Part shown: in pieces, positions 1 through 64,000 of the stretch
Layout of the letters: the number at the start of each line of letters is the position of its first letter
How positions within the stretch are numbered: the first letter of the stretch is position 1
Source of the DNA: an uncultured Pseudomonadota bacterium
GTDB lineage: Bacteria; Pseudomonadota; Gammaproteobacteria; Ga0077536
Direction of reading: 5' to 3'
Length of the DNA: 64,000 nt
Assembly (NCBI GenBank): GCA_902597385.1
Contig: CACJXQ010000007.1
Location: 4,272 to 68,271, forward strand
Notes under the pieces: model-generated
Told to the model about the DNA's origin: nothing
Databases searched by the model: none
What the model saw: the letters and a program-made list of their open reading frames with translations, nothing else
Position numbers and translations under genes: made by a program

Positions 1-426
1 ATTCTTTGTAACCCAACGCTCCCCTTCCTTTAAACGTTCTTTTTTCCAAAATGGAGCATCAGATTTCAAGATCTCCATCATATGGCGACAAGAATCGAAT
101 GCATGCGCCCTATGCGACGCCCAGGTAGCGACAAGTACAATTGCGTCGCCAGGATAGATGCGCCCTACCCTATGGACAATCAAAGCCTCGTCTAGATCCC
201 AACGCTTCACAGCCTCTGCTCTGATATCTGAAAGTACCTTTTCCGCCATTTCGGGATAGTGCTCTAAAAAAAGCGACTCGACATTTTCGCCATCGTTAAA
301 GTCTCGCATGGTCCCAACAAAAATGGCATTCGCGCCTACTTTGGCACCATTGACAAAAATCTCTTTCTTGCATTTTTCTAAAGTCGCAAAGGGTTCAAAG
401 GACTCTTCAACAATCCTACATACCAT
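1..426 (-). CDS. moaE: Molybdopterin synthase catalytic subunit MoaE (C-terminus cut by the window edge)
   Basis: Not in the ORF track because no stop lies inside the window. My own minus-strand translation from the ATG at 426 reads MVCRIVEESFEPF...FVGTMRDFNDGENVESLFLEHYPEMAEKVL...VHRVGRIYPGDAIVLVATWASHRAHAF...APFWKKERLKEGERWV. This resembles E. coli MoaE (LEHYPGM, HRIG, APFWK). The start lies 1 nt after the moaD stop (428-430). Confidence 0.88.
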   Translation of the reverse strand, partial: MVCRIVEESFEPFATLEKCKKEIFVNGAKVGANAIFVGTMRDFNDGENVESLFLEHYPEMAEKVLSDIRAEAVKRWDLDEALIVHRVGRIYPGDAIVLVATWASHRAHAFDSCRHMMEILKSDAPFWKKERLKEGERWVTKN

Positions 427-427
427 A

Positions 428-661
428 TCAGCCACCGGTCATGGGAGGAAAGTAAGCGACTTCATCGTTGTTCTTAACTTCTCTATCAAATTCACAATGA
501 ATACGGTTGATCGCACATAAAGTCCCGTCTGGCATCGGTCTATCTCCTGCAACTTGGTTCCAGACTGATTCTACTGTCTCTTTACCCTCAATCCTTATAA
601 CAGTCTCGCGACACCCTACGATTTCGGCTAAACTGGCGAAAAATTTTATTTTTATTTGCAT
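428..661 (-). CDS. moaD: Molybdopterin synthase sulfur-carrier subunit MoaD
   Basis: 77 aa with a beta-grasp carrier pattern: MQIKIKFFASLAE...EVAYFPPMTGG. It has the C-terminal GG and sits immediately upstream of moaE. Confidence 0.9.
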   Translation of the reverse strand: MQIKIKFFASLAEIVGCRETVIRIEGKETVESVWNQVAGDRPMPDGTLCAINRIHCEFDREVKNNDEVAYFPPMTGG

Positions 662-734
662 ACATTTAATTAGCTACTATATCAATTAGTATCCTAACTC
701 AGACAAAGAAAAAACACACTAGCGAGATCGCCCA

Positions 735-1208
735 ATGACCAAACTTAGCCACTTAGACAATAGCGGAAACGCAATAATGATAGACGTTAGGAATAAGGAA
801 ACCTCCCATCGAGTAGCTATAGCAACCGGAAGGATTCTAATGAAGCCAGAAACCTGTCGACTTATCAAAGATTCAGCGATTAAAAAGGGCGATGTCATCG
901 CATCTGCCCGAATTGCTGGCATAATGGCCTCAAAAAAGACACCTGAGCTCATTCCACTATGTCATCCCCTTAACATTACGAAAATAGAAATTGATTTTGA
1001 ATTAGAAGAAGTAAAGGGCATCCTTACCGCAAAAGCATGCGTGGAAACAGAGGGTAAAACTGGTGTTGAAATAGAGGCGCTTAATGCCGTTCAAGTAAGC
1101 CTCCTTACCATTTACGACATGTGTAAGGCGGTAGACAGAGGTATGACCATTGAAAATGTTGGTCTTTTTAAAAAATCAGGTGGGAATTCTGGAGACTGGC
1201 AGAGATGA
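735..1208 (+). CDS. moaC: Cyclic pyranopterin monophosphate synthase MoaC
   Basis: 157 aa. KGDVIASARIAGIMASKKTPELIPLCHP, GKTGVEIEALNAV and LTIYDMCKAVDR align with E. coli MoaC. Confidence 0.95.
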   Translation: MTKLSHLDNSGNAIMIDVRNKETSHRVAIATGRILMKPETCRLIKDSAIKKGDVIASARIAGIMASKKTPELIPLCHPLNITKIEIDFELEEVKGILTAKACVETEGKTGVEIEALNAVQVSLLTIYDMCKAVDRGMTIENVGLFKKSGGNSGDWQR

Positions 1209-1224
1209 AATTTAACGTCCCTTT

Positions 1225-1602
1225 TTATCGACTGATGTAAGTAAATTCGGGTTTTTCCGGTAAGCCTGGAAGACGTTCATCGCCATTGTCGCCTGGTATC
1301 CAACAGATAAAATCTTCTATTTTCTCTGCTAACGCTATATCTCTGTCTGTAACACCGTCCGCCTCATGAGTATTCAAAAGTATTTCCACTTCGTCGTATA
1401 AGACAACTAATTTAGGATGATGCCAAGCCACTTCCGATAAATGTCCTACAGCATTCGCGATCATCAAACTTACCCTCCAACCTCCAGTTTTAAACACTCT
1501 TCTGATAGACCCATTGCAGTAATTCCAGTTCGGTAGCTGCTTACGTAAAGCCTCCCCGATTTCCTTTTCATCAAAAACTTTCCCTAAATACAGACTGTTC
1601 AT
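1225..1602 (-). CDS. phhB: Pterin-4a-carbinolamine dehydratase (PCD/DCoH, COG2154)
   Basis: 125 aa. The segment E-VAW-HHP-KLVVL-Y-DEVEILLNT-H-EADGVTDR-D fits the canonical PCD catalytic motif [EDKH]x3H[HN][PCS]x5-6[YWF]x9[HW]x8-15D. Confidence 0.8.
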   Translation of the reverse strand: MNSLYLGKVFDEKEIGEALRKQLPNWNYCNGSIRRVFKTGGWRVSLMIANAVGHLSEVAWHHPKLVVLYDEVEILLNTHEADGVTDRDIALAEKIEDFICWIPGDNGDERLPGLPEKPEFTYISR

Positions 1603-1617
1603 ATTTCTACGCTACGC

Positions 1618-2466
1618 TTATTTTCCAAATTTATAATTCAAAACAGCCCAAGCAACATCTGCCGCTTGCCTATTTGCTTTTACATCATGTACCCGAAATA
1701 TTGTTGCCCCCGACTGTACTCCCAATGCTGTAGTCGCACAGGTTGCTCCTTCGAGCTGAGAGGGAGTTCGGGTTCCGCAAATTTCCTGTAAGGATCTTTT
1801 TCTGCTTGTTCCTATCATCACAGGATACCCTATCTCACTGAATTCAGTTAAAGCATTTAGTATGGCCATATTATGCTCAAGCAGTTTCCCAAAGCCAATC
1901 CCCGGATCAACGACAAGTTTGTCTTTAGATACTCCAGCACTATAAGCCAAATCACACATATGTGTAAGATAGGCTTTAATCTCACCAACCACGTCCTTAT
2001 AACTAGGGTTCAACTGCATTGACTCAGGTGAACCTTTTTTATGCATTATTATTAATCCTGCATCATATTTCGACACAACCTCTAGCAGAGCCTTTCCCTG
2101 TCCTCCGGAAACATCATTAATTACTGCAACACCCTCTCTCAAAGCAATTTCGGCCACTTCAGCCTTATTCGTGTCGACGCTCAGTATTTTTTCTGGAGCC
2201 TTCTTCCTAAGATATTTTATCACCGGAAGTATTCTGCGAATTTCCTCTTCCGCCGAAATCTCCACTGCGCCCGGCCGAGTAGACTGTCCACCTATATCTA
2301 TCAAATCAGCACCTTCATTGATCATTTGCAAAGCGTGCGCAGAAGAAAAATCAAGTGTCGTAAACTTTCCACCATCGGAGAAACTATCCGGTGTAGTGTT
2401 CAATATACCCATAATTAGGGGTTTGTTTTTTTTTAGAAGAGTAGCGAAGCTACACAACGTTTTCAT
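1618..2466 (-). CDS. folP: Dihydropteroate synthase
   Basis: 282 aa. GILNTTPDSFSDGG, DIGGQSTRPG, INDVSGG and GIGFGK are FolP signatures. Confidence 0.95.
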   Translation of the reverse strand: MKTLCSFATLLKKNKPLIMGILNTTPDSFSDGGKFTTLDFSSAHALQMINEGADLIDIGGQSTRPGAVEISAEEEIRRILPVIKYLRKKAPEKILSVDTNKAEVAEIALREGVAVINDVSGGQGKALLEVVSKYDAGLIIMHKKGSPESMQLNPSYKDVVGEIKAYLTHMCDLAYSAGVSKDKLVVDPGIGFGKLLEHNMAILNALTEFSEIGYPVMIGTSRKRSLQEICGTRTPSQLEGATCATTALGVQSGATIFRVHDVKANRQAADVAWAVLNYKFGK

Positions 2467-3419
2467 AGCTCTTTTGCTATATCAGTGGTCGCACGGACTA
2501 GAGCATCAATCATTTTTTCCTCGCCAGAGAGATGTCCAGCCGTTCGTATGATTTCCAACTTCGAATTTGGAATCAAACTATGAAGCAGCCAGGAAGAATC
2601 CGGCAGACAGGTCATATCTCTGCCTCCATGGATCAATTTCACCGGCACCCCAGGAACTTTTGCGATATCTCTTAGTAACTGATCTGGTTCCAAAAAATAA
2701 TTGTTTACGGCGTAATGGAGTTCGATTTTTGCTTTAACAATAGTCGATTCAGTGGTCCCACTCAACGAATCGAAACTATTTTCAAAAGAATACGATACTA
2801 CTGCGCCCGACCACTTTTCCCAAGCTAGGGCTGCTTCCATAACAATCTTCTCGTCTGAGGAGTTCAGCATATCATGAAGATGAGAGACAACCTCTTGGCT
2901 CGATGCACTCTTAAAATCTATCGCTTTTCCAAAATCTCGCCATTCCCGAGGCAGAATCTTCGACACACCATCGTCCCCAGCAAACCAGTCTAAATCACAT
3001 TGTCTAGCAAGAAATGACGCTCGCAAGATTAAGCCAAGTACTCTTTCAGGAAAGGATTCAGCGTACAGCAATCCTAGAGCGCTACCCCAAGAACCCGCGA
3101 ATATTAGCCATGATTCAATCCTATAATGCTTCCTAATGGCCTCCATATCCGATACAAGCAAATCGGTAGAGTTATTTTCAGTTCCCCCCAAAGGCGTCGA
3201 ACGTCCCGAGCCTCTTTGGTCAAACAAAATTATTTGGTAGATATCCGAATCAAAAAACCTGCGATGATCAGGCTTACAACCTCCGCCCGGGCCACCGTGA
3301 AGAAAGATAACGGGTATACCGTCCTTCTTACCGCACAATTCAACATAGATTTGATGACCACCTGGCATCTCCAGATGATCTACTTCAATTGGTTCTATAG
3401 AGGGATATAATTTCCTCAT
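2463..3419 (-). CDS. pip: Proline iminopeptidase (alpha/beta hydrolase)
   Basis: 318 aa with an N-terminal LYPSIEP motif, FLHGGPGGG, DQRGSGRS and the nucleophile elbow GSWGS. It overlaps the folP start by 4 nt. Confidence 0.9.
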   Translation of the reverse strand: MRKLYPSIEPIEVDHLEMPGGHQIYVELCGKKDGIPVIFLHGGPGGGCKPDHRRFFDSDIYQIILFDQRGSGRSTPLGGTENNSTDLLVSDMEAIRKHYRIESWLIFAGSWGSALGLLYAESFPERVLGLILRASFLARQCDLDWFAGDDGVSKILPREWRDFGKAIDFKSASSQEVVSHLHDMLNSSDEKIVMEAALAWEKWSGAVVSYSFENSFDSLSGTTESTIVKAKIELHYAVNNYFLEPDQLLRDIAKVPGVPVKLIHGGRDMTCLPDSSWLLHSLIPNSKLEIIRTAGHLSGEEKMIDALVRATTDIAKEL

Positions 3420-3435
3420 TTCCCGGTTAGTTTAG

Positions 3436-4368
3436 CTACCATGAGAGAACACCTCCAACACTTATAGAGTCGGTTTCATCTCCTGAATTTTTTTCTAGGT
3501 CCACTTTAGTACGATTATATTCAGCAACTATTCTTAGCCAGGATGTGACATCGTGATAAACCCCCACTGCCCATAACGAACGCTCGAAATTATTTCTCAT
3601 CATTTCTCCAGCAGAATCGACAGAATCAAATAACTCGCCACTCCCATAAGAAAAGCCTAAACGGGTCGCAGTATTAAGATCATAGCTCCCTGTAACTCTG
3701 TAACCCTCTCTCCGATAGTAGGTCCTGAGAATATCGCTTCGTAATAGTCCTGACCTTTTGCTGAACGAGCTGAAGCTCGTGTTGTCTCGGTCACTATAGT
3801 AACCAGTTAAGCTTAAGCCTGCCAGATTAAACGTTGCTCCAGCCGTCCATTCCAGTGACGCATGAGTTTTACAATCCGTCGGACCACAAAAATCCATCTC
3901 CTCACCATATGAACCGTCGGCCCAAAACTTGGTTCTTACCTTCTCCACACTAGTAAAATAATTCAAGTAGATCTTTCGGTTCGCGAAAAAACTGTTACCC
4001 TCCGATAAAAGCCTCAATACCTCGGGCGTTTCCTCCTGAAAGACTCCTTTCCCAAGCGTGTCGAGGCCAACCCTGTATTTATGATAAGGAGAATAATCGG
4101 TTATCTCACCAGCAAACTGGAAATTGATTTTAAACGCACTATACTCACCTTCTGCGGGGATTAGCTGGCTACCCGTGCCACCGTAACTTAAGCTGGTAGC
4201 TAGTATATTAGTGTGGTTGCCCTCAAAAGGCATTCTGAAAACGCTGGAATCACCGTGTTTTACAGTAAGCGAGTAATCAATCTCATTCGCAAATAAACCG
4301 CCTTTTAAACCCACCAAAACAGCGAAGCAAACAAGAAGCCAATTTTTTGATATGTTTTGCTGCCTCAT
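3436..4368 (-). CDS. Outer-membrane beta-barrel / porin-like protein
   Basis: 310 aa with a signal peptide (WLLVCFAVLVGLKGGLFA). It shows alternating amphipathic Y/G/S/T-rich strands and an aromatic C-terminal residue (GGVLSW), typical of outer-membrane proteins. Confidence 0.6.
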   Translation of the reverse strand: MRQQNISKNWLLVCFAVLVGLKGGLFANEIDYSLTVKHGDSSVFRMPFEGNHTNILATSLSYGGTGSQLIPAEGEYSAFKINFQFAGEITDYSPYHKYRVGLDTLGKGVFQEETPEVLRLLSEGNSFFANRKIYLNYFTSVEKVRTKFWADGSYGEEMDFCGPTDCKTHASLEWTAGATFNLAGLSLTGYYSDRDNTSFSSFSKRSGLLRSDILRTYYRREGYRVTGSYDLNTATRLGFSYGSGELFDSVDSAGEMMRNNFERSLWAVGVYHDVTSWLRIVAEYNRTKVDLEKNSGDETDSISVGGVLSW

Positions 4369-4466
4369 GAACCCTTCTATACTATCTGGCCGGATGATTG
4401 AATTAATAGAGACCTTATATCATGACGTCTCTACACGGAAATTATCTTAACTCCCTAGAAGATACA

Positions 4467-4826
4467 CTAACCCCCTCCCTTTTGAAAAGCCGTATCGAAC
4501 CGGCGCATGAAATTTGTAATTTCATCCTTCTCGAAACCCTTAAACCAAAATAACACTTCTAAATAAGGAAACTTCAGCCTCCCTATTCTCCGCTGGCGCT
4601 CTTCAGAAACTTTTACAACAATCTCTTTCCCAGCACTGTTATTCAGAACCCGCAATCCGATTTTCGTTTCAAAATCACATTTAAATTCATCGTTCTCCGT
4701 TATTAAAGGTACAACTTCTCCCCAAACATCGCATACCCTCGGGAAAACTCTCTGAAAATCCTTATGAGTTATTCCTAAATCTTTCCTCTCAATAAAATCA
4801 GAAAACTTTCCTCCAATGCGCACCAC
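4467..4826 (-). CDS. Hypothetical protein, last gene of the aldehyde oxidoreductase operon (start uncertain)
   Basis: The track ORF is 4467..4919, but the ATG at 4919 would overlap the upstream MoaD-like gene by 92 nt. GTG codons at 4826 and 4823 lie just after that gene's TAA (4828-4830) and are preceded by a GGGGGT Shine-Dalgarno-like run. No family recognised. The C-terminus is FQKGGG. Confidence 0.4.
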   Translation of the reverse strand: MVRIGGKFSDFIERKDLGITHKDFQRVFPRVCDVWGEVVPLITENDEFKCDFETKIGLRVLNNSAGKEIVVKVSEERQRRIGRLKFPYLEVLFWFKGFEKDEITNFMRRFDTAFQKGGG

Positions 4827-4827
4827 C

Positions 4828-5079
4828 TTACCCCCCTGCCACTGGCGGCCATAAAGCCAGCACGTCCCCTTCTGAGAAAATTGGCGATTCCCGATCTTCA
4901 GGCTCGATGTAAATTCCATTCAGTAAAACTAGATGAACAGTATTCTTAGGAATTTCGTAACGAACCAGCACATCGTGGACCGAAGTGTCTGCCAAGATTT
5001 CTATAAAAGTGGAATTTCCCACCGAGCCTTCAGGCAAATGCTTACTCAGAGAGGCAAATAATTTGAATTTTATTTTCAA
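4828..5079 (-). CDS. MoaD/ThiS-family sulfur-carrier-like protein (AorD-like)
   Basis: 83 aa: MKIKFKLFASLSKHLP...GDVLALWPPVAGG. It has the length, beta-grasp pattern and GG terminus of the family. This is the second such gene in the window. Confidence 0.8.
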   Translation of the reverse strand: MKIKFKLFASLSKHLPEGSVGNSTFIEILADTSVHDVLVRYEIPKNTVHLVLLNGIYIEPEDRESPIFSEGDVLALWPPVAGG

Positions 5080-5139
5080 GTTCTTTCAAAATCAAATACA
5101 TGGGGTCGCTGTCAAAAAATTTGCTTTTTTAGTAAATTA

Positions 5140-6417
5140 TCAAGCAAGAACCTTTGAGTTAAAACCCAGCGCTTGAGTAGACGATAGGTACGCTTCCATT
5201 AATCTGGTTGGATCCTTAAGTAGACGGTCTTTCCAATCACCCAACCGAATTCTGCTCTGGATTAGGCCACGTAAAACGCCCACATGTTGCGTCATTCCAA
5301 TGCTCGTCGCCCCTACCAAAAGATCGCCCTCGAATTGCAGGTTAAAGTATTTGAATGTGTCTTTATTTATCAAACTTACCTGTTCTCCGTCCTTCACTCC
5401 TGCCCAAGCTCCGAATGAACATGAAATTAGCCCTAGAGTGTCCAAAACATTCATATTAATTGAACCTTGATGGTTAACTGATCCCAGTTGAATCATATTC
5501 TTAGCAGCCACCCTGGCATGATCTACGGCCGTAGGCTGGATCGCCTGAATGGAATATTCCCCGGTAGAAAAATCTAGCCCCTCCGCCACATCACCTGCAG
5601 CAAACACATCAGGGTCGCTAGTTTGCATAGACCTGTTCACAAGGATTCCTTGGCCTATCTTTAATTGCTCTTTTTTCAGAAACCCCGTATTCGGAGAAAC
5701 TCCGGTCGCTGAAACAGCTAAATTAGCCTGCAATGTTTTACCATCACTGAGCTTCAGGACAAGCTCACCACTGTCTAGTTTCTCAATTTCTTCAACCCTA
5801 GTCCCGGTATGGATACTCACTCCCTTACTTAGGCACCAATCTTTAATCATCCCACCAGCCTCATCATTCATCATTCTCGGAACCATCCGATCTTCCATTT
5901 CGACGACAGTTAGATTAGCACCACTCTTGACGAGCGCCTCAAGTATTATGCAACCAATAAACCCTGCACCCATCAACACAACATCATCACCTTTTCTAAT
6001 TTTATTCAGCAGATAGCGAGCATCTGCCAAAGTCCAACATGAGCTTACGCCCTCGGTCTCTATACCTTGAATCTTTGGAATATTGGGGGAAGAACCAGTA
6101 GCTAATAGCAGTTTATCGTATTGCAAACTTTTATTAGTTGATTCATTTAAGAGTAGTGTCTTGTTGGTAAGATCTATGGCGCTTAATTCGCCGTTTATTA
6201 AGTCAATTCCAATGGAAGAAAAATGGTCTTTATTCTTCCGGAGGTGAGTCCCGTTTTCTTCAATCTGATCGATAAGATAATAGGGGATAGCCATTCTTGA
6301 ATAAGGGGGCGCGTCTTCATTATTTAAAATGGTCACCCGCGCATCTTTTTGATGCGTTTTTAGGGTTTCAGCTGCCACCACCCCAGCGGGTCCCGAGCCA
6401 ACAATCACGTGATGCAT
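5140..6417 (-). CDS. FAD/NAD(P)-binding pyridine nucleotide-disulfide oxidoreductase family protein (AorC-like subunit)
   Basis: 425 aa. It has an N-terminal Rossmann fold (VIVGSGPAGV), a second dinucleotide fold (VVLMGAGFIGCI) and AAGDVA near the C-terminal third. Confidence 0.8.
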   Translation of the reverse strand: MHHVIVGSGPAGVVAAETLKTHQKDARVTILNNEDAPPYSRMAIPYYLIDQIEENGTHLRKNKDHFSSIGIDLINGELSAIDLTNKTLLLNESTNKSLQYDKLLLATGSSPNIPKIQGIETEGVSSCWTLADARYLLNKIRKGDDVVLMGAGFIGCIILEALVKSGANLTVVEMEDRMVPRMMNDEAGGMIKDWCLSKGVSIHTGTRVEEIEKLDSGELVLKLSDGKTLQANLAVSATGVSPNTGFLKKEQLKIGQGILVNRSMQTSDPDVFAAGDVAEGLDFSTGEYSIQAIQPTAVDHARVAAKNMIQLGSVNHQGSINMNVLDTLGLISCSFGAWAGVKDGEQVSLINKDTFKYFNLQFEGDLLVGATSIGMTQHVGVLRGLIQSRIRLGDWKDRLLKDPTRLMEAYLSSTQALGFNSKVLA

Positions 6418-6432
6418 AAGTTCTTACCTCTG

Positions 6433-8283
6433 CTAAACGTTCAGTCTTTTTAGAGTATCCGGCTTTGGTTCACCGTCCTCAGTCCAGCCTCTCGCCTCAT
6501 AATAGGCGGGCAACATTTCATCCAGCCTATTAACTGCACCCTTTGCTGGACCTGTCTTAGCGGCATCCTTCAACAATCGTTTCGGAAGTGTATCATCCTC
6601 TTTGGTCAAACCAGCATCTAAATTGAACTTCCTCTCGAGATTCCAGATTCTTTCACCTGCCTCAAGAAGCGATTCGGGCGTCCAATTACCTTCACAGGCT
6701 GCATCCACTTGAGGAGCTATATCTTCAAGAGTCCAAGCAAAAGTAGTGAAGGTACACAACCCAGTCGAATCTACAGCTGCAGTAGCATCTTGAAACCCTT
6801 TAACTAACTCGGGCTTCCCTTCCGTGCTCAGCGGATCCGTTTTCACCGGAACACCCATTATCTCCGAAGAAACAGTATACCCTCTCAAGTGACAAGCTCC
6901 CCTGTTTGAAGTGGCATAAGCTAAGCCCATTCCTTGGACTCCTCGAGGATCATAAGCTGGAAACTCCTGACCTTTAACTGTCATCGACAGCTCTGGTTTT
7001 CCATACTTTTCACAAAGCCTCTTTGAGCCCAAGCCAAGGTCACGACCAAAGCCGTCACCGGTAGCTGTTAACTCAGCTGCCTTTGTCAACGCCTCAGCTG
7101 ATCCAAAACGCATTTCGATTCCACCAGTGTCTTTCAGTGTTATCGCTCCTGTTTCAAATAATTCCATCGCAGCAGCAACAGTAGCTCCAAAAGAAATAGG
7201 GTCAAAACCATCCTCGTTACATATGAAATTAGCATAGGTAAGGGCATCCAGGTCATCTACGCCAGTGTCAGATCCGAGTGACCAAGCTGATTCGTACTCT
7301 AGGCCGCCGGATGCGCCCATGTATTCTGGCTTATTCTCAATCGTATAGTGTTTTGGATCTACTGTTGAAATACGACCACATGCAATAGTACAACCAAAAC
7401 ATGCGGCATTTGTAACTAGGTTCGGTTTTCCGTCACTTTCCCTTGGTTCGTGCATAGCTTCCGCTGATATTTTATGCGCCCCCTCAAACTGAACTTCTTT
7501 GAAATTACGTGTGGGCATTGCACCTACTTCATTAATCACATTCATCAAAACTTGCGTGCCCATTTGGGGCAGTCCCTCAGCAGTAACGGCATTTTCCGCC
7601 AACACTTTTTTAGCCTCAGCTGTAGCGGACAAAAAGGCCTTTGGATTAGCTATGTTGCCCACCCCTAAATTGCCTCTAACTACGACGGCTTTCAGCTGCT
7701 TCGAAGCCATTACAGTACCTACCCCAGAACGCCCCGCAGCTCTATGCAGGTCATTAATCACGCCTGAATACAGACAACCCTGTTCCGCAGAACGCCCAAC
7801 ACATGCTATTTTAGCCAGGGGATCTTGGTGAACATTGTGTAATATTTCATCCGTCTCCCACACAGACTTACCCCATAGCTCGTCAGCACTTAACAATTGG
7901 GCTTTCAGATTTTCAACATGCAGGTAAACAGGTTTTTCGGATTTACCCTCAAAGATGAACATATCCCATCCAGCATTTTTCATTTCAGCACCTATGAATC
8001 CCCCTGAATTAGAGCACGCTATGGCCCCTGTGAGAGGACTTTTAGTTACTACCGAATACCGTCCGCCCGTCGAAGCGGTAGTGCCAGTAAGAGGGCCTGT
8101 CACCATAATTAATTTGTTTTCTGGCGAAAGAGCATCCACTTTTGGATCAATTTCTTCGGCCAGATATCTGCTTGCAAGACCTCGTTGACCGAGGTATTGC
8201 ATCGCCCATTCCATATTTAATGGCTCCTCGTTACACGTACCATTTGTCAAGTCAACACGTAGAACTCTTTTTTGCCACGCCAT
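6433..8283 (-). CDS. aor: Aldehyde:ferredoxin oxidoreductase family, tungstopterin-type catalytic subunit (AorB-like)
   Basis: 616 aa. The N-terminus (LRVDLTNG...LGQRGLASRYL...PENKLIMVTGPLTGT...GGRYSVVTKSPLTG) is the AOR N-terminal domain. Downstream are CFGCTIAC (4Fe-4S ligands) and SNRGACHLRGY. Confidence 0.9.
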   Translation of the reverse strand: MAWQKRVLRVDLTNGTCNEEPLNMEWAMQYLGQRGLASRYLAEEIDPKVDALSPENKLIMVTGPLTGTTASTGGRYSVVTKSPLTGAIACSNSGGFIGAEMKNAGWDMFIFEGKSEKPVYLHVENLKAQLLSADELWGKSVWETDEILHNVHQDPLAKIACVGRSAEQGCLYSGVINDLHRAAGRSGVGTVMASKQLKAVVVRGNLGVGNIANPKAFLSATAEAKKVLAENAVTAEGLPQMGTQVLMNVINEVGAMPTRNFKEVQFEGAHKISAEAMHEPRESDGKPNLVTNAACFGCTIACGRISTVDPKHYTIENKPEYMGASGGLEYESAWSLGSDTGVDDLDALTYANFICNEDGFDPISFGATVAAAMELFETGAITLKDTGGIEMRFGSAEALTKAAELTATGDGFGRDLGLGSKRLCEKYGKPELSMTVKGQEFPAYDPRGVQGMGLAYATSNRGACHLRGYTVSSEIMGVPVKTDPLSTEGKPELVKGFQDATAAVDSTGLCTFTTFAWTLEDIAPQVDAACEGNWTPESLLEAGERIWNLERKFNLDAGLTKEDDTLPKRLLKDAAKTGPAKGAVNRLDEMLPAYYEARGWTEDGEPKPDTLKRLNV

Positions 8284-8320
8284 GATTAAGACCTCCTGAT
8301 CATCTTGTATTATCCCAAAC

Positions 8321-8785
8321 TCACGCTTTTATGGTTTGCGCCGCATGTGCACGCATTCGGTCCATGCCCGCATTCGAGGCATCTACATAGGTAATAGCTT
8401 CTGTCGGGCAGGCCTCCACGCAAGCAGGATCTCCTCCGCAGAGATCGCATTTGATAACCTTTCCAGAATCAGCATTATAATTTACTGTGCCAAACGGGCA
8501 GGCAATCGTACAAACTTTACATCCAACACAAACGTCCTCAGATACATCCTTTGCGCCTGTACCAGGATTTATCGTAATGGCATCTACCGGACACGCGTGC
8601 AAACACCATGCCTCGGCACATTGACTGCACGTATACGGAGCAAAACGCCCCTCTTCATGGAAAGTAAAAACCTTAATTCTAGACTTTGATGGATTGAAGA
8701 CCCCTTCGTTTTCATACGAGCAGGCCATTTCACACTGCAAACAACCAGTGCATTTCTCAGATTCCAATTGTAACGATCTCAACAT
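8321..8785 (-). CDS. Poly-ferredoxin with four predicted [4Fe-4S] clusters (AorA-like electron-transfer subunit)
   Basis: 154 aa with 16 Cys in four cluster motifs: CTGCLQCEMAC, CSQCAEAWCLHACP, CVGCKVCTIACP and CDLCGGDPACVEACP. Confidence 0.85.
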   Translation of the reverse strand: MLRSLQLESEKCTGCLQCEMACSYENEGVFNPSKSRIKVFTFHEEGRFAPYTCSQCAEAWCLHACPVDAITINPGTGAKDVSEDVCVGCKVCTIACPFGTVNYNADSGKVIKCDLCGGDPACVEACPTEAITYVDASNAGMDRMRAHAAQTIKA

Positions 8786-9068
8786 AACGGGTGCTCCTAT
8801 AACTTTATGTTCGGTAGAAGTTCATTGAATCCGCGCAACACACCGAAAAACAGAAACTCTTGCCCTGCATTCATGCTAAACGCGCGAAGATATCCCCAAA
8901 TGCGAAATTTTTTGTAGAATCATGTTTTGAACTTCACTCCTGTGGAGTAGACTATCTATTAATTAACAAAAAAACCATAATCTTCCTCGATTAATTTTAA
9001 GTAATGCGTCTCATTCTCATTAAGGTAGTGCTATTATCAAAACTAGATATGAAAATCCAAGTATTTGT

Positions 9069-9863
9069 ATGAACAAAGCTCTCAATTCAATTGCACTGTT
9101 GTTAGGCTTTTGTATAACTTATACCGCCTTAGCACAGGAAGAAATATTGATAGGTTACATTGGAGACACCAAGAGCGAAGCTCGCCGAGGTGTAGAACTT
9201 GGATTGCAGGAGTCTAATATTCAAGGCAAATTTCTAGGCCACTCGTTCCGAATCCTCGACAACCCCACTCCCCTGCAAATTCGTGTCCTTGGGAATCTCA
9301 AAGCAGTCGTGTCGAAGAAAGATGCTTCTGAACTGAGGATTTTTGCAACACAGTCCGCTGAAATTCCTATCTTTAATGTCTCCGAACGCTCAGAAGCCCT
9401 CAGGGAGGAATGCCACGAGAACCTACTACATATAATCACTAGCGAGGCTATGCTCGACGACGCGATTAGTCAATGGTCAAGAGGAAGAATCAATAACTCT
9501 GTCAAGGCTATAGGGTGGCACCATTCTCTAAGGAAGTATGCTGCTTCCCAACTAAACTCCAGATACCAACAAAAATTTAATGAGCCGATGAGTGAACTTG
9601 CTTGGGCAGGTTGGGCAAGTATTAAAATTATCTCTGATACCATCGCACGGTCAGCAAACTCCGATCGATTACTCTCGACAATCAAAAATGATTTAAAGTT
9701 TGATGGTCAGAAAGGTGTAAGTATGAGTTTCCGTGAAAACGGGCAGTTAAGGCAACCGGTCCTAATTACACAAAATGATGAGATGATAGGTGAAATTCCT
9801 CCATCTGGTCCCAACACTAAAAACCAACTTGATAGTCTCGGTACCACCGATTGTTATAAATAA
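9069..9863 (+). CDS. Periplasmic substrate-binding-protein-like protein (Leu/Ile/Val-type fold, short)
   Basis: 264 aa with a signal peptide (ALLLGFCITYTALA). ILIGYIGD...ARRGVELGLQESN...GKFLGHSF resembles the N-lobe of type-I periplasmic binding proteins. It is shorter than typical (~380 aa) members. Confidence 0.5.
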   Translation: MNKALNSIALLLGFCITYTALAQEEILIGYIGDTKSEARRGVELGLQESNIQGKFLGHSFRILDNPTPLQIRVLGNLKAVVSKKDASELRIFATQSAEIPIFNVSERSEALREECHENLLHIITSEAMLDDAISQWSRGRINNSVKAIGWHHSLRKYAASQLNSRYQQKFNEPMSELAWAGWASIKIISDTIARSANSDRLLSTIKNDLKFDGQKGVSMSFRENGQLRQPVLITQNDEMIGEIPPSGPNTKNQLDSLGTTDCYK

Positions 9864-9878
9864 CGCTGAGAGAAAAAA

Positions 9879-10826
9879 ATGCTGAAAAACTTACTTTTAT
9901 TTTTCATTTTATCCAATTTTAGTAACAGTTACGCGGCTTCGAACCGAATCTTCGTGAGTAACGAGTACGGAAACTCAGTCACCGTGATAGACGCCAAATC
10001 CAATACTGTAATAAAAAACATATCGGTAGGTACAAGGCCTAGAGGCATTGGTCTATCGCCTGATAAAACCGAGCTATATGTTGCAATAAGCGTTGATAAT
10101 CAAATAGCAGTTATCGATACTCAATCATTACAAATTGTAAGAAAATTTAAAAGCGGAGATGACCCGGAAGCTTTCGCTGTACATCCAAATGGAAATCTCT
10201 ACATCTCGAACGAAGAAGATGCGAAGGCATCGGTGTACGATCCCAAGACGGGAGCTCTGCTTGCCGAAATAGAGGTAGGGATCGAACCAGAAGGGGTCGC
10301 CATCTCTCCAGATGGAAAGATTGTGATTGTTACTAGCGAATCCTCGAATATGCTACACCTCATTTCGGTTCCATCTCACACTATTTTAAGAAATATTTTA
10401 GTAGGTGCTCGCCCAAGATCTGCATGTTTCAGTTTGGATGGGACCGTAGCATACGCTACCTCGGAAATAAGCGGAGAAGTAAAGAAAATCGATGTGGCCT
10501 CTGGAAATATTCTGGGTAAAAATGCTCTGATGGACAGTAGCGCGAAGCCTAAGGACATTTTGTTAAGCAGAGATGGGACACAGCTTTATGTGGCAGGAGG
10601 ACGGGCCAACAAAGTCTTTTTTCTTGATGCCAATACTCTAGAGTTGCAAAAAAGTATCCCCGTGGGGAAAAGAGTGTGGGGCCTTGCTCTGAGTGCCGAT
10701 GGTCGAACACTTTATTCAACGGATGGAGTCGATAATCAGATATCCGTGATCGATACCGTTAGTCAAACTCGAACATTAACTATACCGGTTGGCAAATTCC
10801 CTTGGGGAATAGTAATTGACGATTAA
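9879..10826 (+). CDS. YVTN-family seven-bladed beta-propeller repeat protein, periplasmic
   Basis: 315 aa with a signal peptide. It carries about seven ~42-aa repeats of the pattern xVxVIDxxxxxxxxxIxVGxxPxGxxxSPDGxxxYV, for example SVTVIDAKSNTVIKNISVGTRPRGIGLSPDKTELYVA. Confidence 0.8.
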   Translation: MLKNLLLFFILSNFSNSYAASNRIFVSNEYGNSVTVIDAKSNTVIKNISVGTRPRGIGLSPDKTELYVAISVDNQIAVIDTQSLQIVRKFKSGDDPEAFAVHPNGNLYISNEEDAKASVYDPKTGALLAEIEVGIEPEGVAISPDGKIVIVTSESSNMLHLISVPSHTILRNILVGARPRSACFSLDGTVAYATSEISGEVKKIDVASGNILGKNALMDSSAKPKDILLSRDGTQLYVAGGRANKVFFLDANTLELQKSIPVGKRVWGLALSADGRTLYSTDGVDNQISVIDTVSQTRTLTIPVGKFPWGIVIDD

Positions 10827-10832
10827 TAACCT

Positions 10833-13295
10833 TTAGATACTCACTTTTAATCCTAGCCATATACCCCTCGGAGCTCCAGGGGAAAGAAATCGCTCAGGAT
10901 TCGTGTTAATTGATGGAATGACTGATCTTGGGTCCTCTCCTACTACCCCAAAATTCTCATAATCATTGTCAAATAGGTTATCTATTTTTAAGTACCAACT
11001 AACTCCAGTCGTTATTCTGTATATCGCTGAAACATCAAACAGAAAATAACTATCTAATCTGGGGAGTTGATTAGATTCATCTCCTCTTAAAAACTGCTTC
11101 GAAGTGAAAGTCATACCAGGGCTCAACATGATTTTTTCCGTGACTTGCAATGTCGAAAATACTTTCAATTGATGTTTAGGTATGCTGGGTAAATAGTCAC
11201 CAGTAGAGACTAGCACTTCTCCGTTAGCGCTTGCGAATGGGTGGTTGGGACTCATAATCCTCAGTTCATCCTCAAAAGTCGCCTTGAGGAAATTATAATT
11301 TAATCCAAAATCGAATTTTTCAAAGGTCCCTCGAAACAAAAAATCTACTCCTTCCCTTTTAGTCTCATCTACGTTAGCGAACAACCCGGTGCTTCGCCCA
11401 GTAGACTGAAAAATAATATCATCATGATTCGTGTGATTGTGATAGCTTAGATCGGCTTCCAACCATTCAAAATTGACTCGGCCTCCCACTTCAAACCCCT
11501 TAGCAACCACTTGCTTCAAAGGTGGATCAGCAACAAAAGCATTCGGTAATCTGCATTCGAAATCGATGTCATCAGGATCTTGTCCGCGTTGGACAGCAAA
11601 ATTCTGAGCTACCTGGAAAACGCCTTCATTACAAGAAAGCTCTATTGGTGTAGGAATTCGGGAAGACTCTCCATAGTTCCCATAAAGTAACACACTAGAG
11701 GACACGCTATAGCTCACACCTAACGTGTAATTCGGTCTATCAAATTGGTGTTCGCCGTTCAGCTCAGGGCGCTCTCCCGAACGATCAGCTATCTCAATAT
11801 CAGCATAAAAATACTTTAAACCAATCGAGAAAAGAAGGTCATCCGATAGCTCTATGACATTATTAACATACGCCTCCCAAACTTTATTTTTTGTAGAGAC
11901 ATTTGTGGCCTCCTCATTCAAAAAGGTTCCGAGGCCTAGTCCTCGCGTGCTGCGAGTAAGAGGGTCTAGTAATGACAACTCTGTTACTGAATTGAATCTT
12001 GCCAGACCCTCATTGAAGGTTAATCCCGTATCGAATGTATTATTAAGACCTAAGAAATTAACGGATGTTCCAAAGTTTGTAGAGAAGCCGTAGGACTCCT
12101 GCTCTCGATCGGAAATATTGTTGATGGCAGAGTCACTAAGAAGCCCCGTTCCAGAAATTTCCTCAGCATCCACATCATCCAAGTCAAAATCCAAACCTGC
12201 AGCCGAAGCATTAATGGCGTCTTCTAGATCGTCCACATTATTAGCGCCGAAAATATTTGCTCCTCCGCAAATGTCATTTTCACTTATTCCATTAAGTTCA
12301 CCAATATTCTCTCTGAGCCCTTCTATTAAAAACTCGCCCGCTCCTAAACGACAAAGGGATAGCTCAGAAGCATCACCATTGAAAGCGTTCGTTTTGGTTT
12401 TTCTGTAAAAAGCATCAAACCCAAGCTCGACCCCGTTGAGGAACTCCATGTCAAGTTCCGCGATCACCAAGTTGGTTTTGTTCTCAGTTAAATCAGGAGC
12501 AGTGAAGATAGAGTCGCGGTCCTGTTGAAGGAGTGCCTGGGGAACTGCACCATTTCCCGCTAAATCGCTATTTCCATGCAAGTAATAAACATCTCCCGAA
12601 ATAAGCTCATTGCGAAAAGAGAGAGCTCCATACACATTGTGCAGCTCTGACTCAGAGAGATCTCTCCAACCGTCTTCTTCTGTGTAGCTTAAGTTCACAT
12701 AATATCCTAGTCGGCCATTATTACCGCCATGCTGAATATTGGCAGTATGCCGACCCCAAGAGCCAGTACTTAAATCAACGCGGGTCTCATCGAAACTAAA
12801 CCCGGTTTTCGTTTCAAGACTCAAAGAGCCTCCCAAAGAATTTAGCCCAAACAACGGCGTGGCCCCAGAGATCAACGTGAGATTCGAGACTGCACTAATC
12901 GGTATCATGTCCCAGTTAACCTCTTGGCCTAGCGGTTCGTTTAAAGGTGTACTTCCTAGATAAATTGATAGGCCTTGCGAAACGCCAAGTAATGGTGAGG
13001 AAGAATAGCCACGGAAAGATAAGTCTTTTTGGAATGGGTTATTTTGAGCATCGGTCAAATGCACGCCTCCAACGGATCTCTCAAGAGAAGACGGCAAGTC
13101 ATTTGCAAAGGAAAGTTCCACACCAGAGCTATCGATTTTTTGTGCCTTGTAGGGAGCTTTAAATGAGTCCAAAAGGTTGTTTGTTCCTGGAGACAGACCT
13201 ATCACGACAGTTTCTTCAACCTCTACCTCGTTAGCAGAGGCCAAACATTGAAAAAAAAGCCAGAGTATTGAAATCTTAACTATTGTATTGAACAT
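10833..13295 (-). CDS. TonB-dependent outer-membrane receptor
   Basis: 820 aa with a signal peptide. The plug region reads EETVVIG...VHLTDAQNNPFQKDLSFRGY...LSIYLGSTPLNEP. A long beta-barrel follows, with a DNLFDNDYENF motif near the C-terminus. Confidence 0.88.
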   Translation of the reverse strand: MFNTIVKISILWLFFQCLASANEVEVEETVVIGLSPGTNNLLDSFKAPYKAQKIDSSGVELSFANDLPSSLERSVGGVHLTDAQNNPFQKDLSFRGYSSSPLLGVSQGLSIYLGSTPLNEPLGQEVNWDMIPISAVSNLTLISGATPLFGLNSLGGSLSLETKTGFSFDETRVDLSTGSWGRHTANIQHGGNNGRLGYYVNLSYTEEDGWRDLSESELHNVYGALSFRNELISGDVYYLHGNSDLAGNGAVPQALLQQDRDSIFTAPDLTENKTNLVIAELDMEFLNGVELGFDAFYRKTKTNAFNGDASELSLCRLGAGEFLIEGLRENIGELNGISENDICGGANIFGANNVDDLEDAINASAAGLDFDLDDVDAEEISGTGLLSDSAINNISDREQESYGFSTNFGTSVNFLGLNNTFDTGLTFNEGLARFNSVTELSLLDPLTRSTRGLGLGTFLNEEATNVSTKNKVWEAYVNNVIELSDDLLFSIGLKYFYADIEIADRSGERPELNGEHQFDRPNYTLGVSYSVSSSVLLYGNYGESSRIPTPIELSCNEGVFQVAQNFAVQRGQDPDDIDFECRLPNAFVADPPLKQVVAKGFEVGGRVNFEWLEADLSYHNHTNHDDIIFQSTGRSTGLFANVDETKREGVDFLFRGTFEKFDFGLNYNFLKATFEDELRIMSPNHPFASANGEVLVSTGDYLPSIPKHQLKVFSTLQVTEKIMLSPGMTFTSKQFLRGDESNQLPRLDSYFLFDVSAIYRITTGVSWYLKIDNLFDNDYENFGVVGEDPRSVIPSINTNPERFLSPGAPRGIWLGLKVSI

Positions 13296-13353
13296 GTTTA
13301 GTTACGAATCCACTAACCCGAGCGCTTGCGACTGCGAATCACGGATTTCACTC

Positions 13354-13686
13354 TTAATTATTTTTGTTATAAACATCAATTTGTTCCTGTGATGCCTCAC
13401 TCTGATATTTTTCTTTCCAGTCAGCGTAAGGCATACCATATATTATCTCCCTTGCATCTTCATATTCGAGTTTGATCCCTTCCTTTTCTGCTTCCGCTTT
13501 ATACCACTTCGAGATGCAATTGCGACAAAAACCAGCCAAATTCATCAAATCAATGTTTTGTACATCGGTATTTTCGCGCAAATAATTGACCAAATGTCGG
13601 AAAGTGGCTGCTTCTATTTCTACACGTTTTTCTGGATCCATTAACTTTGCTCCTATTTCGCTATGTAAACTATGTGCCGAGCTCAT
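13354..13686 (-). CDS. DUF1244-family protein
   Basis: 110 aa. NIDLMNLAGFCRNCISKWY and EIIYGMPYADWK match my recollection of the DUF1244 conserved core. Confidence 0.65.
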   Translation of the reverse strand: MSSAHSLHSEIGAKLMDPEKRVEIEAATFRHLVNYLRENTDVQNIDLMNLAGFCRNCISKWYKAEAEKEGIKLEYEDAREIIYGMPYADWKEKYQSEASQEQIDVYNKNN

Positions 13687-13691
13687 ATCGG

Positions 13692-14270
13692 CTAATTATC
13701 TGAACTATAAATTATTCCATATTTTTTAATTCGATGCCTAAGCGCCATCCTACCCAAACCCAGATTTCTGGCTGCCTTTGACACATTCCCTTTCGAAGCG
13801 GTCAAAGCTTCCCTAATCATAGCTTGATCGATGTCAGTTAAGGTTTGAAACCGCGTCTCAGCAGTAGATTTAGCAGAAGCATTCCATTCCTCAATTAATG
13901 AAGCCACCAGCTTCGATAACGTGTCTAGATCAATGGGCTTGCTCAGATAATCACACGCTTTCATTTTCATAGCTGCAACTGCGTTGTCAACAGTAGCATA
14001 GGCGGTCAGCACGAATACAGGGAAGTCGCGTTTCTCTTCGATTTCCTCTAGGAACTGCAACCCATTGCCATCCGGAAGCTGCATATCTAAAATAAGCAAG
14101 CCAGGTGACTTAGTCTTTAAGGACTTCCTAGCCTGTTCCAAACTACACACGTGGTCACAGAAATATCCGTCTTTCTTCAGACGCCTTTGGACCGCCCTAC
14201 CAAAGGCATGTTCATCATCCACCAATAACACTTTAGGTATCAGATCAGGATTTTTATCAGAAACGCTCAT
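13692..14270 (-). CDS. Response regulator with receiver and Fis-type HTH domains and no AAA+ domain
   Basis: 192 aa. The receiver domain shows VLLVDDE, LLILDMQLPDGNG and DYLSKP. The C-terminal HTH_8-like segment reads GNVSKAARNLGLGRMALRHRIKKYGI. Confidence 0.85.
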   Translation of the reverse strand: MSVSDKNPDLIPKVLLVDDEHAFGRAVQRRLKKDGYFCDHVCSLEQARKSLKTKSPGLLILDMQLPDGNGLQFLEEIEEKRDFPVFVLTAYATVDNAVAAMKMKACDYLSKPIDLDTLSKLVASLIEEWNASAKSTAETRFQTLTDIDQAMIREALTASKGNVSKAARNLGLGRMALRHRIKKYGIIYSSDN

Positions 14271-15808
14271 CCACTCTCTCGCTTTTGCTCTCGAAAATAA
14301 ATAACAGCTCTAGCACCTTTTCTCGCTGATTTTTCAAAATCAAATATAAAACCATGAATGTCGCAAACTTTTTGAACTATAGGGAGACCTAAGCCAGTGC
14401 CGAATTCTTTGGTGGAAGGACCTGGCTTCAATTCTGTAGCTCGATATTCAAACGGTAAACCGGGGCCGTCGTCTTCAATGTAGAACAAGTTCCCCTCAGG
14501 GTTCGTATAGAAGCCTATCCTGATCTCACCTTCTTTGGGACTAGCATCAATAGCATTGCTAAGCAGACAAAAGATAGCTTGTTCCATCAGATCTAAGTCG
14601 GCAGATATCTCTACCGACTTATCCCAGTTTTTATAAGTAATATAAACATTCTTAGGAAAAACCGGATTACTTAACAAACTTACTGCCCCCTCGACCACTT
14701 TTCGAAAATCAATTGTAGCAAAACGAGGACTCACTGGGTGCAGATAGGATACAAGTGAATTTATCCACTTAGTCAACTTATCTACGGTAGTCAAGATGGC
14801 AATTTGACTTTCATTAATCTCTGATCGAGATTGCCCTTCTTCCAGTAACTGAGCATTTGCTCGAATTGATGCTAAAGGATTTTTAACATTGTGAGCAATG
14901 ACAGGAACTAGCTTAGCTAACGCAGTTTGTCTTTCGTTACTTTTCAGCTCTTCACGGCTGAGTTCGAGTGCTTCGGCTATAAGATTGATTTCGGAAGCAA
15001 GCAGCCTCATCTCTTGAGCTCCCACCTCTGGTAATTTCTCTTTGGTAATGCCCTTCAGCAACGTTTCAGAATTCGAAACGATAGCCTGTAGTGGGGTCCA
15101 AAACTGACGATGTAAGCCTTTTCTGGATAGGAGTAACAAAAGGATGGACGTGATGATCAAAACTAACAATACGAGTGAACCAAGTGTACTCAAATTTTGC
15201 TTTGAAGACTCTTGAGAGAATCTCTGTTGCTCTATGACCCCTCTCAAAGATATCAACGCAAAGTGAAAATCACGCTTCATAAACACAATAAGGCAAGCCA
15301 GTTCCCCTAATTTACTCATGCCTGGTCTTAAACAGTGCTCCTTTGGACCCGCCTTTCTATCCTGAAAGTTCCATCTATCAACCACTGCACTTGAAGTACC
15401 TCCCCTCTCTGTTGATAGCGACCATTCATGTTGATAGTTAGTCAAAAGATCCAAGGCATAAGAGGCAGCAACTTGCAATTCTTGAACGGCATAGTCTTCT
15501 GCTCTGTTGTTAGACAATCTTCTTAGTTGATCTAATTGAACCAAACTATTCTTTAGCGAAACGCTCACGCTCTCTAGACTGCTCGACTGCAAATTGCCGC
15601 TTCTTTTTCTGAGAGAGCTTAAGTCATCTAAAAAATGTCTACCCAGGTTCTCATTAATACGAGACATCTCAGCCAAGCGAACTGTTTCCTGAGACCATTT
15701 CAACCAAAAGTATGACCAACCTAATCCCACAAATACTGATATGAAGACAAGAAGCACGAAAAATGTTTCATATATTAGTAATAGGCGTCTTATGGAGGAT
15801 TTATTCAA
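14267..15808 (-). CDS. Sensor histidine kinase with two TM helices and a ~170-aa periplasmic domain
   Basis: 513 aa with TM helices near residues 10-36 and 208-228. The H-box is IAHNVKNPLASIRANAQLL. The ATPase region shows N/G boxes (LLSNAIDAS, IEDDGPGLP, GTGLGLPIV). It overlaps the response regulator gene by 4 nt. Confidence 0.88.
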   Translation of the reverse strand: MNKSSIRRLLLIYETFFVLLVFISVFVGLGWSYFWLKWSQETVRLAEMSRINENLGRHFLDDLSSLRKRSGNLQSSSLESVSVSLKNSLVQLDQLRRLSNNRAEDYAVQELQVAASYALDLLTNYQHEWSLSTERGGTSSAVVDRWNFQDRKAGPKEHCLRPGMSKLGELACLIVFMKRDFHFALISLRGVIEQQRFSQESSKQNLSTLGSLVLLVLIITSILLLLLSRKGLHRQFWTPLQAIVSNSETLLKGITKEKLPEVGAQEMRLLASEINLIAEALELSREELKSNERQTALAKLVPVIAHNVKNPLASIRANAQLLEEGQSRSEINESQIAILTTVDKLTKWINSLVSYLHPVSPRFATIDFRKVVEGAVSLLSNPVFPKNVYITYKNWDKSVEISADLDLMEQAIFCLLSNAIDASPKEGEIRIGFYTNPEGNLFYIEDDGPGLPFEYRATELKPGPSTKEFGTGLGLPIVQKVCDIHGFIFDFEKSARKGARAVIYFREQKRESG

Positions 15809-15870
15809 ATGGTTACCTTTGATTAGGCTCTATTAACTCTTGATGCCTCTTGGGTTGAGCAACAGTATAA

Positions 15871-16404
15871 TCACCAAAACCACATCCGCCTAAAAAGGTG
15901 TCCGTGACCCTCTATGACGTGTAGAACTACACCCACCAAGTGCATGATTATTAAAAAGACAAGAAATAATGAAAAAACTACATGTAGTTGTGTGAAAAAT
16001 TCATTCAGGGGGGGGTCACTCCACCCCCAATAAGGCAATGGCAACGAGAAGAAACTTGTCTTATAACCGCTAAAGGAAGAAGACAAATAACCTGTTATTG
16101 GTTGCATCAATAACACGAAATAAAATGCCTTGTGCACGGCATCAGCTAACATACCTCTAAAGCGTCCTATTTCAGAAGGACGACCAGGTGGAGGGCTTTT
16201 AATACGCCATATCAAACGGAAAATTATTAAAAGAAAAGTGAGAATACCGAGCGACTTATGTAATGAGAAGAAAAATCCCCTGCTGCTGCCTTGGGGTAAA
16301 TCCACCATATACCAACCTAGAATAAACATAGTACAAACTAAGAGAACCGTAACCCAGTGAACCGTTACAGCTATTCTGTTATATCGATGTATCATGTTTT
16401 GCAT
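15871..16404 (-). CDS. Cytochrome b561 family protein (CybB-like)
   Basis: 177 aa with four TM helices. The N-terminal RIAVTVHWVTVLLV and later conserved His residues (FSLHKSLG, QLHVVFS) fit the family. Confidence 0.75.
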   Translation of the reverse strand: MQNMIHRYNRIAVTVHWVTVLLVCTMFILGWYMVDLPQGSSRGFFFSLHKSLGILTFLLIIFRLIWRIKSPPPGRPSEIGRFRGMLADAVHKAFYFVLLMQPITGYLSSSFSGYKTSFFSLPLPYWGWSDPPLNEFFTQLHVVFSLFLVFLIIMHLVGVVLHVIEGHGHLFRRMWFW

Positions 16405-16583
16405 ACTAGGTTAATCCAACAATTATCAATTGACTAACAGTTCTTGAGGCTTAAGCTTTCGTTGGATACCATAACCAACTGAAGGCTTAGGAAACTTTTA
16501 TTAGTTTAAATAGTAGCGCCATTGTAGCGAAAAAAAAGATAAAAAAACTCCCCTAGAAATACACGATTGTAAAAAGACCTAAA

Positions 16584-17135
16584 ATGATTTTCTTTATTTT
16601 CATGTGCGCAATCTTTTTAAGCTCTTCGGCTAGCTCCTCTACACCCTATGTTATCAAAGTCGATAAGAGTGATAGTACCCTTAGAGTCGAAACCAATAGT
16701 GGGGAGAAAATAAAAACATTTAGCGTCGCTACTGGCCGAGGTGGTAAAGGGGATAAGAAGGAGATAGGGGATAAAAAAACTCCTGTGGGAACTTATTACG
16801 TTACGGGTTTTAACGAGAAAAGTAAGTTCGACTATTTTATTAGAATTAACTATCCTAATCTCAAAGACGCCTATTACGGTTATAAAAGCAGAAAAATAAA
16901 TAGAAATGAGTTTAAGAATATCTTTAACGCAGTCAGAGATGGAAAACAGCCTCCGCAGAACACCAAACTGGGTGGTGCAATTGGGATACACGGTATCGGA
17001 AAAGAAACAACAAAAAAGTTGCTGATCCATCGGAATATAGATTGGACAGAAGGCTGTGTTGCCTTGAGGAATTTCGAGGTCAAAGAATTAAAACCATTCG
17101 TCACTCTTGGGACAAAGGTAATCATAAGCGATTAG
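16584..17135 (+). CDS. L,D-transpeptidase (YkuD) family protein
   Basis: 183 aa with a signal peptide. The catalytic region is GIHGIG...(x17)...WTEGCVALRN, which matches the His...(S/T)xGC motif. Confidence 0.8.
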   Translation: MIFFIFMCAIFLSSSASSSTPYVIKVDKSDSTLRVETNSGEKIKTFSVATGRGGKGDKKEIGDKKTPVGTYYVTGFNEKSKFDYFIRINYPNLKDAYYGYKSRKINRNEFKNIFNAVRDGKQPPQNTKLGGAIGIHGIGKETTKKLLIHRNIDWTEGCVALRNFEVKELKPFVTLGTKVIISD

Positions 17136-17190
17136 CATAATCTCCTTATCCTATGTATATTAATGTATAGCGACTAATAAAGACTAGGAT

Positions 17191-17886
17191 ATGAAAAAAT
17201 TCGAACAAAACGAGCACTGGATCTTTCTTTATTGGCTAGTGTTCTTCAGCTTCTTAGCCTTCTTAATTACGGTGGCAACCCTAGAAGGTTATGTGGAACA
17301 ATTGTTTAATGCTGACAGAAGTAAAATTGTATTCTTAATAGCTGGTCTTTACATATATGGAACACTAAGGGCGGGGGCCCGAGCCAAATTTCTTTCGGAA
17401 GAGATAGACACACTAAGATTTCTCAGCTCTTGTCCTCCCCAAAATAGCGGAACACACCAAAAATATTGTAGGGACATCCTTCAGAATTTGCGACTTTTCG
17501 ACGACGAAAAAGATTATGGTTTCTATGAAGAGGAAAAAGAAGGTATCAATCTTTTGTTTTTTCTTCACGAAAGGTGCAAAGGCAATCACGAAATCAATTG
17601 GTTTGTGTCAGAATCAATACTTAAACTCGGATTGCTAGGCACAATTATTGGCTTTATCTTAATGTTGGGTCCGGTAACAGAAGTTACCACTTTCGACGTA
17701 AGCTCAGTACAACAGATATTAAGTAAGATGAGTGCCGGTATGGCAACAGCACTTTACACCACGTTAGCTGGAATTTTTGGGAGTTCGACCTTAGCCTTTC
17801 AAAACTTAATTTTGGATAAGGGGGCAGAGAATCTAATAAATGAACTAATTATTCTCAAAGGGAATGGTTCGGGTAAAGCTTTGTGA
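17191..17886 (+). CDS. MotA/TolQ/ExbB proton-channel family protein
   Basis: 231 aa with one or two N-terminal TM helices and a C-terminal TM pair. The pair carries the family signatures LKLGLLGTIIGFILML and GMATALYTTLAGIFGSS. Confidence 0.8.
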   Translation: MKKFEQNEHWIFLYWLVFFSFLAFLITVATLEGYVEQLFNADRSKIVFLIAGLYIYGTLRAGARAKFLSEEIDTLRFLSSCPPQNSGTHQKYCRDILQNLRLFDDEKDYGFYEEEKEGINLLFFLHERCKGNHEINWFVSESILKLGLLGTIIGFILMLGPVTEVTTFDVSSVQQILSKMSAGMATALYTTLAGIFGSSTLAFQNLILDKGAENLINELIILKGNGSGKAL

Positions 17887-18491
17887 ATAAATCAACTGCC
17901 CTCTTCAGTAAAAGTCGCAATACCTTCGACCCTTTCACCGACCTGTTATTTAATGCTTTACTCGGCTTCACTTTTCTTTTTTTAGTGGCAATCCTGTTTA
18001 TGAATCCAGTCTCCAAAAGCGGTATTGTTAATCCAAAGGCTGAGTATATCGTGACGGTTAATTGGCCAGATAACAACCCAGACGATATTGACATATGGGT
18101 GGAGGACCCTGTAGGAAATTTAATCTGGTTTAGGAACCGAGAAGCTGGCTTAGTTCACCTAGACAGAGACGATAGAGGGATCATAAACGACCAAATCGAA
18201 ATGGACGGACAGACCGTAGAAACCAGCCTCAATCAAGAGGTTGTAACTATTCGAGGACGCGTGACTGGAGAGTACGTGATAAATCTCCACTATTATGAAT
18301 CAAAAACAAACTTACCTGTAAAAGCTACAGTGGAGGTAGCAAAAATAAATCCAGCCGTAGAAATTGTTTACTATGGCGAAACAGTTTTGAAAGAAAAAGG
18401 AGTCGAAGAAACCGCCGTGCGATTTTCTATTGTTGAGGACGGAAGTGTCAATAACGTGAACACGAACAAGAAAAGTATAATTGTTTTATAA
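17883..18491 (+). CDS. Membrane-anchored protein with an ExbD/TolR-like N-terminal TM helix and an unassigned beta-rich periplasmic domain
   Basis: 202 aa. The GTG start overlaps the upstream stop (GTGA), suggesting translational coupling. The TM segment FDPFTDLLFNALLGFTFLFLVAILFM carries an Asp, as in ExbD/TolR. I do not recognise the C-terminal ~150 aa (IVTVNWPDNNPDDIDIWVEDPVGNLIWFRNRE...GEYVINLHYYES). Confidence 0.55.
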   Translation: MNKSTALFSKSRNTFDPFTDLLFNALLGFTFLFLVAILFMNPVSKSGIVNPKAEYIVTVNWPDNNPDDIDIWVEDPVGNLIWFRNREAGLVHLDRDDRGIINDQIEMDGQTVETSLNQEVVTIRGRVTGEYVINLHYYESKTNLPVKATVEVAKINPAVEIVYYGETVLKEKGVEETAVRFSIVEDGSVNNVNTNKKSIIVL

Positions 18492-18505
18492 GGGAAAATC
18501 TGATT

Positions 18506-19021
18506 ATGTTAGGAGTAATTAGTCTCGTTGGAAGCTATGTCCTAGTAGCATTGCTACTATTATCCTTAAATTTGTACTCTAATTGGGGTTGGAGAGTAAA
18601 AACAGGGGCAGTAACGCTAGTATCAATTTTCTATCTCTTAACCTACCTTTCGTTTCCACCCATTCTTGGTTGGCCAACGAAGGACAAAATCCCCGATGAT
18701 TTCAGATTAATTAGCGGTTATGTGCTAGAGCCAAACAAAAAGACGGGAGAGGATGGAAAGATATTCCTATGGCTAACAGATCTTTCGAAAAACCCAAAAG
18801 TAGCTAAGCCAAGAGCTTTCGTTTTGCCTTACTCCGACGAACTAAATCAAAAGGTAGCTTCTGCGTCCGATAAGCTAAAAAAAGGAAAACCCCAAATTGG
18901 AGAAGTACAAGAAAACAATAAGGAACTCTCTACCTCTTCCCAAGGTTTGTCTAAAAAACAGCCAAAAAGAATTGCTATAAACTTTTTTGATCTACCCGAC
19001 CCCTCGCTCCCATCAAAATAA
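18506..19021 (+). CDS. Hypothetical membrane protein (2 TM helices plus a Lys-rich soluble tail)
   Basis: 171 aa, starting 14 nt after the previous gene, with AAGGGA upstream as a possible ribosome-binding site. Two N-terminal hydrophobic helices. No family recognised. Confidence 0.5.
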   Translation: MLGVISLVGSYVLVALLLLSLNLYSNWGWRVKTGAVTLVSIFYLLTYLSFPPILGWPTKDKIPDDFRLISGYVLEPNKKTGEDGKIFLWLTDLSKNPKVAKPRAFVLPYSDELNQKVASASDKLKKGKPQIGEVQENNKELSTSSQGLSKKQPKRIAINFFDLPDPSLPSK

Positions 19022-19035
19022 AAGTGAGAATAAAT

Positions 19036-20394
19036 TTACAAGGGTCTTAAGTTATAGATCGAATTGTTCCATAGAAATCCAAGGTAGCGCTGGCCTGACC
19101 CGAATTTTCTGGCAAATTCTCTAGAAATACCCAGACCGGCCACGGCTATAAGTTCATCGCCATAATATATCAACGGGGTTAAACCTCTTTCCCAAGGAGG
19201 CACCCTCCATTCCTGGAATAATTTCTTAAGCTCGTTAGATTTATTCCGGTTGCTCGGCCAAAAACGCTCTCCACCCCGTCTAAACTTAATAGTAAATTTT
19301 CTATCTTCAAAAAAACGTTCGCTTATACCGAATTCTGCTGTTTCTCCAATACTTAGGCATCCCCATGGCAACCTAAATGATTCGATGGGATCCCATTCGA
19401 AAGTATCGTTGTTGACCAAGTTCTCTTGCGGACTTCCGATCAAATATATATATCCGTCGTATCGGCCTAACTCATGAGTTCCGATTTTTATTCTTGGATT
19501 TGCATCTGCTTTCGCCTCCATCATTTGGGTAATAATAGCCTCTAATTTTTTTTCTCTAGGCACCGGAAATCCAGAGTCTGTCAGAGCTTTACGTAGGATA
19601 TATGGGCGCAAAATATCTTTGCTACTGCTCAGTGCTTTGACAGAGAACTTCTTCGGCAAAAAGCGCTCCTCAGCCAAACAAGAATCGGCCATGTGATCCA
19701 ATATGTCACAGAGTTCTGTTTGAATCTTGGCGAGTTTCTCCAGTCGCGACTCTACTTTCGTAGAAAACGACTTTAAACTAGGTATTACAAAATTCCTAAT
19801 TCTCGTTCGCTCATATCTCAACTCATAATTCATCGGGTCTTCATACCAAACCAATTTTCTCTCTATAGCGAACGAGGTTATCTCATCCCGAGAAACTTCC
19901 AAAAGTGGTCTCCCTATATATCCAGGATTCAACTTTCTTAGAGGTACAATCCCACGTAACCCGTAAGGGCCCGCTCCTTGCGTTACTCTCTGAACAACAG
20001 TCTCAACATTATCGTTGTAATGATGAGCGGTCAATACAAGACTTTTAGAATTTATATCGCCACGAATAATTCTATAGCGTTCATTCCTGGCCCATTCTTC
20101 AACGCTTTGACCCTTAGGCGGCCCTGTGTCGAGCTCGTAAACTTTTAGGTTTACACCCTTCACCTTCGCCAAGCGAGCACACTTTTCGGCCTGAGCATTG
20201 CTATTAGAATTTAGCCTATGATCAATGTGCACAGCCCTTAAACTAGAACCTAATTCATCTTTTATCCCGACCAACAATTCAAGCAGCACAGTTGAGTCTC
20301 GCCCGCCACTAAATAACAGGACCAGTTCTCGAGCCCTTGACCGTGCCAAAAATGTGCTCAGCGCCGTCTTGACGCTATGGTGTATATCACTCAA
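19036..20394 (-). CDS. tilS: tRNA(Ile)-lysidine synthase
   Basis: 452 aa. It has the PP-loop LLFSGGRDSTVLL and sits in the conserved accA-tilS context. Confidence 0.92.
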   Translation of the reverse strand: MSDIHHSVKTALSTFLARSRARELVLLFSGGRDSTVLLELLVGIKDELGSSLRAVHIDHRLNSNSNAQAEKCARLAKVKGVNLKVYELDTGPPKGQSVEEWARNERYRIIRGDINSKSLVLTAHHYNDNVETVVQRVTQGAGPYGLRGIVPLRKLNPGYIGRPLLEVSRDEITSFAIERKLVWYEDPMNYELRYERTRIRNFVIPSLKSFSTKVESRLEKLAKIQTELCDILDHMADSCLAEERFLPKKFSVKALSSSKDILRPYILRKALTDSGFPVPREKKLEAIITQMMEAKADANPRIKIGTHELGRYDGYIYLIGSPQENLVNNDTFEWDPIESFRLPWGCLSIGETAEFGISERFFEDRKFTIKFRRGGERFWPSNRNKSNELKKLFQEWRVPPWERGLTPLIYYGDELIAVAGLGISREFARKFGSGQRYLGFLWNNSIYNLRPL

Positions 20395-20434
20395 TTGGAT
20401 TTAAAGATATCTTTAGCCACGAGTCATCACGCTT

Positions 20435-21442
20435 TTAATCTTCCGAGAATTCTCCGATAGCAGAAAATTTCTTTCTTCTTCTATCAATCAAATCTTTCTT
20501 CTCCACAGAACGCAACTCATCGAAAGCAGATAAAATCGCCTTCTTCAAATTCTCGGCAGAAACTTCTACATTTCTATGAGAACCGCCAAGAGGTTCCTCT
20601 ACGATAGTGTCTACAATCCCTAATTTAAAAAGATGATCGGCTGTTATGTGCATTGCTTTAGCTGCATCACTCGCGGCAGTGGCACTTTTCCACAGTATAG
20701 AGGCACAACCTTCTGGTGATATGACGGAATACGTGGAATATTGCTTCATAAGAATTTTATCACCCATCCCAATAGCGAGCGCGCCACCAGAACCACCTTC
20801 CCCTATAACCACTGACACTATTGGTACCCGCAGGCTGGACATCGTTCTAAGGTTGGTAGCGATGGCCTCACTCTGCCCTCGCTCTTCGGCACCAATTCCT
20901 GGATATGCTCCTGGGGTATCAATAAAAGTCAGTAGAGGGAGCTTAAATTGTTCTGCCATCCTCATCGCTCTGAGTGCTTTTCGGTACCCTTCTGGTTTAG
21001 GCATGCCAAAGTTTCGCGCCAAGTTCTCTTTAGTACCTCGCCCTTTTTGATGACCAATAAAAACTAGATTTCTAGACTCAATAGTGCCTAACCCACAGAT
21101 AATTGCGGAGTCTTCGGCAAACGCTCTATCACCGTGAAACTCAACAAATTCTTCAAAAATCAACTTAACGTAATCCATCGAGTAAGGTCGCTTGGGGTGA
21201 CGGGCTATTTTCGAAATCTGCCACGAGTTCATTGACGAAAATATTTCCCTAGTAAGATCATCAGACTTTTTTCGTAGATTATCTATTTCCGACGCCAAAG
21301 CTAAATCGCTATTGCCCTCAACGAGACATAGCTCTTCAATCTTGGCCTCTAGATCCATGATTGGCAGCTCGAAATCCACAAAATCCAAGTTGGGACGGGC
21401 ATCACCGTATTCGGTCGCTTTATTAATTGATTCGCCGTCCAT
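20435..21442 (-). CDS. accA: Acetyl-CoA carboxylase carboxyltransferase alpha subunit
   Basis: 335 aa. ARHPKRPY, FIDTPGAYPGIGAEERGQ and VIGEGGSGGALA match AccA. Confidence 0.96.
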   Translation of the reverse strand: MDGESINKATEYGDARPNLDFVDFELPIMDLEAKIEELCLVEGNSDLALASEIDNLRKKSDDLTREIFSSMNSWQISKIARHPKRPYSMDYVKLIFEEFVEFHGDRAFAEDSAIICGLGTIESRNLVFIGHQKGRGTKENLARNFGMPKPEGYRKALRAMRMAEQFKLPLLTFIDTPGAYPGIGAEERGQSEAIATNLRTMSSLRVPIVSVVIGEGGSGGALAIGMGDKILMKQYSTYSVISPEGCASILWKSATAASDAAKAMHITADHLFKLGIVDTIVEEPLGGSHRNVEVSAENLKKAILSAFDELRSVEKKDLIDRRRKKFSAIGEFSED

Positions 21443-21451
21443 TATTTTCTC

Positions 21452-24400
21452 CTATACTATCTCACCGTACTGAATTACGATTTTATCCTGCGAAAACAGT
21501 CTATTCAAACGCTCTATAAGATAAGTGGACACTTTAATCTTCCACTTTCCATCAAGCCTAAACATTGCCGTAGAATGTTCTGATACACAAGCTAAGCAGA
21601 TTTCAGTATGGCCTCGGTCGGAACTTCTTAGTGTTTGTTCTAAATATCTAACGAGATCTTCAGTAATTTTCTCTTCCTCAATTTCCAATATGATCTGACG
21701 GGCATATCGCTCTCTTAACGTATCTAGGGAATCCACCGAATCGACTTGCATACTAACACGGCCAGTGTACCTGTCCGTGGAACAACGGCCCGAGAAAACA
21801 GCTATTTTATCGGGAATCAACAAATCAACATGTGTTTGAAAGACCTTACTGTCTAGCACAAAATCAGCAAATCCCGTTTTATCATCTACTGTCACAATCG
21901 CTATCTCTCCCCTCCTCGTGTTTACTGTTCTCAGTCCTACTATCAAACCGGCAATCCTGGCTTTTCCTACACGCATTCCTGCTATCGATCCCCTCGCGAG
22001 AACTTTTATGTCGCAACAATAGCTATCAATTGGATGCCCCGTTAAATAAAGCCCGAGAGATTCTTTTTCCCAAGCTAGTAATTCATCAGATGAAAAACCG
22101 TTCTCTGAGCTAGGTAGGTTTTTAATCTCGTCAAGAGGAGTCGAATCTAAATTATCGGCTTGCTCAAGCCCAAAAAGATCAGTTTGGCCAATCTCTTTGG
22201 CTAACCTATCTTGCTCAGCCAACTGCAATACTAACTCGATCCGACGGAAACAATCCTTGCGATTTTCTTCCAGAGAATCGAAGCTACCAGCTTTAATCAA
22301 AAGTTCCAGGCTCTTTTTATTTAAACGTGGTTCCTGCACTCTCTTACAAAGATCAATCATAGAACTATAATCGCCTCCCGAAGATCTTTCTCGCAAAATG
22401 CCATCAACTATGTTGGAACCTAATCCTTTTATCGCACCCAATCCGTACCGAATTTTCTTTTCCTCAAAGGCTAAAAATCGATATTCACTTTTATTAATAT
22501 CTGGTTTGAGGATTTCTATTGCTAGGGTCCTACATTCCTGAATCATATTAACAATTTTGTCGGTGTTATCCATGTCTGCAGAGAGCACGGCCGCCATAAA
22601 AGGGCCGGGATATTTAGTTTTCAACCATGCTGTTTGATACGCTACCAGCGCGTAGGCAGCAGAATGTGATTTATTGAACCCATAGCCCGCAAATTTCTCT
22701 ATTAAATTGAAAATAAGATCTGCTTTAGGGCTCTGCACCCCCTTTTTTTCGGCCCCTTTCAGAAATGCTTCTCGCTGCGTAGCCATTTCTTCTGGTTTTT
22801 TCTTTCCCATCGCACGTCTGAGGATATCTGCAGAGCCAAGCGTGAAGCCTGCCATTGACTTAGCAATTTCCATCACTTGCTCTTGATACAGAATTACACC
22901 GTATGTTGGTCTTAATGCCTCTTCCAGAAGTGGATGCGGATATTTCGCAGTACCACCGTGTTTTACCGAGATAAAATCGTCGACCATTCCTGACTCAAGT
23001 GGACCTGGTCGGAATAGCGCCACCAAAGCGATAAGGTCATCAAACTTATCAGGTTTAAGTCTTAGTATAAGCTCTCTCATGCCTCTCGACTCTAACTGAA
23101 AAATCGCTATAGTTTTACCTTTTTGGATCTCCTTAAAGGTCTCTGAATCATCTAAAGGTATAGTGCCTATATCTACTTTAGTTAGTGACTTTTTCAGTCT
23201 CAACGAGTTAACTGACTTTAATGCCCACTCTATAATTGTCAAAGTTTTTAAACCCAAAAGGTCGAATTTTACAAGTCCGATTGATTCCACGTCCCCCATA
23301 TCAAACTGAGTCACCATTCCATCGCCATCTTTGTCTCCGTATAATGGAGTATATTTGGTAAGTCGCGAAGGTGCGATTACTAAGCCGCCAGCGTGTGTTC
23401 CAGCATTTCTGGATAATCCCTCGAGCTTAAGTGCTAGGTCGACGATCGTGCGAGTGTCCTCATCTAATTGATATCTTTTTGATAAATCACTTTTAGGATC
23501 ATCCATTATAGTTGGAAGGGTAATACCCACTTCGGCAGGAATTAGTTTAGCCAATTCATCCACTTGTGGATAAGGGTAGCCAAGAATTCTGCCGACATCT
23601 CTTATCACAGCCTTGGCAGCCATTTTTCCGAAAGTGATGATCTGCGCTACCTTCTCTTTACCGTAACGTTGTGCTACATAGTCTATTACTTCATCTCTTC
23701 GATCCATACAGAAATCGACATCAAAATCTGGCATTGAAACTCTTTCTGGATTAAGAAATCGTTCAAACAAAAGATCATACTTTATTGGATCTAACTCCGT
23801 TATCCCGAGACAATACGCTACTAACGAACCAGCACCTGACCCGCGGCCAGGTCCGACCGGTATACCTTTATCTTTAGCCCACTTTATAAAATCTGCCACG
23901 ATCAAAAAATAGCCTGCAAAGCCCATTTCGGTTATGACACTTAGTTCCTCTTCTAAGCGCTTCACATAGATTTCTTCATCAAACCCTATTGTCGTCCCAA
24001 CCAAACTGCTGAGTCGCCCCTTTAGTCCTGCTTTGGCTTGTGCAGATACTACCACTTCCTCATTAGAACCCTCTTGCACTGGAAATTTCGGCATTAAATA
24101 GCTTTCTTGATCAAACGCGATATTGCATTTTACGGCAATGTTTACGGAATTTTGTAAGGCGCTTGGCACGTCGGAAAACAACTCTATCATTTGGTCTTCC
24201 GTTTTCAAATATTGACTGTCGTAGTATTGCCTATTTCTCGCTGGATCACTTAGCAGTCTTGATTCCTGAATACAAACTCTAGCGTCATGAGCATCAAATT
24301 CATGTTGATCAAGAAATCGCACATGATTCGTGGCTACCAAGCCTATTTGAAGACCAACTAAATCACTAACAACCCTTATGTAGTCTTCTTCTAATGGCGC

Positions 24401-24922
24401 TCCAAGCCTACTGACTTGACAAAAATAGTTGCTATCAAACAGATCGTTCCAATTATTTAAGCGGACCTTCGCTTCATCGTAATTTCCCAAGGCAATCAAC
24501 TTACCAATATCCCCTCCCACATCACCAGAAAGTGCTATCAAACCATCCAATCGACTATCAAAAAACTGCCTCTCTGGAAACCCTCCTTTTTCAGAGTTTT
24601 GATCAACCTGATGCAAATCTGACAACACTGCGCATAGGTTCTCAAAGCCTATTTTATTTTGACAAAGTAAAACTACTTTATAACATCCGATCTTCTTGTT
24701 TTCAGATACTATGTCTATTTCAGAACCAAGTATTGGTTTTACTCCAGCCGTCTCAGCAGATCTCACAAACTTCGCAGCTGCAAACAAGTTATTACTGTCT
24801 GTCAAGCCCACAGCGCCCGCAGAGCCTCTCTTACACTTTTCTAGAAGACGAGGGATACGAATCAAGCTATCTATCAACGAGAATTCACTGTGTACATTAA
24901 GGTGAACGAACTTAGGATGCAT
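21452..24922 (-). CDS. dnaE: DNA polymerase III alpha subunit
   Basis: 1156 aa. The PHP N-terminus reads FVHLNVHSEFSLIDS. Also present are GPGRGSGAGSLVAYCLGIT, PDFDVDF and FNKSHSAAYA. Confidence 0.97.
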   Translation of the reverse strand: MHPKFVHLNVHSEFSLIDSLIRIPRLLEKCKRGSAGAVGLTDSNNLFAAAKFVRSAETAGVKPILGSEIDIVSENKKIGCYKVVLLCQNKIGFENLCAVLSDLHQVDQNSEKGGFPERQFFDSRLDGLIALSGDVGGDIGKLIALGNYDEAKVRLNNWNDLFDSNYFCQVSRLGAPLEEDYIRVVSDLVGLQIGLVATNHVRFLDQHEFDAHDARVCIQESRLLSDPARNRQYYDSQYLKTEDQMIELFSDVPSALQNSVNIAVKCNIAFDQESYLMPKFPVQEGSNEEVVVSAQAKAGLKGRLSSLVGTTIGFDEEIYVKRLEEELSVITEMGFAGYFLIVADFIKWAKDKGIPVGPGRGSGAGSLVAYCLGITELDPIKYDLLFERFLNPERVSMPDFDVDFCMDRRDEVIDYVAQRYGKEKVAQIITFGKMAAKAVIRDVGRILGYPYPQVDELAKLIPAEVGITLPTIMDDPKSDLSKRYQLDEDTRTIVDLALKLEGLSRNAGTHAGGLVIAPSRLTKYTPLYGDKDGDGMVTQFDMGDVESIGLVKFDLLGLKTLTIIEWALKSVNSLRLKKSLTKVDIGTIPLDDSETFKEIQKGKTIAIFQLESRGMRELILRLKPDKFDDLIALVALFRPGPLESGMVDDFISVKHGGTAKYPHPLLEEALRPTYGVILYQEQVMEIAKSMAGFTLGSADILRRAMGKKKPEEMATQREAFLKGAEKKGVQSPKADLIFNLIEKFAGYGFNKSHSAAYALVAYQTAWLKTKYPGPFMAAVLSADMDNTDKIVNMIQECRTLAIEILKPDINKSEYRFLAFEEKKIRYGLGAIKGLGSNIVDGILRERSSGGDYSSMIDLCKRVQEPRLNKKSLELLIKAGSFDSLEENRKDCFRRIELVLQLAEQDRLAKEIGQTDLFGLEQADNLDSTPLDEIKNLPSSENGFSSDELLAWEKESLGLYLTGHPIDSYCCDIKVLARGSIAGMRVGKARIAGLIVGLRTVNTRRGEIAIVTVDDKTGFADFVLDSKVFQTHVDLLIPDKIAVFSGRCSTDRYTGRVSMQVDSVDSLDTLRERYARQIILEIEEEKITEDLVRYLEQTLRSSDRGHTEICLACVSEHSTAMFRLDGKWKIKVSTYLIERLNRLFSQDKIVIQYGEIV

Positions 24923-25524
24923 TAGCCCTCAACCCCCAAGGAGAGTCCTCTAACAGGCTCAAAAGTCCTCCTGTGAAACTTTAGAATACCATGCTCTTTA
25001 ATTGCTATTTTATGTTTTTTAGTTGGATAACCTTTATGCTCCATCAAACCGTAGATAGGAAACCGTCTACCAAGCCTGACCATTAAATAATCCCTAAAGA
25101 CTTTAGCCACTATTGACGCGGCACTTATCGGTTGGATTCTTTCATCGCCCTTAGCAATTGCTCTGATCGGACCATTAAAGTCTGGCAAAAATATACCATC
25201 GACCAAGACTTGTAGGGGCACCCTACTGAGGCGCTCTATTGCTCTTTTCATTGCTAACAAAGAGGCAAAATGAACATTCAATTTCTCTATCTCACGAGGA
25301 GAGGCTGTACCTATTCCAATATCCGCTCCTGACGCTTTCAATGCTCTGTAAAGCTGACGACGTTTGTTTGATGATATCTTTTTGGAGTCTTTGAAAATCG
25401 GCTCCTGATGCCTTGGCAGAATAACAGCTGCCGCCACAATAGGCCCAGCAATAGCGCCTCGCCCTACCTCATCAACGCCTGCAATACCATCAAAGTTATT
25501 GTAATTTAATGATTGGGCGTTCAT
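24922..25524 (-). CDS. rnhB: Ribonuclease HII
   Basis: 200 aa. GVDEVGRGAIAGPIVAAAV and DSKK match RNase HII. Its stop overlaps the dnaE start by 1 nt. Confidence 0.95.
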   Translation of the reverse strand: MNAQSLNYNNFDGIAGVDEVGRGAIAGPIVAAAVILPRHQEPIFKDSKKISSNKRRQLYRALKASGADIGIGTASPREIEKLNVHFASLLAMKRAIERLSRVPLQVLVDGIFLPDFNGPIRAIAKGDERIQPISAASIVAKVFRDYLMVRLGRRFPIYGLMEHKGYPTKKHKIAIKEHGILKFHRRTFEPVRGLSLGVEG

Positions 25525-26654
25525 ATTTCAGTTCTTTGCAATAGAATTTGAGCAACCTTTTTTGAACCGTTTTGTTGCAATCTACGCTGAATTAAATCAG
25601 CCTTCAAAAGAAAAATGTTCTTTCTCTGAGTGTCGATTAACCAATTTAATGCTTCTCCCGCCAGATACTTAGGCTGAACCGCCCCTTGCACTAACTCAGG
25701 TATTAACTTCATATCAGTCAAAATATTTGGCAACGAGATATATTTGGTCTTTACTAAGAGCTTCAAGATTCCATAATTTATTTTTGAAGTTTTGTATGCA
25801 ACAACAACCGGTGTCTTACACAACATGCTCTCCAGCGCTATAGTCCCTGAAACTACAATCGCAACATCCGCTCTGGTTAAAACCTGGTGGCTGTTACCTA
25901 CTACAATTTCACAATCGTTATCCCCCATCAAGGAGCGCACTAAATGCTCTTTATCGCTTGAGGAGCAGCCAACCAGTAATTTCACACTCTGTCCAAGTGC
26001 CTTTCTTAACTCTACACCAGCCTTCAAAAAAGGATCTAAATGTCTTTCTATCTCAGCAGGCCGGCTACCAGGCATAATTGCGACTACTACGCCGGTCCCT
26101 TTCGGCATAATTGACCTCCTATATGCATCATGTCCCAATTGGTATTGCTTGATAGATTCTGCAAGTGGGTGTCCAACAAACATGGTCTCTATCCCCCTTC
26201 GCTGAAAAAACTTCTCTTCAAAAGGAAATAAAGCAAACATCATATCGACTGATCGCCTAATACTCTTTACTCGCCCTTCTCTCCATGCCCAAGCCTGCGG
26301 ACAGACGTATTGCGCTGTAAAAACACCTAGCTTACGCAGGCGTCTACTTATCGGAAGATTGAAATCCGGACCATCAATACCAATAAAGACATCTATCCCT
26401 TGATCCAGTAACGACTTGATTATTCGCTTTTGCAATCGCCTTAATCTGGGATAGTTCACTAGAACGTCAACAAACCCCATAACCGAGAGCTCCTCGATGT
26501 TCCCTATTTCGTGGCAACCAGCGGCCCTCATCCTAGCTCCACATACTCCAATCAAATTCAGATTAGGATTTTCTCGAAATAAAGCGCGAGCCAATTCAGC
26601 TCCTATTAGATCACCAGAGTGCTCCGTTGCTACAATCGCGATGGTTTTCAACAC
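25521..26654 (-). CDS. lpxB: Lipid-A-disaccharide synthase
   Basis: 377 aa. IVATEHSGDLIGAEL resembles the LpxB N-terminus. It sits in the conserved lpxA-lpxB-rnhB order. Confidence 0.93.
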   Translation of the reverse strand: MLKTIAIVATEHSGDLIGAELARALFRENPNLNLIGVCGARMRAAGCHEIGNIEELSVMGFVDVLVNYPRLRRLQKRIIKSLLDQGIDVFIGIDGPDFNLPISRRLRKLGVFTAQYVCPQAWAWREGRVKSIRRSVDMMFALFPFEEKFFQRRGIETMFVGHPLAESIKQYQLGHDAYRRSIMPKGTGVVVAIMPGSRPAEIERHLDPFLKAGVELRKALGQSVKLLVGCSSSDKEHLVRSLMGDNDCEIVVGNSHQVLTRADVAIVVSGTIALESMLCKTPVVVAYKTSKINYGILKLLVKTKYISLPNILTDMKLIPELVQGAVQPKYLAGEALNWLIDTQRKNIFLLKADLIQRRLQQNGSKKVAQILLQRTEI

Positions 26655-26725
26655 GATACTCCTGAAGGACCGGACATGATGAGTTCTTTAAAAAATCCTA
26701 ATTACAAAAATCCGTGAGAAAGTAA

Positions 26726-27502
26726 TTATCTAACTATCCCTCGCTCACTTTCTATAATAAATTCAAGAAATTTTTGTACCAAACTGGAATTATCCTCACT
26801 TGCTTCAATTTTCTTTATGGCAGTTTCTAGAGTATTCCCCTGAAGATACAGCACTCGGTAACATCGTCTCAAGGCATTAATAGTCTCCTGCGGGAATCCT
26901 CTTCTTTGTAGACCTATTCTATTGATACAGCGCGGCTTAGCCGCATTCCCCTTCACAATAACATATGGAGGAACGTCTTTTTTAATAACTGCAGATATTG
27001 CTGAGAAACACCCCTCACCAAGTTGACAAAATTGATGTATACCTGTGAATCCTCCTAAAGTTACGAAATTACCAACAACAACATGTCCCGCTAAGGTGGT
27101 GTTATTCGCAAAAACAGTGCTATTGCCAACCTGACAGTCATGAGCTACGTGGCAATAGGCCATTATCCAATTATCGTTGCCTATCCTTGTCACACCCCCA
27201 CCAGCTTTTGTTCCTCTATTTACGCTACAGTATTCACGAATAACATTCCTATCACCTATGTCTAATCTCGAGGCTACATCGGCTTCAAATTTTTTGTCTT
27301 GGGGATCGCTACCTAAAATTGAAAAAGAATGAATCTCGTTCTTTTTACCAATTACAGTAGGCCCATGTATGAGGCAATGAGAACCTACGACAGTGCCCTC
27401 TCCAATGGTCACATCTTCGCTTATCTGACTCCATGGCCCTACTACAACATCCTTAGCTAGTCTTGCGTTGGGATGAACGATGGATAGTGGATGAACAGAC
27501 AT
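26726..27502 (-). CDS. lpxA: UDP-N-acetylglucosamine O-acyltransferase
   Basis: 258 aa with hexapeptide repeats throughout. The N-terminal IHPLSIVHPNARL and C-terminal helical domain fit LpxA. Synteny supports the call. Confidence 0.94.
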   Translation of the reverse strand: MSVHPLSIVHPNARLAKDVVVGPWSQISEDVTIGEGTVVGSHCLIHGPTVIGKKNEIHSFSILGSDPQDKKFEADVASRLDIGDRNVIREYCSVNRGTKAGGGVTRIGNDNWIMAYCHVAHDCQVGNSTVFANNTTLAGHVVVGNFVTLGGFTGIHQFCQLGEGCFSAISAVIKKDVPPYVIVKGNAAKPRCINRIGLQRRGFPQETINALRRCYRVLYLQGNTLETAIKKIEASEDNSSLVQKFLEFIIESERGIVR

Positions 27503-27942
27503 TACTTATTCCTGCCCGTCGTTAAAATTTCTGCAGTCGCAACTTCTTCCCCAGCAACAGACGCCACCCCTGAAAATTTATACACATCTCGAATCTTCCT
27601 AACCATCGTCACTTCTAACGTCAACATATCACCCGGTACGACTATTCGTTTGAATCGGGCATTATTTACCCCCAAAAGATAGTAGACCCCATCCTTTTTT
27701 GGATTGTTTTCAGACAATGAGATTAGGATACCCGTTGCTTGCGCCAAAGATTCGATTATAAGGACTCCAGGCATAATTGGTTGCCCTGGAAAGTGGCCTT
27801 CAAAGTAATTTTCGCTAGCAGTTACGTTCTTTACTGCTACCAAATTAGAGTTAGCTACATAGCTCTCGACCCTGTCGACCAAAAGAAATGGATACCTGTG
27901 TGGCAGATGCTCCATGATTTTCTCGATCCCTAAGGCACTCAT
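27502..27942 (-). CDS. fabZ: 3-hydroxyacyl-ACP dehydratase FabZ
   Basis: 146 aa. LPHRYPFLLVDRV and FEGHFPGQPIMPGVLIIE match FabZ. Confidence 0.96.
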   Translation of the reverse strand: MSALGIEKIMEHLPHRYPFLLVDRVESYVANSNLVAVKNVTASENYFEGHFPGQPIMPGVLIIESLAQATGILISLSENNPKKDGVYYLLGVNNARFKRIVVPGDMLTLEVTMVRKIRDVYKFSGVASVAGEEVATAEILTTGRNK

Positions 27943-28021
27943 CTTTTTTCCCGCTCGCTTAACTACCAGTTCTTGGTAATACCTTTATGGCCTCCGTGAA
28001 CTTGGGCAAAGGTACTAGAAA

Positions 28022-28555
28022 TTAATTTGCCGCTTTTTTCATTCTCTCGACTATTGCCCCAGTCAAGTCGACCCTGTCTGAAAAATAAACTGCAGAGTTT
28101 ACTAACACAAAATCAAATGCATTTTCTTTAGCGTAGTCTCTAACATTAGCGGCAATCTTTTTCTGAATAGCCTGCATCTCTTCGTTACGTCGAAAGTTCA
28201 AGTCTTCTTGAAACTCCTCTGCCTTTCTCTTTAAGTCTCGCTGTTTAGTTTGGATATCTCTCTCTACTCGGCTCCTTTCAGAATCACTCATGATAGCGCC
28301 GTCCTTCTTCAATCTGTCGGCTAATTCCTCCAGGGCTTTATTATCCTTACCTATATCACGATCTCTTGACCCAAATTCTTTTTCAAGCTTCTTGGTCGCC
28401 GCTTCAGTTTGCGGGATGCTCGTCAACACTTTTTGGACGTTCACGACACCAATTTTATAATCTGCAGCCTCGGCAGCCACAACCACTAAAATCATCGCTA
28501 TTCCAGTCAAGACAACGAAGAATTTACTTTTTTGAGCCTTCATAACTTTTCCCAA
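28022..28555 (-). CDS. skp: Periplasmic chaperone Skp (OmpH)
   Basis: 177 aa with a signal peptide, IGVVNVQKV and a long charged coiled-coil. It lies directly downstream of bamA. The start may instead be the second Met, 4 codons in. Confidence 0.88.
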   Translation of the reverse strand: MGKVMKAQKSKFFVVLTGIAMILVVVAAEAADYKIGVVNVQKVLTSIPQTEAATKKLEKEFGSRDRDIGKDNKALEELADRLKKDGAIMSDSERSRVERDIQTKQRDLKRKAEEFQEDLNFRRNEEMQAIQKKIAANVRDYAKENAFDFVLVNSAVYFSDRVDLTGAIVERMKKAAN

Positions 28556-28656
28556 CCTCGCTTTCTAAAATTTTCACAAATTAAGCCAATCCCGCCGCTC
28601 ACACTTTATAGTAATTTGACCAAATAATGAAGCAGTGTCGCCGACAGGGTTGATAA

Positions 28657-30957
28657 TTAAAACTGCGTGCCGAAATTAAACTGAAACTTTTGTATTTCAT
28701 CGCCAAATTGATCGTTAAAAGGCTTGGAGTAACTGACGGAAAGCAAGCCGAACGGTGACATCCAAATGCCCGACACTCCTACAGACATCCGCATATCCGA
28801 AAAGGTGAAAGATTCATTGGAAGCGAAAACGTTACCGACGTCATAAAATAAAGATAACCTGGTCGACTTTAGCTCTTGAATTGGGAGTGGCAGTATCATT
28901 TCGGCATTTCCCACAAACATTATATTGCCACCCAAGGCGCGACCAAATATATCTTGCGGCCCCAAAGAGGATTCGTCATATCCCCTCACTGTCCGAGGCC
29001 CTCCAGCGTAAAAGTTTCTAAAAAAAGGTAGTTCTGTAGTGGAACCATAACTATCTCCATATCCAACCTTGCCTTTCAAAAGCCCAGTGAAATTTCTCTT
29101 AAAAGGAATTTTGAAATAATATCGGGAATCATAATCAACTTTCCAGTAATAGAGGTCTCCGCCAGGAAGCGCGATCTCAGTAGAAATTCTCTGAAGGGTA
29201 CCAGAATCAGGAAAAATTCCCGCATTTCTGGTGTCGTAAGAGAAAGACGTTTGCAACCGGAAATTATCGTATTCTCTGCCTTCTCGCGCTAGAAATCTTG
29301 CGATAATTGGGTCAAGGAGAAATTGGTCGGTCTGGATTTCCGACCTCTCCCAATTTATTCCAATATTCATATAATTGAATTCAGTAAAAGGAATCCCAAA
29401 GGAAGCGCCCATAGAGACGTTTTTCTGATCGTATCTAGCAATCCTCCGCCTTCCAGCTTCAATCTCAGAGTAACTAAGGTCGAACCCACGTGCCACCCCG
29501 TCTATTGTCCAATAAGGATTAAAATAGCCCAACCGAAATGATTTATTGATTTCACTGTTATTAAACGTAAAATTTACACTCTTCCCGCTACCCATGAAAT
29601 TATCTTGGCTGACTTGGGTATTAAAAATTACTCCGGCACCCTGAGAAAACCCAGCGCCCAACATGAGGTTTCCCGAGGGTCTCTCTTCTACCATGAAATT
29701 CACATCGACTAGGTCCGTCGATCCTGGAACGGCAGGAGTCTCCACCACCGCCTCCTCGAAATAGCCGGTCCTTTTCAAACGAATCTTTGAACGTTCCACT
29801 TTTGGAGTGGAAATCCAACCTCCTTCCATCTGTCTCATTTCTCTGCGAAGAACTTCGTCTCTAGTTTTTCGGTTGCCATAAAAATTTATTCTTCGTACAT
29901 AGACCCTTTGACCGGGGTCAATATAGTAAGTTAGTTCCGCTGTTCTTGATTCCTTGTCTACATCAGGTATTGGATTGACGTTTGCAAAAGCATACCCTTC
30001 GTGGCCCAACCTGTCTGATATTGCCTTGCTGGTCGCTTCAACCATTTTTCTAGAGAAAACGTCTCCTTTTCTAGTGAAGACAAATCCATACAACTCAATT
30101 GGCTCGATAATCAAAGTACCAGAAAGCAAAACCTTATCAATAACGAAACTATCGCCTTCGGTAATATTGATTGTTACATACACACTTTCCTTATCAGGGG
30201 ATACCGAGACCTGCGTTGAATCGATTGAGAAGTTTAAATAACCATAGTCCTGATACCAAGACCGAAGCGTTTCTAAATCGCCTGATAATTTTTGTTTGGA
30301 ATATTGATCATCTTTTCTAAACCAGCTGAGCCAGTTACCAGTCTTTAGCTTAAAAACGTTTAGCAGCTCCTCATCCGAATAAACCGTATTACCAACAATT
30401 TTTATTTGCTTAATTTTTGCAGCTTCTCCCTCAACTATTAGAAAAGCTATCTCAATGGCATCCTCTCCGACAGGTGAGATTTCATAATCAACCTGAGCTC
30501 CATACTTACCATTTGAGTAATATTGACGTCTTAGCTCTTGAATGACTTTGTCTAGTTTTCCCTGATTAAAAACCTCCCCCTCAGAAAAACCCGCCTCAGC
30601 CAGACCATCCTCCAAATCCTCCGTCTTTATGGCGCGATTGCCGTCGAAAGTTATCAAAGCAATGGTAGGACGCTCTTCAACAGTCACTACTAGTACGTCG
30701 CCATCCCTTTCAAGCCTGACATCACGGAAGAACCCAGTTTTGAAAAGTGCACGGACGGCTTTTCTAATCCTATTTTCATCCATGGTATCGCCAATCGTCA
30801 CCGGCAAATAATTGAAGACCATTCCAGGTGAAATTTGTTTTAAGCCTCTTATTTGGATATCGTCAACTATGAACAGATCGTTCCCAAAAGCGGGCAAGTT
30901 AGTAACGGACAAAATGATGCAAAGATTCGCAAAGAAATGCCCTATTTTTTTCAGCAA
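28657..30957 (-). CDS. bamA: Outer-membrane protein assembly factor BamA
   Basis: 766 aa with POTRA repeats (IQIRGLKQIS...). The C-terminal barrel ends in KFQFNFGTQF. Confidence 0.96.
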   Translation of the reverse strand: MLKKIGHFFANLCIILSVTNLPAFGNDLFIVDDIQIRGLKQISPGMVFNYLPVTIGDTMDENRIRKAVRALFKTGFFRDVRLERDGDVLVVTVEERPTIALITFDGNRAIKTEDLEDGLAEAGFSEGEVFNQGKLDKVIQELRRQYYSNGKYGAQVDYEISPVGEDAIEIAFLIVEGEAAKIKQIKIVGNTVYSDEELLNVFKLKTGNWLSWFRKDDQYSKQKLSGDLETLRSWYQDYGYLNFSIDSTQVSVSPDKESVYVTINITEGDSFVIDKVLLSGTLIIEPIELYGFVFTRKGDVFSRKMVEATSKAISDRLGHEGYAFANVNPIPDVDKESRTAELTYYIDPGQRVYVRRINFYGNRKTRDEVLRREMRQMEGGWISTPKVERSKIRLKRTGYFEEAVVETPAVPGSTDLVDVNFMVEERPSGNLMLGAGFSQGAGVIFNTQVSQDNFMGSGKSVNFTFNNSEINKSFRLGYFNPYWTIDGVARGFDLSYSEIEAGRRRIARYDQKNVSMGASFGIPFTEFNYMNIGINWERSEIQTDQFLLDPIIARFLAREGREYDNFRLQTSFSYDTRNAGIFPDSGTLQRISTEIALPGGDLYYWKVDYDSRYYFKIPFKRNFTGLLKGKVGYGDSYGSTTELPFFRNFYAGGPRTVRGYDESSLGPQDIFGRALGGNIMFVGNAEMILPLPIQELKSTRLSLFYDVGNVFASNESFTFSDMRMSVGVSGIWMSPFGLLSVSYSKPFNDQFGDEIQKFQFNFGTQF

Positions 30958-30968
30958 AACATCAATCC

Positions 30969-32336
30969 TTAAAAGTTTAACTTCAATAAGTCGTTATAAG
31001 TTGCAACAAGAAAAAGTGATGCCAGAATAATAAGCCCCAATTGCATGCCAAACTGACGAAATTTTTTCGAAAGCGGTTTTCCGACAACCAATTCCAACGA
31101 GTAGTATAACAGGTGTCCGCCATCTAGCATTGGAATAGGCAACAAATTTATCACGCCAAGGCTGATACTTACCACTGCCAAAAATTTCAAAAGTTCAAAA
31201 AAACCCAGCTTTACCGACTCACCAGCGTAATTGGCAATCCCTATTGGTCCACTAAGATTTTTTGGAGAAGCATCGAGATTAATTAGTTTCCAAAGAAATT
31301 TTAAAGTCATTACACTCATTTGGACCGTTTTTTCTAATGCAAGCTCTCCTGCCGTAACCAGCCCGTAGCTCTCGGTAGCCCAAGCCGCAGATAGGTCAAC
31401 GGTTACCCCAACTTTCCCATACGCGCCAACCCCACGCTGAACAGTTTCTGGCGTGACCACGACAACAACTTGAGTTCCCTTTCTTTCGAGAATAACTAAG
31501 AGCTCGTTACCAGCATTGCTTCCCACTATTTGTGTAAACTCGGACCAACTCTCTACAAGGTTGCCGTTGATAGAGCGTACGCGATCCCCAGGCTTAAAAC
31601 CAGCATTCTGAGCTGGACTACCTCCGATTACTTTGTCAATGACTGCCTCTAGCTCTATCACTTTGGGTCTAAAACCAAGCACTTCGAAAGGACCTTCCTC
31701 CGATACTTCGTCTAACGACACACCAACCAAGTTGATGGTTTTACCCTTTCGTTCACCTTTAACTGTTATTACTTCGACTTCTGTCTCATCCTCATCGAGG
31801 ACAGCATCAACAAAAGCGTGTAAAAATCCTTCCCAAGTACGAACTTCAGTTTTTCCTACCGACATAAACTGGTCACCGTATTCCAAACCAGACTCCTCTG
31901 CTTTTGAGGATTCGCGGATCTCTCCTACAATTGGTTTAGGTCCACCCACACCAACTACAAATAAGAACCAATAAAGAACAATAGCTAAAATAAAATTCGC
32001 CATAGGTCCCGCCAATAGAATAGAACACTTTGCTAGGAAGGACATTTCGTTAAGGGCGGCACCACGCGCTGAATCAGAGGGAATTTCTGCTTGCTTCGTT
32101 GCAGATTCTTTTTCATCCAACATTGATACGTAGCCACCAAGCGGGATTGCAGAAAGGATGTATTCAGTCCCATTCTTTTTAAAACCACAAATCCTTTTAC
32201 CAAAGCCAATTGAAAACACGAGAACCCTCACTCCGCACAACCTAGCGACAAGGAAATGTCCTAGCTCATGCACGGTTACCAGTATACTAATAACGCCAAT
32301 GAAGGCTAATATTTTGACTAAAATTTCGGGGATCAT
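30969..32336 (-). CDS. rseP: Sigma-E protease regulator, zinc metalloprotease RseP
   Basis: 455 aa. It has the HELGH zinc motif (VHELGHFLVAR), PDZ-like middle regions and NLLPIPMLDGGH. Confidence 0.95.
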   Translation of the reverse strand: MIPEILVKILAFIGVISILVTVHELGHFLVARLCGVRVLVFSIGFGKRICGFKKNGTEYILSAIPLGGYVSMLDEKESATKQAEIPSDSARGAALNEMSFLAKCSILLAGPMANFILAIVLYWFLFVVGVGGPKPIVGEIRESSKAEESGLEYGDQFMSVGKTEVRTWEGFLHAFVDAVLDEDETEVEVITVKGERKGKTINLVGVSLDEVSEEGPFEVLGFRPKVIELEAVIDKVIGGSPAQNAGFKPGDRVRSINGNLVESWSEFTQIVGSNAGNELLVILERKGTQVVVVVTPETVQRGVGAYGKVGVTVDLSAAWATESYGLVTAGELALEKTVQMSVMTLKFLWKLINLDASPKNLSGPIGIANYAGESVKLGFFELLKFLAVVSISLGVINLLPIPMLDGGHLLYYSLELVVGKPLSKKFRQFGMQLGLIILASLFLVATYNDLLKLNF

Positions 32337-33517
32337 ATGGTCTTTATTTTACTGCTAACCTCTTGTCTCGTTTCTTGGTCAACAGACAGGATTAAATCAA
32401 TTGTATTAGCTTCTTTCACACTGTGGCTCGATAGCGCGGCCTCAACAACATGAGGTATGTCAGTAAATTTTATTTGCGCATTTAAGAATGCTGATACAGC
32501 AACCTCGTTCGCAGCGTTTAAAACTGCAGGTGCAGTACCCCCAATTCGGATAGCGTCTTGCGCTAACTTAAGGCAAGGGAAGCGAAGCAAATCAGGCTCT
32601 TCAAAGTTTAACTGCTTGACTGAGAACAGGTCTAGAGAGCCCACCCCAGACTCGCCCCGCTCAGGCCATAACAAAGAATAGGCAATGGGAGTGCGCATGT
32701 CAGGGTTTCCCATTTGAGAGATAATAGAGCCATCGGCGTACTCAACCATTGAATGGATTATACTTTCCGGATGAATTACAACCTGAACATCACTGCACTT
32801 AACATTGAACAACCAGCAAGCCTCGATCACCTCCAATCCTTTATTCATCATTGATGCTGAGTCCACCGATATTTTCTTGCCCATGACCCAATTTGGATGG
32901 GCGCACGCTTCGTTCGGTGTAACTCTCTCAAGCTGTTTTAGAGTTTTTTTTCTGAATGGTCCCCCGGATGCGGTTAGGATAATTTTCTTCACACCCTTTG
33001 CACTGAAACCCTCACCCTTCTTTTCTATGCTAGGAAGGCACTGGAAGATAGCATTGTGCTCACTGTCAATGGGTAAAAGCTGGGCACCATTTTCCTCAAC
33101 CGCATTCATAAACAACTGGCCGGACATCACCAAAGACTCTTTATTAGCTAGCATCACGCGTTTCCCTGCCTGTGCAGCTGCTAAATTAGGCAAAAGCCCA
33201 GCTGCCCCTACAATCCCCGCCATTACATAGTCCGTATTTGGATGAGACGCTACATGCTCTAAACCAGCTTGGCCCCATATTACTTTAACTTTAAGGCCAG
33301 CTTTTTTCACTTTCCGTTCCAAAGTATCGGCTGCTTTTTCTTCCACCATCACGGCGTATTCAGGATCCCAGACGACACATTGTCGAAACATTTTTTCACA
33401 ATTGGAATACGCAGTCAGAGCAAAAAGAGAAAACTTATCTGGGTGCAGAGATAACACCTTTAAGGTACTATCACCGATAGTCCCTGTGGATCCCAAGATA
33501 GTTAACGCTTTACTCAT
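32333..33517 (-). CDS. dxr: 1-deoxy-D-xylulose 5-phosphate reductoisomerase
   Basis: ILGSTGTIGDSTL, LANKESLV and NAANEVAV match Dxr. The start is set at the ATG at 33517 (MSKALTILGSTG) rather than the track's 33547. It overlaps the cdsA stop by 8 nt. Confidence 0.95.
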   Translation of the reverse strand: MSKALTILGSTGTIGDSTLKVLSLHPDKFSLFALTAYSNCEKMFRQCVVWDPEYAVMVEEKAADTLERKVKKAGLKVKVIWGQAGLEHVASHPNTDYVMAGIVGAAGLLPNLAAAQAGKRVMLANKESLVMSGQLFMNAVEENGAQLLPIDSEHNAIFQCLPSIEKKGEGFSAKGVKKIILTASGGPFRKKTLKQLERVTPNEACAHPNWVMGKKISVDSASMMNKGLEVIEACWLFNVKCSDVQVVIHPESIIHSMVEYADGSIISQMGNPDMRTPIAYSLLWPERGESGVGSLDLFSVKQLNFEEPDLLRFPCLKLAQDAIRIGGTAPAVLNAANEVAVSAFLNAQIKFTDIPHVVEAALSSHSVKEANTIDLILSVDQETRQEVSSKIKTI

Positions 33518-34349
33518 AAACCCCGGCCAAAATTGTGATTCCAGCAAACACTGGGGCTCCAGCTAGCAAGCTATCGACCCGATCGAGAACGCCTCCATGT
33601 CCGGGCAAAAGATTACCAGAATCTTTCAAATTAGCCATACGCTTAAATAGACTCTCTAACAGGTCGCCAACAATAGCAAAAAAGACTGTAGCAAAAGTTA
33701 GACACAGCAAGATAGGAATATCAAAAGACAGTAAAAAATATCCTGATACTAATGACACCACACTACCTCCAACCACGCCAAACCACACCCCTTCCCAAGT
33801 CTTCCGCGGACTAATCGAGGATACAAATTTGCGACGCCCTTTTGATTTCCCGCCAAAATAAGCCAAAGTGTCGACTGAGCAAACAGTGCTTAAAAGTACT
33901 ATCAAAAGAGCCGAAGACTGCTCATAAAGATAAATTAATGAGGCACAAGTGCAGGAAAGAATAACGACGCCAGCGCAGGCAAAGAACCATCCACCTTCTG
34001 TACAAAATAAGCCTGGACCCTCGGCAGCTCTGTAAATAAAAATCGTCGCAAAAAACCAAAAAACAACGCCAATGAAAATAAAAGTAGTCATCAGTTCTGA
34101 GCTTTTAGCCGAATAAAAACAGAAGACACACAAGCCTAAAACTAAAACACTATAAATTATTTTTGATAAGTAATCTCTCAAACCAATAAATGATGTCCAT
34201 TCAAAAGCAGAAATAAAAATCACCAACCAAATCAGCGAGAGAAAAAATATTCCTTCAGAAAGCACTCCCAGCAGTACAACGGACGCTAAAACTATTCCAG
34301 TAACTATCCTTTGTAACGAACTGCCCCTTGATTTACCTTCTTCAGTCAT
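33510..34349 (-). CDS. cdsA: Phosphatidate cytidylyltransferase
   Basis: 279 aa, polytopic. The C-terminal signature is SLFKRMANLKDSGNLLPGHGGVLDRVDS. Confidence 0.93.
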   Translation of the reverse strand: MTEEGKSRGSSLQRIVTGIVLASVVLLGVLSEGIFFLSLIWLVIFISAFEWTSFIGLRDYLSKIIYSVLVLGLCVFCFYSAKSSELMTTFIFIGVVFWFFATIFIYRAAEGPGLFCTEGGWFFACAGVVILSCTCASLIYLYEQSSALLIVLLSTVCSVDTLAYFGGKSKGRRKFVSSISPRKTWEGVWFGVVGGSVVSLVSGYFLLSFDIPILLCLTFATVFFAIVGDLLESLFKRMANLKDSGNLLPGHGGVLDRVDSLLAGAPVFAGITILAGVYE

Positions 34350-34378
34350 TACTCACCACATCGTTCCTTTACTGTGTT

Positions 34379-35137
34379 TCACTGAGACAGAGATTCAACA
34401 TCTTTTGAATGAATTTGCTCATGAGTTTTTCCGAATCTTCGCTCTCGTCTGGAGAATGCTGTTAAGGCTTCCTCGAAGGCCGATACATCAAATTCGGGCC
34501 AGTACTTTTCGGTGAAATACAGCTCCGTATAAGCCAACTGCCAAAGTAAATAATTACTGAGTCGCTTTTCGCCTCCTGTCCGAATCAGTAAGTCTGGCTC
34601 TGGTACTTCTGAGAGGGACATCTTTTTGGCTATGGTATCGATATTTATTTGTTCAGGTCGGATAACACCGGTCACCACGCTTTCGCAAACCTTCTGAGCA
34701 GCCTGGGTTATGTCCCACCGCCCGCCGTAATTTGCAGCAATTGTTAAAAGCAACTTGGGGTTGGGAGAAAAACTTTTCTCTACAGACCTTATTTTTTCCC
34801 GTAGTTCATTAGGAAATGCCTCTAAATCTCCAATAAAGGCCAGCCGTACCCCGCTTTCTTTTAATTGGTTTGCTTCTTTCTCGATGGCTCTTACGAAAAG
34901 ATGTAATAGATAGGTGACTTCACTCTCTGGTCGTCGCCAATTTTCGCTACTAAAAGCGAACAATGTTAAAAACTCTACACCAACCTTAACACAGTGTTGA
35001 ACCAGTCCCCTAACCCGCTCCAGCCCCTCCAAATGGCCTTCGGTCCTCTCCAAGTTCCTTTCCCTTGCCCACCTGCCGTTCCCGTCCATTATGATGGCGA
35101 CATGGTTTGGCAAATATTCTAGGTCTTTTGACGTCAT
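34379..35137 (-). CDS. uppS: Ditrans,polycis-undecaprenyl-diphosphate synthase
   Basis: 252 aa. HVAIIMDGNGRWA, FAFSSENWRRP and IRTGGEKRLSNYLLWQLAYTELYF match UppS. Confidence 0.96.
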   Translation of the reverse strand: MTSKDLEYLPNHVAIIMDGNGRWARERNLERTEGHLEGLERVRGLVQHCVKVGVEFLTLFAFSSENWRRPESEVTYLLHLFVRAIEKEANQLKESGVRLAFIGDLEAFPNELREKIRSVEKSFSPNPKLLLTIAANYGGRWDITQAAQKVCESVVTGVIRPEQINIDTIAKKMSLSEVPEPDLLIRTGGEKRLSNYLLWQLAYTELYFTEKYWPEFDVSAFEEALTAFSRRERRFGKTHEQIHSKDVESLSQ

Positions 35138-35206
35138 AAATAAGCACCCATGAGCAAAAACGAAACCATGCCTAATCCAACCTCGAGCAGTTTCGTCTTA
35201 AAAAGT

Positions 35207-35761
35207 CTAGATTTCCATGATTTCCGACTCTTTATCTTTTACAACATTGTCCATACTGGCAATATATTTGTCAGTAAGTTTCTGTATTTGATCTCCTGCC
35301 TTTCTCTCATCGTCCTCAGACATCTCTTTCGCTTTCACTAACTCTTTATATTTTGCCAATGCATCCCGACGGAGATTTCTTACTGCGACCTTGGCGCCCT
35401 CTGCCTCACTTTTCAATACTTTTATTAGGTCTTTCCGCCTTTCCTCCGTCATCGGAGGAATGGGTATTCTTATCAGCGTGCCCGCACTATTAGGAGTTAA
35501 CCCCAGGTTACTCTCCATTATCGCTTTTTCTACAGATTCAACCATGCTTTTATCCCAGACGGTAACAGACAAAGTACGGGGATCTTCTACCCCAACATTC
35601 GCAACTTGGGAAAGCGGTGATTTATTTCCGTAGTAATCAACTGAAATGTGATGCAGAAGACTTGTGTGAGCCCTACCTGTTCTGAGCCTCATAAGGCTCG
35701 AGCTCAGTGATTCCACCGATTTAATCATCTTCTCTTCAGCTATTTTTCTAATATCTTCCAT
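35207..35761 (-). CDS. frr: Ribosome recycling factor
   Basis: 184 aa. LRTGRAHTSLL, IRIPIPPMTEERR and VAVRNLRRD match Frr. Confidence 0.96.
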   Translation of the reverse strand: MEDIRKIAEEKMIKSVESLSSSLMRLRTGRAHTSLLHHISVDYYGNKSPLSQVANVGVEDPRTLSVTVWDKSMVESVEKAIMESNLGLTPNSAGTLIRIPIPPMTEERRKDLIKVLKSEAEGAKVAVRNLRRDALAKYKELVKAKEMSEDDERKAGDQIQKLTDKYIASMDNVVKDKESEIMEI

Positions 35762-35767
35762 TATTTA

Positions 35768-36493
35768 TTATACCGTCACTATTGTTCCAACTTCCTTTCC
35801 CAGAGCAGCATCCAAAAAGGCGCCGTGTTTCATCATGTTGACCACCCTTAATGGCATACCATTATCCCGACACAAAACCACCGCCGTTGCATCCATTACT
35901 GAGAGCTTTTTGCCCAAAACATCATCATAACTCAGCCTTTTGTATAATTTTGCGGAACTATCCTCCATGGGATCGGCAGAATACACTCCGTCTACTTTTG
36001 TTGCCTTGATTAAAATGTCAGCATCTATTTCAACTGCTCTCAAACTGGCAGCAGAATCTGTTGTAAAAAACGGGTTGCCTGTACCGGCGGCTAGCACGAC
36101 AATTCTGCCCTTCTCCAGATGTCGAACCGCCCTTCGCCTAATGTAGTCTTCACACACCTCATTGATTTTTATGGCTGACATAACTCTAGCGTACATCCCC
36201 GTTCTTTCCAAAGAATCCTGGATAGCCAATGCATTGATTACTGTTGCCAACATCCCCATCTGGTCTGCAGTAACTCTCTCCATCCCAAGATCCGCGAGTC
36301 CTTTGCCCCTCAAAATATTCCCCCCACCGATCACTATCGCAACCTCTACTCCAGACTGGTTGAGTTCAGAGATCTCGCTCGCTATTCGTTCTAGTACTGA
36401 TTGATTTATACCGTACTGATCTTCACCCATGAGAACTTCACCACTGAGCTTAATCAGAACCCTTTTGTATTTGGGACTTTCGTTTATTTGCAT
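35768..36493 (-). CDS. pyrH: UMP kinase
   Basis: 241 aa. [21 protein letters not shown] and [12 protein letters not shown] match PyrH. Confidence 0.96.
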
Positions 36494-36523
36494 ATCCCTA
36501 TCATTTAAGTAATTGTTTCAAGA

Positions 36524-37399
36524 TCAGCCAGTATTTTGGGCTTGAGCCGCAACTTCCTCTGCGAAATCTGTAGTCTTTTTCTCAATCCCCTCCCCAACTT
36601 CAAAGCGATAAAATTTTGAAATAGAACTTTTTGTTTCATCGAGATAAGCGGCTACAGTTTTTTCATTGTCTTTCACATAGCTTTGACCAAGCAAGGTATT
36701 TTCAGCAACGAACTTCTTCATTTTGCCAGATACCATCTTCTCGATGATTTCTGGTGGTTTGCCAGTTTCCTCTGCTTGAGAGCGGTGGATCTCTCTTTCC
36801 TTCTCAAGCACGTCATCCTGCAAGTCTTCCGAACCAATCGCCAAAGGGTTTGTCGCTGCTATATGCATGGCAACATCTCTAGCGACGTCCTCACTAGAAG
36901 AGTCTACAAGAGTTACAACACCAATCTTGTTACCATGCAAATAGATTCCGGCAACCTGCTGCCTTTTTTCTACTGTAACGAACCTTCTTAAATCAATTTT
37001 TTCCCCAACCTTTACTGACAACTCAGTCGCTACCTCCTCTATCAAGCCGTTTGGCGTGCTACAGTTTTTTAAAGCCTCTAAGTCTTCAGGCCCCTCTGCA
37101 AGAATCTTCTCCGCCACTAGCTCTGCGAAAGAGCGAAAATTTTCATCGTTAGCAACGAAATCTGTTTCACAATTGATCTCGACCAAGCATACGTATTCCT
37201 CATTTTGTTTCGCCAAAACCAGCCCTTCCGCAGCTGTACGCCCAGCCTTTTTTGCAGCTTTAGCAATTCCGGACTTTCTCAGAACTCCTATTGCAGCTTC
37301 AAGATCTCCATCAGCCTCTTCTAAGGCTTTTTTGCAATCCATCATTCCGGCTCCCGAACGTTCTCGGAGCTCTTTCACCATCGATGCGGTTATTGTCAT
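36524..37399 (-). CDS. tsf: Elongation factor Ts
   Basis: 291 aa. ITASMVKELRERSGAGMMDCKKAL is the EF-Ts N-terminus. Confidence 0.96.
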   Translation of the reverse strand: MTITASMVKELRERSGAGMMDCKKALEEADGDLEAAIGVLRKSGIAKAAKKAGRTAAEGLVLAKQNEEYVCLVEINCETDFVANDENFRSFAELVAEKILAEGPEDLEALKNCSTPNGLIEEVATELSVKVGEKIDLRRFVTVEKRQQVAGIYLHGNKIGVVTLVDSSSEDVARDVAMHIAATNPLAIGSEDLQDDVLEKEREIHRSQAEETGKPPEIIEKMVSGKMKKFVAENTLLGQSYVKDNEKTVAAYLDETKSSISKFYRFEVGEGIEKKTTDFAEEVAAQAQNTG

Positions 37400-37441
37400 T
37401 ATATTTAACCTATTTTAGTTTTCTGTACTGAGGGGGGGTGC

Positions 37442-38347
37442 CTACTCACCTTCACCATCAGGGGCGCTATCGCCATTTGCTTTGACAGCATCTGCCCCCT
37501 CTTTGGTCGAATCTTCTTGTATCTGCGAATCGGCGTCTTCTGAAGATACATCTTGGGGGCTCGCGATATCTTGGGAGGTATTGCTAGCATCCGACGATGA
37601 CGGCTGACTAGGACTCTCTACTTCGACAAATTCTTCCAAGCCCCCGCGATCGTGCATGGAACTTAGTCTACCATCCAGGATTGAGTCGGCCATTGCTTTC
37701 GCATATAAACCGATAGATCGAATTGCATCATCATTACCGGGAACGACATAGTCCAGGCCATCAGGGGAATTATTTGTATCCACGATACCAACTACTGGGA
37801 TCCCTAGCTTACCTGCCTCAGCTACCGCTATTCGCTCAAAACCAACATCAACCACAAATAAAGCATCTGGTAGATTTTCCATATTTTTGATCCCTCCGAG
37901 ACCCTGGTTAAGCTTTGCTAGTTCTCGAGTTAAATTCAACCCTTCCTTTTTTGACATGCGTTCCAAGCCCCCAGACTCTACTAACGCTTCCGAGTCTCGA
38001 AGTTTTTGGATAGACTGCTTCACAGTTTTAAAATTAGTGAGCATTCCGCCAAGCCAACGCCTATTGACAAAGGGCATCCCCGCTCGATCAGCTTCTTTTG
38101 CTATAGTTTCTTGGGCCGCCCTTTTTGTACCCACAAAAAGTATTTTCCCGCCACGTGCAGCAATTCCACCAATGAAATTGGTCGCCTCTTGTAAGGCTTG
38201 CACGGTATGATCGAGATTAATGATATGAATTTTATTTCTTTGGCCGTAAATAAACGGAGCCATTTTTGGATGCCAGAATCTAGTTTGATGCCCGAAGTGA
38301 GCGCCAGCCTCTAAAAGCTCGCGCATATGTACAGTACTCATCGTCAT
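37442..38347 (-). CDS. rpsB: 30S ribosomal protein S2 with a ~60-aa acidic C-terminal extension
   Basis: 301 aa. [22 protein letters not shown] and [11 protein letters not shown] match S2. The tail after about residue 240 is rich in S, D and E. Confidence 0.96.
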
Positions 38348-38541
38348 GTTTCTCCATTGTTATAGGGTTTTGCCTCCACAAGTCCCAATTGCCAATCTCG
38401 TCGTATCTAGACTGATACGTGCGAGACACCCTAACAACTGTGTCGACCTATGTGAGAGATTTATTTGTCTTCTTGCCTTATTAGCGGCCGATTTATACCA
38501 TATATACCGTCAAACAACAATAATTTAACGAATAGACCATT

Positions 38542-39312
38542 ATGCCTGTCTCAATTAAAACACCCGCTGAGATTGAAAAAATGCGTACTGCCGGAAAACT
38601 AGCAGCTGAGGTGCTCGAACACATAGAGCACAGCGTGGTGGACGGAGTTACTACGGCCGATCTAGACAAGATATGCCATGAGTACATAGTTGATGTTCAG
38701 AATGCTATTCCGGCACCTTTAAATTATCACGGCTTCCCAAAATCCATTTGCACTTCTGTGAACCACGTCGTTTGTCACGGCATCCCGTCGGACAAACGCC
38801 TGAAGACAGGGGATATTGTCAATATTGACATAACAGTCATAAAGGATGGATACCACGGAGACACCTCAAAAATGTTCGGAGTTGGGGAAATTTCAAGTAA
38901 AGCCCATCGCCTCATAGATACCTGTTACTCTTGCCTTAAAGAGGGAATCGCTTTGGTAGAACCGGGCCAAAGACTAGGCACGATTGGTCATCGTATCCAA
39001 AATCTAGCCGAGGGAAAAAAGTATTCCGTTGTCCGAGAATACTGCGGCCATGGTATCGGTTCAGTGTTCCACGAAGAGCCCCAGGTTCTTCACTACGGAA
39101 ACGAGAATACTGGCTTGGCGCTCCAGGCAGGCATGATTTTCACCATAGAGCCTATGATAAATTTAGGGAAAAGACACGTCAGGTTACTCTCTGATGATTG
39201 GACTGTAATAACAAAAGACAGAAGTCTATCAGCACAATGGGAACATACAATTTTGGTCACCGATGATGGGCATGAAGTTCTTACTGCTCGCACTGGCGAA
39301 AAATTTAATTAA
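38542..39312 (+). CDS. map: Type I methionine aminopeptidase
   Basis: 256 aa. VCHGIP, DIVNIDITV, GHGIG and EHTILVT (metal ligands) match Map. Confidence 0.96.
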   Translation: MPVSIKTPAEIEKMRTAGKLAAEVLEHIEHSVVDGVTTADLDKICHEYIVDVQNAIPAPLNYHGFPKSICTSVNHVVCHGIPSDKRLKTGDIVNIDITVIKDGYHGDTSKMFGVGEISSKAHRLIDTCYSCLKEGIALVEPGQRLGTIGHRIQNLAEGKKYSVVREYCGHGIGSVFHEEPQVLHYGNENTGLALQAGMIFTIEPMINLGKRHVRLLSDDWTVITKDRSLSAQWEHTILVTDDGHEVLTARTGEKFN

Positions 39313-39329
39313 GTTTAACGAAGCATAAA

Positions 39330-40340
39330 ATGCACGGGTCAACAGTAAAACTGTCCAAACTGAAAAAAAATCAGAAGTTTCTTTATCTAGCGCCAATGAT
39401 GAAGAAAACCGACCGCCATTTCCGATATTTGGCTCGTCTGATTTCTCCCAATATCCGTTTGTTCACTGAAATGTTACCAGCTGAAATGCTGGTACGCGAT
39501 AACCGAGCCAGAGCACTAGCATTTTCAGAACCCGAAAAACCACTAGCAATACAATTAGGTGGATGTAAGCCAAACATATTGGCTGCTGCTGCAGGATACA
39601 GTGCCTTATGGGGGTACGATGAAGTAAACTTGAATTGCGGCTGCCCTAGTCCTCAGGTCATTGAAGGAGGTTTTGGCGCACAACTTATGAAAGATACCGA
39701 GTTAGCGGCTACCTGCGTTTCCGCAATGAGAGATGCCTGCCCCGAAAGAACGATAATAAGCGTAAAAGTGCGTCTCGGAGTAGACGAACTATATTCATAC
39801 GATTACTTCCGCAACTTCGTCAAGAAAATGCTAGAAGCAGGGGCTAGCAGGATTCATGTACATGCTAGAAAAGCTTTGGTTAAATTAAACCCTAAAGCCA
39901 ACCGAATGGTGCCTCCTATAAATTACCAATGGGTATATAAACTAAAAGAAGAGCTTCCTGACATCTGTATCACGATAAACGGTGAAATAAGTTCTTTAGG
40001 ACCTACACTGGAACACCTAGAGTACGTTGACGGGATTATGATCGGTAGGCATGCCTACGCTAGGCCCTTGGAGCTAATAGAATTCGATCGCGCAATTTCC
40101 CAAGGGCCGTTTGTTCCTAACAAAGCATCTGGTGAGATATTGGAGGAGTATTTGATATACGCCAAGGAGCAGGTTAATCATGGCGCCTCTTCTCGAAAAA
40201 CGTTACAACCTCTTTTAAACCTTTTCCACGGATATAAAAATGCCAAAGTTTGGCGTCGTTCGCTCTCTGAACAAATGCGCCAAGGCACCATTGACATAAA
40301 AGAAGTTCTGCTCATTTCAAACAAAGTTCAAATAATATAG
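39330..40340 (+). CDS. dusA: tRNA-dihydrouridine(20/20a) synthase DusA
   Basis: 336 aa. LAPMMKKTDRHFRYLARL...LFTEM, NLNCGCPS and HARKA resemble E. coli DusA. Confidence 0.88.
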   Translation: MHGSTVKLSKLKKNQKFLYLAPMMKKTDRHFRYLARLISPNIRLFTEMLPAEMLVRDNRARALAFSEPEKPLAIQLGGCKPNILAAAAGYSALWGYDEVNLNCGCPSPQVIEGGFGAQLMKDTELAATCVSAMRDACPERTIISVKVRLGVDELYSYDYFRNFVKKMLEAGASRIHVHARKALVKLNPKANRMVPPINYQWVYKLKEELPDICITINGEISSLGPTLEHLEYVDGIMIGRHAYARPLELIEFDRAISQGPFVPNKASGEILEEYLIYAKEQVNHGASSRKTLQPLLNLFHGYKNAKVWRRSLSEQMRQGTIDIKEVLLISNKVQII

Positions 40341-40433
40341 AGACTTAAATGGCCATGAGAAAAATTTTAACTGGCCAATGACCAGCCGCAAATACTATAA
40401 TATGAACACCATTGAAACATTCTGGATCCAACA

Positions 40434-41090
40434 ATGAACATAGATGACGCTAGAAAAAATATGGTTGACTGCCAGATTAAAACTTGGGACGTGTTTGATC
40501 TAGATGTTTTAGATGCCTTCGAAAAAGTTAAGAGAGAAAATTTCGTTCCACCAGGCTACCATGAGCTGGCTTTCGCGGATATCAACCTAGACTTAGGCGA
40601 CAGTCAAAAAATGATGAGTCCCAAGGTAGAAGCAAGAATACTACAAGCGCTTGCATTGAGGAAGGAAGATAAGGTTTTAGAGATAGGCTCTGGGTCTGGA
40701 CATATGACGGCACTTCTCGCAGTGTTATCAAAAGACGTTATTAGTTTCGAGTGTAGAAAAAATCTTTATGAAACTGCCCGCTCAAACCTAAAAAAGGCTG
40801 CGATAGATAACGTTGAAGTGTACCACGGCGATGGACTTACTGAGTATAAACAATTTGCTCCTTATGACGTGATAGTATTGTCTGGAGCCACCCCTGACCG
40901 CCAAAGAATCATTGAAAAATCACTAGCGATTGGCGGCCGTATGTTCACCATTGTTGGTTCAGGGGACGTAATGGAAGCTAAGTTGGTACAAAGGATATCA
41001 GAATCGAATTGGCACTTGGAAAATTTATTTGAGACCTCCACAGAAATCCTAAAAGGCTCAGAGCTTCAACCCGTTTTCCAATTTGATTAG
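40434..41090 (+). CDS. Protein-L-isoaspartate O-methyltransferase family protein (TolC-associated paralogue)
   Basis: 218 aa with the SAM motif VLEIGSGSGHMTALLA. It lies directly upstream of tolC, an arrangement I recall from several gammaproteobacteria. Confidence 0.75.
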   Translation: MNIDDARKNMVDCQIKTWDVFDLDVLDAFEKVKRENFVPPGYHELAFADINLDLGDSQKMMSPKVEARILQALALRKEDKVLEIGSGSGHMTALLAVLSKDVISFECRKNLYETARSNLKKAAIDNVEVYHGDGLTEYKQFAPYDVIVLSGATPDRQRIIEKSLAIGGRMFTIVGSGDVMEAKLVQRISESNWHLENLFETSTEILKGSELQPVFQFD

Positions 41091-41099
41091 TAAAGATTG

Positions 41100-42455
41100 A
41101 TGGAGAAGAAGAAAAGCTTTTACTTTGAAAAGACGTGGTTAATTTACCTAACCTTTTGCATTTGTAGTCTTTCTAATAACTCCTCTGCCAACACTGTAAA
41201 CATAGTTCAAATTTTAAATATTGCAGAACAGCGTGATCCCAGATATGGCAAAGCACAAAACGAGGCAAAAAGTGTTGCCAGCTTGGTTCCCCAGGCTCGC
41301 TCCAAACTATTTTTGCCTCATCTTGGAATATTAGGCAGTAAAAAGCAAATCGGTCAAGACATCCAACTCAACGAGGCTTTCGGGGCAGGTGGTAAAACCA
41401 ATTACGTGTCAACACAATACAGAATAAACCTAACACAACCAATTTATCATCACGATAGAATTATTAATCTTTCTCAGGCAAAAAAGCGGTTCAAAAAAGC
41501 GCAACTTTCGGTAATTGCTGCCCATCAAGAGCTAATATTCCGAGTTGCCGAGAAATACTTCAATTTGCTATCAGCATCAGATGAACTTTTTTTCGCTCAG
41601 AGTGAAGCTGCGTCTCTAGAGGGACAATTTGGAAGAGCACAACAGAGATTTGACGTTGGGTTAATTGCAATCACGGATGTTCAAGAAGCTGAAGCAGGCT
41701 ATGACAGAGCTAGAGCTCAGGAGATAAAAGCAATTAATCTAATAGAGAATGCGGTGGGCAGTCTACGAGAAATTACTGGGGAATATTACCGAAACATATC
41801 CCCTCTTGGTTCCAAGCTTCCTTTGGCAACACCTGTTCCACTAGATATCGATCAATGGACAGACAAAGCAATAGATGGAAACCTTGAGTTAAAACAGGCG
41901 AGAATAGAGACAGAAATACAAAAGAAACAGGTATCAAAGGTTAAGTCTAAGTATTTACCAACTGTAGATATAGTTGGAGGGCACTCTTTTAGTAAGCAAG
42001 GCGGAAGATTTGGAAGCTCCGAAATAGATTCAACCGACATAGGCTTAGAACTTTCAATGCCTTTGTTTCTTGGAGGAGAAGTTTTCTTCAAATCTCGAGA
42101 AGAAAAGTTCAAATATGTTGCCTCTCTAAACGAACTTGAGAGAGTTCAGCGAAAGGTTGAAAAAGAAGTTCGTGATGCTTACCTAGGGGTCATGAATCAA
42201 GTTAGCCTAGTGAACGCTTATGACAAAGCGGTCACGTCTGCTAGAAGCTCGCTAGAGTCGACTAGAGCGGGATTCAAGGTGGGAAATAGAACGACAATAG
42301 ACATTGTAGATGCTGAAAGCATTCTATCCCAGGCTAAGCGAGATTATTCCAAAGCTAAGTACGAATATATTATTGAAACCCTCAAACTTAAACAAGTAAC
42401 TGGATCTTTGGGGATGGCAGACATCAATTACGTCAACGGATGGCTCACTGACTAA
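41100..42455 (+). CDS. tolC: Outer-membrane efflux channel TolC
   Basis: About 451 aa with a signal peptide and two repeated OEP halves, plus long helical coiled segments. The start is set at the ATG at 41100; the track begins at the TTG at 41097. Confidence 0.88.
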   Translation: MEKKKSFYFEKTWLIYLTFCICSLSNNSSANTVNIVQILNIAEQRDPRYGKAQNEAKSVASLVPQARSKLFLPHLGILGSKKQIGQDIQLNEAFGAGGKTNYVSTQYRINLTQPIYHHDRIINLSQAKKRFKKAQLSVIAAHQELIFRVAEKYFNLLSASDELFFAQSEAASLEGQFGRAQQRFDVGLIAITDVQEAEAGYDRARAQEIKAINLIENAVGSLREITGEYYRNISPLGSKLPLATPVPLDIDQWTDKAIDGNLELKQARIETEIQKKQVSKVKSKYLPTVDIVGGHSFSKQGGRFGSSEIDSTDIGLELSMPLFLGGEVFFKSREEKFKYVASLNELERVQRKVEKEVRDAYLGVMNQVSLVNAYDKAVTSARSSLESTRAGFKVGNRTTIDIVDAESILSQAKRDYSKAKYEYIIETLKLKQVTGSLGMADINYVNGWLTD

Positions 42456-42505
42456 AATAAAAATAGCATCCTTTCCGGACTCACCGAACGATTCAACTCT
42501 CCTAA

Positions 42506-43771
42506 TTAAGTAGCTTCGTCGTACTCGTTTAGAATCTTCAAGGTTCTCAGTAAAGAACCCCGCTCAGACTCAATAAGTTTCTTTCCACGTGAACCTAATG
42601 CCTCTCTCTTCTGATCATTTTCAAGTAGGTACGATACTCGATCATAAAACTCTCCCTCGTCACCTATTAAATCCAAAGCACCGGTAGCCGAAAGGGCTTT
42701 CACTTCTTCTTGAAAATTAGCGGTGTAGGGCCCAGCCAAAGAAGGAACCCCAAAGTAAATTGGTTCCAATACATTTTGCCCTCCGTATGGTTGTAAACTA
42801 CCGCCGACAAAAGCCACGCTTGCAACGCTGTAACAGGTGGACAACTCTCCAATAGTGTCAAGAATTAGGACGTCTGGCTCCTCCTTCCACATCCAAGGCT
42901 CACTTCGATAATGACATTTTAATTGGGCTTGTAGACAAAGTTTACCAACCTCTGCAACCCGATCAGGGTGTCGAGGAGCAATCACAATCAATAAGTTAGC
43001 AAACCTCTTTCTCAGATGTCCCAGAATTGGCATTAGCCTAGACTCTTCTCCCGGCCTTGTACTTCCGCAAACTAAAATCATTCGCTTACAGAAATGTTTA
43101 TCGAACAGCCCTTTTAATTCTCCAGACAATGAAGATTCATAATTCACTTCAAACTTCAGATTACCAGTGACCTGAATAATTTCTCTTGGATAACCTATTT
43201 TTTCGAAGCGTTCAACATATTGAATATTTTGAGCTCCGATACTCGTTACTGGACCTACTACTTCAGACATCAGAGAATAGAGTAACTGATATCGATTGAA
43301 GGAACGGTTGGACAATCTAGCATTTATCAAAAGCACTGGGATCTCTTGCTTTTGACATAAACTAAGCAAGTTGGGCCAAAGCTCAGTTTCCATCAAAATT
43401 AATTTTTTGGGATTATATTTTCTAATTAGTCGCCGCAATATTAAAGGAATGTCATAGGGGAAAAACACATGTTTGACCTTATCTCCAAATACTTTATTGA
43501 CTAGACTAGAAGCAGTGGAGGTAGTGGTAGTAATCAAAACCTGATGTGTCCCTGCAGAATTAAGCAATGCCTCAATTACTGGAATAGACGCATTAAACTC
43601 ACCTACGGACACTGTGTGAACCCAAATCGAGGAGTATTTCTCTCCTTCTGGGTAAATACCCAACCGTTCGAGCGACCTAAAACCCTCTTTTCTGGTTAGG
43701 GACTTTATCAGAAGAGCAGGAACAAAAACTATAAAGATGAAGTTATAGACTAGTCTTAGGAATTTAGCCAG
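42506..43771 (-). CDS. waaA: 3-deoxy-D-manno-octulosonic acid (Kdo) transferase; 5' end has no canonical start codon
   Basis: HTVSVGE, ETELWPN and FVGGSL...GGQNVLEP match WaaA. The track ORF starts at the TTG at 43663. The same frame stays open 36 codons further up and encodes LVYNFIFIVFVPALLIKSLTRKEGFRSLER. That segment aligns with the E. coli WaaA N-terminal TM helix. The only start-like codon there is CTG at 43771. Confidence 0.85.
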   Translation of the reverse strand: MAKFLRLVYNFIFIVFVPALLIKSLTRKEGFRSLERLGIYPEGEKYSSIWVHTVSVGEFNASIPVIEALLNSAGTHQVLITTTTSTASSLVNKVFGDKVKHVFFPYDIPLILRRLIRKYNPKKLILMETELWPNLLSLCQKQEIPVLLINARLSNRSFNRYQLLYSLMSEVVGPVTSIGAQNIQYVERFEKIGYPREIIQVTGNLKFEVNYESSLSGELKGLFDKHFCKRMILVCGSTRPGEESRLMPILGHLRKRFANLLIVIAPRHPDRVAEVGKLCLQAQLKCHYRSEPWMWKEEPDVLILDTIGELSTCYSVASVAFVGGSLQPYGGQNVLEPIYFGVPSLAGPYTANFQEEVKALSATGALDLIGDEGEFYDRVSYLLENDQKREALGSRGKKLIESERGSLLRTLKILNEYDEAT

Positions 43772-44703
43772 GTCAAATACTCCTCAACACCTTTCAAAAC
43801 GTCCTTAAATTCTCGGTCATATCCAGATAGTCTGAGTTTATTCAAATCTGCACAAGTATAGGGCTGATAGGATCTTTCTAACTCAGATGGAAACGGTATG
43901 TATTCTATCTCTCCATCCACTCCATGCCAATTCAGGATAGTTTCAGCAACAAACTGAAAAGTCACTGATCTCCCAGTGCCACAATTATAGATGCCAGTCT
44001 TTGCCTTTGACTGTTCTGAAAACCACAGAGTCACATCAACTACATCCTCCACTGAAATAAAATCCCTAGATTGCAATCCGGGTGCAAAACCGTGCGAACC
44101 ATCAAATAATTTAATTTTTCCTGTTTCAATCATCTGTCGATTGAAATGAGGAATAACGCTTGCCATTGAACCTTTAAATTCTTCGCCCCTTCCATACACA
44201 TTAAAATACCGCAGACCAACGATCAAAGAATCCGGATTTTTTGCATGATACCGAACGAAACAATCAAAGAGCAATTTAGAATACCCATAGATATTCAAAG
44301 GGTTTTCATATTGAGGGATTTCTATAAAAGAGCTTTGTTGGCCGTACACCGCTCCACTCGAAGCGTAAACTAACGGGATACGCTCTCGTAAGCAAAATAG
44401 TGCGAGCTTCTTTGAGTATCCAAAATTCGACTCCATCATATATTTCCCATCCCATTCCATGGTATCGACGCATGCCCCCAAATGAAAAACCCGTTCGACA
44501 TCTGATAAATCCCAGGTTGAAGAGCAAGCTTGGATAAATTCCGATTTGTCCATATAGTCCACTATATTCAAATCACCTACATTTCTTACCTTTCTGCCAT
44601 TTTCCAAGCTCTCTACAAGCAAAATGTCATTGACACCCAAAGAATTAAGCTTTCTTATTAAATTGCTTCCAATGAAACCAGCTCCTCCCGTGACTATGAT
44701 CAT
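43756..44703 (-). CDS. hldD: ADP-L-glycero-D-manno-heptose 6-epimerase
   Basis: 315 aa. MIIVTGGAGFIGSNL and the YGYSK catalytic motif match HldD. It sits next to hldE. Confidence 0.94.
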   Translation of the reverse strand: MIIVTGGAGFIGSNLIRKLNSLGVNDILLVESLENGRKVRNVGDLNIVDYMDKSEFIQACSSTWDLSDVERVFHLGACVDTMEWDGKYMMESNFGYSKKLALFCLRERIPLVYASSGAVYGQQSSFIEIPQYENPLNIYGYSKLLFDCFVRYHAKNPDSLIVGLRYFNVYGRGEEFKGSMASVIPHFNRQMIETGKIKLFDGSHGFAPGLQSRDFISVEDVVDVTLWFSEQSKAKTGIYNCGTGRSVTFQFVAETILNWHGVDGEIEYIPFPSELERSYQPYTCADLNKLRLSGYDREFKDVLKGVEEYLTWLNS

Positions 44704-44714
44704 GTAATACCCTC

Positions 44715-46136
44715 TCAGAGACTTTCTATTTGTTTAGCAAGACTACTGGTGGACTCGCCCACGAAGAATTTCAAGGCTTTTACTTCGCCCCCGTGGGCTG
44801 ATACCTCTGAGTAACCAACTATTTCTTCTGGTTTATAGTCACCACCTTTAACCAGGATATCGGGAAGCAAGCCTTTTATGAGGTCCAAAGGCGTAGCTTC
44901 ATGGAAGACTATTATTGAATCCACTGCCTCCAATGCTTCCAAAACTCGGACCCTATCCTTCAAGGTGTTGATCGGTCTATCAGCGCCCTTTATACCTTTA
45001 ACTGATTCGTCCGAATTAATGCCAACTATTAGCATGTTCCCTAGTTTCCGCGCCTCCTCTAAGTACTTAACATGCCCAGCGTGTAAAATGTCAAAGCACC
45101 CGTTTGTGAAAATGACCTTACCACCACTAGCGCGAACACATCTACATTGTTCCTTTAACCTTTCCATAGATAGAAGCTTTCTTTTTCTGCCCTTTCCCAT
45201 CAAAATCGATTCTAGCTCTTTTGCTGAGATAACAGCGGCGCCCAATCTCTTTATAGCCAAACCTGCGGCTCTATTTGCGATTGAAACCGCCTTTGCGACG
45301 GGCTGTCCTGCTGCTAGCATAGCTCCTAGCACTCCGCAAACAGTATCCCCGGCTCCGGTTACATCAAAAACATCTTCCGCATCTGCAGGTACATGCAATT
45401 CGGGTCCAGTCCTGGGATATAAAGACATCCCCAACGAACCGCGCGTCACCAGGACATTTTCTATCTGGTGGTCTTTGGTTAATTTTTTTGCCTTTCTAGA
45501 CATAGTTTGATCGTCTGAACAAACACCTACGACTGCCTCAAATTCTTTCATGTTTGGTGTAATAAGATATGTTCCCTTGTAGCGGGAGAAATCGCCACCC
45601 TTCGGATCGGTTATAACTCTTTTATTCCTCTCATTTGCCAACGCAATTAAGCGGGAAACATCATGCAAAGTTCCTTTGAGATAATCGGAAAATATCACTA
45701 ATTGATAATCATCAACTATTTCTTTAAAGGCCTTAGTTAAATGGTCGCTCTTAAACTTACATGGGGAATCCTCAAAGTCTACTCTAACCAGCTGCTGTCC
45801 TTGTGATATGATTCTTATTTTGACGGTAGTATTAAGATCTTCTCTTAAAATAAGAGCTGATTCGATGTGGCACTCCTTCAATAGCTGTCGGACAAGATCA
45901 CCGTCTTCGTCTTGTCCAACGTAACCTAACAAAGACACCGAACAACCCAGAGAGGCAACGTTGGCAGCAACATTGCCAGCACCACCCAATCTATGTAAAA
46001 CCTTTTCACCGTTAACCACTGGAACCGGTGCTTCGGGAGATATTCTCTTAGACTCGCCCATCCAGTACCTGTCTAAGATGACATCTCCAACGACGAGAAT
46101 TTTTGCTTCTTCCAGGAGATTTAACTGGGACTTCAT
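44715..46136 (-). CDS. hldE: Bifunctional D-beta-D-heptose 7-phosphate kinase / heptose 1-phosphate adenylyltransferase
   Basis: 473 aa. The N-terminal ribokinase-like domain has GAGDT. The C-terminal cytidylyltransferase domain has FTNGCFDILHAGH. Confidence 0.95.
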   Translation of the reverse strand: MKSQLNLLEEAKILVVGDVILDRYWMGESKRISPEAPVPVVNGEKVLHRLGGAGNVAANVASLGCSVSLLGYVGQDEDGDLVRQLLKECHIESALILREDLNTTVKIRIISQGQQLVRVDFEDSPCKFKSDHLTKAFKEIVDDYQLVIFSDYLKGTLHDVSRLIALANERNKRVITDPKGGDFSRYKGTYLITPNMKEFEAVVGVCSDDQTMSRKAKKLTKDHQIENVLVTRGSLGMSLYPRTGPELHVPADAEDVFDVTGAGDTVCGVLGAMLAAGQPVAKAVSIANRAAGLAIKRLGAAVISAKELESILMGKGRKRKLLSMERLKEQCRCVRASGGKVIFTNGCFDILHAGHVKYLEEARKLGNMLIVGINSDESVKGIKGADRPINTLKDRVRVLEALEAVDSIIVFHEATPLDLIKGLLPDILVKGGDYKPEEIVGYSEVSAHGGEVKALKFFVGESTSSLAKQIESL

Positions 46137-46276
46137 ATCTTTAACTCCAGATAAAGAATAAAGGCGATAAATATGATTGCGATTAAATCCATTACTTTTC
46201 CCCTTTCCCTTGTAACCACTCGCTTACGCTGATTAATAGCAAAAGAGTTTAAAGTTTAACACAGGAATGGTGTCAC

Positions 46277-47017
46277 CTAGTTGGCAACTTTCTGGAGCAA
46301 CTCTCGAGCGGAGAGATAACCACCTAATTCTTCACCGCTTGAGGCATAAATAGCGGGAGTTCCCATCACGCCAATTCTGAGACCCAACTCAAATTGTTTT
46401 TCTATCGGATTTTGACAAGTCATTTCAGGGATATTTTTACCAAGTTTGGCTTGAGTCAGGGCCTCAGAGGGGTTCGAAGCGCACCAAGCAGATTGAGCCT
46501 TAGTGGAGGAGAGACTGTCTATACCCTTCCGAGGGAAAGCTAAGTAGTGAACCGATATTCCGGATAGGTTGAGTTTGGGCACCTCAAGATGAAATTTTCT
46601 GCAGTAAGTACAATCTATATCAGTAAACACAAAAATCTCATCATTGGAATCCTTTTTTCTGGATTTGAACGTTATCATCTCCTCTCTATTTACCGCCTGT
46701 AAAAATCCAGATCGCAGTTTCTCTCTTGTCCCCTCTGTAATGTTTTTTTTACCATCCAAATCTATTAGTTCACCTCGAATTAGGAACTTTAAATCTTCGG
46801 AAACATAAAAAACCTTAGTATCTATAACAACTTGAAGTAACCCTCGTATCGGGCTCGGAGAAACAGCGGCTTCTGGCTCCCCGGGGATCATCTCCCTCAA
46901 TTTCTTAGCAACACCATCAGCATCCATACTCATCCCATTGCATGAAATAATCAGAAGGGAAAATAAAAATAATTTTATCCAACTTACATTTTCTCGGTAT
47001 TTTATTTTTTTTTTCAC
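46277..47017 (-). CDS. dsbC: Thiol:disulfide interchange protein DsbC
   Basis: 246 aa with a signal peptide and the thioredoxin active site FTDIDCTYCRKFH. It sits in the xerD-dsbC synteny. Confidence 0.88.
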   Translation of the reverse strand: MKKKIKYRENVSWIKLFLFSLLIISCNGMSMDADGVAKKLREMIPGEPEAAVSPSPIRGLLQVVIDTKVFYVSEDLKFLIRGELIDLDGKKNITEGTREKLRSGFLQAVNREEMITFKSRKKDSNDEIFVFTDIDCTYCRKFHLEVPKLNLSGISVHYLAFPRKGIDSLSSTKAQSAWCASNPSEALTQAKLGKNIPEMTCQNPIEKQFELGLRIGVMGTPAIYASSGEELGGYLSARELLQKVAN

Positions 47018-47025
47018 TTTCTTAG

Positions 47026-47949
47026 TTATCCTCTAGGGTGATGAGTTTTATGAAGCTTTTTCAACCTACTCGCCGCAACATGGGTGTAAATTTGTGTCGT
47101 AGAAACACTAGAATGACCCAACAAGGTTTGCACTACACGCAAATCCGCATCATTGTTAACCAGATGGGTAGCAAAACAATGCCTCAATGTATGTGGCGAA
47201 ATATCCTTATTTATTCCGGCTATCCTCGCATATTTCTTAATCGCATGCCAAAAAGACTGCCTAGTCATTTCCTTCCCTAAACGACTAACAAAAACCATCT
47301 TGGACATTCTGTTTCCAAGTAACTCATCTCTTTTGTACTTTATGTAATTTTCCAAACAACTAGCGGCAATCTCTCCTAGTGGCACGAGCCTCTCTTTATC
47401 TCCCTTTCCAATTACCCGAACCACACCTTGTCTAAGATTAACATTGGTAAACTCTAATTTAACAAGCTCAGATACCCTAACACCTGTAGCGTAGAGGGTT
47501 TCAAGCATGGCTTTGTCTCTCGTGCCTATCGCAGAATCAACATCTGGAGCTTTTAGTAAAAGTAGTACATCACTTTCACTTAGAGTTTTAGGAAGGGATC
47601 GTCCTAGTCGTTTAGATGTTAAATTTCTGCTTGGATCAAGATTTATAATCTTTTCCCTCAAAAGGTAGCCATAGTACCTCCGGACACTAGATAATCTCCT
47701 CAAACGGCTTCTTTCCGCTCTACCAGCAGGGCCGGATAGGAATTGCTCAAGATGTTCCTCCCTAACACTAGCAGTACTTATCTTCATAACACGTAAATAT
47801 CGAATCAAAGTATTTATGTCTGCCCTGTAGGCTGCTAAAGTATTATCACTTAACCCGTGCTCCATCCAAAGATGTTGTATAAACTGGTCGATGTAAAAAT
47901 CGTCATTGTTTCGCAAATTCATGTCACCGCATTTATTTTGTGAAGACAA
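47026..47949 (-). CDS. xerD: Site-specific tyrosine recombinase XerD
   Basis: 307 aa. ATGVRVSEL, HTLRHCFATHL and LLGHSSVSTTQIYTHV match XerD. It lies next to dsbC, as in E. coli. Confidence 0.92.
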   Translation of the reverse strand: MSSQNKCGDMNLRNNDDFYIDQFIQHLWMEHGLSDNTLAAYRADINTLIRYLRVMKISTASVREEHLEQFLSGPAGRAERSRLRRLSSVRRYYGYLLREKIINLDPSRNLTSKRLGRSLPKTLSESDVLLLLKAPDVDSAIGTRDKAMLETLYATGVRVSELVKLEFTNVNLRQGVVRVIGKGDKERLVPLGEIAASCLENYIKYKRDELLGNRMSKMVFVSRLGKEMTRQSFWHAIKKYARIAGINKDISPHTLRHCFATHLVNNDADLRVVQTLLGHSSVSTTQIYTHVAASRLKKLHKTHHPRG

Positions 47950-47978
47950 TAAACTAAATTATAATTGAAGATAAGCCA

Positions 47979-48326
47979 ATGTTTTATGAATCCAATCACA
48001 ATAAGTCCATCGATTTATCGAGTCCGAACAGGAGTGCTGCGGAGCAGTCCGCGGTAGATACTCAGACCGCCTCGATGGCCCTCTACCATTACGACGGCTG
48101 TTACTTCTCCGCGAAGGTAAAGAAGGCAATTACAGTTCTAAAACTCAAAATTGAGCTTAGGGATATATTAGCTAATAGCAGACATGGAGAGATATTATTG
48201 AAACACGGAGGGAAGACTACGGTTCCTTGTCTTTATCTTGAGGAAACCAGTGAACGCCCTGACACATGGATGTATGAATCGGATGATATCATTCGATATT
48301 TAAGGGAGAGATTTGAATGTCCCTAA
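47979..48326 (+). CDS. Glutaredoxin / GST-N-terminal-like thioredoxin-fold protein
   Basis: 115 aa. LYHYDGCYFSAKVK...GGKTTVPCLYLE...ESDDIIRYL fits the glutaredoxin-like fold, including the TVP cis-Pro. The true start may be the Met at residue 33. Confidence 0.6.
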   Translation: MFYESNHNKSIDLSSPNRSAAEQSAVDTQTASMALYHYDGCYFSAKVKKAITVLKLKIELRDILANSRHGEILLKHGGKTTVPCLYLEETSERPDTWMYESDDIIRYLRERFECP

Positions 48327-48358
48327 GATAGGAATACCTTCAACTCCAACCAAATATT

Positions 48359-48706
48359 TTATTTGATTTTTTCCTTTATCCTTGCAGCCTTACCGCTTCG
48401 GCCTCGCATGTAATACAATTTAGCTCGTCTTACATCCCCCCTCCTTTTGACTTCTATAGAACCGATTAGGGGACTATGAGTTTGGAATACCCTTTCCACA
48501 CCCTCACCATGAGAAATCTTTCTTACCGTAAAAGAGGAGTTTAACCCCCTGTTTTTCATCGCTATAACCACGCCTTCGAAAGCTTGAAGGCGCTCTCTAG
48601 TTCCCTCTTTGACCTTCACTTGAACCACGAGGGTATCTCCCGGAGAAAAATCAGGTATGTCAGATCGGAGTTGCTTCTTTTCTAGCTCTTGTATAATGTT
48701 AGGCAT
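48359..48706 (-). CDS. rplS: 50S ribosomal protein L19
   Basis: [41 protein letters not shown] is near-identical in pattern to E. coli L19. The start is set at MPNIIQELE (48706), not the track's 48727. Confidence 0.96.
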
Positions 48707-48815
48707 CTTTAAAAGTCCGGACAACAAATAACCTGCAAATCATATATCAAAATCTTTATCTCTTCATTAACTTTTTATCCTAATTGTCACTTTATTCATC
48801 AGCGACCGAAACCCA

Positions 48816-49565
48816 TTAGTCCTTCATTCCCTCATCATTTTCACTGCAAAATTGGTCAAACCACTTATTCTCATCTTCAGTGAGATTATAGTTCTCTAAC
48901 AACTCAGGTCGTCGCAGAAAGGTACGTCGTAATCGCTCTTTTTGTCTCCAAACTTCAATGTCCTTATGATTTCCACTAAGAAGAACCTCTGGAACTTCAT
49001 TACCCTCAAAAATACTTGGTCTAGTATATTGTGGGTAGTCAAGGATCCCATCAGTATGAGATTCTCTCTCCAATGACCTCGGATCTCCTAGCACATGGGG
49101 AATGTTTCTCACGATAACATCAATCATCAATGCTGCCGGAATCTCGCCACCAGTTAAAATGAAATCTCCGACAGAATATTCCCGATCTACGTAGTGTTGC
49201 ACCCTTTCATCAATACCTTCGTACCGCCCTGAGACAAAGACCAGGTGTTCAAAGGACAACAATTCTTCCACAAGCCCTTGTCTGAAAGGGACTCCTTGTG
49301 GGGTCAAATTAATTACACAACACGAACCGGCTACAGACTCTTTAGCACACCTTATTGATTTCACTATGGGTTCAATCATCATAACCATACCAGGTCCCCC
49401 ACCATAAGGCGCATCGTCCACACGTCTCTCGTTTTCAGCGAAGTCTCTTGGGTTGAAAGTTTTAATATCGATTAGATGATTACCAACGGCTTTGCCGACA
49501 ACACCCATGTGCTTGTAGGTTTCTACAAACTCTGGAAACAGGCTTACTATAGAAAAATATTGCAA
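48816..49565 (-). CDS. trmD: tRNA (guanine37-N1)-methyltransferase
   Basis: 249 aa. DDAPYGGGPGMVM, CGRYEGIDERV-like SGRYEGIDERV and DFILTGGE match TrmD. Confidence 0.96.
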   Translation of the reverse strand: MQYFSIVSLFPEFVETYKHMGVVGKAVGNHLIDIKTFNPRDFAENERRVDDAPYGGGPGMVMMIEPIVKSIRCAKESVAGSCCVINLTPQGVPFRQGLVEELLSFEHLVFVSGRYEGIDERVQHYVDREYSVGDFILTGGEIPAALMIDVIVRNIPHVLGDPRSLERESHTDGILDYPQYTRPSIFEGNEVPEVLLSGNHKDIEVWRQKERLRRTFLRRPELLENYNLTEDENKWFDQFCSENDEGMKD

Positions 49566-49568
49566 AAT

Positions 49569-50060
49569 CTAATCGTCCAGATGCCAGTCAATCATTATCT
49601 CTCCGGTGTCAGTATCAACATCCAAAACATAGACATCTAGAACAAACGGAATAAGGCGCTCTCTCTCTCCAGATACTTGCATAACATCATGATCCCCAGT
49701 TTCAATGAAACCAGAAACGTACCCTAACAGTCTTTTTTCTGTATTAAGCACAGACAGGCCTATGAGGTCTGTCCAATAGTATTGTTGGTTGCCAGTTGGC
49801 CGAAGCGAGCCTCTTTCGACGAGTATTTTAGCGCCTCTTAAAGATTCAGCTTCTGTTCGATTCTCCACATTATCGAAAAAAATGATCAGCTTCCCGGCTA
49901 CAATTTTTCCCTCTTTTATCAGATACCATTGTTGTCGGTTAGGTAAATCTAAAAGTAATCGCTTATGGGAGAATATCTCTTTTGGCGGCCTAGAATAGGA
50001 TTCAACCCTCGTTCCGCCTCTCACTCCGTGGGGCCCTAGACAAGCGCCTAGTTCCACCAT
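49569..50060 (-). CDS. rimM: 16S rRNA processing protein RimM
   Basis: 163 aa. GPHGVRGGTRVESYS resembles the RimM N-terminus. It holds the conserved position between rpsP and trmD. Confidence 0.88.
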   Translation of the reverse strand: MVELGACLGPHGVRGGTRVESYSRPPKEIFSHKRLLLDLPNRQQWYLIKEGKIVAGKLIIFFDNVENRTEAESLRGAKILVERGSLRPTGNQQYYWTDLIGLSVLNTEKRLLGYVSGFIETGDHDVMQVSGERERLIPFVLDVYVLDVDTDTGEIMIDWHLDD

Positions 50061-50112
50061 TTTTCCACTTGATTTCGAAATAGTTTTCCTCTCAGGCGCT
50101 CTTTTCAGATGT

Positions 50113-50364
50113 TTAACTAGAGCTACTTCGACTTACCGTCACTATTTTTTCAACCCTTGAAGAGGGCTTAGCACCAACAGAAAGCCAATACTTATACCTT
50201 TCATCATCAATTCTAAGACTCTCTTCCTGTCCGGCCGCAAAAGGGTTAAAAAACCCCAGTCGTTCAATATGCTTCCCGTCCCTTGCTCGCCGATGATCAG
50301 CCACAACTATGTGATAGAAAGGCCTTTTTTTTGCCCCCTTCCTAGCTAATCGAATTGTAACCAT
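50113..50364 (-). CDS. rpsP: 30S ribosomal protein S16
   Basis: 83 aa. [30 protein letters not shown] matches S16. Confidence 0.96.
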
Positions 50365-50413
50365 AAATATTATCCCTTTGGCGTTTTCATCTAAAACTTC
50401 GTGCTAGCCTTTT

Positions 50414-52489
50414 TTATACTGCCTTCATACTTAGACGAATTCTTCCTTGTTTATCGACTTCTAGAACCTTCACTTTTACCGTATCACCCTCAGATAATTT
50501 ATCGCTCACGTTTTCGACACGTTCCTCTGATATCTGAGATATATGAACTAGTCCGTCTTTCCCAGGTAGTATATTCACAAATGCTCCGAAGTCCATTAGT
50601 TTTTGGACCTTGCCTTCATAAACAGTTCCTACTTCTATGTCTGCAGTAATAGCTTCCACCCTAGTTCTTGCCGCTTGGCCTGCAGCATTATCTACAGAAG
50701 CGATTTTTATTGTTCCATCATCATCAATATCTACAGTAGCTCCAGTTTCTTCTGTAATTTGTCTAATTGTAGCTCCGCCTTTCCCTATCACATCTCTTAT
50801 CTTATCCGTAGGAATTCTGAATGTGATTATTCTTGGAGCATGTTCAGACATCTCATCTCTAGGGGAACTGATTACCTTATTCATCTCATTTAGAATATGA
50901 AGACGTCCGTCTCGCGCCTGCGCCAGTGCAATCTCCATGATTTCCGAGGTTATCCCATCTATTTTTATATCCATTTGCAGAGCGGTGACACCTTCACTCG
51001 TTCCTGCCACCTTAAAATCCATGTCACCTAGGTGATCTTCGTCTCCCATTATATCGGAAAGCACAACATAATCATTGCCCTCCTTTATGAGTCCCATTGC
51101 TATGCCCGCTACTGGAGCAGTTACAGGCACACCTGCATTCATTAAACTCATACTGGTACCGCAGATACTCGCCATAGAACTTGATCCATTTGACTCAGTT
51201 ATCTCGGATACCACACGAATAACATATGGGAAGGTATTCATATCTGGCATCACTGCCTGAATTCCTCTCTTTGCCAGACGCCCATGGCCTATTTCTCGTC
51301 TTTTAGGAGTTCCGACTCGACCTGTCTCTCCAACGCAAAAGGGCGGAAAATTATAATGCAGCATAAACGATTCTCTTCGCTCTCCCTCTATCGCATCAAT
51401 GATTTGAGAATCTCTTTCTGTACCCAAGGAAGTAACTACCAAAGCCTGAGTTTCCCCTCGTGTGAATAACGCAGAACCGTGTGTCCTGGGCATTACATCT
51501 ACTTCTGAAAATATAGGTCTCACATCTTCCTTGCTTCTGCCGTCGATACGCTTTTTCCCGGAAAGAACGGAGCTTCTGACCACATCGTGTTCAAGCTTAT
51601 CTATTATATTCACCACATCGTTCTCCGAGACTTCTACATCTTCCAAAGAACTAGCCATCGAACGGATATCTTCCTTTATCTCCCTTAACTTATCTCTCCT
51701 CTCCAATTTGTTCAGAATTCCATATGCTTCGCCTATTTGTTTCTCAAATTTCTGTACAATTAGTTGAGACAGTTCCTCGTTAATTGTAGTCTCCGTCCAT
51801 TCAAAAGTTCCTACGCCAGTCTTGGATGCTAATTCGGCAATAGCATCTATCGCGACGACCATTTGCTCATGACCGTAATTTACCGCCCCTAACATCACGT
51901 CCTCAGCTAGTACTTTCGCCTCTGATTCCACCATTAGCACGGAACTTTTTGTGCCAGCGACAACTAAATCCAACTTTGATTCTTTTAAGGTAGAAAAACT
52001 AGGATTAAGCACATAGTCTTGCTCCACATAACCAACTCGAGCAGCGCCAATTGGCCCGGCAAAAGGCAATCCTGATATAGCTAATGCTGCAGAGGCCCCC
52101 AAAAGTGCGGGAATGTCTGGATCAATTTCAGGATCTAGTGACATCACTGTACAAATAATCTGCACTTCGTTGCTAAAGCCTTTTGGAAATAGTGGGCGAA
52201 TTGGTCTGTCTATTAATCTTGAAACTAAAGTTTCTTTCTCGCTAGGACGTCCCTCGCGCTTGAAGAACCCTCCAGGTATTTTTCCAGCAGCATAGGTTCT
52301 CTCTTGGTAATCCACGGTCAACGGAAAAAAATCTCTCGGCTCTCCTCCGGCTCGTCCTACAGCCGTACATAAAACGACAGTATCTCCCATACTTGAAAGT
52401 ATCGCCCCTGATGCTTGCCTAGCAATTCTACCGGTCTCTAAGTTGACCTCTTGATTTCCGTACTGAAATCTAACGGATACTGGATCCAT
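50414..52489 (-). CDS. pnp: Polyribonucleotide nucleotidyltransferase (PNPase)
   Basis: 691 aa with two RNase PH domains, a KH domain ([11 protein letters not shown]) and an S1 domain ([15 protein letters not shown]). Confidence 0.97.
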
Positions 52490-52588
52490 GGTTTATTTCC
52501 ACCTATTTTGTGACATTGATATGTTGAATTTTTATAGAAGCCAATTTATCTAGTTGCACCTGCAACTGTTTGACGTGTTCTCATCGCC

Positions 52589-52858
52589 TTATTTTCTAAG
52601 ACCCAAGCGTTCGATTAATTTCAAATACCTATCCGCGCTTTTTTTCTTGACGTAATCCAACATTTTTCTGCGTCTATTAACCATCCTCAGCAAACCTTGT
52701 CTTGAGTGATTATCTTTAGCGTGCGCTTTGAAATGTTCGGAAAGTTGAGCTATTCGCTCCGAGAGTATTGCTACCTGGACTTCTGGAGAACCTGTATCGG
52801 TTCCAGTTAGTTGGTAATCACTTATAATTTTACTCTTACGTTCGTTGGACAATCCCAT
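52589..52858 (-). CDS. rpsO: 30S ribosomal protein S15
   Basis: 89 aa. [28 protein letters not shown] matches S15. Confidence 0.96.
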
Positions 52859-52969
52859 TATAATTTTTATCCTACCCTGATACTGTTAGTTCGTTTTGGG
52901 CTGTATTCTACCCCCCAATCTCTCCTCTAACAAGAAATTGTGAGTCCAAAACGCAATTAATCTTATTTT

Positions 52970-53881
52970 TTATGCTCCTCTTATCAACCGTCTCGTCCTT
53001 AGACACCCATCTGCCAACCTTTCGCCGACGCCAAAAAACATTCCTTTTTCATCGTAGAGTCTGATCAACCCAAGAGGATGACCAGCGATATCGACAACTT
53101 GTTGACCCCTTCCTAATTTAAGACTCTCCTCGGCAGATAACGATTTGGAAGGCAGTTCTGCTAGTGCATTGTCGGAGCTCAATAACAACCTCCCTAACCC
53201 TGCAACTCCATGCCTTTCAACAGCCTTTTCCAGAGCTCGGACGGTATACGCGTTTTTTACATCGAAACCTCCCAGCCGCTCCCGACGAAGAAACGAGACA
53301 CATGCTCCAAACCCCAACTCTGCACCTAAATCTGCAGCCAGTTGCCTAACATAAGTTCCTTTAGAACAATCGATTTCAAAGGTAGCGGAATTTCCCGAGA
53401 CCGATTTGAGCTCAAATCGAAAAATCTCAATCTTTCTCGGTTTTCTTTCAACTGAAATCCCCTGCCTAGCTAAACGATATAATGGCACGCCCTTTTGTTT
53501 AAGAGCTGAGTACATAGGTGGCACCTGTTCTAAAGGACCAAGAAACTTAGAAAGGGCAACAGATATCATTTCTTTTGAAAGGGAGTCTACTCTCTCTCTT
53601 GTTAGGACCTCTCCTTCTAAGTCACCACTACTGGTAGTGAGGCCAAAACGAAACTCGCTTAGATAGGTTTTTCTAGCTCCCAATAGATATTGACTCACCT
53701 TGGTAGACTCACCAAAACATATAGGCAATAATCCTGAGGCTAGCACGTCCAAGGTTCCAGTATGCCCAGCCTTTTGAGCACCAAAGATGCTCTTTATTTT
53801 CTGAAGAGCCCGATTAGAGCTTTGCCCAACATCTTTATCAAATAGTAAAATGCCATTAATTTTTTTCTTTGATTTTAGCAT
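52970..53881 (-). CDS. truB: tRNA pseudouridine(55) synthase
   Basis: INGILLFDKDVGQSSN and AGHTGTLDVLASGLLPICFGE match TruB. The start is set at MLKSKKK (53881) by alignment to the E. coli N-terminus. The track's ATG at 53917 is the alternative. Confidence 0.93.
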   Translation of the reverse strand: MLKSKKKINGILLFDKDVGQSSNRALQKIKSIFGAQKAGHTGTLDVLASGLLPICFGESTKVSQYLLGARKTYLSEFRFGLTTSSGDLEGEVLTRERVDSLSKEMISVALSKFLGPLEQVPPMYSALKQKGVPLYRLARQGISVERKPRKIEIFRFELKSVSGNSATFEIDCSKGTYVRQLAADLGAELGFGACVSFLRRERLGGFDVKNAYTVRALEKAVERHGVAGLGRLLLSSDNALAELPSKSLSAEESLKLGRGQQVVDIAGHPLGLIRLYDEKGMFFGVGERLADGCLRTRRLIRGA

Positions 53882-53916
53882 CTTCAAAAACTTTTTTAGG
53901 GAGAATTTCCCAAGCA

Positions 53917-54267
53917 TTAAGGAGAGCGAAGCAGTTCTTTTAGTCGTGCCTCAGTATTAAGTACATCATCTAGGACAAACTGTAGAGAGGGGGTCCGCTT
54001 CAGCCGAAGTCTTTTTGAGATAATTTTTTGAAGAGAGGCACTACTTTGATTTGCAAGCTCTATATATTTTTCTGCCTGCTGATCGTTCCCAAAGACACTA
54101 ACATAAACCGTAGCCTTTCTTAAATCTGGACTAATTCCGACATTAGTAACACTTACGATTCCCAATTTATTATTTCGCCCAAGTTCATTTAGCTGGGGAG
54201 CGAGCGTCTTACGTATTTCGGAACTAACTCTGGCCAGTCGACTAGGCTCCTTTTGATGTTCTAACAT
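53917..54267 (-). CDS. rbfA: Ribosome-binding factor A
   Basis: 116 aa. SRLARVSSEIRKTLA...VSVTNVGISPDLRKATVYVS matches RbfA. It sits in the infB-rbfA-truB order. Confidence 0.93.
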   Translation of the reverse strand: MLEHQKEPSRLARVSSEIRKTLAPQLNELGRNNKLGIVSVTNVGISPDLRKATVYVSVFGNDQQAEKYIELANQSSASLQKIISKRLRLKRTPSLQFVLDDVLNTEARLKELLRSP

Positions 54268-54268
54268 A

Positions 54269-56887
54269 TTACACTGATCTAGCGACTTCTATCCGCTCGT
54301 AAACTTCTATCTGATCTCCTGCTTTAACATCATTATAGTTCTTGACACCAATCCCACACTCCGTACCTGATTGAACGGTTTGGACGTCGTCTTTAAACCT
54401 TCTAAGCGATTCTAGTTCTCCCTCATAAATAACAACACTCTCTCTCAGCACCCTAATCGGGTTACTTTTCTTAACCTGTCCTTCGGACACAATACAACCA
54501 GCAATGGCGCCAAGTTTGGAAGAGCGAAACACGTCTTTTACTTCAGCTATACCAATAATAGTCTCTCTTATCTCCGGCGCGAGGAGCCCACTAACTGCTG
54601 CCTTGACATCTTCTATTAACTCATAAATGACACTGTAATACCGTATCTCAATCCCTTCCTCTTCAAGCAGCTTCCGCGCCGAAGCTTCCGCTCGAACGTT
54701 GAAGGCTAGTATTATAGCTTCAGAAGCAAAAGCAAGGTTAACATCAGATTCGGTTATTGCGCCAACACCATCAGCTACTACGTCAACTCTGACCTCAGTG
54801 GTGTTGATTTTAGCAAGAGAATCAGAAATAGCCTCGGCGGAACCCTGCACGTCTGTTTTTAGCAGTACTTTAAAGTTCGCCTTTTCTCCTTCCTCCATTT
54901 GCGCAAACATATTTTCCATCTGAAAAGATTGTCTTCTTGACAACCTAGTTTCTCTTTCCTTTTCCAAACGATAACTACAAATTTCCCTGGCACGTTTTTC
55001 ATCTGATACGACGGCAGCGTCTTCACCAGCTCGAGGAGTACCGGATAGACCTACGATTTCAACGGGTTGAGAGGGGCCAGCCTCTAGGAGACTATCGCCT
55101 GTCGGACCCTGCATAGCCCTTACTCTGCCGAATTCAGAACCAGCTACAATTATTTGACCACGTAACAATTTGCCGCTTTGCACTAAAATTGTGGCCACCG
55201 GACCTCGCCCCTTATCTAGGCGGGACTCTACCACCACCCCCCTACAGTTCCCCTCTACAGGCGCTTTCACTTCCAAAAGGTCTGATTGTAGAAGTATCGC
55301 TTCGAGGAGCAAATCAATTCCTTCACCATTTTTTGCAGACACATTGATGAACTGAGTATCGCCGCCCCAGTCTTCTGGCACAACCTCTCTATTGGCCAAC
55401 TCCTGCTTTACCTTATCGGGCTGTGCTTCTGCTTTGTCAATTTTATTTACTGCCACGACTAAAGGCACATCAGCTGCCTTGGCGTGCTTGATAGCCTCTT
55501 CAGTCTGAGGCATCACCCCATCATCAGCCGCCACTACCAAGACCACAATATCTGTTACGCCAGCACCTCTTGCTCGCATAGCAGTAAATGCTTCATGACC
55601 TGGCGTATCTAGAAAGGTAATGTCTCCTGAATCAGTAGACACCTTGTAAGCCCCAATATGTTGCGTGATGCCACCTGCCTCGCCGGCCGCCACACGACTC
55701 TCGCGAATAAAATCTAGTAGTGAAGTTTTTCCGTGATCAACATGGCCCATTATGGTCACTATCGGCGCTCTTGCTCTGACCTCGTTCTGATTATCATCTT
55801 CAATTTTTATGGATTCATCGACTGCGGTATCTTTTATTACCTTAGATTTATGGCCTAATTCCTCCACAACCAAAATGGCAGTATCCTGATCTAAAATCTG
55901 ATTAATGGTAACAATAGAACCTAAGTTCATCATGACTTTTATTACCTCGCCAGCTTTCACCGACATTCTACCAGCCAGTTCGCCTACGCTGATGTTTTCC
56001 GGAATATCCACCTCTCGAACCACTGGCGCCGTAGGCTTTTCGAAACCATGCTTGCCCCCGGTTGGCCCAGCAGCAACCCTAGGAGAGGATGCCTTCTTCC
56101 GTCTTCTTCCCGACTTGTCTCTGGCGACATGCAACTCGGCTCTTTCTTCTCTTTCTTGCGCCCTTCTATCCTTACTCTTTAAGTTTTTACGACCACTTGG
56201 GGTCTCCTTTAGCGGTGCTTCTTGAACCAGTTGTTTTGCTTCTTCTGCCTCCCTTAAGCGTTTTGCTTCCTCTGCTTCCTTTTCCGCCGCAATCCTAGCA
56301 ACCTCTGCTTTCTCAGCCTCAATCCGTTCGATCTCCGCTTTCTCAGCCTCAATCCGTTCGACCTCGGCCCGCTCTGCAGCTACTCTCTCGGCCTCAAGCC
56401 GCTCAGCCTCCACACGCAGTTTTTCTTCCTCGGCAGCATCTCGTGCCGCCTCCTCTCTGGCTTGCTGAAGCTTTGCTTCCTCTGTTCTTACACGGTTTAA
56501 TTCCTGCTCTTTTTCGTCGACCAATGGGAGATCTTGTTCCACACTAGTTTTTCTTTTCACATAGGTTCTTTTCTTTCTAACCTCGATACTCACAGTCTTG
56601 GAAACACCACTAGACTTTGTGCCACGAAGACGGGTTGGCCTTCTTTCTGTCGGCAACTTAATCTCACTTATTGTTTTTCTTCTTAAGGTTATTTTCTCCG
56701 GTTCAGGAGCAGTTTCATTCTTACCGTGCATTTTTCTCAGATAAGATAAAAGCTGTGTTTTTTCAGCTTCGCTTAGTGAATCTTCAGGGTTTTTAGCAGA
56801 GATTCCCGCCTCTCGAAGCTGTTCTTGTAGTCTGGCCACAGAAATTCCTACACTCTCGGCAAAGCGATCAACTGTTACATCAGCCAT
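54269..56887 (-). CDS. infB: Translation initiation factor IF-2
   Basis: The GTPase core is [24 protein letters not shown] and NKIDK. The start is set at [11 protein letters not shown] (56887), which aligns with E. coli MTDVTIKTLA. It overlaps the nusA stop by 8 nt. The N-terminal region is a charged E/A/R/K repeat. Confidence 0.96.
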
Positions 56888-58475
56888 CAATAGAAACCTC
56901 ATTATTGTTATCGGCTTCCTCAAACCAAGGCTTTCGAGCGATCATGATAAGCGCAGCTGCCCGCTCCTCATCTTCTATTTTACCTTTCTCCGTAAGCTCA
57001 TCTACAGATAGTTCTGCTAGATCCTCCATAGTTCTCACCCCTGCCGCAGCAAGTTGGAAAGCCAGCTGCTCATCCATCCCCTCCATCTTAAGCAACTCAT
57101 CCTCTGGCCTATCATCTCCGATTAGCTCCTCACTAGCTATTGCTCGCGTCAGCAACAAATCTTTTGCCCTCATTCTCAACTCTTGGACCAAGGATTCATC
57201 AAATTCTTCTATCTCTAACATCTCCTTTTCTGGCACGTAGGCAATCTCTTCAATTGAATTAAATCCCTCTTGAACCAAAATATTAGCCACTTCGCTATCC
57301 ACGTCTAAAAGTTCCATGAATGTTTTGAGACCTGCAGCGCTTTCCTCCTCATTTTTTGCGGCGGCTTCGGCTTCCGACATACAATTCAACTCCCAGCCAG
57401 TTAAATGTGCTGCTAACCTAACATTCTGACCATTCCTACCGATAGCCTGTGATAATTGTTCCTCGACGACAGCAACCTCCATACTGTTTTTATCTTCCTC
57501 AACGAGAATTGATACTACCTCAGCGGGAGACATGGCGTTTATCACAAACTGGGCGGGATTCTCGTCCCAAAGAATAATATCCACACGTTCACCCGCCAAT
57601 TCATTCGAAACAGCTTGCACCCTCGAACCTCGCATACCAACACACGCTCCAACTGGATCTATACGCTGATCCCGACTCTTCACCGCAATTTTTGCTCTTA
57701 ATCCGGGATCTCTCGCAGCACTTAAAAGTTCTATCACTCCCTCTCCAATTTCGGGTACCTCTAGCTTAAATAACTCCATGAGTAGCTCTTTCGCTGTTCG
57801 ACTCACAAATAGTTGAGGCCCTCTTTTTTCAGCCTTTACTTCATAAAGGTAACCTCTGACCCTATCTCCAGCTCTGACCGTCTCACGGGGGATCATGTGC
57901 TCTTTAAAAATAACTGCTTCGGCACTACCACCTAAATCCACAAAAACGTTTCCCCTCTCGACACGTTTTACGACCCCCATTACCAGCTCCCCAACTCTGT
58001 CTTTGTAGGCCTCTACAATCTTGGCTCGCTCGGCTTCTCTAACCTTTTGTACAATCACCTGCTTTGCCGCCTGAGCTGCAATTCGACCAAACTCCGCTGG
58101 TTCCAGCTCCTCTTCAATGTAGCTCCCTGCAACAACCCCAGCGTCGTTTTTCAATGCTGCCTCGAGGGATAGTTGCTTATCAGGAAAGGGCAAATCACCC
58201 TCCAAGAGGCAGCTTCTTATTCTCTCAACCTCATCAATGCTAAGAGTCGTCTCGTCAGCCACCGAATAGTTCGACAAATCTACTACTTCCCATCTACGAA
58301 AAGCCCTGTAAGAACCGTCTTCTCTGTCGATTTCAACCCTGCAATCTATCTCCTCAACAAAACGTTTTTTTGTCGCACTTGCTATCGCAAATTCTAAAGC
58401 TTCAAAGATTATCTCTTTTTCGACGCCTTTTTCCGCGGATACTACTTCTACAACTGTTAAAATTTCTTTGTTCAT
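56880..58475 (-). CDS. nusA: Transcription termination/antitermination factor NusA
   Basis: [28 protein letters not shown] matches the E. coli NusA N-terminus, so the start is set at 58475 rather than the track's 58502. S1, KH and acidic C-terminal repeat regions are present. Confidence 0.96.
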
Positions 58476-58504
58476 GCCACACTTTTGTCCTTGTGCTATC
58501 AATC

Positions 58505-58963
58505 TTACTTTGGACCAATCTCTCCAACATAAATTAGAGAAGAGCGCTCAATCTCAGTGGATTCCAAGGTATAATCGTTACCCTCCGATGAAATTACCAA
58601 AGACGACTCTGACACTTCTAACAGGGTTCCCCTAAAAACTCTTTTCCCATTTATAGCATCACGAAGCGTCACCTTAATTTTCTCCCCAATAAAACCTTTA
58701 TGTTGTTGGAATTTAAAAAAGCGTCTATCAAAACCCGGTGATGATACTTCTAGGACGTAATTCCCTGATATTGCTCGCTCTGCTTCAATCAGATCACCCA
58801 GTTGTCTGCTGACTTTCTCACAATCATCTACCGTCACACCCTCAGCTTTATCGATATAAACCCTAATTAATTGGGAGCCGGCGTGCCTTCCTCCCTCCAC
58901 TCCCCACAACTCGTACCCTAAGCCAAATACGGTGGGCATTAACAGCTCTGTCAAATTCTCCAA
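58505..58963 (-). CDS. rimP: Ribosome maturation factor RimP
   Basis: 152 aa. GYELWGVE...LIRVYIDK..GVTVDDC..VSRQL and LEVSSPG match RimP. It lies upstream of nusA. Confidence 0.93.
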   Translation of the reverse strand: MENLTELLMPTVFGLGYELWGVEGGRHAGSQLIRVYIDKAEGVTVDDCEKVSRQLGDLIEAERAISGNYVLEVSSPGFDRRFFKFQQHKGFIGEKIKVTLRDAINGKRVFRGTLLEVSESSLVISSEGNDYTLESTEIERSSLIYVGEIGPK

Positions 58964-58996
58964 ATAAACACTCCATGCAGATTTACCACCTCTTTT

Positions 58997-59025
58997 AAAA
59001 ACGAAAAAGCCCCGTTACCCGGGGC
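58997..59025 (-). terminator. Rho-independent terminator/attenuator between tRNA-fMet and rimP
   Basis: On the minus strand, GCCCCG-GGTAA-CGGGGC forms a 6-bp GC stem with a 5-nt loop, followed by TTTTTCGTTTTT. This is the same position as the metY-rimP terminator in E. coli. Confidence 0.65.
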
Positions 59026-59038
59026 CTTTTGTTCGCTC

Positions 59039-59115
59039 TGGTAGCGGGGGCAGGATTTGAACCTGCGACCTTCGGGTTATGAGCCCGACGAGCTGCCAGA
59101 CTGCTCCACCCCGCA
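59039..59115 (-). tRNA. metY: Initiator tRNA-fMet (anticodon CAT)
   Basis: The reverse complement is TGCGGGGTGGAGCAGTCTGGCAGCTCGTCGGGCTCATAACCCGAAGGTCGCAGGTTCAAATCCTGCCCCCGCTACCA. It is near-identical to E. coli tRNA-fMet. It has the three G-C pairs in the anticodon stem, the CAU anticodon, an encoded CCA and an unpaired 1-72 position. Confidence 0.93.
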
Positions 59116-59128
59116 AAATAACCGCACT

Positions 59129-59156
59129 ATGATAATACAGTGACCAAATACTTCAA
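59129..59156 (-). promoter_or_regulatory. Candidate sigma-70 promoter for the tRNA-fMet / rimP-nusA-infB operon
   Basis: On the minus strand: TTGAAG (59156-59151), a 16-nt spacer, then TATCAT (59134-59129). The -10 element lies 13 nt upstream of the mature tRNA 5' end. Sequence match only. Confidence 0.3.
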
Positions 59157-59279
59157 GCACACAATCTATAAAGTTTTCATAAAACCTACTATTTTTGACG
59201 TTGTTTTCTCGGTTTTTACTAACACCATTGAAATTTACTACCACTTTGGCTGACTCAGCTTCGTTCCTAGAGTTTTACT

Positions 59280-59801
59280 TTATTGGTCAACCTCCAAATT
59301 GAGCCTCCGAAGGAATTTTGTTATTTCTTTGGTTAGTAACTCATTTCCTCCCGCCATAGCAGCAGCTTTCCTCGAGAAAGCAGATGCTTGCAACTCGTCT
59401 CCTCTTTCTACGGCAACATAAGCTAATTGCGTCCAAAGATAGGGGTCATTCGGCTGTATTCTAATAGCTCTTTCGATATTTGCCTGCGCTTTAATGTAAT
59501 CCTTAATTCTCAAAGCATCTATAGCTTTGTACAGTAATTCTCTACAAGCAGCGTCAATTTTTCGGGAAGCCCCACTAACAGATTGTGGGTCGAAGAAACT
59601 TTTACGAGCAATGACATCTTTCTCTGATTGAAGCCAAAATATTTTTCCTATGGCAACAGAATCATCAGGTGGTGAAAGAAACACCTTCCGCTCTACTTCT
59701 CTGTTCGACAAAACCTCCTCTCGTTGATTTTGCAAAACCTGGAGGGAGCAGGAAGATAGAAGGGGTATTACTAAGATTATTGTAAGAAATCTCTCAACCA
59801 C
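59280..59801 (-). CDS. TPR-repeat outer-membrane lipoprotein, LpoP-like (candidate PBP1B activator)
   Basis: 173 aa with a GTG start and the lipobox LLSSC. The C-terminal half has TPR-like repeats (YIKAQANIERAIRIQPNDPYLWTQLAYVAVERGD). It overlaps the 3' end of the PBP1B gene by 25 nt. Confidence 0.55.
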   Translation of the reverse strand: MVERFLTIILVIPLLSSCSLQVLQNQREEVLSNREVERKVFLSPPDDSVAIGKIFWLQSEKDVIARKSFFDPQSVSGASRKIDAACRELLYKAIDALRIKDYIKAQANIERAIRIQPNDPYLWTQLAYVAVERGDELQASAFSRKAAAMAGGNELLTKEITKFLRRLNLEVDQ

Positions 59802-62110
59802 CTTATGAGACCTCCTTCCCTTACTCGTTTATAGGAACTACCCTTTCGAAGCCGTGGATTTGAAGGCCTCACACTACTTAGGCAACTTTTAGAAGTTGGA
59901 ACTTTAGTTGCAACATGGAAGGGCAAATGGTCTGCGCCTGGACAACTTTGTGGCACCTGTTTACCTGCCGCAATGTTCATATGTCGGTAGATAATTCCAG
60001 GAGGATTTTCAAATACCAATGGTTTAATTTCTGAAAATCGCATAAAGTCGCTCCAGACCCTCAAAGCCCCACTGCTACCTGTTAAGCCCGTGGGTTGATT
60101 ATCGTCTCGTCCCACCCAGACTCCCCCTAGTCGGTTGTTACCGAAACCGACGAACCAACTATCCCTGTTATCGTCAGAGGTGCCAGTTTTTCCTGCAATA
60201 GGGAACGTATCGAATGTATGCTTTAAAGATTTTCCAGTGCCTTGCTCTATAACTTGCGTTAACGCATAGCGGACCAAACTGGAGGTAGCTGGATCGATTG
60301 CTGGCTTTAGTTTAAGTGGGTAGCGCTTTAAAATTTCATCACCGCTCGATGTAACTTCTCGAATAGCTCGCAGTGGAATTTTAAATCCATTATTGGCAAA
60401 GACCGTATACATTTCAGTCAATTCAAGCGGACTTAACTCAATAGCGCCTAGGAGAATGGAGGGATATTCCTCTAATATCTCCAAACCTCCCAACTTTTTT
60501 AGGTATTCTGTGATCTTTGGCACACCGATACTAGCGCCAAGATTAACAGTGGCCAAGTTTTGCGAATAAACCAGACTATCTAGCAGAGAAATTTCTCCTT
60601 TCTCTTTCTCATCAAAGTTCTGGGGACTCCAAATTGTTCCATCTTCTAGTTCCCAATCTACTTCAGTATCCTTCAAGGTTGTTGCCAGAGAAAATCTATT
60701 AGCCTCAGAAAGGGCCAAGGCGTATATAAAAGGTTTAATCATTGAACCAACTTGTCTCTTAGCTTTTAAAGCCCGATTAAACCCGCCGGGCGCTAGTCTT
60801 AACCCTCCAGACAAGGTCAGTATCTCTCCTGTTCTGGGGTCAATAACCACGCTAGCAACCTGGAGCACTCCTTCCGTTCCTAATTCCTTTTCTATTCTAT
60901 TCAGTGTCGCAGCTACCGACTTTGTCACTTTGTTGTGAAAGTATAAATCCAATGAAGTATGGATCTTTAATCCGGCGTTTCTTATCGCCTCTTGGTCATA
61001 CTGTTTTTTTAATTGGATTTTCACCAGATCGAGAAAAGCGGTCAGCTCCCCAACACCTCTAAATTGCGAACCCTTGACGTCAAGCGGAAGTTGTACGAAT
61101 TCTTCTCTTCTAGCCTTTGATATCAACCCTTGTTTCTCCATCACACCTAGAACAAAATTCCGCCTCTTAAGGCTACGCTCCGGTGATGTCCTCGGGTTAA
61201 ATGCTGAGGGCCCTTTCAGCATACCGACCAAAGAAGCTATGGCCGGCACATCCAATTCTTGCAGGGGCTTTCCGAAATAAAATTGGGAAGCTAAACCAAA
61301 ACCATGAATTGCCCTATTCCCGTCTTGTCCGAGAAAAATCTCATTAGCGTAAACCTCTAATATCTGTTCTTTTGAAAAGCGTAGTTCTATCGAAAGGGCC
61401 ATTAAAAGCTCAGTTATTTTGCGCCTAATTGTCCTCTCTCGGGTAAGGTAAAAATTTTTCGCCAATTGTTGAGTAAGCGTACTACCTCCCTGAACATACG
61501 CTCTTGCCCTAACATTAGATATTATTGCTCGTACCAAACCAGTAAAATCGAAACCGTGGTGCGTAAAAAACCTACGATCTTCAACCGCGACAAGAGTATC
61601 TATGAGAATCGTGGGGAGCTGATTATAATCGAGGAGGATCCTATCCTCATAGGTTTTTGGGTTTATCGAGCCGATGATTACTGGCTCAGTTCGGGTTAGA
61701 TTAACGTTTTTGCCACTATCCATAGACCAAACTTGTTTAATTTCGGATCCCGAAAAAAGAACTTTCAGTCTTTGACTATACTCTACCGAATCCCAAAATT
61801 TATACCCTCTAGCATAATATTCCACCTCTTCCCCATTTTGACTAAACTCGCCAGGGCGACGAACTGTTTCTACTGAGGAATAACCCAGCATCTCGAGCTC
61901 GTAAACTAAACGACGGGGTGATAGCGAGGCACTAGAATATAATTCTAAGGGGCGTGCGTATATTTTAGCAGGCAAAGTCCATGAGGCAAATTCAAATGTG
62001 TCGTAAACTTTTTTGTCAAGCCATGCCCAGTAAGCCAGGAATCCTAGCAAGCACCATAGCGCGAGGTGTCTCAACAAGCGAAAAACTCTACTGACAATGC
62101 CTGATTTCAA
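59777..62110 (-). CDS. mrcB: Penicillin-binding protein 1B (bifunctional glycosyltransferase/transpeptidase)
   Basis: 777 aa with an N-terminal TM helix. The GT51 motifs are VAVEDRRFFTHHGFD and GGSTLTQQLAKN. The transpeptidase motifs are SMIKPF (SxxK), SQN and KTGT. Confidence 0.92.
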   Translation of the reverse strand: MKSGIVSRVFRLLRHLALWCLLGFLAYWAWLDKKVYDTFEFASWTLPAKIYARPLELYSSASLSPRRLVYELEMLGYSSVETVRRPGEFSQNGEEVEYYARGYKFWDSVEYSQRLKVLFSGSEIKQVWSMDSGKNVNLTRTEPVIIGSINPKTYEDRILLDYNQLPTILIDTLVAVEDRRFFTHHGFDFTGLVRAIISNVRARAYVQGGSTLTQQLAKNFYLTRERTIRRKITELLMALSIELRFSKEQILEVYANEIFLGQDGNRAIHGFGLASQFYFGKPLQELDVPAIASLVGMLKGPSAFNPRTSPERSLKRRNFVLGVMEKQGLISKARREEFVQLPLDVKGSQFRGVGELTAFLDLVKIQLKKQYDQEAIRNAGLKIHTSLDLYFHNKVTKSVAATLNRIEKELGTEGVLQVASVVIDPRTGEILTLSGGLRLAPGGFNRALKAKRQVGSMIKPFIYALALSEANRFSLATTLKDTEVDWELEDGTIWSPQNFDEKEKGEISLLDSLVYSQNLATVNLGASIGVPKITEYLKKLGGLEILEEYPSILLGAIELSPLELTEMYTVFANNGFKIPLRAIREVTSSGDEILKRYPLKLKPAIDPATSSLVRYALTQVIEQGTGKSLKHTFDTFPIAGKTGTSDDNRDSWFVGFGNNRLGGVWVGRDDNQPTGLTGSSGALRVWSDFMRFSEIKPLVFENPPGIIYRHMNIAAGKQVPQSCPGADHLPFHVATKVPTSKSCLSSVRPSNPRLRKGSSYKRVREGGLIRWLRDFLQ

Positions 62111-62240
62111 ATTTGCCTCGTGAACGCCCTAATGCAATCCGGAAAATAATCAAGGCTTACAGCCTATCAACTATATATTGCGGGGCAGAGTTCCGCCCAG
62201 CAACTCTATCAAGTGCAAGCCCTTTCCGTTTCTAATAAGG

Positions 62241-62272
62241 TAGAGAAAAGCTCGGGTTCCCTGTTCCCGAGC
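62241..62272 (-). terminator. Candidate Rho-independent terminator downstream of the Lys-repeat gene
   Basis: On the minus strand, GCTCGGG-AACAGGGAA-CCCGAGC forms a 7-bp stem with a 9-nt loop, followed by TTTTCTCTA. Confidence 0.45.
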
Positions 62273-62391
62273 CTTTCAAATACCGTACTTATTGCGCTTT
62301 TCAGCGGCATCTCTTCGACTTTCTAATTTTCGCCTAACTGACTTCGCAATATCCAACAGTCTCGACGAAATTTCAGCTTCTAGAGAATTTT

Positions 62392-62592
62392 CTACTTTTT
62401 TCTAGCAGGCCTTTTCTTAGCTACTTTCTTCTTAGCTACTTTCTTCTTAGCTACCTTTTTCTTAGCTACCTTATTCTTGGCTGCTTTTTTCTTAGCTACT
62501 TTCTTCTTAGCTACTTTGTTCTTAGCTACTTTATTCTTAGCTACCTTTTTCTTAGCTACTTTTTTCTTAGCTACTTTTTTCTTAGCTACCAT
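62392..62592 (-). CDS. Small lysine/alanine-rich repeat protein (histone H1-like, putative nucleic-acid binding)
   Basis: 66 aa: M + 12 x (V/A)AK(K/N)K + RPARKK. A GGGGGA Shine-Dalgarno-like element lies about 10 nt upstream of the ATG. The frame is maintained across all twelve 15-bp units. Confidence 0.6.
   Translation of the reverse strand: MVAKKKVAKKKVAKKKVAKNKVAKNKVAKKKVAKKKAAKNKVAKKKVAKKKVAKKKVAKKRPARKK
62416..62592 (-). repeat. 15-bp tandem repeat array (about 12 units) inside the coding sequence
   Basis: On the plus strand, the unit CTTAGCTAC(T/C)TT(N)TT is repeated head-to-tail from 62416. Variation is mostly at the K/N codon third position and one V-to-A unit. Confidence 0.9.
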
Positions 62593-62763
62593 TTTTTTCT
62601 AATCCCCCATGGATAAAAGTTGGTGAAAATTCTTAAATGCTAAATTCTGGTTATCTTTATATACAGTACTCATCGTCGATCTTCAATAAGGATATGCTTT
62701 TTTTTTATACATCGTAAAAAGATTACGAGTTTCACAACTCAACGGAATGAAACCACCTCGCGA

Positions 62764-63411
62764 CTAACTTAACAAGGAAAATATTTTTAATTTAATATCA
62801 TTGACATCGCCAACACCATTGATTTGTGTAAACGAAGCTCCTACATTTGCATCGGCATACTTTGTATACCAATTAACCAACGGTTTTGTTTGCTTCTGAT
62901 AAACTGAAAGTCGTTTTCTAACAGTAGCTTCCTGATCGTCATCTCGTTGAGTCAAAGGTTCTCCAGTTAAATCGTCTAAACCTACTTTTCTCGGAGGATT
63001 ATAAACTGAATGATAAGTTCTGCCGGAAGGTGGATGCACCCATCTGCCAGACATGCGTTGAACTATCTCCTCATCATCTACTCTAATTTCTATTATCAAG
63101 TCTAAGTCAATTTTAGCAGCGGCCAAACCTTCGGCTTGAGCAATGGTTCTAGGAAATCCGTCCAGTAGGAAGCCTTTTTTACAGTCCTGGTCTTGCACCC
63201 TCTCTCGCACCAACCCTAAAATGATGTCATCTGAAACAAGGTCTCCAGCATCCATAACCGTCTTAGCTGCCTTACCCAATTTAGTCCCAGCATTAACAGC
63301 TGCTCTTAACATGTCGCCGGTTGAAATCTTAGGAATTTGCAAATAGTCGCATACGTAGTCTCCTTGTGTTCCCTTACCCGCTCCCGGACCACCTAAAAGT
63401 ACAATCCGCAT
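62764..63411 (-). CDS. adk: Adenylate kinase
   Basis: 215 aa. [25 protein letters not shown] and the LID region match Adk. Confidence 0.96.
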
Positions 63412-63519
63412 TCAAACCTCCTACTTTTAATTTCAAAAAAATTTGACGACCGTATTTCAAAGGCCTCATTATTAGAAGATATAGAATCAGAAGCAAATAA
63501 TCCAGGTCCCGTTAAGATA

Positions 63520-63876
63520 GTGACTGAACAAAAAACAGATACGGCTAACAAACAAATTCAATCCTATGACTCGCTTGGGCTCTCTATCGATGGCAGTTAT
63601 ACTCAATTTCCATGCTTAATCTTCGGCACAGTAATAAGGACTGATATTTTACCTTTGAAGTTTGAGTTATTTAACGACGAGCATTTGAATATTCTAGAAC
63701 GACTATCTCCCGAGCTCATATTAGTTGGAACCGGCACTCATCAACAGTTCCCAAAGCCTCAACAAGTAAGCTCCCAGCGCGCTATCGAATTTATGGATAC
63801 TGGTTCAGCTTGCCGGGTGTTTAATATTCTGACAGCAGAAGACAGGCATGTTCTTGCGGCCCTATTTCCTGCGTAA
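63520..63876 (+). CDS. Mth938-like / DUF498 domain protein
   Basis: 118 aa with a GTG start. PELILVGTGTHQQF and IEFMDTGSACRVFNILTAEDRHVLAAL fit my recollection of the Mth938/Xcc1710-like family. Confidence 0.7.
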   Translation: MTEQKTDTANKQIQSYDSLGLSIDGSYTQFPCLIFGTVIRTDILPLKFELFNDEHLNILERLSPELILVGTGTHQQFPKPQQVSSQRAIEFMDTGSACRVFNILTAEDRHVLAALFPA

Positions 63877-63880
63877 TGAT

Positions 63881-64000
63881 TCAACCTCCGCTTGGCAAAT
63901 ATAACTTTGGATTGACTGCCTTCCCGTTACGCCTAATCTCAAAATAAAGCATAACGGATTTGCTATCTGTGGACCCCATCCTTGCGATCTCTTGCTTGGG
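63881..64000 (-). CDS. nlpD: C-terminal 39 codons of an NlpD-like LytM-domain protein (5' part outside the window)
   Basis: My own translation reads PKQEIARMGSTDSKSVMLYFEIRRNGKAVNPKLYLPSGG*. It parallels the E. coli NlpD C-terminus ([34 protein letters not shown]). Confidence 0.6.
   Translation of the reverse strand, partial: PKQEIARMGSTDSKSVMLYFEIRRNGKAVNPKLYLPSGG

Follow-up and report, generated by a model that had tools for sequence, protein, structure and literature searches.

We analyzed a 64,000-nucleotide window of contig C7 from the genome (73% complete) of an uncultured gammaproteobacterium. It encodes a short periplasmic binding-protein-like protein and, after a gap of 15 nt, a YVTN beta-propeller. 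Both open reading frames, reported in a preliminary description made from the sequence alone, were confirmed, as was the signal peptide of the 264-aa binding-protein-like product. Sec-like signal peptides can be read at both N-termini, each a hydrophobic core followed by ALA/QE in the first protein and SYA/AS in the second. The pair is divergent from the operon of a predicted tungsten-type aldehyde oxidoreductase (AOR) and convergent with the gene of a TonB-dependent receptor that lies 6 nt downstream of the propeller gene (Table 1). Gene calls and family matches agree on this arrangement, which the preliminary description had also given. Scans of positions 8700-11000 for promoters and terminators returned nothing exceeding shuffled expectation. 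The divergent intergenic region showed no convincing promoter of either the sigma-70 or the sigma-54 type; the sigma-54 search gave 16 matches versus 13 expected, none of them in that region.

Relatives of the short binding protein occur in 276 species genomes, mostly of uncultured bacteria. Our locus counts rest on the 79 loci closest to the query, 38 of which have full flanks; these are the most query-like of the 276, so the percentages hold for that part of the family. The propeller gene adjoins the binding-protein gene in 35 of the 38 full-flank loci (counted at species level), and the pairing is thus not due to chance. Full-length orthologues (~475 aa) of the NtrC-family regulator occur at 13 of the 38. 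The prolyl-aminopeptidase-type hydrolase family was also seen between the porin and folP/pqq in one genome (G040) and beside pedC in Colwellia.

Table 1. Features around the gene pair, in window coordinates. Locus counts refer to the 38 loci with full flanks.
Feature	Position	Strand	Basis
Prolyl-aminopeptidase-type hydrolase, syntenic island neighbor	2463-3419	-	TIGR01249, 293 bits
Porin_4 outer-membrane porin, end of aor operon	3436-4368	-	PF13609; kept in 25/38 loci
Last aor operon gene, start uncertain	4467-4919	-	No family match; kept in 24/38 loci
AorD-like ThiS/MoaD-fold protein	4828-5079	-	Orthologues carry PF02597/PF14451; kept in 25/38 loci
AorC, FAD/NAD oxidoreductase subunit	5140-6417	-	PadH-like, 269 bits
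AorB, predicted tungsten-pterin aldehyde oxidoreductase catalytic subunit	6433-8283	-	977 bits end to end vs PDB 8C0Z chain A (Aromatoleum)
AorA, poly-ferredoxin subunit of AOR	8321-8785	-	NCBIfam; adjoins pair in 25/38 loci
Divergent intergenic region, aorA to short binding-protein gene	8786-9068	.	Sequence reading
Predicted short PedA1/LutA-like periplasmic binding-protein homologue, 264 aa	9069-9863	+	TIGR03863 in two stretches; hhalign; AF2/Foldseek; dN/dS
Predicted PedA2/LutB-type YVTN beta-propeller, periplasmic, 315 aa	9879-10826	+	TIGR03866; identity to canonical PedA2; conservation
Unusually acidic TonB-dependent receptor, 820 aa, convergent with pair	10833-13295	-	Plug and barrel Pfam domains
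DUF1244 protein, conserved receptor companion	13354-13686	-	PF06844, 124 bits; in 20/38 loci
NtrC-family response regulator without AAA+ module, 192 aa	13692-14270	-	NCBIfam
Sensor histidine kinase, partner of NtrC-family regulator	14267-15808	-	NCBIfam; orthologues in 13/38 loci

The two families named in the preliminary description proved apt, one of them in divergent form. The propeller scores 323.3 bits against TIGR03866 (cutoff 287.3), with residues 17-314 placed on positions 6-309 of the 310-position profile. YVTN repeats are present, and we infer seven blades from the family. With a canonical PedA2 the protein has 42% identity; 74 of its positions reach a conservation of 95% or more, canonical PedA2 has 58 of these as well, and dN/dS is 0.09. 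The binding protein scores 120.2 bits against TIGR03863, below the curated cutoff of 413.6; a canonical PedA1 from Colwellia scores 476. Its match covers profile positions 9-124 and 220-339, leaving about 125-219 unmatched, and its other family match is a weak one to Peripla_BP_6. An hhalign alignment with a canonical PedA1 has a probability of 99.7%, an identity of 27% and motifs in common; it is interrupted once, by a gap of about 100 residues that corresponds to most of lobe 2. In an exhaustive search with the profile, proteins about 400 aa long matched in two separate segments. The AlphaFold (AF2) model has a pLDDT of 90 and its Foldseek neighbors are LivJ-type class I binding proteins, with a TM score of 0.65 on the query and only about 0.5 on the targets; the complete two-lobe architecture of that class is not there. 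A PDB sequence search with the profile of the short family gave one insignificant match only. These comparisons make the short protein a divergent TIGR03863 (PedA1/LutA) homologue without some 100 residues, most of lobe 2. A decayed fragment, raised at the outset as an objection, can be ruled out by a dN/dS of 0.13, 38 invariant residues and a uniform length of 255-275 aa. Neither protein is acidic (net charges -1 for the binding protein and -5 for the propeller). We regard the pair as a cut-down paralogue of PedA1/PedA2 (= LutA/LutB) of the lanthanide-dependent PQQ alcohol-dehydrogenase system.

Genes for an ABC transporter do not accompany the pair. No ABC ATPase gene is adjacent in any of the 38 full-flank loci, and a search of whole genomes with the PedB model (TIGR03864) gave no match above cutoff in 48 of 50 carrier genomes and, within its 73% completeness, none in the source genome. 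Neither a TIGR03864 match nor a PQQ dehydrogenase match occurs on C7, as had been said of the window. Judged by the PedB ATPase model, the absence of ABC parts is a conserved trait of the short-pair family, which strongly supports the earlier proposal that the pair acts independently of such a transporter. The two genomes that exceed the cutoff are both Colwellia and encode a complete canonical PedA1A2BC plus the short pair, so these are two distinct systems. The objection that the missing genes might form a split operon held in one respect, since the source genome does encode PQQ dehydrogenases at other sites. No PedB was found anywhere in it, and a split operon with PedBC at another site is rejected for the family, for the source genome only to the extent of its completeness.

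PQQ alcohol dehydrogenases are encoded in all 50 carrier genomes, and AOR in 39. The source genome has at least three such dehydrogenases (on contigs C4, C11 and C33), including a PedH-like enzyme with the motif WDYD, i.e., of the lanthanide type (Asp-x-Asp). A lanthanide-type enzyme is present in each of the 17 genomes checked, all with at most three alcohol dehydrogenases. Asp-x-Asp was found in 19 of the 20 enzymes from these 17, including the sole alcohol dehydrogenase of six genomes, and in all seven PQQ dehydrogenases directly beside the short pair. Such enzymes are common, so finding them together with the pair has limited specificity. Physical linkage of the pair is strongest with AorABC, adjacent at 25 of the 38 loci; a PQQ alcohol dehydrogenase is adjacent at only one of the 38, or seven of all 79. 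In Colwellia, an NAD aldehyde dehydrogenase and an Asp-x-Asp PQQ alcohol dehydrogenase occupy the AorABC slot. PQQ synthesis is encoded in 44 of the 50 carrier genomes, often by genes about 10 kb away, and in 20 genomes the distance between pqqC and AorB is 8.7-12.7 kb. The recurring island comprises pqq genes, porin, aorABCDE, short pair, acidic TonB receptor, DUF1244 and a two-component system; the AOR and TonB-receptor neighborhood is therefore no accident of the window. At some loci, genes for a PedS2/PedR2-like kinase and regulator precede receptor, pair and aor on one strand, and at one locus (L092) the genes moaA-fdhD-mobA-mobB-moeA come after the pair in the same orientation. The pqq genes are lost in the source genus, where pqqC was found in none of six genomes, three of them 90-95% complete; PQQ dehydrogenases are present in the genus.

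Orthologues of the receptor adjoin the pair in 17 of the 38 loci. Its net charge is -59, versus -15 and -5 for the other receptors of the source genome. An acidic 80-residue loop (L4) is predicted to be extracellular; in the AF2 strand order this insertion falls between strands b7 and b8, and it is kept in 30 orthologues. Loop L7 carries the acidic motif GEDPDDxDFEC. The closest solved fold to the model is, marginally, PqqU, which is also the second NCBIfam match (NF041535; 58 bits, cutoff 1200, plug region only). A far better PqqU candidate, with an end-to-end match of 356 bits, is encoded on C1 and is kept in five of six genomes of the genus. A further receptor, encoded near the PedH-like gene on C33 and considered as a LutH counterpart, was rejected as BtuB-like (258 bits to TonB-B12) with unrelated neighbors. 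The acidic family comprises candidate lanthanide outer-membrane receptors of marine Gammaproteobacteria, marked by their acidic extracellular loops.

Our preferred reading, held with moderate confidence, is that the pair serves as a periplasmic, ABC-independent arm of lanthanide supply for PQQ dehydrogenases, and that AorABC provides the aldehyde-oxidizing step of the same alcohol-to-acid oxidation island. Lanthanide would cross the outer membrane by way of the acidic TonB receptor, in free or chelated form. Once in the periplasm, it could be held or passed on by the short binding protein and the propeller, the recipients being PedH/XoxF-type apo-dehydrogenases and perhaps the sensor kinase. 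Because the dehydrogenase is periplasmic, no cytoplasmic import would be needed. The acidity of the receptor, overall and in L4 and L7, favors a cation as ligand, and the loss of lobe 2 goes with the loss of an ABC docking partner. Canonical PedA1/PedA2-type proteins are needed for lanthanide-dependent growth, with a phenotype that depends on lanthanide concentration (PMC6839425), and lutA and lutB mutants have one common phenotype, milder than that of the ABC mutants (PMC7391723). It counts against this reading that AorABC, not a PQQ alcohol dehydrogenase, is the usual neighbor of the pair. Further points against it are the string from moaA to moeA at L092, the commonness of Asp-x-Asp enzymes, the marginal PqqU resemblance of the receptor fold, and the lack of acidity in the binding protein and propeller. 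The preliminary description had left the ligand as a metal, a cofactor or a substrate; the evidence narrows the choice towards lanthanide, short of proof. More tentatively, pair and receptor together may constitute a self-contained route that supplies lanthanide to the periplasm only, with no cytoplasmic import, a proposal we hold at less than even confidence.

Alternatively, though we think it unlikely, the pair could play no part in transport and act in the periplasm as a chaperone or co-sensor, either helping PQQ dehydrogenases to mature or become active (as proposed for MxaJ/XoxJ) or sensing a ligand for the neighboring histidine kinase (compare TorT-TorS). The absence of an ABC partner suits such a role, as does the missing lobe 2 and with it the normal Venus-flytrap cleft; the motifs common to canonical PedA1 sit in what remains. 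Two-component systems adjoin in 13 of 38 loci, with PedS2/R2-like pairs in others, and XoxJ/MxaJ offer a precedent of binding-protein folds without transporters (PMC7391723). However, the pair is also found, for example in Methylophaga, away from any kinase, receptor or enzyme gene, the frequently adjacent acidic receptor would be left unexplained, and the concentration-dependent lanthanide phenotype of the canonical homologues (PMC6839425) speaks against this role.

It is improbable, in our judgment, that the role of receptor and pair is to take up tungsten, or to handle it, for AorABC, as tungstate or as a tungsten-metallophore complex. AorABC is the commonest immediate neighbor and sometimes forms one same-strand string with the pair, and pterin-cofactor genes flank the locus. 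In the incomplete source genome, a phmmer search with an E. coli ModA sequence and a regular expression for the TupA motif TTTS gave no match, both weak negatives, so the tungsten route of this genome is unaccounted for. Against this, 11 of the 50 carrier genomes have no AOR and all have PQQ alcohol dehydrogenases. AOR is cytoplasmic, so its tungsten would still have to pass the inner membrane through an importer, and no gene for one is linked; the strongly acidic receptor suits a cation, not an oxyanion, and the homologous proteins are tied to lanthanides by experiment (PMC6839425, PMC7391723).

Scavenging of external PQQ by receptor and pair, in the manner of the divergent E. coli genes yncE (propeller) and pqqU/yncD (receptor), would fit the pqqC-less source genus with its PQQ dehydrogenases and the resemblance of the receptor to PqqU in structure and NCBIfam match, but is very improbable: most carriers make their own PQQ from genes often close by, the C1 receptor is a far better PqqU candidate, the PqqU binding site is positively charged according to the title of Grinter and Lithgow 2020 (cited in PMC10875860), unlike the present receptor with its net charge of -59, and an E. 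coli yncE deletion mutant had no PQQ phenotype (bioRxiv 10.1101/2022.06.07.495086).

That a variant widespread in nature has retained just these two proteins, and has lost half of the binding protein, points to a function of their own for a LutA/LutB-type pair and offers a minimal system in which to study LutA/PedA1 and LutB/PedA2. These proteins are assumed to serve an ABC importer, the membrane part of which is exporter-like. If the self-contained route is the correct reading, they would form, instead of the substrate-binding arm of that importer, a complex that handles lanthanide in the periplasm on its own, and this would call for a revision of the canonical PedA1A2BC/Lut model. The island would then bundle the supply lines of the three unusual cofactors (PQQ, lanthanide and tungsten-pterin) on which a two-step pathway from alcohol to acid depends. 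The tungsten enzyme AorABC, described from an anaerobe that degrades aromatics, turns out to be a regular component of PQQ/lanthanide alcohol-oxidation islands in aerobic-type bacteria.

Among known systems, MxaJ/XoxJ are alike in placing a periplasmic binding-protein fold in a PQQ dehydrogenase system where it works without an ABC transporter. They belong to a different binding-protein class and are not known to have a propeller partner. AorABC of Aromatoleum aromaticum EbN1 (PDB 8C0Z) provides a near full-length AorB orthologue and the same three subunits plus a MoaD-like AorD and a fifth gene. Unlike in Aromatoleum, aor here belongs to aerobic-type, mostly marine Gammaproteobacteria and lies inside a PQQ/lanthanide island with porin, TonB receptor and short pair. 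E. coli YncE/PqqU (YncD) resembles our locus in that the gene of a periplasmic seven-bladed propeller adjoins a TonB receptor gene, with PqqU the top fold match of the receptor. However, with the YncE model (cutoff 400) the score of the propeller is only 76 bits, the receptor is similarly far below the PqqU cutoff and opposite in sign of charge, and the E. coli system has no binding-protein partner.

The xoxF3 clusters of Acidobacteria and Gemmatimonadetes combine a TIGR03866-type propeller, a TonB receptor and a lanthanide-type dehydrogenase, with no Lut-type ABC transporter shown (PMC10875860, Fig. 5). By description they share with the short-pair loci a propeller and TonB receptor without that transporter, and they differ in phylum and in having NRAMP and cytochrome oxidase genes, with no short PedA1-like protein or AOR reported. 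The closest comparison is with PedA1A2BC of Pseudomonas putida KT2440 and LutA-LutB-LutE-LutF (plus LutH) of Methylorubrum extorquens AM1. Unlike these, the short pair has no ATPase in 48 of 50 genomes, its binding protein is about 100 residues shorter and far below the family cutoff, its usual neighbor is the tungsten AorABC instead of a PQQ alcohol dehydrogenase, and in Colwellia it stands as a separate paralogue beside the full PedA1A2BC. In common with them it has homologous periplasmic proteins in the order A1 then A2, a TonB receptor encoded alongside as in the lut cluster, PedS2/R2-like regulators at some loci, and carriers equipped with lanthanide-type PQQ dehydrogenases.

The preliminary description reported an orphan pair of genes, encoding a short binding protein and a YVTN beta-propeller, between an aldehyde oxidoreductase operon and a TonB-dependent receptor, and the open reading frames and profile matches bear this out. 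The divergent operon upstream encodes a three-subunit tungsten-type aldehyde oxidoreductase (AOR; AorABC), whose AorB matches the Aromatoleum aromaticum tungsten AOR (PDB 8C0Z) over its full length at 977 bits. The receptor is followed on its own strand by genes for a DUF1244 protein, an AAA-less NtrC-type regulator and a histidine kinase. Regulator orthologues at the equivalent position in other loci have ~475 aa versus 192 aa here, and a search for sigma-54 promoters gave none between aor and the pair in the window. The window's contig, from a 73%-complete MAG, has no match to a PQQ dehydrogenase or to the model of the ABC ATPase PedB. Direct reading of both pair proteins revealed an N-terminal hydrophobic leader and an A-x-A-type cleavage site. 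The suggested membership in PQQ-system families held for the propeller, which matches the whole of NCBIfam TIGR03866 at 323 bits, above the cutoff of 287, and failed by score for the binding protein. Its sole NCBIfam match, TIGR03863, reaches 120 bits versus a cutoff of 413.6, in two stretches that skip profile positions ~125-219.

Coordinates of the short pair and associated genes (window positions unless a locus is named)
Feature	Location	Strand	Remarks
Short binding-protein gene	9069-9863	+	ORF, 264 aa
Propeller gene	9879-10826	+	ORF, 315 aa; 15 nt after binding-protein gene
TonB-dependent receptor	10833-13295	-	820 aa; convergent, 6 nt downstream of pair
Response regulator	13692-14270	-	192 aa; receiver domain and Fis-type HTH, without AAA+ module
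Prolyl-aminopeptidase-type hydrolase	2463-3419; L119:2496-3509 (Colwellia); L121:3723-4793 (G040)		

The preliminary description allowed that the binding-protein gene might be a decayed fragment; its uniform length, invariant positions and dN/dS contradict this. A word-indexed search recovered 148 relatives, nearly all of 255-275 aa, and an alignment of 35 contains 38 invariant positions. When 1.84 billion representatives were searched exhaustively with a profile, 1633 proteins reached E<=1e-3; the ~70 best are all 245-300 aa with a single matching stretch, and the ~400-aa proteins among the matches have two stretches, corresponding to the canonical form with an insert. Aligned by hhalign to a canonical Colwellia PedA1 of 404 aa, which itself scores 476 bits against TIGR03863, the short protein shows 27% identity (probability 99.7%) and one gap only, of ~100 residues after residue 140. 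Its AlphaFold model (pLDDT 90.2, pTM 0.88) resembles LivJ-type class I binding proteins with TM ~0.65 on the query and only ~0.5 on the targets, values that fit a protein missing most of lobe 2. Compared with an 89%-identical orthologue, the binding protein has a dN/dS of 0.13, the propeller 0.09 and AorB 0.02. By these sequence measures the short binding protein is a conserved form under selection. In one locus, two copies of its gene (L034: 9974-10798 and 18399-19277) flank a WDYD XoxF-type dehydrogenase and a receptor. In another, an insertion sequence (L030:10001-13332; DDE_Tnp_1 transposase and a 131-aa ORF) separates the binding-protein and propeller genes, both intact.

A one-genome-per-species scan yielded 276 encoded relatives; the best 79 loci, those most similar to the query, were fetched and their neighbours screened by phmmer with the window proteins as queries. 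Among the 38 loci flanked by 8 kb or more on each side, the propeller occurs in 35, AorABC in 25, DUF1244 in 20, a homologous TonB receptor in 17, an NtrBC-like two-component pair in 13, a PQQ-dependent alcohol dehydrogenase (PQQ-ADH) beside the pair in one (7 of all 79 loci), and an ABC ATPase in none. Orientation varies, with many loci divergent like the window and others encoding kinase-regulator-receptor-pair-aorABC-ThiS-porin on one strand, which points to a functional link and not just to synteny by descent. The PedB model (TIGR03864) scores above cutoff in only 2 of 50 carrier genomes, both Colwellia. The one examined, G047 (loci L058 and L119), has a complete PedA1-PedA2-PedB-PedC-PedF-PQQ-ADH cluster besides the short pair, which is thus a separate paralogous system. 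Absence of ABC components, previously noted for the window, is a family trait, and the 48 carriers lacking a TIGR03864 match above cutoff speak against a split operon with the ATPase elsewhere. In G047 the short pair is accompanied by genes for a receptor, YceI, an aldehyde dehydrogenase, a WDWD PQQ-ADH and a Rieske-like protein. One lineage has a di-haem cytochrome c peroxidase/MauG-family gene directly after the pair (L031:11731-12675) and no receptor or AOR there. In genome G068, where the short pair is intact, an in-frame TAG divides the adjoining AorB gene into two ORFs (L094:5990-7840), so that this gene has either decayed or been misassembled.

PQQ-ADH (TIGR03075) is encoded in all 50 carrier genomes, above cutoff in 48, versus 39 for AOR (PF01314), which is absent from Colwellia, Methylophaga and some others; the obligate companion of the short pair is therefore the PQQ dehydrogenase, not AOR. 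The Asp-x-Asp signature of PQQ-ADHs is linked to lanthanide use. All seven PQQ-ADHs directly adjoining a short pair carry it (WDYD, WDWD or WDLD), as do 19 of 20 fetched from 17 genomes with three or fewer PQQ-ADHs; in six of these genomes the Asp-x-Asp enzyme is the sole PQQ-ADH. Missing from the window's contig, PQQ dehydrogenases do occur elsewhere in its genome: a PedH-like WDYD enzyme encoded at a contig edge (C33; best PDB matches 6ZCV and 6ZCW) and two Ca-type quinohaemoproteins with haem c, WDYN and WDFN.

The receptor matches only generic TonB-receptor profiles, plus PqqU at 58 bits. Foldseek on its AlphaFold model (pLDDT 75, pTM 0.78) ranked PqqU/YncD first (E 1e-35), marginally before Fiu, FhuA and FoxA, at 14-15% identity. 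Pair-adjacent orthologues share a 75-80-residue insertion that is 25-35% Asp/Glu and contains no more than five Lys/Arg, lying between barrel strands 7 and 8 in the model; given short turns after even-numbered strands in TonB-receptor topology, it is predicted to be extracellular loop L4. A second conserved acidic motif, GEDPDDxDFEC, lies between strands 13 and 14 (loop L7) with invariant cysteines on both sides, and is a candidate metal site. Residues ~555-593, in the predicted extracellular L7, read nearly invariantly GEDPDDxDFEC-RLPNAF-ADPPL, flanked by Cys555 and Cys581. Whole-receptor net charge is -59; the two other receptors of this genome carry -15 and -5. Because the receptor is so acidic, a cationic ligand would be favoured over tungstate or PQQ.

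We consider the chances about even that the pair is the periplasmic part, independent of any ABC transporter, of a route that supplies lanthanide: the acidic receptor would feed lanthanide to the pair, the pair would serve PQQ dehydrogenases, and AorABC would be a co-located downstream enzyme. The data establish the homology, the independence from ABC components, the structure of the island and the co-occurrences, and both the ligand and the hand-off are inferred. The lack of an ABC partner and of a normal binding cleft would also suit a chaperone, or a co-sensor of the kinase, that takes no part in transport, a reading we regard as unlikely. Tungsten handling for AOR is more doubtful still, given that 11 carriers have no AOR, that the enzyme is cytoplasmic, and the receptor charge. 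Scavenging of PQQ by pair and receptor is very improbable: 44 of 50 carriers have pqqC, so the pair is no marker of scavenging, and contig C1 encodes a far better PqqU candidate (114400-116319; 356 bits end to end).

That PqqU-like receptor is kept in 5 of 6 genomes of the window's genus. A search for pqq genes came up empty for pqqC in all six, three of them 90-95% complete; pqqC is present in 11 of 12 sister genera of the family. The genus has several PQQ dehydrogenases despite absent pqqC. From this gene content, it is probably auxotrophic for PQQ, importing the cofactor and still running several PQQ enzymes.

More broadly, the pair belongs to an alcohol-oxidation island. In 20 genomes the distance between pqqC and the AorB beside the pair is 8.7-12.7 kb, and 22 of 33 have both on one contig. 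On the complete chromosome of G040 the order is kinase, regulator, receptor, short binding protein, propeller, AorABC, ThiS-like, unknown, porin, TPR/sulfotransferase, SHOCT protein, prolyl aminopeptidase, folP, pqqEDC, DUF447, MfnB-like, pqqB and MoeA. The window retains porin, aminopeptidase and folP, then PCD and moaC, with no pqq genes. The aminopeptidase-type alpha/beta hydrolase (TIGR01249, 293-329 bits) recurs beside the island, between porin and folP/pqq in the window and G040, and beside pedC of the canonical cluster in Colwellia. DUF447 and (5-formylfuran-3-yl)methyl phosphate synthase genes are usually linked to methanofuran or methanopterin-type cofactor synthesis; in G040, DUF447 and a synthase-like gene (L121:8262-9613) sit between pqqC and pqqB, near MoeA. 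At a receptor-less locus (L092), moaA-fdhD-mobA-mobB-moeA follow the pair on the same strand, so pterin-cofactor genes are also part of the neighbourhood. Colwellia has an NAD aldehyde dehydrogenase and an Asp-x-Asp PQQ-ADH in place of AorABC, divergent from the pair. By this analogy AorABC reads as the aldehyde-oxidising step of a pathway from periplasmic alcohol to cytoplasmic acid.

Among canonical homologues, M. extorquens lutA and lutB mutants grow alike, with a milder defect than lutE and lutF mutants; La accumulates in the periplasm of lutA, lutE and lutF mutants, and the receptor is LutH (PMC7391723). None of the papers found by our literature search describes what the propeller does. 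In xoxF3 clusters of Acidobacteria and Gemmatimonadetes, a propeller of TIGR03866 type is likewise accompanied by a TonB receptor (PMC10875860). The ped cluster, too, contains a porin, and PedI has a role there comparable to that of AorABC (PMC12997753).

Follow-up and report, generated by a model that had tools for sequence, protein, structure and literature searches.

A conserved three-gene module with a MotA/ExbB/TolQ-family channel subunit and a predicted beta-sandwich partner in Alpha- and Gammaproteobacteria and phages

Results

Three coupled genes between an L,D-transpeptidase gene and tilS

The 64-kb stretch of DNA that we analysed (the window) carries three genes in the same direction on the forward strand: p1 (17191-17886, 231 amino acids), encoding a candidate MotA/ExbB/TolQ-family channel subunit; p2 (17883-18491, GTG start, 202 amino acids), encoding a predicted single-pass helix that bears an Asp and is followed by a beta-sandwich head; and p3 (18506-19021, 171 amino acids), encoding a putative third subunit. 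The p1/p2 junction reads ...GCT TTG TGA and contains the GTG start of p2, giving a GTGA overlap, while a 14-nt spacer separates the p2 stop codon from the ATG of p3. The 3' end of p3, ...CCA TCA AAA TAA, lies 14 nt from the stop codon of a convergent tilS gene, whose product scores above cutoff for both TIGR02432 and TIGR02433. Upstream, at 16584-17135 on the same strand, is a YkuD L,D-transpeptidase gene (Pfam YkuD, E=6.8e-23) whose product carries the His...Gly-Cys catalytic motif; we looked for a terminator between this gene and p1 and found none, and we regard the enzyme as a possible functional neighbour outside the core. The arrangement is as the initial annotation had it: three co-directional, coupled genes with a GTGA overlap and a 14-nt gap, flanked by an L,D-transpeptidase gene and convergent tilS. 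Each of the peptides it quoted can be read in the translations: LGLLGTIIGFILML, ALYTTLAGIFGS, FDPFTDLLFNALLGF, IVTVNWPDNNPDDIDIWVEDPVGNLIWFRNRE and VINLHYYES.

The trio had also been described as more AT-rich than its surroundings. Gene GC is indeed lower, at 0.39-0.41 against 0.430 +/- 0.020 for 53 open reading frames of the window (1-2 s.d. below the mean); GC3, however, is ordinary for p1, p2 and p3 (z = -0.4, +0.6 and -1.3) and gives no sign of foreign origin. Normal GC3 together with the deep synteny described below rules out a foreign island.

p1 resembles the pore hairpin of TolQ and ExbB

The initial annotation had recognised MotA/TolQ/ExbB signatures in p1, and profile searches agree: p1 matches PF01618 with E=2.3e-7 and 31 bits, above the gathering score of 22.9, over residues 146-199. 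Short forms of the protein from phages and SAR116 score 22.6-27.1 bits against the same model. A p1 family profile aligned by hhalign with E. coli TolQ (E=4e-4) and ExbB (E=3e-3) through the last two helices only and gave no match to E. coli MotA; profile searches of PDB sequences with p1 did not retrieve ExbB, TolQ or MotA, and the family match spans only about 55-65 residues.

The matching segment is a predicted pore hairpin (17611-17805, + strand; residues 141-205) in which K145, G147, L148-L149, G150, T151, G154, G183...T190, T191 and G194 are invariant across the p1 family alignment, as are the motifs G-L-L-G-T and T-T-L-x-G that include several of them. In the hhalign register T151 falls on the Thr of TolQ 'GLFGTVWG' and T191 on the Thr of TolQ 'ALIATAIG', and a G-x-x-G-T motif is kept in 54 of 57 viral p1 sequences. 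The cytoplasmic loop of p1 is unconserved, and phages and SAR116 encode a mini-p1 of 141-168 amino acids from which the loop is missing. By these sequence measures p1 belongs to the MotA/ExbB/TolQ family as a genuine but remote member; its hydropathy and charge, together with the mini forms, make it look like a four-helix protein of MotA-like topology rather than one of the three-helix ExbB type.

p2 joins an Asp-bearing helix to an all-beta head

p2 has 3047 homologues; at E<=1e-3 its relatives fall into 2006 clusters at 50% identity and come from at least 498 species genomes. Compared with 79 related genomes, p2 has a median identity of 63%, against 59% for AccA. Searches of p2 against Pfam, NCBIfam, PADLOC and PDB sequences (the last with both the single sequence and a profile) returned no match.

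The predicted transmembrane helix (17931-18005, + strand; residues 17-41, modelled as a helix at 17-40 by AlphaFold2) contains Asp20, encoded at 17940-17942. Asp occupies the aligned helix column in 99 of 102 diverse p2 representatives and in all 59 unique viral copies, upholding the earlier description of an ExbD/TolR-style helix with an embedded Asp. hhalign pairs 'DPFTDLL' of p2 with 'TPFIDVM' of ExbD, a seven-residue helix match in the 'PFxD' register; alignment with E. coli ExbD, TolR and MotB gave nothing past these seven residues, with probabilities of 0.3-1.9 for ExbD and TolR. Weak Pfam matches among the 102 members were to ExbD in two (sub-threshold) and to MotB_plug in two. From three Lys/Arg residues in the N-terminal tail we infer an N-in orientation.

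The helix is followed by a linker of about 10 residues and a membrane-proximal, strongly acidic head (18036-18467, + strand; residues about 52-195) with an invariant acidic cluster. The AlphaFold2 model (mean pLDDT 73.7) predicts an all-beta domain of 11 strands. Foldseek found no PDB entry below E=0.09 for the p2 model; the top entries were Ca-binding and beta-jelly-roll proteins and MmpS5, with no OmpA or MotB fold among them, and a search of BFVD returned generic beta-sandwich matches only. Tested against the ExbD/TolR family (PF02472), p2 thus has the Asp helix and lacks both the alpha/beta periplasmic domain and a profile match; a peptidoglycan-binding domain of the OmpA-like MotB type is likewise absent by Pfam, NCBIfam, hhalign and Foldseek. 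The beta-rich periplasmic part had been judged unlike ExbD, TolR or MotB, with an ordinary ExbD/TolR fold in the C-terminal domain named as the outcome that would overturn this; the all-beta model and the profile searches speak against such a fold.

The domain does, however, have distant relatives. A profile of diverse p2 sequences aligned with E. coli YfaP in hhalign over 75 columns (Prob 91.6, E=8e-7), placing p2 residues 51-143 on YfaP 139-216, and p2 relatives gave weak, sub-threshold Pfam matches to PPC (PF04151; 11 of 102) and DUF2135 (PF09906; 8 of 102), with none for the p2 of the window. These matches indicate that the head is distantly homologous to the DUF2135/PPC sandwich, a relationship of distant homology and not of family membership.

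p3 is predicted to combine a membrane hairpin, a small barrel and a C-terminal motif

No family match to p3 was found by sequence or profile in Pfam, NCBIfam, PADLOC or PDB sequences, and its AlphaFold model (pLDDT 77.1) retrieved no PDB entry below E=0.36 with Foldseek. The model predicts a transmembrane hairpin (18509-18667, + strand; residues 2-54) of two helices, 2-24 and 29-54, that coincide with hydropathy peaks, and then a small, OB-like beta-barrel with one helix (18698-18910, + strand; residues about 65-135), built of strands 65-74, 85-92, 103-108 and 130-135 and helix 111-125. The top Foldseek matches, although weak, were OB folds, and weak Pfam matches to DUF4131 recurred in 11 of 54 p3 members. 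A Lys-rich, disordered linker (residues 137-155, pLDDT below 50) leads to the C-terminal motif INFFDLPDPSLPSK (18977-19018, + strand), whose Pro-rich family consensus is IEF(F/Y)DLPDPLFP(E/D)K. The two-helix architecture, the Lys-rich tail and the lack of a recognisable family had all been noted before, and our searches and model agree with them.

The short loop between the helices contains two Lys/Arg residues, including the invariant K32, and from these we infer that the loop faces in and the C terminus out. The soluble part is itself net basic (21 Lys/Arg against 15 Asp/Glu); because of this, the topology is ambiguous and the soluble part may instead lie in the cytoplasm. TonB and TolA have a single N-terminal helix with an S-H-L-S type motif, a Pro-rich or helical spacer and a characteristic C-terminal domain; p3 instead has two predicted helices with no conserved His in them, and shows no TonB_C or TolA match by sequence, profile or fold.

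The terminal Lys and the neighbouring transpeptidase suggested a wall-anchored variant of the module, in which the L,D-transpeptidase would cross-link the C-terminal Lys of p3 to peptidoglycan, as with Braun's lipoprotein, and this covalent anchor would replace an OmpA-like domain. Lys is the last residue of p3 in 70 of 78 genome loci and in 95 of 105 database homologues, it ends a disordered linker long enough to clear the membrane surface, and a YkuD gene with the His...Gly-Cys motif lies directly upstream in 67 of 80 related loci with no intervening terminator. Viral p3 copies keep the motif but usually carry one to six residues beyond the Lys, so that the final residue is not Lys in 50 of 59 unique copies, and on these copies we downgraded strict C-terminal-Lys cross-linking. 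The YkuD adjacency, moreover, is limited to a single clade, where synteny extends to many unrelated genes, and is absent from the SAR116, Geminicoccaceae-like, Neptuniibacter and phage contexts; the scheme also depends on the putative periplasmic location of the p3 tail. We consider wall anchoring of this kind quite improbable.

The trio is inherited together in bacteria and phages

Among 80 related genome loci p1 adjoins p2 in 79 and p3 adjoins p2 in 78, with intergenic gaps mostly of -4 to +30 and 11 to 100 nt. This adjacency in 78-79 of 80 genomes and the thousands of p2 relatives counted above put the three reading frames beyond chance: they are real genes. The locus is syntenic in 50-67 of the 80 genomes, in a core region with tilS, accA and dnaE. 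SAR116, Geminicoccaceae-like bacteria and Neptuniibacter (a cultured carrier, CP180549.1) also have the trio, each in a neighbourhood unrelated to this one, and streamlined ocean bacteria retain it; a plasmid search found no copies. Optional fourth genes encode exported proteins: some are DUF3108-like lipoproteins, others VWA+FHA proteins that begin with a signal peptide or transmembrane segment. The VWA+FHA gene lies 3' of the trio in 53 of 80 relatives, encodes no Asp helix and is absent from the window. A functional link to PQQ dehydrogenases was also considered, but they accompany the trio in just three or four contexts and we note them as a side observation.

Among viruses, the whole trio is present in cultured Rhizobium/Sinorhizobium phages of several unrelated groups and in at least 78 viral metagenome contigs in IMG/VR. 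The phage carriers include 16-3 of S. meliloti 41 (p039/p040 region) and RHph_N3_13 and RHph_I1_9 of R. etli / R. phaseoli. In the viral loci p1 adjoins p2 in 78 of 80 cases and p3 adjoins p2 in 79 of 80; the phage p1 is the loop-less form, and across 59 non-redundant viral loci the trio is the sole conserved gene set. Co-conservation, on which the initial annotation had staked its three-gene module, is therefore seen in genomes and viruses alike, and the linkage of the three genes is obligatory. PHROGs holds no family for p1, p2 or p3, phage copies included; one phage genome in the literature has a gene annotated in passing as 'ExbB'. Since phages carry the complete minimal trio, three small genes would suffice for function in a foreign cell.

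This independence bears on whether the trio could be an ordinary energiser of the Ton, Tol, flagellar-stator or gliding type with partners encoded elsewhere, or a recent AT-rich island. p1 does belong to the same Pfam family as the known energisers, and the lower gene GC fits an island. Yet p2 has neither an ExbD/TolR nor an OmpA-like domain, p3 lacks the single His helix of TonB and TolA as well as a TonB-type C-terminal domain, p1 scores far under every NCBIfam MotA or ZorA cutoff, and GC3 and synteny are those of resident genes. In distant genomes and in phages the trio stands alone, which argues against membership in a Ton, Tol or gliding system. A tblastn search of the window with E. coli ExbB/D, TolQ/R/A and MotA/B gave no match, and neither the window nor the phages encode a wall or outer-membrane partner, in keeping with the earlier remark that no TonB, TolA, Pal or peptidoglycan-binding partner is found nearby. 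We reject a canonical Ton, Tol or Mot member on the p2 domain, the p3 architecture and the NCBIfam scores of p1, and give this whole group of explanations hardly any credence.

The phage copies raise a different alternative, that of a phage-host conflict module serving defence, superinfection exclusion or anti-defence, in which a MotA/B-like complex senses or perturbs the envelope in the manner of Zorya. Phage membrane genes used against other phages can show the distribution seen here, spread over unrelated rhizobiophage groups and many IMG/VR contigs, and p1 has weak matches to ZorA (PADLOC, E=4e-4 to 3e-2; NCBIfam, about 0.07). The gene neighbourhoods fit such a role poorly: no effector gene (nuclease, NTPase or similar) lies beside the trio in genomes or phages, and the locus sits in the deeply syntenic tilS, accA and dnaE core rather than in a variable island. 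PADLOC contains neither p2 nor p3, p2 is conserved like AccA and unlike fast-evolving defence genes, and the trio is missing from plasmids while being kept in streamlined genomes. We think a conflict role unlikely.

Discussion

A candidate inner-membrane machine with a proposed periplasmic output

We favour, with modest confidence, the reading that the three proteins work together as a single machine of the inner membrane, a hitherto undescribed form of the MotA/ExbB/TolQ class with its output in the periplasm; in the databases and in the literature on motor families, phage-borne ExbB, DUF2135 and VWA/FHA we found no description of the trio. The data show that p1 belongs to the family, that p2 has the Asp helix and a fold other than that of ExbD, that the three genes are obligatorily linked, and that they are widely distributed, in phages too. 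The rest is proposal: how ring and axle would assemble and in what numbers, how p3 would lie in the membrane, which way the output would be directed and what role the machine would have in the cell.

In this proposal p1 would form an ion-conducting ring, probably with four membrane helices per subunit, the last two bearing the ExbB/TolQ-type Gly/Thr pore motif, and the N-in Asp helix of p2 would be inserted in the ring as in ExbD, TolR and MotB; a ring-and-axle geometry and a 5:2 stoichiometry of p1 and p2 are suggested by analogy. On the axle an acidic DUF2135/PPC-type beta-sandwich, which probably binds Ca2+, would replace the alpha/beta or OmpA-like domain. As an obligatory third subunit, p3 may dock its hairpin outside the p1 ring and hold its barrel beside the p2 head, with the Lys-rich tail and Pro-rich motif as the likely contact with a cell wall or outer-membrane partner. 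Flow of H+ (or Na+) through p1/p2 would set the two subunits in motion relative to each other, and p3 would relay the movement to the periplasm. Because the cytoplasmic loop of p1 is unconserved and is missing in the phage and SAR116 forms, the work would be done in the membrane or the periplasm, and the machine would transduce force towards the envelope, much as Tol-Pal or Ton does.

The same proteins might do no mechanical work at all: p1 and p2 could make a gated ion channel or a static scaffold, with the conserved beta-sandwich binding or sensing, for instance, Ca2+ or a glycan in the periplasm. The likeness of p1 to known motors is confined to its pore hairpin, the head of p2 has a fold of the binding type and an acidic cluster that is invariant, and no force-receiving partner is encoded in the window or in phages. 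What is conserved, though, are exactly the residues that in known motors couple ion flow to movement: an Asp on the helix that is inserted and a Thr on each of the two pore helices; every characterised member of the MotA/ExbB/TolQ family is, as far as we know, a mechanical transducer; and the strict co-inheritance of a third membrane subunit, one that carries a tethered motif, fits a transducer better than a channel. A non-motor function therefore seems doubtful to us.

More tentatively, and at somewhat less than even odds in our judgement, the trio may be a fourth or fifth lineage of ion-driven ring-and-axle motors beside Mot, Exb/Tol, Gld and Zor, with its own axle head and transducer: a housekeeping envelope machine of abundant marine Alpha- and Gammaproteobacteria that phages carry as a self-sufficient three-gene cassette. 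If so, viruses would be placing a portable, proton-powered machine in the inner membrane of the host as they infect it. To our knowledge, Gram-negative cells deliver inner-membrane energy to the periplasm and outer membrane by no means other than the Mot, Exb/Tol, Gld and Zor motors, and each new motor lineage that we know of has so far exposed a new cell-envelope process. The trio is widespread and kept by streamlined ocean bacteria, and its putative axle protein, p2, is conserved like a core metabolic enzyme. For structural and single-molecule studies the phage mini-trio is conveniently small, and genetics could start from phage 16-3 of Sinorhizobium meliloti or from the R. etli phages.

Relation to known systems

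The closest likeness is to ExbB-ExbD and TolQ-TolR: p1 shares their Pfam family and Gly/Thr pore motif, with TolQ and then ExbB as best profile matches; p2 matches ExbD in its predicted N-in helix, whose conserved Asp falls in the 'PFxD' register; and the genes are adjacent, with overlapping stop and start codons. A third membrane subunit always encoded alongside recalls TonB and TolA. The trio departs from these systems in each protein: p1 apparently has four helices rather than three and a dispensable cytoplasmic part, in p2 the alpha/beta fold gives way to an all-beta sandwich of DUF2135/PPC-like type, joined to the helix by about 10 linker residues, and p3 is predicted to be a two-helix hairpin with a small barrel, lacking a His helix and a TonB/TolA C-terminal domain. 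The p2 head shares with the DUF2135 domain of YfaP the motifs W-x-D...D-x-D-x-x-V...P-x-G and G-x-Y-x-V-x-x-x-Y-Y; YfaP and PPC proteins, however, are soluble exported proteins without an Asp helix or a motor partner, and no p2 member reaches the Pfam thresholds.

Zorya ZorA-ZorB offers another MotA/B-like membrane pair outside motility and uptake, and one to which p1 has weak matches, although against NCBIfam ZorA models p1 reaches 11.6-12 bits where the cutoffs are 100-700. The trio differs in lacking the long ZorA tail, the wall-binding ZorB domain and the ZorC/D/E effectors, and in its core rather than island context. In GldL-GldM and PorL-PorM the axle has periplasmic beta-sandwich domains and no wall-binding domain, and the machine includes a membrane protein with two helices; a beta-sandwich on the putative axle and a two-helix membrane protein are found here too. 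GldL, however, lacks the MotA/ExbB signature of p1, one membrane-proximal domain makes up the head of p2 where those motors have a long periplasm-spanning rod, and the trio occurs in Alpha- and Gammaproteobacteria and phages, not in Bacteroidota, with no sequence match between the two systems.

A precedent for a changed axle comes from a TolQ-like ring with a TPH-vWA partner, in which an Asp helix replaces TolR/ExbD and the periplasmic domain is not of the ExbD type (Williams-Jones et al. 2025, PMC12204202). That pairing shows that the axle subunit of this motor class tolerates domain swaps. Compared with the TPH-vWA systems, p2 bears a predicted beta-sandwich and not a vWA domain, the axle is encoded by one gene rather than a heterologous pair, and a third subunit is obligatory.

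Layout and composition of the p1-p2-p3 locus

The three genes of the cassette, p1 (channel subunit), p2 (axle subunit) and p3 (third subunit), lie on the forward strand at 17191-17886 (231 aa), 17883-18491 (GTG start, 202 aa) and 18506-19021 (171 aa) of the window; the p1 stop and p2 start overlap in a GTGA, 14 nt separate the p2 stop from the p3 start, and p3, ending in P-S-K-stop, is followed after 14 nt by the stop of the convergent gene. This co-directional layout is as the initial annotation had described it, the peptides that it quoted were all found in the translations, and the flanks are those it had named: a YkuD L,D-transpeptidase gene upstream (16584-17135; Pfam E=6.8e-23) and the convergent tilS downstream, with accA and dnaE beyond it. 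Between the transpeptidase gene and p1, promoter and terminator searches gave nothing significant, site counts being equal to the shuffled expectation. The YkuD protein itself matched the LdtF/DpaA/YafK amidase model far below threshold (E=1.6e-6, 27 bits, cutoff 365), so that it may act in either cross-linking or de-linking. Further upstream, on the opposite strand (13692-16404), are a two-component system (histidine kinase and NtrC/ActR-like regulator) and a cytochrome b561 gene, whose synteny with the trio extends to 46-51 of 80 genomes. GC skew is negative throughout the window (1-64000) except at 9-11 kb, 16-19 kb and 39-42 kb; the genes at 16-19 kb are on the + strand.

The trio had also been described as looking more AT-rich than the flanking core genes. 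Its gene GC, 0.39-0.41, is indeed below the mean of 0.430 ± 0.020 for the 53 ORFs in the window that are 150 aa or longer, but the difference is not meaningful: third-position GC is ordinary (z = -0.4, +0.6 and -1.3), and the low values therefore reflect the amino-acid make-up of membrane proteins. Ordinary third-position GC together with deep synteny led us to rule out a recently acquired island and to reject a foreign origin.

p1 belongs to the MotA/ExbB/TolQ family as a distant member

Residues 146-199 of p1 match MotA_ExbB (PF01618) with 31 bits against a Pfam gathering score of 22.9; matches to the NCBIfam MotA/ZorA and PADLOC ZorA models were only marginal. In hhalign, a profile of 15 p1 orthologues gave no alignment with MotA but matched E. 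coli TolQ (E=4e-4) and ExbB (E=3e-3), in both cases along the two final helices; Thr151 and Thr191, invariant in this profile, pair with both TolQ pore threonines. The channel signatures proposed earlier are thereby confirmed, and p1 belongs to the MotA/ExbB/TolQ family and has the coupling threonines; since a profile search of PDB sequences found nothing, its membership is a distant one.

Hydropathy, a 'RAGARAK' stretch after the second hydrophobic segment and the short natural forms of p1, in which short loops separate four hydrophobic helices, together suggest four membrane helices with both ends cytoplasmic, so that a topology like that of MotA would be paired with a pore motif of the ExbB/TolQ kind. 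Conservation is poor between helices 2 and 3 (about residues 63-140), and SAR116 and phage versions lack this segment; the cytoplasmic loop is dispensable.

p2 joins an ExbD-like helix to a different periplasmic fold

In Pfam, NCBIfam, PADLOC and the PDB sequences, the window p2 had no match. Its AlphaFold2 model (pLDDT 73.7) has a single helix (residues 17-40), which a linker of some 10 residues joins to eleven strands; loop 89-102 is highly conserved, yet is modelled with low confidence. Across 36 homologues of 64-94% identity the DPFTDLLFNALLGFT helix is invariant and the soluble part, which in the window protein is strongly acidic (16 K/R versus 26 D/E), is highly conserved (mean column identity 79%). 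Among 102 representatives that are 31-51% identical to the window p2, W61, D68, D70, D96, G99 and E119 are invariant and the helix Asp is kept in 99; one of the other three has an Asp two residues upstream, another has its sole early Asp at residue 2, ahead of the helix, and the third has none within its first 45 residues.

When p2 was compared with ExbD, TolR and MotB by hhalign, its 'DPFTDLL' aligned with 'TPFIDVM' of ExbD and nothing further was found; as the head aligned with none of the three, we reject ordinary Ton, Tol or Mot membership. Foldseek gave no PDB match to the model below E=0.09, the nearest structures being Ca-binding or jelly-roll sandwiches and MmpS5. With a diverse p2 profile, however, hhalign paired the head with DUF2135 of E. 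coli YfaP (Prob 91.6, E=8e-7, 75 columns), with which it has signature motifs in common, and sub-threshold Pfam matches among the 102 members were to PPC in 11 and to DUF2135 in 8. On the strength of the ExbD-like helix match, the all-strand model, the YfaP alignment and these sub-threshold matches, p2 combines an inserted helix of the ExbD/TolR type with a sandwich distantly like DUF2135/PPC, with the coupling Asp on the helix and a different periplasmic fold beyond it. The initial annotation was thus right about the single helix with its embedded Asp and about a periplasmic part unlike ExbD, TolR or MotB, to which the distant DUF2135/PPC relatives are to be added; its overall reading, a MotA/ExbB-like module with a non-ExbD periplasmic domain, is supported.

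p3 is predicted to combine a hairpin, a small barrel and a conserved tail motif

For p3, which had been described as a two-TM protein with a Lys-rich tail and no recognisable family, Pfam, NCBIfam, PADLOC, PDB and Foldseek indeed returned no sequence, profile or fold match. Its predicted structure (pLDDT 77.1) begins with a helical hairpin (residues 2-24 and 29-54), which leads into a small barrel that includes one helix (65-135); the Lys-rich stretch that comes next (137-155) is disordered, and a final strand packs on the barrel. The Foldseek leaders, all weak, were OB folds, and 11 of 54 p3 members weakly matched DUF4131, which covers the ComEC N-terminal membrane helices and OB domain; we take this likeness as a lead only. 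In the hairpin loop K32 is invariant and acidic residues are absent, a pattern that favours a loop-in, tail-out orientation, but the net basic charge of the soluble part runs contrary to it, and by these residues the topology is ambiguous.

The p3 C terminus carries the motif IEF(F/Y)DLPDPLFP(E/D)K, and Lys is the final residue in 70 of 78 genome loci and 95 of 105 database homologues. Viral copies retain the motif, usually with 1-6 extra residues, so that a short linear motif on a tether describes it better than a strict C-terminal Lys does. The viral C termini also speak against a covalent wall anchor, in which the adjacent YkuD enzyme would link the p3 Lys to the wall; attractive as this is for the gammaproteobacterial clade, YkuD adjacency is restricted to one clade, and we consider such anchoring very improbable.

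The trio is conserved across cellular genomes

With each GTDB species represented by one genome, a scan found a p2 relative in at least 498 genomes; in the best 80 of these loci p1 adjoins p2 in 79 and p3 does so in 78, with spacers mostly of -4 to +30 nt and 11-100 nt, so the genes that had been grouped as one module are co-conserved. Against the window, median identities are 63% (p2), 59% (AccA), 45% (p3) and 36% (p1). The p2 relatives form 2006 clusters (50% identity, E<=1e-3) and, where named, are hypothetical proteins, except for one JGI record, 'YfaP (DUF2135 family)'.

A YkuD gene lies upstream of the trio in 67 of the 80 loci, with a DUF302 gene between it and p1 in 61 (for example, L001:4723-5226); a signal/TM, VWA and FHA protein is encoded after p3 in 53 of 80 gammaproteobacterial loci (such as L001:7270-8841, ~500 aa), and tilS and accA lie downstream in 50-55. 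The DUF302 and VWA+FHA genes are both missing from the window and its closest relatives (L003, L028, L031, L033, L040 and L044), and it is the loss of the latter that leaves p3 abutting tilS (window 19022-19035). The DUF302 protein of relatives is exported; its gene is missing from window 17136-17190.

Outside the clade of the window the trio is kept and its neighbours are wholly different; other contexts include SAR116, a Geminicoccaceae-like lineage, a compact genome with housekeeping neighbours, a JGI contig and the cultured Neptuniibacter sp. CP180549.1. In Neptuniibacter (L095:8526-9242), Thiodiazotropha and alphaproteobacterial loci, p3 is followed by a gene for a DUF3108-like lipoprotein (also L055, L064, L070, L073 and L077), which has a lipobox with no Asp at +2 and is a candidate outer-membrane partner.

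A PQQ-dependent methanol/ethanol-type dehydrogenase gene adjoins the trio in three otherwise unrelated contexts (L095:4884-6638, L075:2940-4640 and the JGI contig), with pqqABCDE nearby in one; the link may be coincidental. Two metagenome-assembled genomes have two loci each: CAXXLL01 has the intact L008 and, on contig 3, a degraded second copy (L023:5831-6927; p1 fragment, intact p2, truncated p3), and PBJS01 has L038 and L048.

Phages carry the whole cassette

A tblastn search of cultured phage genomes with p2 gave 28-29 records, all of them Rhizobium or Sinorhizobium phages; no trio was found in the other cultured phage groups of the collection. The carriers fall into several unrelated groups: T4-like Pootjesviridae (P10VF, RL38J1, RHph_I1_9 and others), the 68-kb RHph_N3_13 group, RHph_TM3_3_14B, the temperate 16-3 (p039/p040) and AP-16-3, and NV1.1.1. 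In RHph_I1_9 (trio at L097:4534-6023) and RHph_N3_13 (L098:4479-5986), the gene upstream of p2 encodes 141-148 aa that match MotA_ExbB (E=7e-6 and 9e-5) and the p1 profile (Prob 91-94); the product of the downstream gene (144-153 aa) matches the p3 profile with Prob 91 in one phage and 21 in the other. The rhizobiophage trio sits among early or replication genes and is annotated as hypothetical throughout. No close chromosomal relatives of the rhizobiophage proteins were found, the next matches being metagenomic and at most 51% identical, and a plasmid search found no copy of the trio.

An IMG/VR scan yielded 115 contigs, and in the best 80 p1 adjoins p2 in 78 and p3 does so in 79. Across 59 non-redundant viral loci the trio is the sole conserved gene set, the next family occurring in 9; among the flanking genes there are matches to PHROG families specific to phages, one of them at E=9e-279. 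The median length of viral p1 is 168 aa; 54 of 57 copies retain the G-x-x-G-T motif, and the helix Asp is present in every viral p2. The trio is widespread and is inherited as a unit in cells and viruses, and the presence of the whole cassette in phages was unexpected. Such carriage, with the weak ZorA matches of p1, might point to a conflict system (defence, exclusion or anti-defence); against this stand the location in the core genome, the very strong conservation of p2, the lack of effectors alongside and the retention of the trio in streamlined genomes, and we regard it as unlikely.

A proposed ion-driven machine and its nearest known relatives

We slightly favour the view that the trio is a three-subunit variant, not described before, of the ion-driven motor class; no description of it was found in the databases and literature searched. 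By analogy with solved family members (PMC9389320), p1 would form a ring around a p2 dimer, possibly at the 5:2 stoichiometry that the initial annotation had suggested, and ion flow would shift p1 relative to p2. Because no cytoplasmic element is required, output would be on the periplasmic side, by way of the p2 head close to the membrane and of the barrel and tail of p3. That p1 and p2 act instead as a channel or scaffold seems to us doubtful. The motor could have an envelope-directed role analogous to that of Tol-Pal or Ton, which the optional fourth genes fit, since their products are exported: the DUF3108-like lipoprotein, or the VWA+FHA protein with its N-terminal signal peptide or TM segment. 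Among published systems the closest parallel is described in section 8 of PMC12204202, a family in which TolQ-like rings are paired with Asp-helix vWA proteins and which shows that an axle subunit can carry non-ExbD domains; from those systems, as that section presents them, the trio differs in its axle domain, its single axle gene and its obligatory third subunit.

Follow-up and report, generated by a model that had tools for sequence, protein, structure and literature searches.

Between adk and mrcB of an uncultured gammaproteobacterium lies an ORF of 66 codons that consists of twelve VAKKK-type pentapeptides, which raises the question whether this is a real gene and what is made from it. 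The window, the whole stretch of 64,000 nucleotides that was analysed, comes from a MAG of 1.86 Mb that is 73% complete. The ATG-initiated ORF on the minus strand reads exactly as the sequence-only reading had written it, with the product M(VAKKK)3(VAKNK)2(VAKKK)2(AAKNK)(VAKKK)3(VAKKR)PARKK. The protein contains 34 lysines and two arginines and has a net charge of +36. The near-perfect 15-bp tandem array proposed in that reading was confirmed with Tandem Repeats Finder (15-bp unit, 11.9 copies, 90% matches, score 279), and the gene was indeed found with adk upstream and mrcB downstream on the same strand. The ribosome-binding site that had been considered plausible was also supported, as GGGGGA is kept across all genus relatives; ACGGGGGA is present 9-10 nt upstream of the ATG in G000, G001, G002, G003 and G004. 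The features of the locus are listed in Table 1.

Table 1. Coordinates of the lysine-repeat gene, its putative recoding signals and its neighbours in the window.
Feature	Position	Strand	Remarks
mrcB/PBP1B	59777-62110	minus	downstream of the repeat ORF; class-A PBP with UB2H domain, PBP1B type
Intrinsic terminator hairpin with U-tract	62245-62277	minus	starts at the TGA of the extension frame
-1 frame extension, 39 codons (VENSLEAEISSRLLDIAKSVRRKLESRRDAAEKRNKYGI)	62279-62395	minus	stop TGA at 62276-62278
Zero-frame CDS, 66-aa lysine-repeat protein	62392-62592	minus	including TAG stop at 62392-62394
Slippery heptamer A_AAA_AAG, in phase (AGA AAA AAG)	62395-62401	minus	zero-frame TAG directly after
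15-bp tandem array encoding VAKKK pentapeptides	62412-62589	minus	Tandem Repeats Finder and codon-by-codon listing
RBS GGGGGA, Shine-Dalgarno-like	62603-62608	minus	10 nt before the ATG
Candidate promoter TTGAAG, 17 nt, TATATA	62658-62686	minus	in the spacer between adk and the ORF; sequence reading
adk	62764-63411	minus	upstream of the repeat ORF; Pfam ADK 1.4e-52

The adk loci of 40 relatives were fetched and scanned mechanically for a lysine-rich ORF. Nearly all relatives from the same family had such an ORF at the same position between adk and mrcB, and the order adk, K-rich ORF, mrcB was found in 17 of the family loci sampled and also in three neighbouring families. The orthologues start with M(A/V)xAKKK, range in length from 25 to about 150 aa and come from genomes with a GC content of 37-63%. 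Within the genus (G001-G004) the repeat units vary mainly at synonymous third positions (GTA/GTC/GTT, GCT/GCC/GCA, AAA/AAG). The number of units, which the sequence-only reading had suggested comparing across related genomes, differs between the species of the genus, with 12 in G000, 20 in G004 and at least 30 in G001. The near-identity of the 15-bp units and the assemblies that break within the array would also fit a non-coding microsatellite-like element in which the ORF is fortuitous. However, the ATG, the frame, the RBS and the Lys/Ala/Val periodicity are preserved throughout the family with different codon choices and many synonymous differences, and both alternative frames of the array are stopped in every unit. 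Relatives that carry the array in frames that break the ORF, named beforehand as the sign of such an element, were looked for among these loci and none was found. Since frame, start, RBS and repeat character are kept in positional orthologues despite the wide range of GC content, the conservation pattern indicates that the 66-aa ORF is a real gene and not a microsatellite, and a fortuitous ORF is extremely improbable.

The array breaks the contigs of G003 and G001, and in G002 a scaffold gap is located there. A TARA Oceans scaffold that is 92% identical to the window over 13.5 kb ends inside the array. Contig ends in the array were observed in many MAGs and in this TARA scaffold (ends of L010, L135 and L141; starts of L134, L017, L106, L111, L119, L128 and L131). 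As contigs end inside the array, repeat numbers taken from short-read assemblies are lower bounds only, and the gene may be split between contigs. The best named matches of adk were 63-65% and labelled Spongiibacteraceae, and they were found without shared synteny.

In the spacer between adk and the ORF, TTGAAG and TATATA separated by 17 nt were read as a promoter candidate with low confidence. This block is conserved also in the genus relative G002; a consensus promoter scan made no call at its position. Further upstream the lineages differ in their gene content. In the larger family members rpoS is located directly upstream of adk, and in the streamlined genus an nlpD-like LysM/M23 gene is found there (63412-64000 of the window; flank in L002 and L003). 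A close rpoS orthologue was sought in G000, G002, G003 and G004 and none was found, the best matches being rpoD-like with 43-44% identity; rpoS may thus have been lost in the streamlined genus.

The end of the repeat ORF, A_AAA_AAG_TAG, has the form of a dnaX-type -1 slippery heptamer with an immediate stop. The -1 frame opens from the G of AAG, and the predicted fusion product is 105 aa long. We searched all 81 family genomes for the downstream domain with a six-frame profile search and, after removal of one spurious match (G063), found it once each in 39 genomes from 8 genera, the finished genomes G022 and G090 of larger-genome relatives included. An in-phase heptamer was present at the end of the K-rich ORF in all 39 domain-bearing genomes, and the domain was always in the -1 frame directly behind it. 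The heptamer was A_AAA_AAG in 38 genomes and A_AAA_AAC in the finished genome G022, and a zero-frame stop followed directly in 38 of the 39. All five genus genomes and the TARA contig have kept both heptamer and stop. Among nine K-rich orthologues that lack the domain (eight from family genomes and one, G039, from the neighbouring family f16) none had an in-phase heptamer. The Arg codon preceding AAA AAG was CGA or AGA in 18 of 18 cases, and elsewhere in these ORFs 24% of the Arg codons end in A; as the relatives are not independent, no p-value is given for this. The description of the product as consisting almost purely of repeats was thus not sustained, as a conserved -1 slippery site and a conserved helical extension were found at the end of the gene. 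We consider it probable that this histone-H1-tail-like polycation is made as two isoforms of 66 and 105 aa by programmed -1 frameshifting.

Two features of dnaX-type genes, a conserved in-phase X_XXY_YYZ heptamer and a -1 frame that lacks a start codon and is under protein-level selection, were found here. For the 277 pairs of the long set the median dN/dS of the extension (Nei-Gojobori) was 0.15; within the genus, where synonymous divergence reaches saturation, values of 0.13-0.33 were obtained for the pairs in which dS was not saturated. In six genus-level sequences the extension frame was the only open one, the other two frames having 1-6 stops each. Judged from these substitution and reading-frame patterns, the downstream -1 frame is under purifying selection. 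Assembly error as the cause of the frame break is excluded, as the break is found in many varied independent assemblies, single-contig genomes among them, and as the A run has a length of 6, 7 or 8 and is always in the same phase.

Only a few codons separate the heptamer from the point at which the extension frame becomes open. No ATG, GTG or TTG is conserved in any alignment column of the extension. There is no such codon at all in the extension frame of the genus member G003 or of G089, and in 12 genomes the first one comes after the most conserved block. These findings bear on whether the downstream frame could instead be an independent tiny gene with its own non-canonical start. Gene callers report fragments of the domain as proteins of 37-67 aa in a few metagenomes, and TTG or GTG is present at alignment column 19 in some genomes, as an independent gene would have it. 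However, the residues upstream of every candidate start are conserved, and relative to the K-rich ORF the domain is in every case shifted by -1 at the heptamer. Together with the lack of a shared start codon this makes an independent gene very improbable.

The sequence-only reading had also placed a hairpin terminator downstream of the ORF. The hairpin itself was well supported, with a folding energy of -24.9 kcal/mol and z = -3.5 (0 of 200 shuffles folded as well). It is not located directly after the 66-aa ORF but about 115 nt past its stop, the gap is filled by the -1 frame, and the foot of the hairpin shares bases with the TGA that ends the extension. The stems of the window and of the 92%-identical TARA contig (L141) differ by a compensatory change (G-C to A-U), which supports a functional hairpin.

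Slippage by the ribosome and slippage by RNA polymerase with insertion of one A would give the same two proteins, so the two are not separable by sequence alone. The classical ribosomal site, known from dnaX and many IS elements, has A6, a run on the short side for RNA polymerase to slip efficiently. At the junctions, the run was A6 at the window and 18 other sites, A8 (AAA AAA AAG) at 17 of 36 sites and A7 at one. The A8 runs would suit polymerase slippage, and so would the junctions of two other families (f15 and f204), which fit it better, the run there being A9 and the domain lying in the +1 frame. The sites that have only A6 (NGA AAA AAG) and the conserved phase of the run with its A-ending Arg codon argue against it. 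With the run of the window being A6, we favour a ribosomal slip, and transcriptional slippage appears unlikely as the source of the two products.

A stimulator of the putative ribosomal slip was sought on both sides of the heptamer. RNAalifold gave no supported conserved structure in the 80 nt downstream of the heptamer, either in the GC-rich set or in the genus. A specific upstream Shine-Dalgarno-like stimulator was not identified, the AAGG strings found 9-11 nt upstream being ordinary Lys-Lys-Ala/Val codons. Synonymous sites were more conserved in the first 16 codons of the extension (pS 0.42) than later (about 0.70), and in GC-rich genomes the 12 nt after the zero-frame stop are nearly invariant, so an RNA-level signal may exist. 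The adjacent stop codon and a slowing of the ribosome on the preceding poly-lysine, A-rich stretch are plausible stimulators. Internal in-phase heptamers were also counted (18 in 36 ORFs); this is roughly the number expected from codon frequency, and avoidance is not demonstrable at this count.

The domain in the -1 frame has 65-71 aa in relatives with larger genomes and 37-41 aa in the genus of the window. The long form has the invariant residues W56, E57, Y60, D61, K63 and H64 in the motif ...AEVRARLAARKEAARLRKAEQTKRAAMKRAV..F.RKWEREYDRKH. The extension of the genus corresponds to the first half only, and the KWEREYDRKH motif is absent from it. A profile of the long form alone gave matches below significance on the genus genomes. 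Profile-profile comparison with hhalign aligned the genus form with the long form at a probability of 80% and an E-value of 1.5e-5, collinear from the frameshift site (residues 8-36 against 9-37). Together with its position and its M(A/V)xAKKK start, this extension homology places the window gene in an adk-mrcB family of K-rich repeats with a KWEREYDRK helix.

As the extension has been shortened in the genus and the KWEREYDRKH motif is gone, it could be on its way to loss. Taken further, only the 66-aa protein would be made in the streamlined genus, and the -1 frame would be a relic of a domain that was once fused by frameshifting. The shortening, the many family genomes without an extension and the lack of a stimulatory structure in the RNAalifold analysis are in line with this. 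It is at odds with the heptamer and stop retained throughout the genus and in the TARA contig, with the low dN/dS there, with the extension being the sole open frame in six sequences of AT-rich, stop-dense genomes, and with an extension stop that abuts the terminator. We therefore regard a relic as improbable, and production of both isoforms remains the preferred reading.

A class-wide six-frame search for the helix domain in other families gave two further arrangements of the gene. In two other families (L154 of G178 and L159 of G358) repeats and helix form one continuous ORF between adk and mrcB. These in-frame orthologues (L154:1171-1677, plus strand, 169 aa; L159:1285-1761, plus strand, 159 aa) have the helix motif KWE(R)(D/E)Y(D/N)RK and received no family assignment from Pfam or NCBIfam. 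In families f15 and f204 (L152, L155 and L158; near 1448-1464 of the oriented loci) the junction carries the A9 run, and the helix lies in the +1 frame and has no start codon. At this junction the same two-product gene may exist in a form that depends on transcriptional slippage. We also observed larger Lys/Ala-rich proteins that combine an A..F..KW motif with a short K-rich N-terminus and are encoded 1-2 kb downstream of adk in MAGs of Spongiibacteraceae, Pseudohongiella and Bermanella (L033:4412-4999, L036:3539-4612, L086:4871-5590). The one from Pseudohongiella passes the Pfam HC2 cut-off (41.1 bits). These proteins may be distant relatives of the K-rich/helix family.

The extension was modelled as one long helix, with a pLDDT of 88 for the 67-aa long form and 93 for the 39-aa form of the window. 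The helical hydrophobic moment of the window's extension was not significantly above that of shuffles, so an amphipathic helix or coiled coil is not claimed for the genus. In the long form the invariant W/E/Y/D/K/H cluster points to a specific interaction surface, a part that the genus lacks. No match to the extension was found in Pfam and NCBIfam, nor in a PDB sequence search and a Foldseek search with the single-helix model, and the ESM Atlas was not informative either. When 1.84 billion representative proteins were searched with a profile of the extension, four matched, all of them short fragments; the domain is thus essentially unannotated. The 66-aa ORF and the domain of an in-frame orthologue were also used as queries in a word-indexed homology search and had no match, probably due to low complexity.

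The resemblance to histone H1 tails and bacterial H1-like proteins that had been proposed from the sequence holds for composition but not for family membership. On the repeat protein Pfam HC2 (PF07382) scored 20.5 bits against a cut-off of 40, NCBIfam NF038052 (Hc2/HctB) 11.5 bits against 135 and NF038053 (Burkholderiales BpH1-type) 12.6 bits against 80. With all these scores below the cut-offs, the protein is better described as one that would work like H1-like proteins than as one of them. By analogy, the repeats would be a non-specific polyanion binder with DNA as the most likely target, and the helix would add self-association or partner binding.

In the mechanism that we propose, standard decoding would give the 66-aa protein of almost pure (V/A)AKKK repeats, while a fraction of the ribosomes would slip back by one base on the two Lys codons of A_AAA_AAG and bypass the TAG. 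These ribosomes would append the 39-residue charged alpha-helix and end just before the terminator, giving the 105-aa isoform. The repeats of both forms would bind nucleoid DNA, or possibly RNA or polyphosphate. Through the self-association or partner binding of its helix, the long form could bridge or cluster targets that the short form would only coat, and the efficiency of frameshifting would set the ratio of short to long form. The short form seems to be sufficient alone, as a K-rich gene that lacks the extension is present in about half of the family genomes (genera g10, g6, g4 and others). The sequence-only reading, which described a single product, was to this extent incomplete, the gene being very probably a recoded one with two products.

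Outside mobile elements and phages, conserved programmed frameshifts are known from few genes of bacteria, the main ones being dnaX, prfB, copA and csoS2. A full-text literature search gave no account of frameshifting in histone-like or lysine-rich bacterial genes, and no frameshift gene of this kind was found in the GeneTack survey or in part of a 2016 recoding review. It is likely that a family-wide conserved dnaX-type -1 frameshift in an H1-tail-like gene sets the ratio of a bare polycation to a helix-bearing, probably self-associating form, and that related families have arrived at three solutions for the junction: one continuous frame, a -1 shift at A_AAA_AAG, or an A9 run leading into the +1 frame. 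If this is true, these families form a natural series for how recoding arises at lysine-repeat genes. With 39 genomes from 8 genera the phylogenetic case is clean, and the in-frame orthologues are a natural control. The gene raises the question of how a -1 site works when a stop adjoins it, no RNA stimulator is obvious and a long poly-lysine, A-rich stretch precedes it, and also that of the role of a bacterial H1-tail-like polycation with and without an added helix. For annotation, it is relevant that gene callers give no more than the short ORF or pieces of the extension, and that short-read MAGs break inside the array.

Among known systems, Hc2 (HctB) of Chlamydia and BpH1 of Bordetella and Burkholderia are similar to the repeat protein in having consecutive lysine-rich pentamers with Ala, Val or Thr in variable number. 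In Hc2 the number of pentamers varies between strains or species and the frame is kept (PMC2848022). Hc2 and BpH1 are 165-237 aa long in comparison to 66 or 105 aa here, they have two basic residues per pentamer instead of three, and their genomic context is different. A helical C-terminus encoded by frameshifting, as predicted here, has not been described for either of them. Chlamydia Hc1 and the Pseudomonas proteins PhaF and AlgP resemble the long isoform, as they combine a structured or oligomerising domain with a disordered Lys/Ala-rich tail, and the long isoform would likewise pair a helical module with a polycationic low-complexity region for nucleic acids or polyphosphate. The KPAA tail of PhaF binds DNA or RNA (PMC12818456), and AlgP, with its KPAA tail, is located on polyphosphate granules (PMC9239181). 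The order is reversed in these proteins: here the tail is N-terminal and the helix C-terminal, and the two parts would be joined by recoding rather than in one frame. There is also no sequence similarity, and the repeat is VAKKK instead of KPAA; the 66-aa protein contains no KPAA tetrapeptide, its repeat is (V/A)AK(K/N)K, and Pro is present only in the terminal PARKK. Streptomyces DdbA, in which an H1-like domain is fused to a DksA-like domain (PMC3643593), is similar in that it likewise joins a second functional module to a lysine-rich H1-like segment. In our gene the second module is a single charged helix without the DksA/TraR zinc finger, and the lineage is different.

The closest parallel for the recoding is E. 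coli dnaX with its tau and gamma products, the A_AAA_AAG site being a known -1 frameshift site of the dnaX type (PMC3711429, PMC4344849). Both have the same in-phase heptamer in a chromosomal, non-mobile gene, and the two products of dnaX share their N-terminus, as the two predicted here would. In dnaX an SD-like element upstream of the site and a hairpin downstream of it stimulate the shift, whereas here no conserved structure was detected and a stop directly follows the heptamer. The shift in dnaX truncates the protein, whereas the shift proposed here would extend it.
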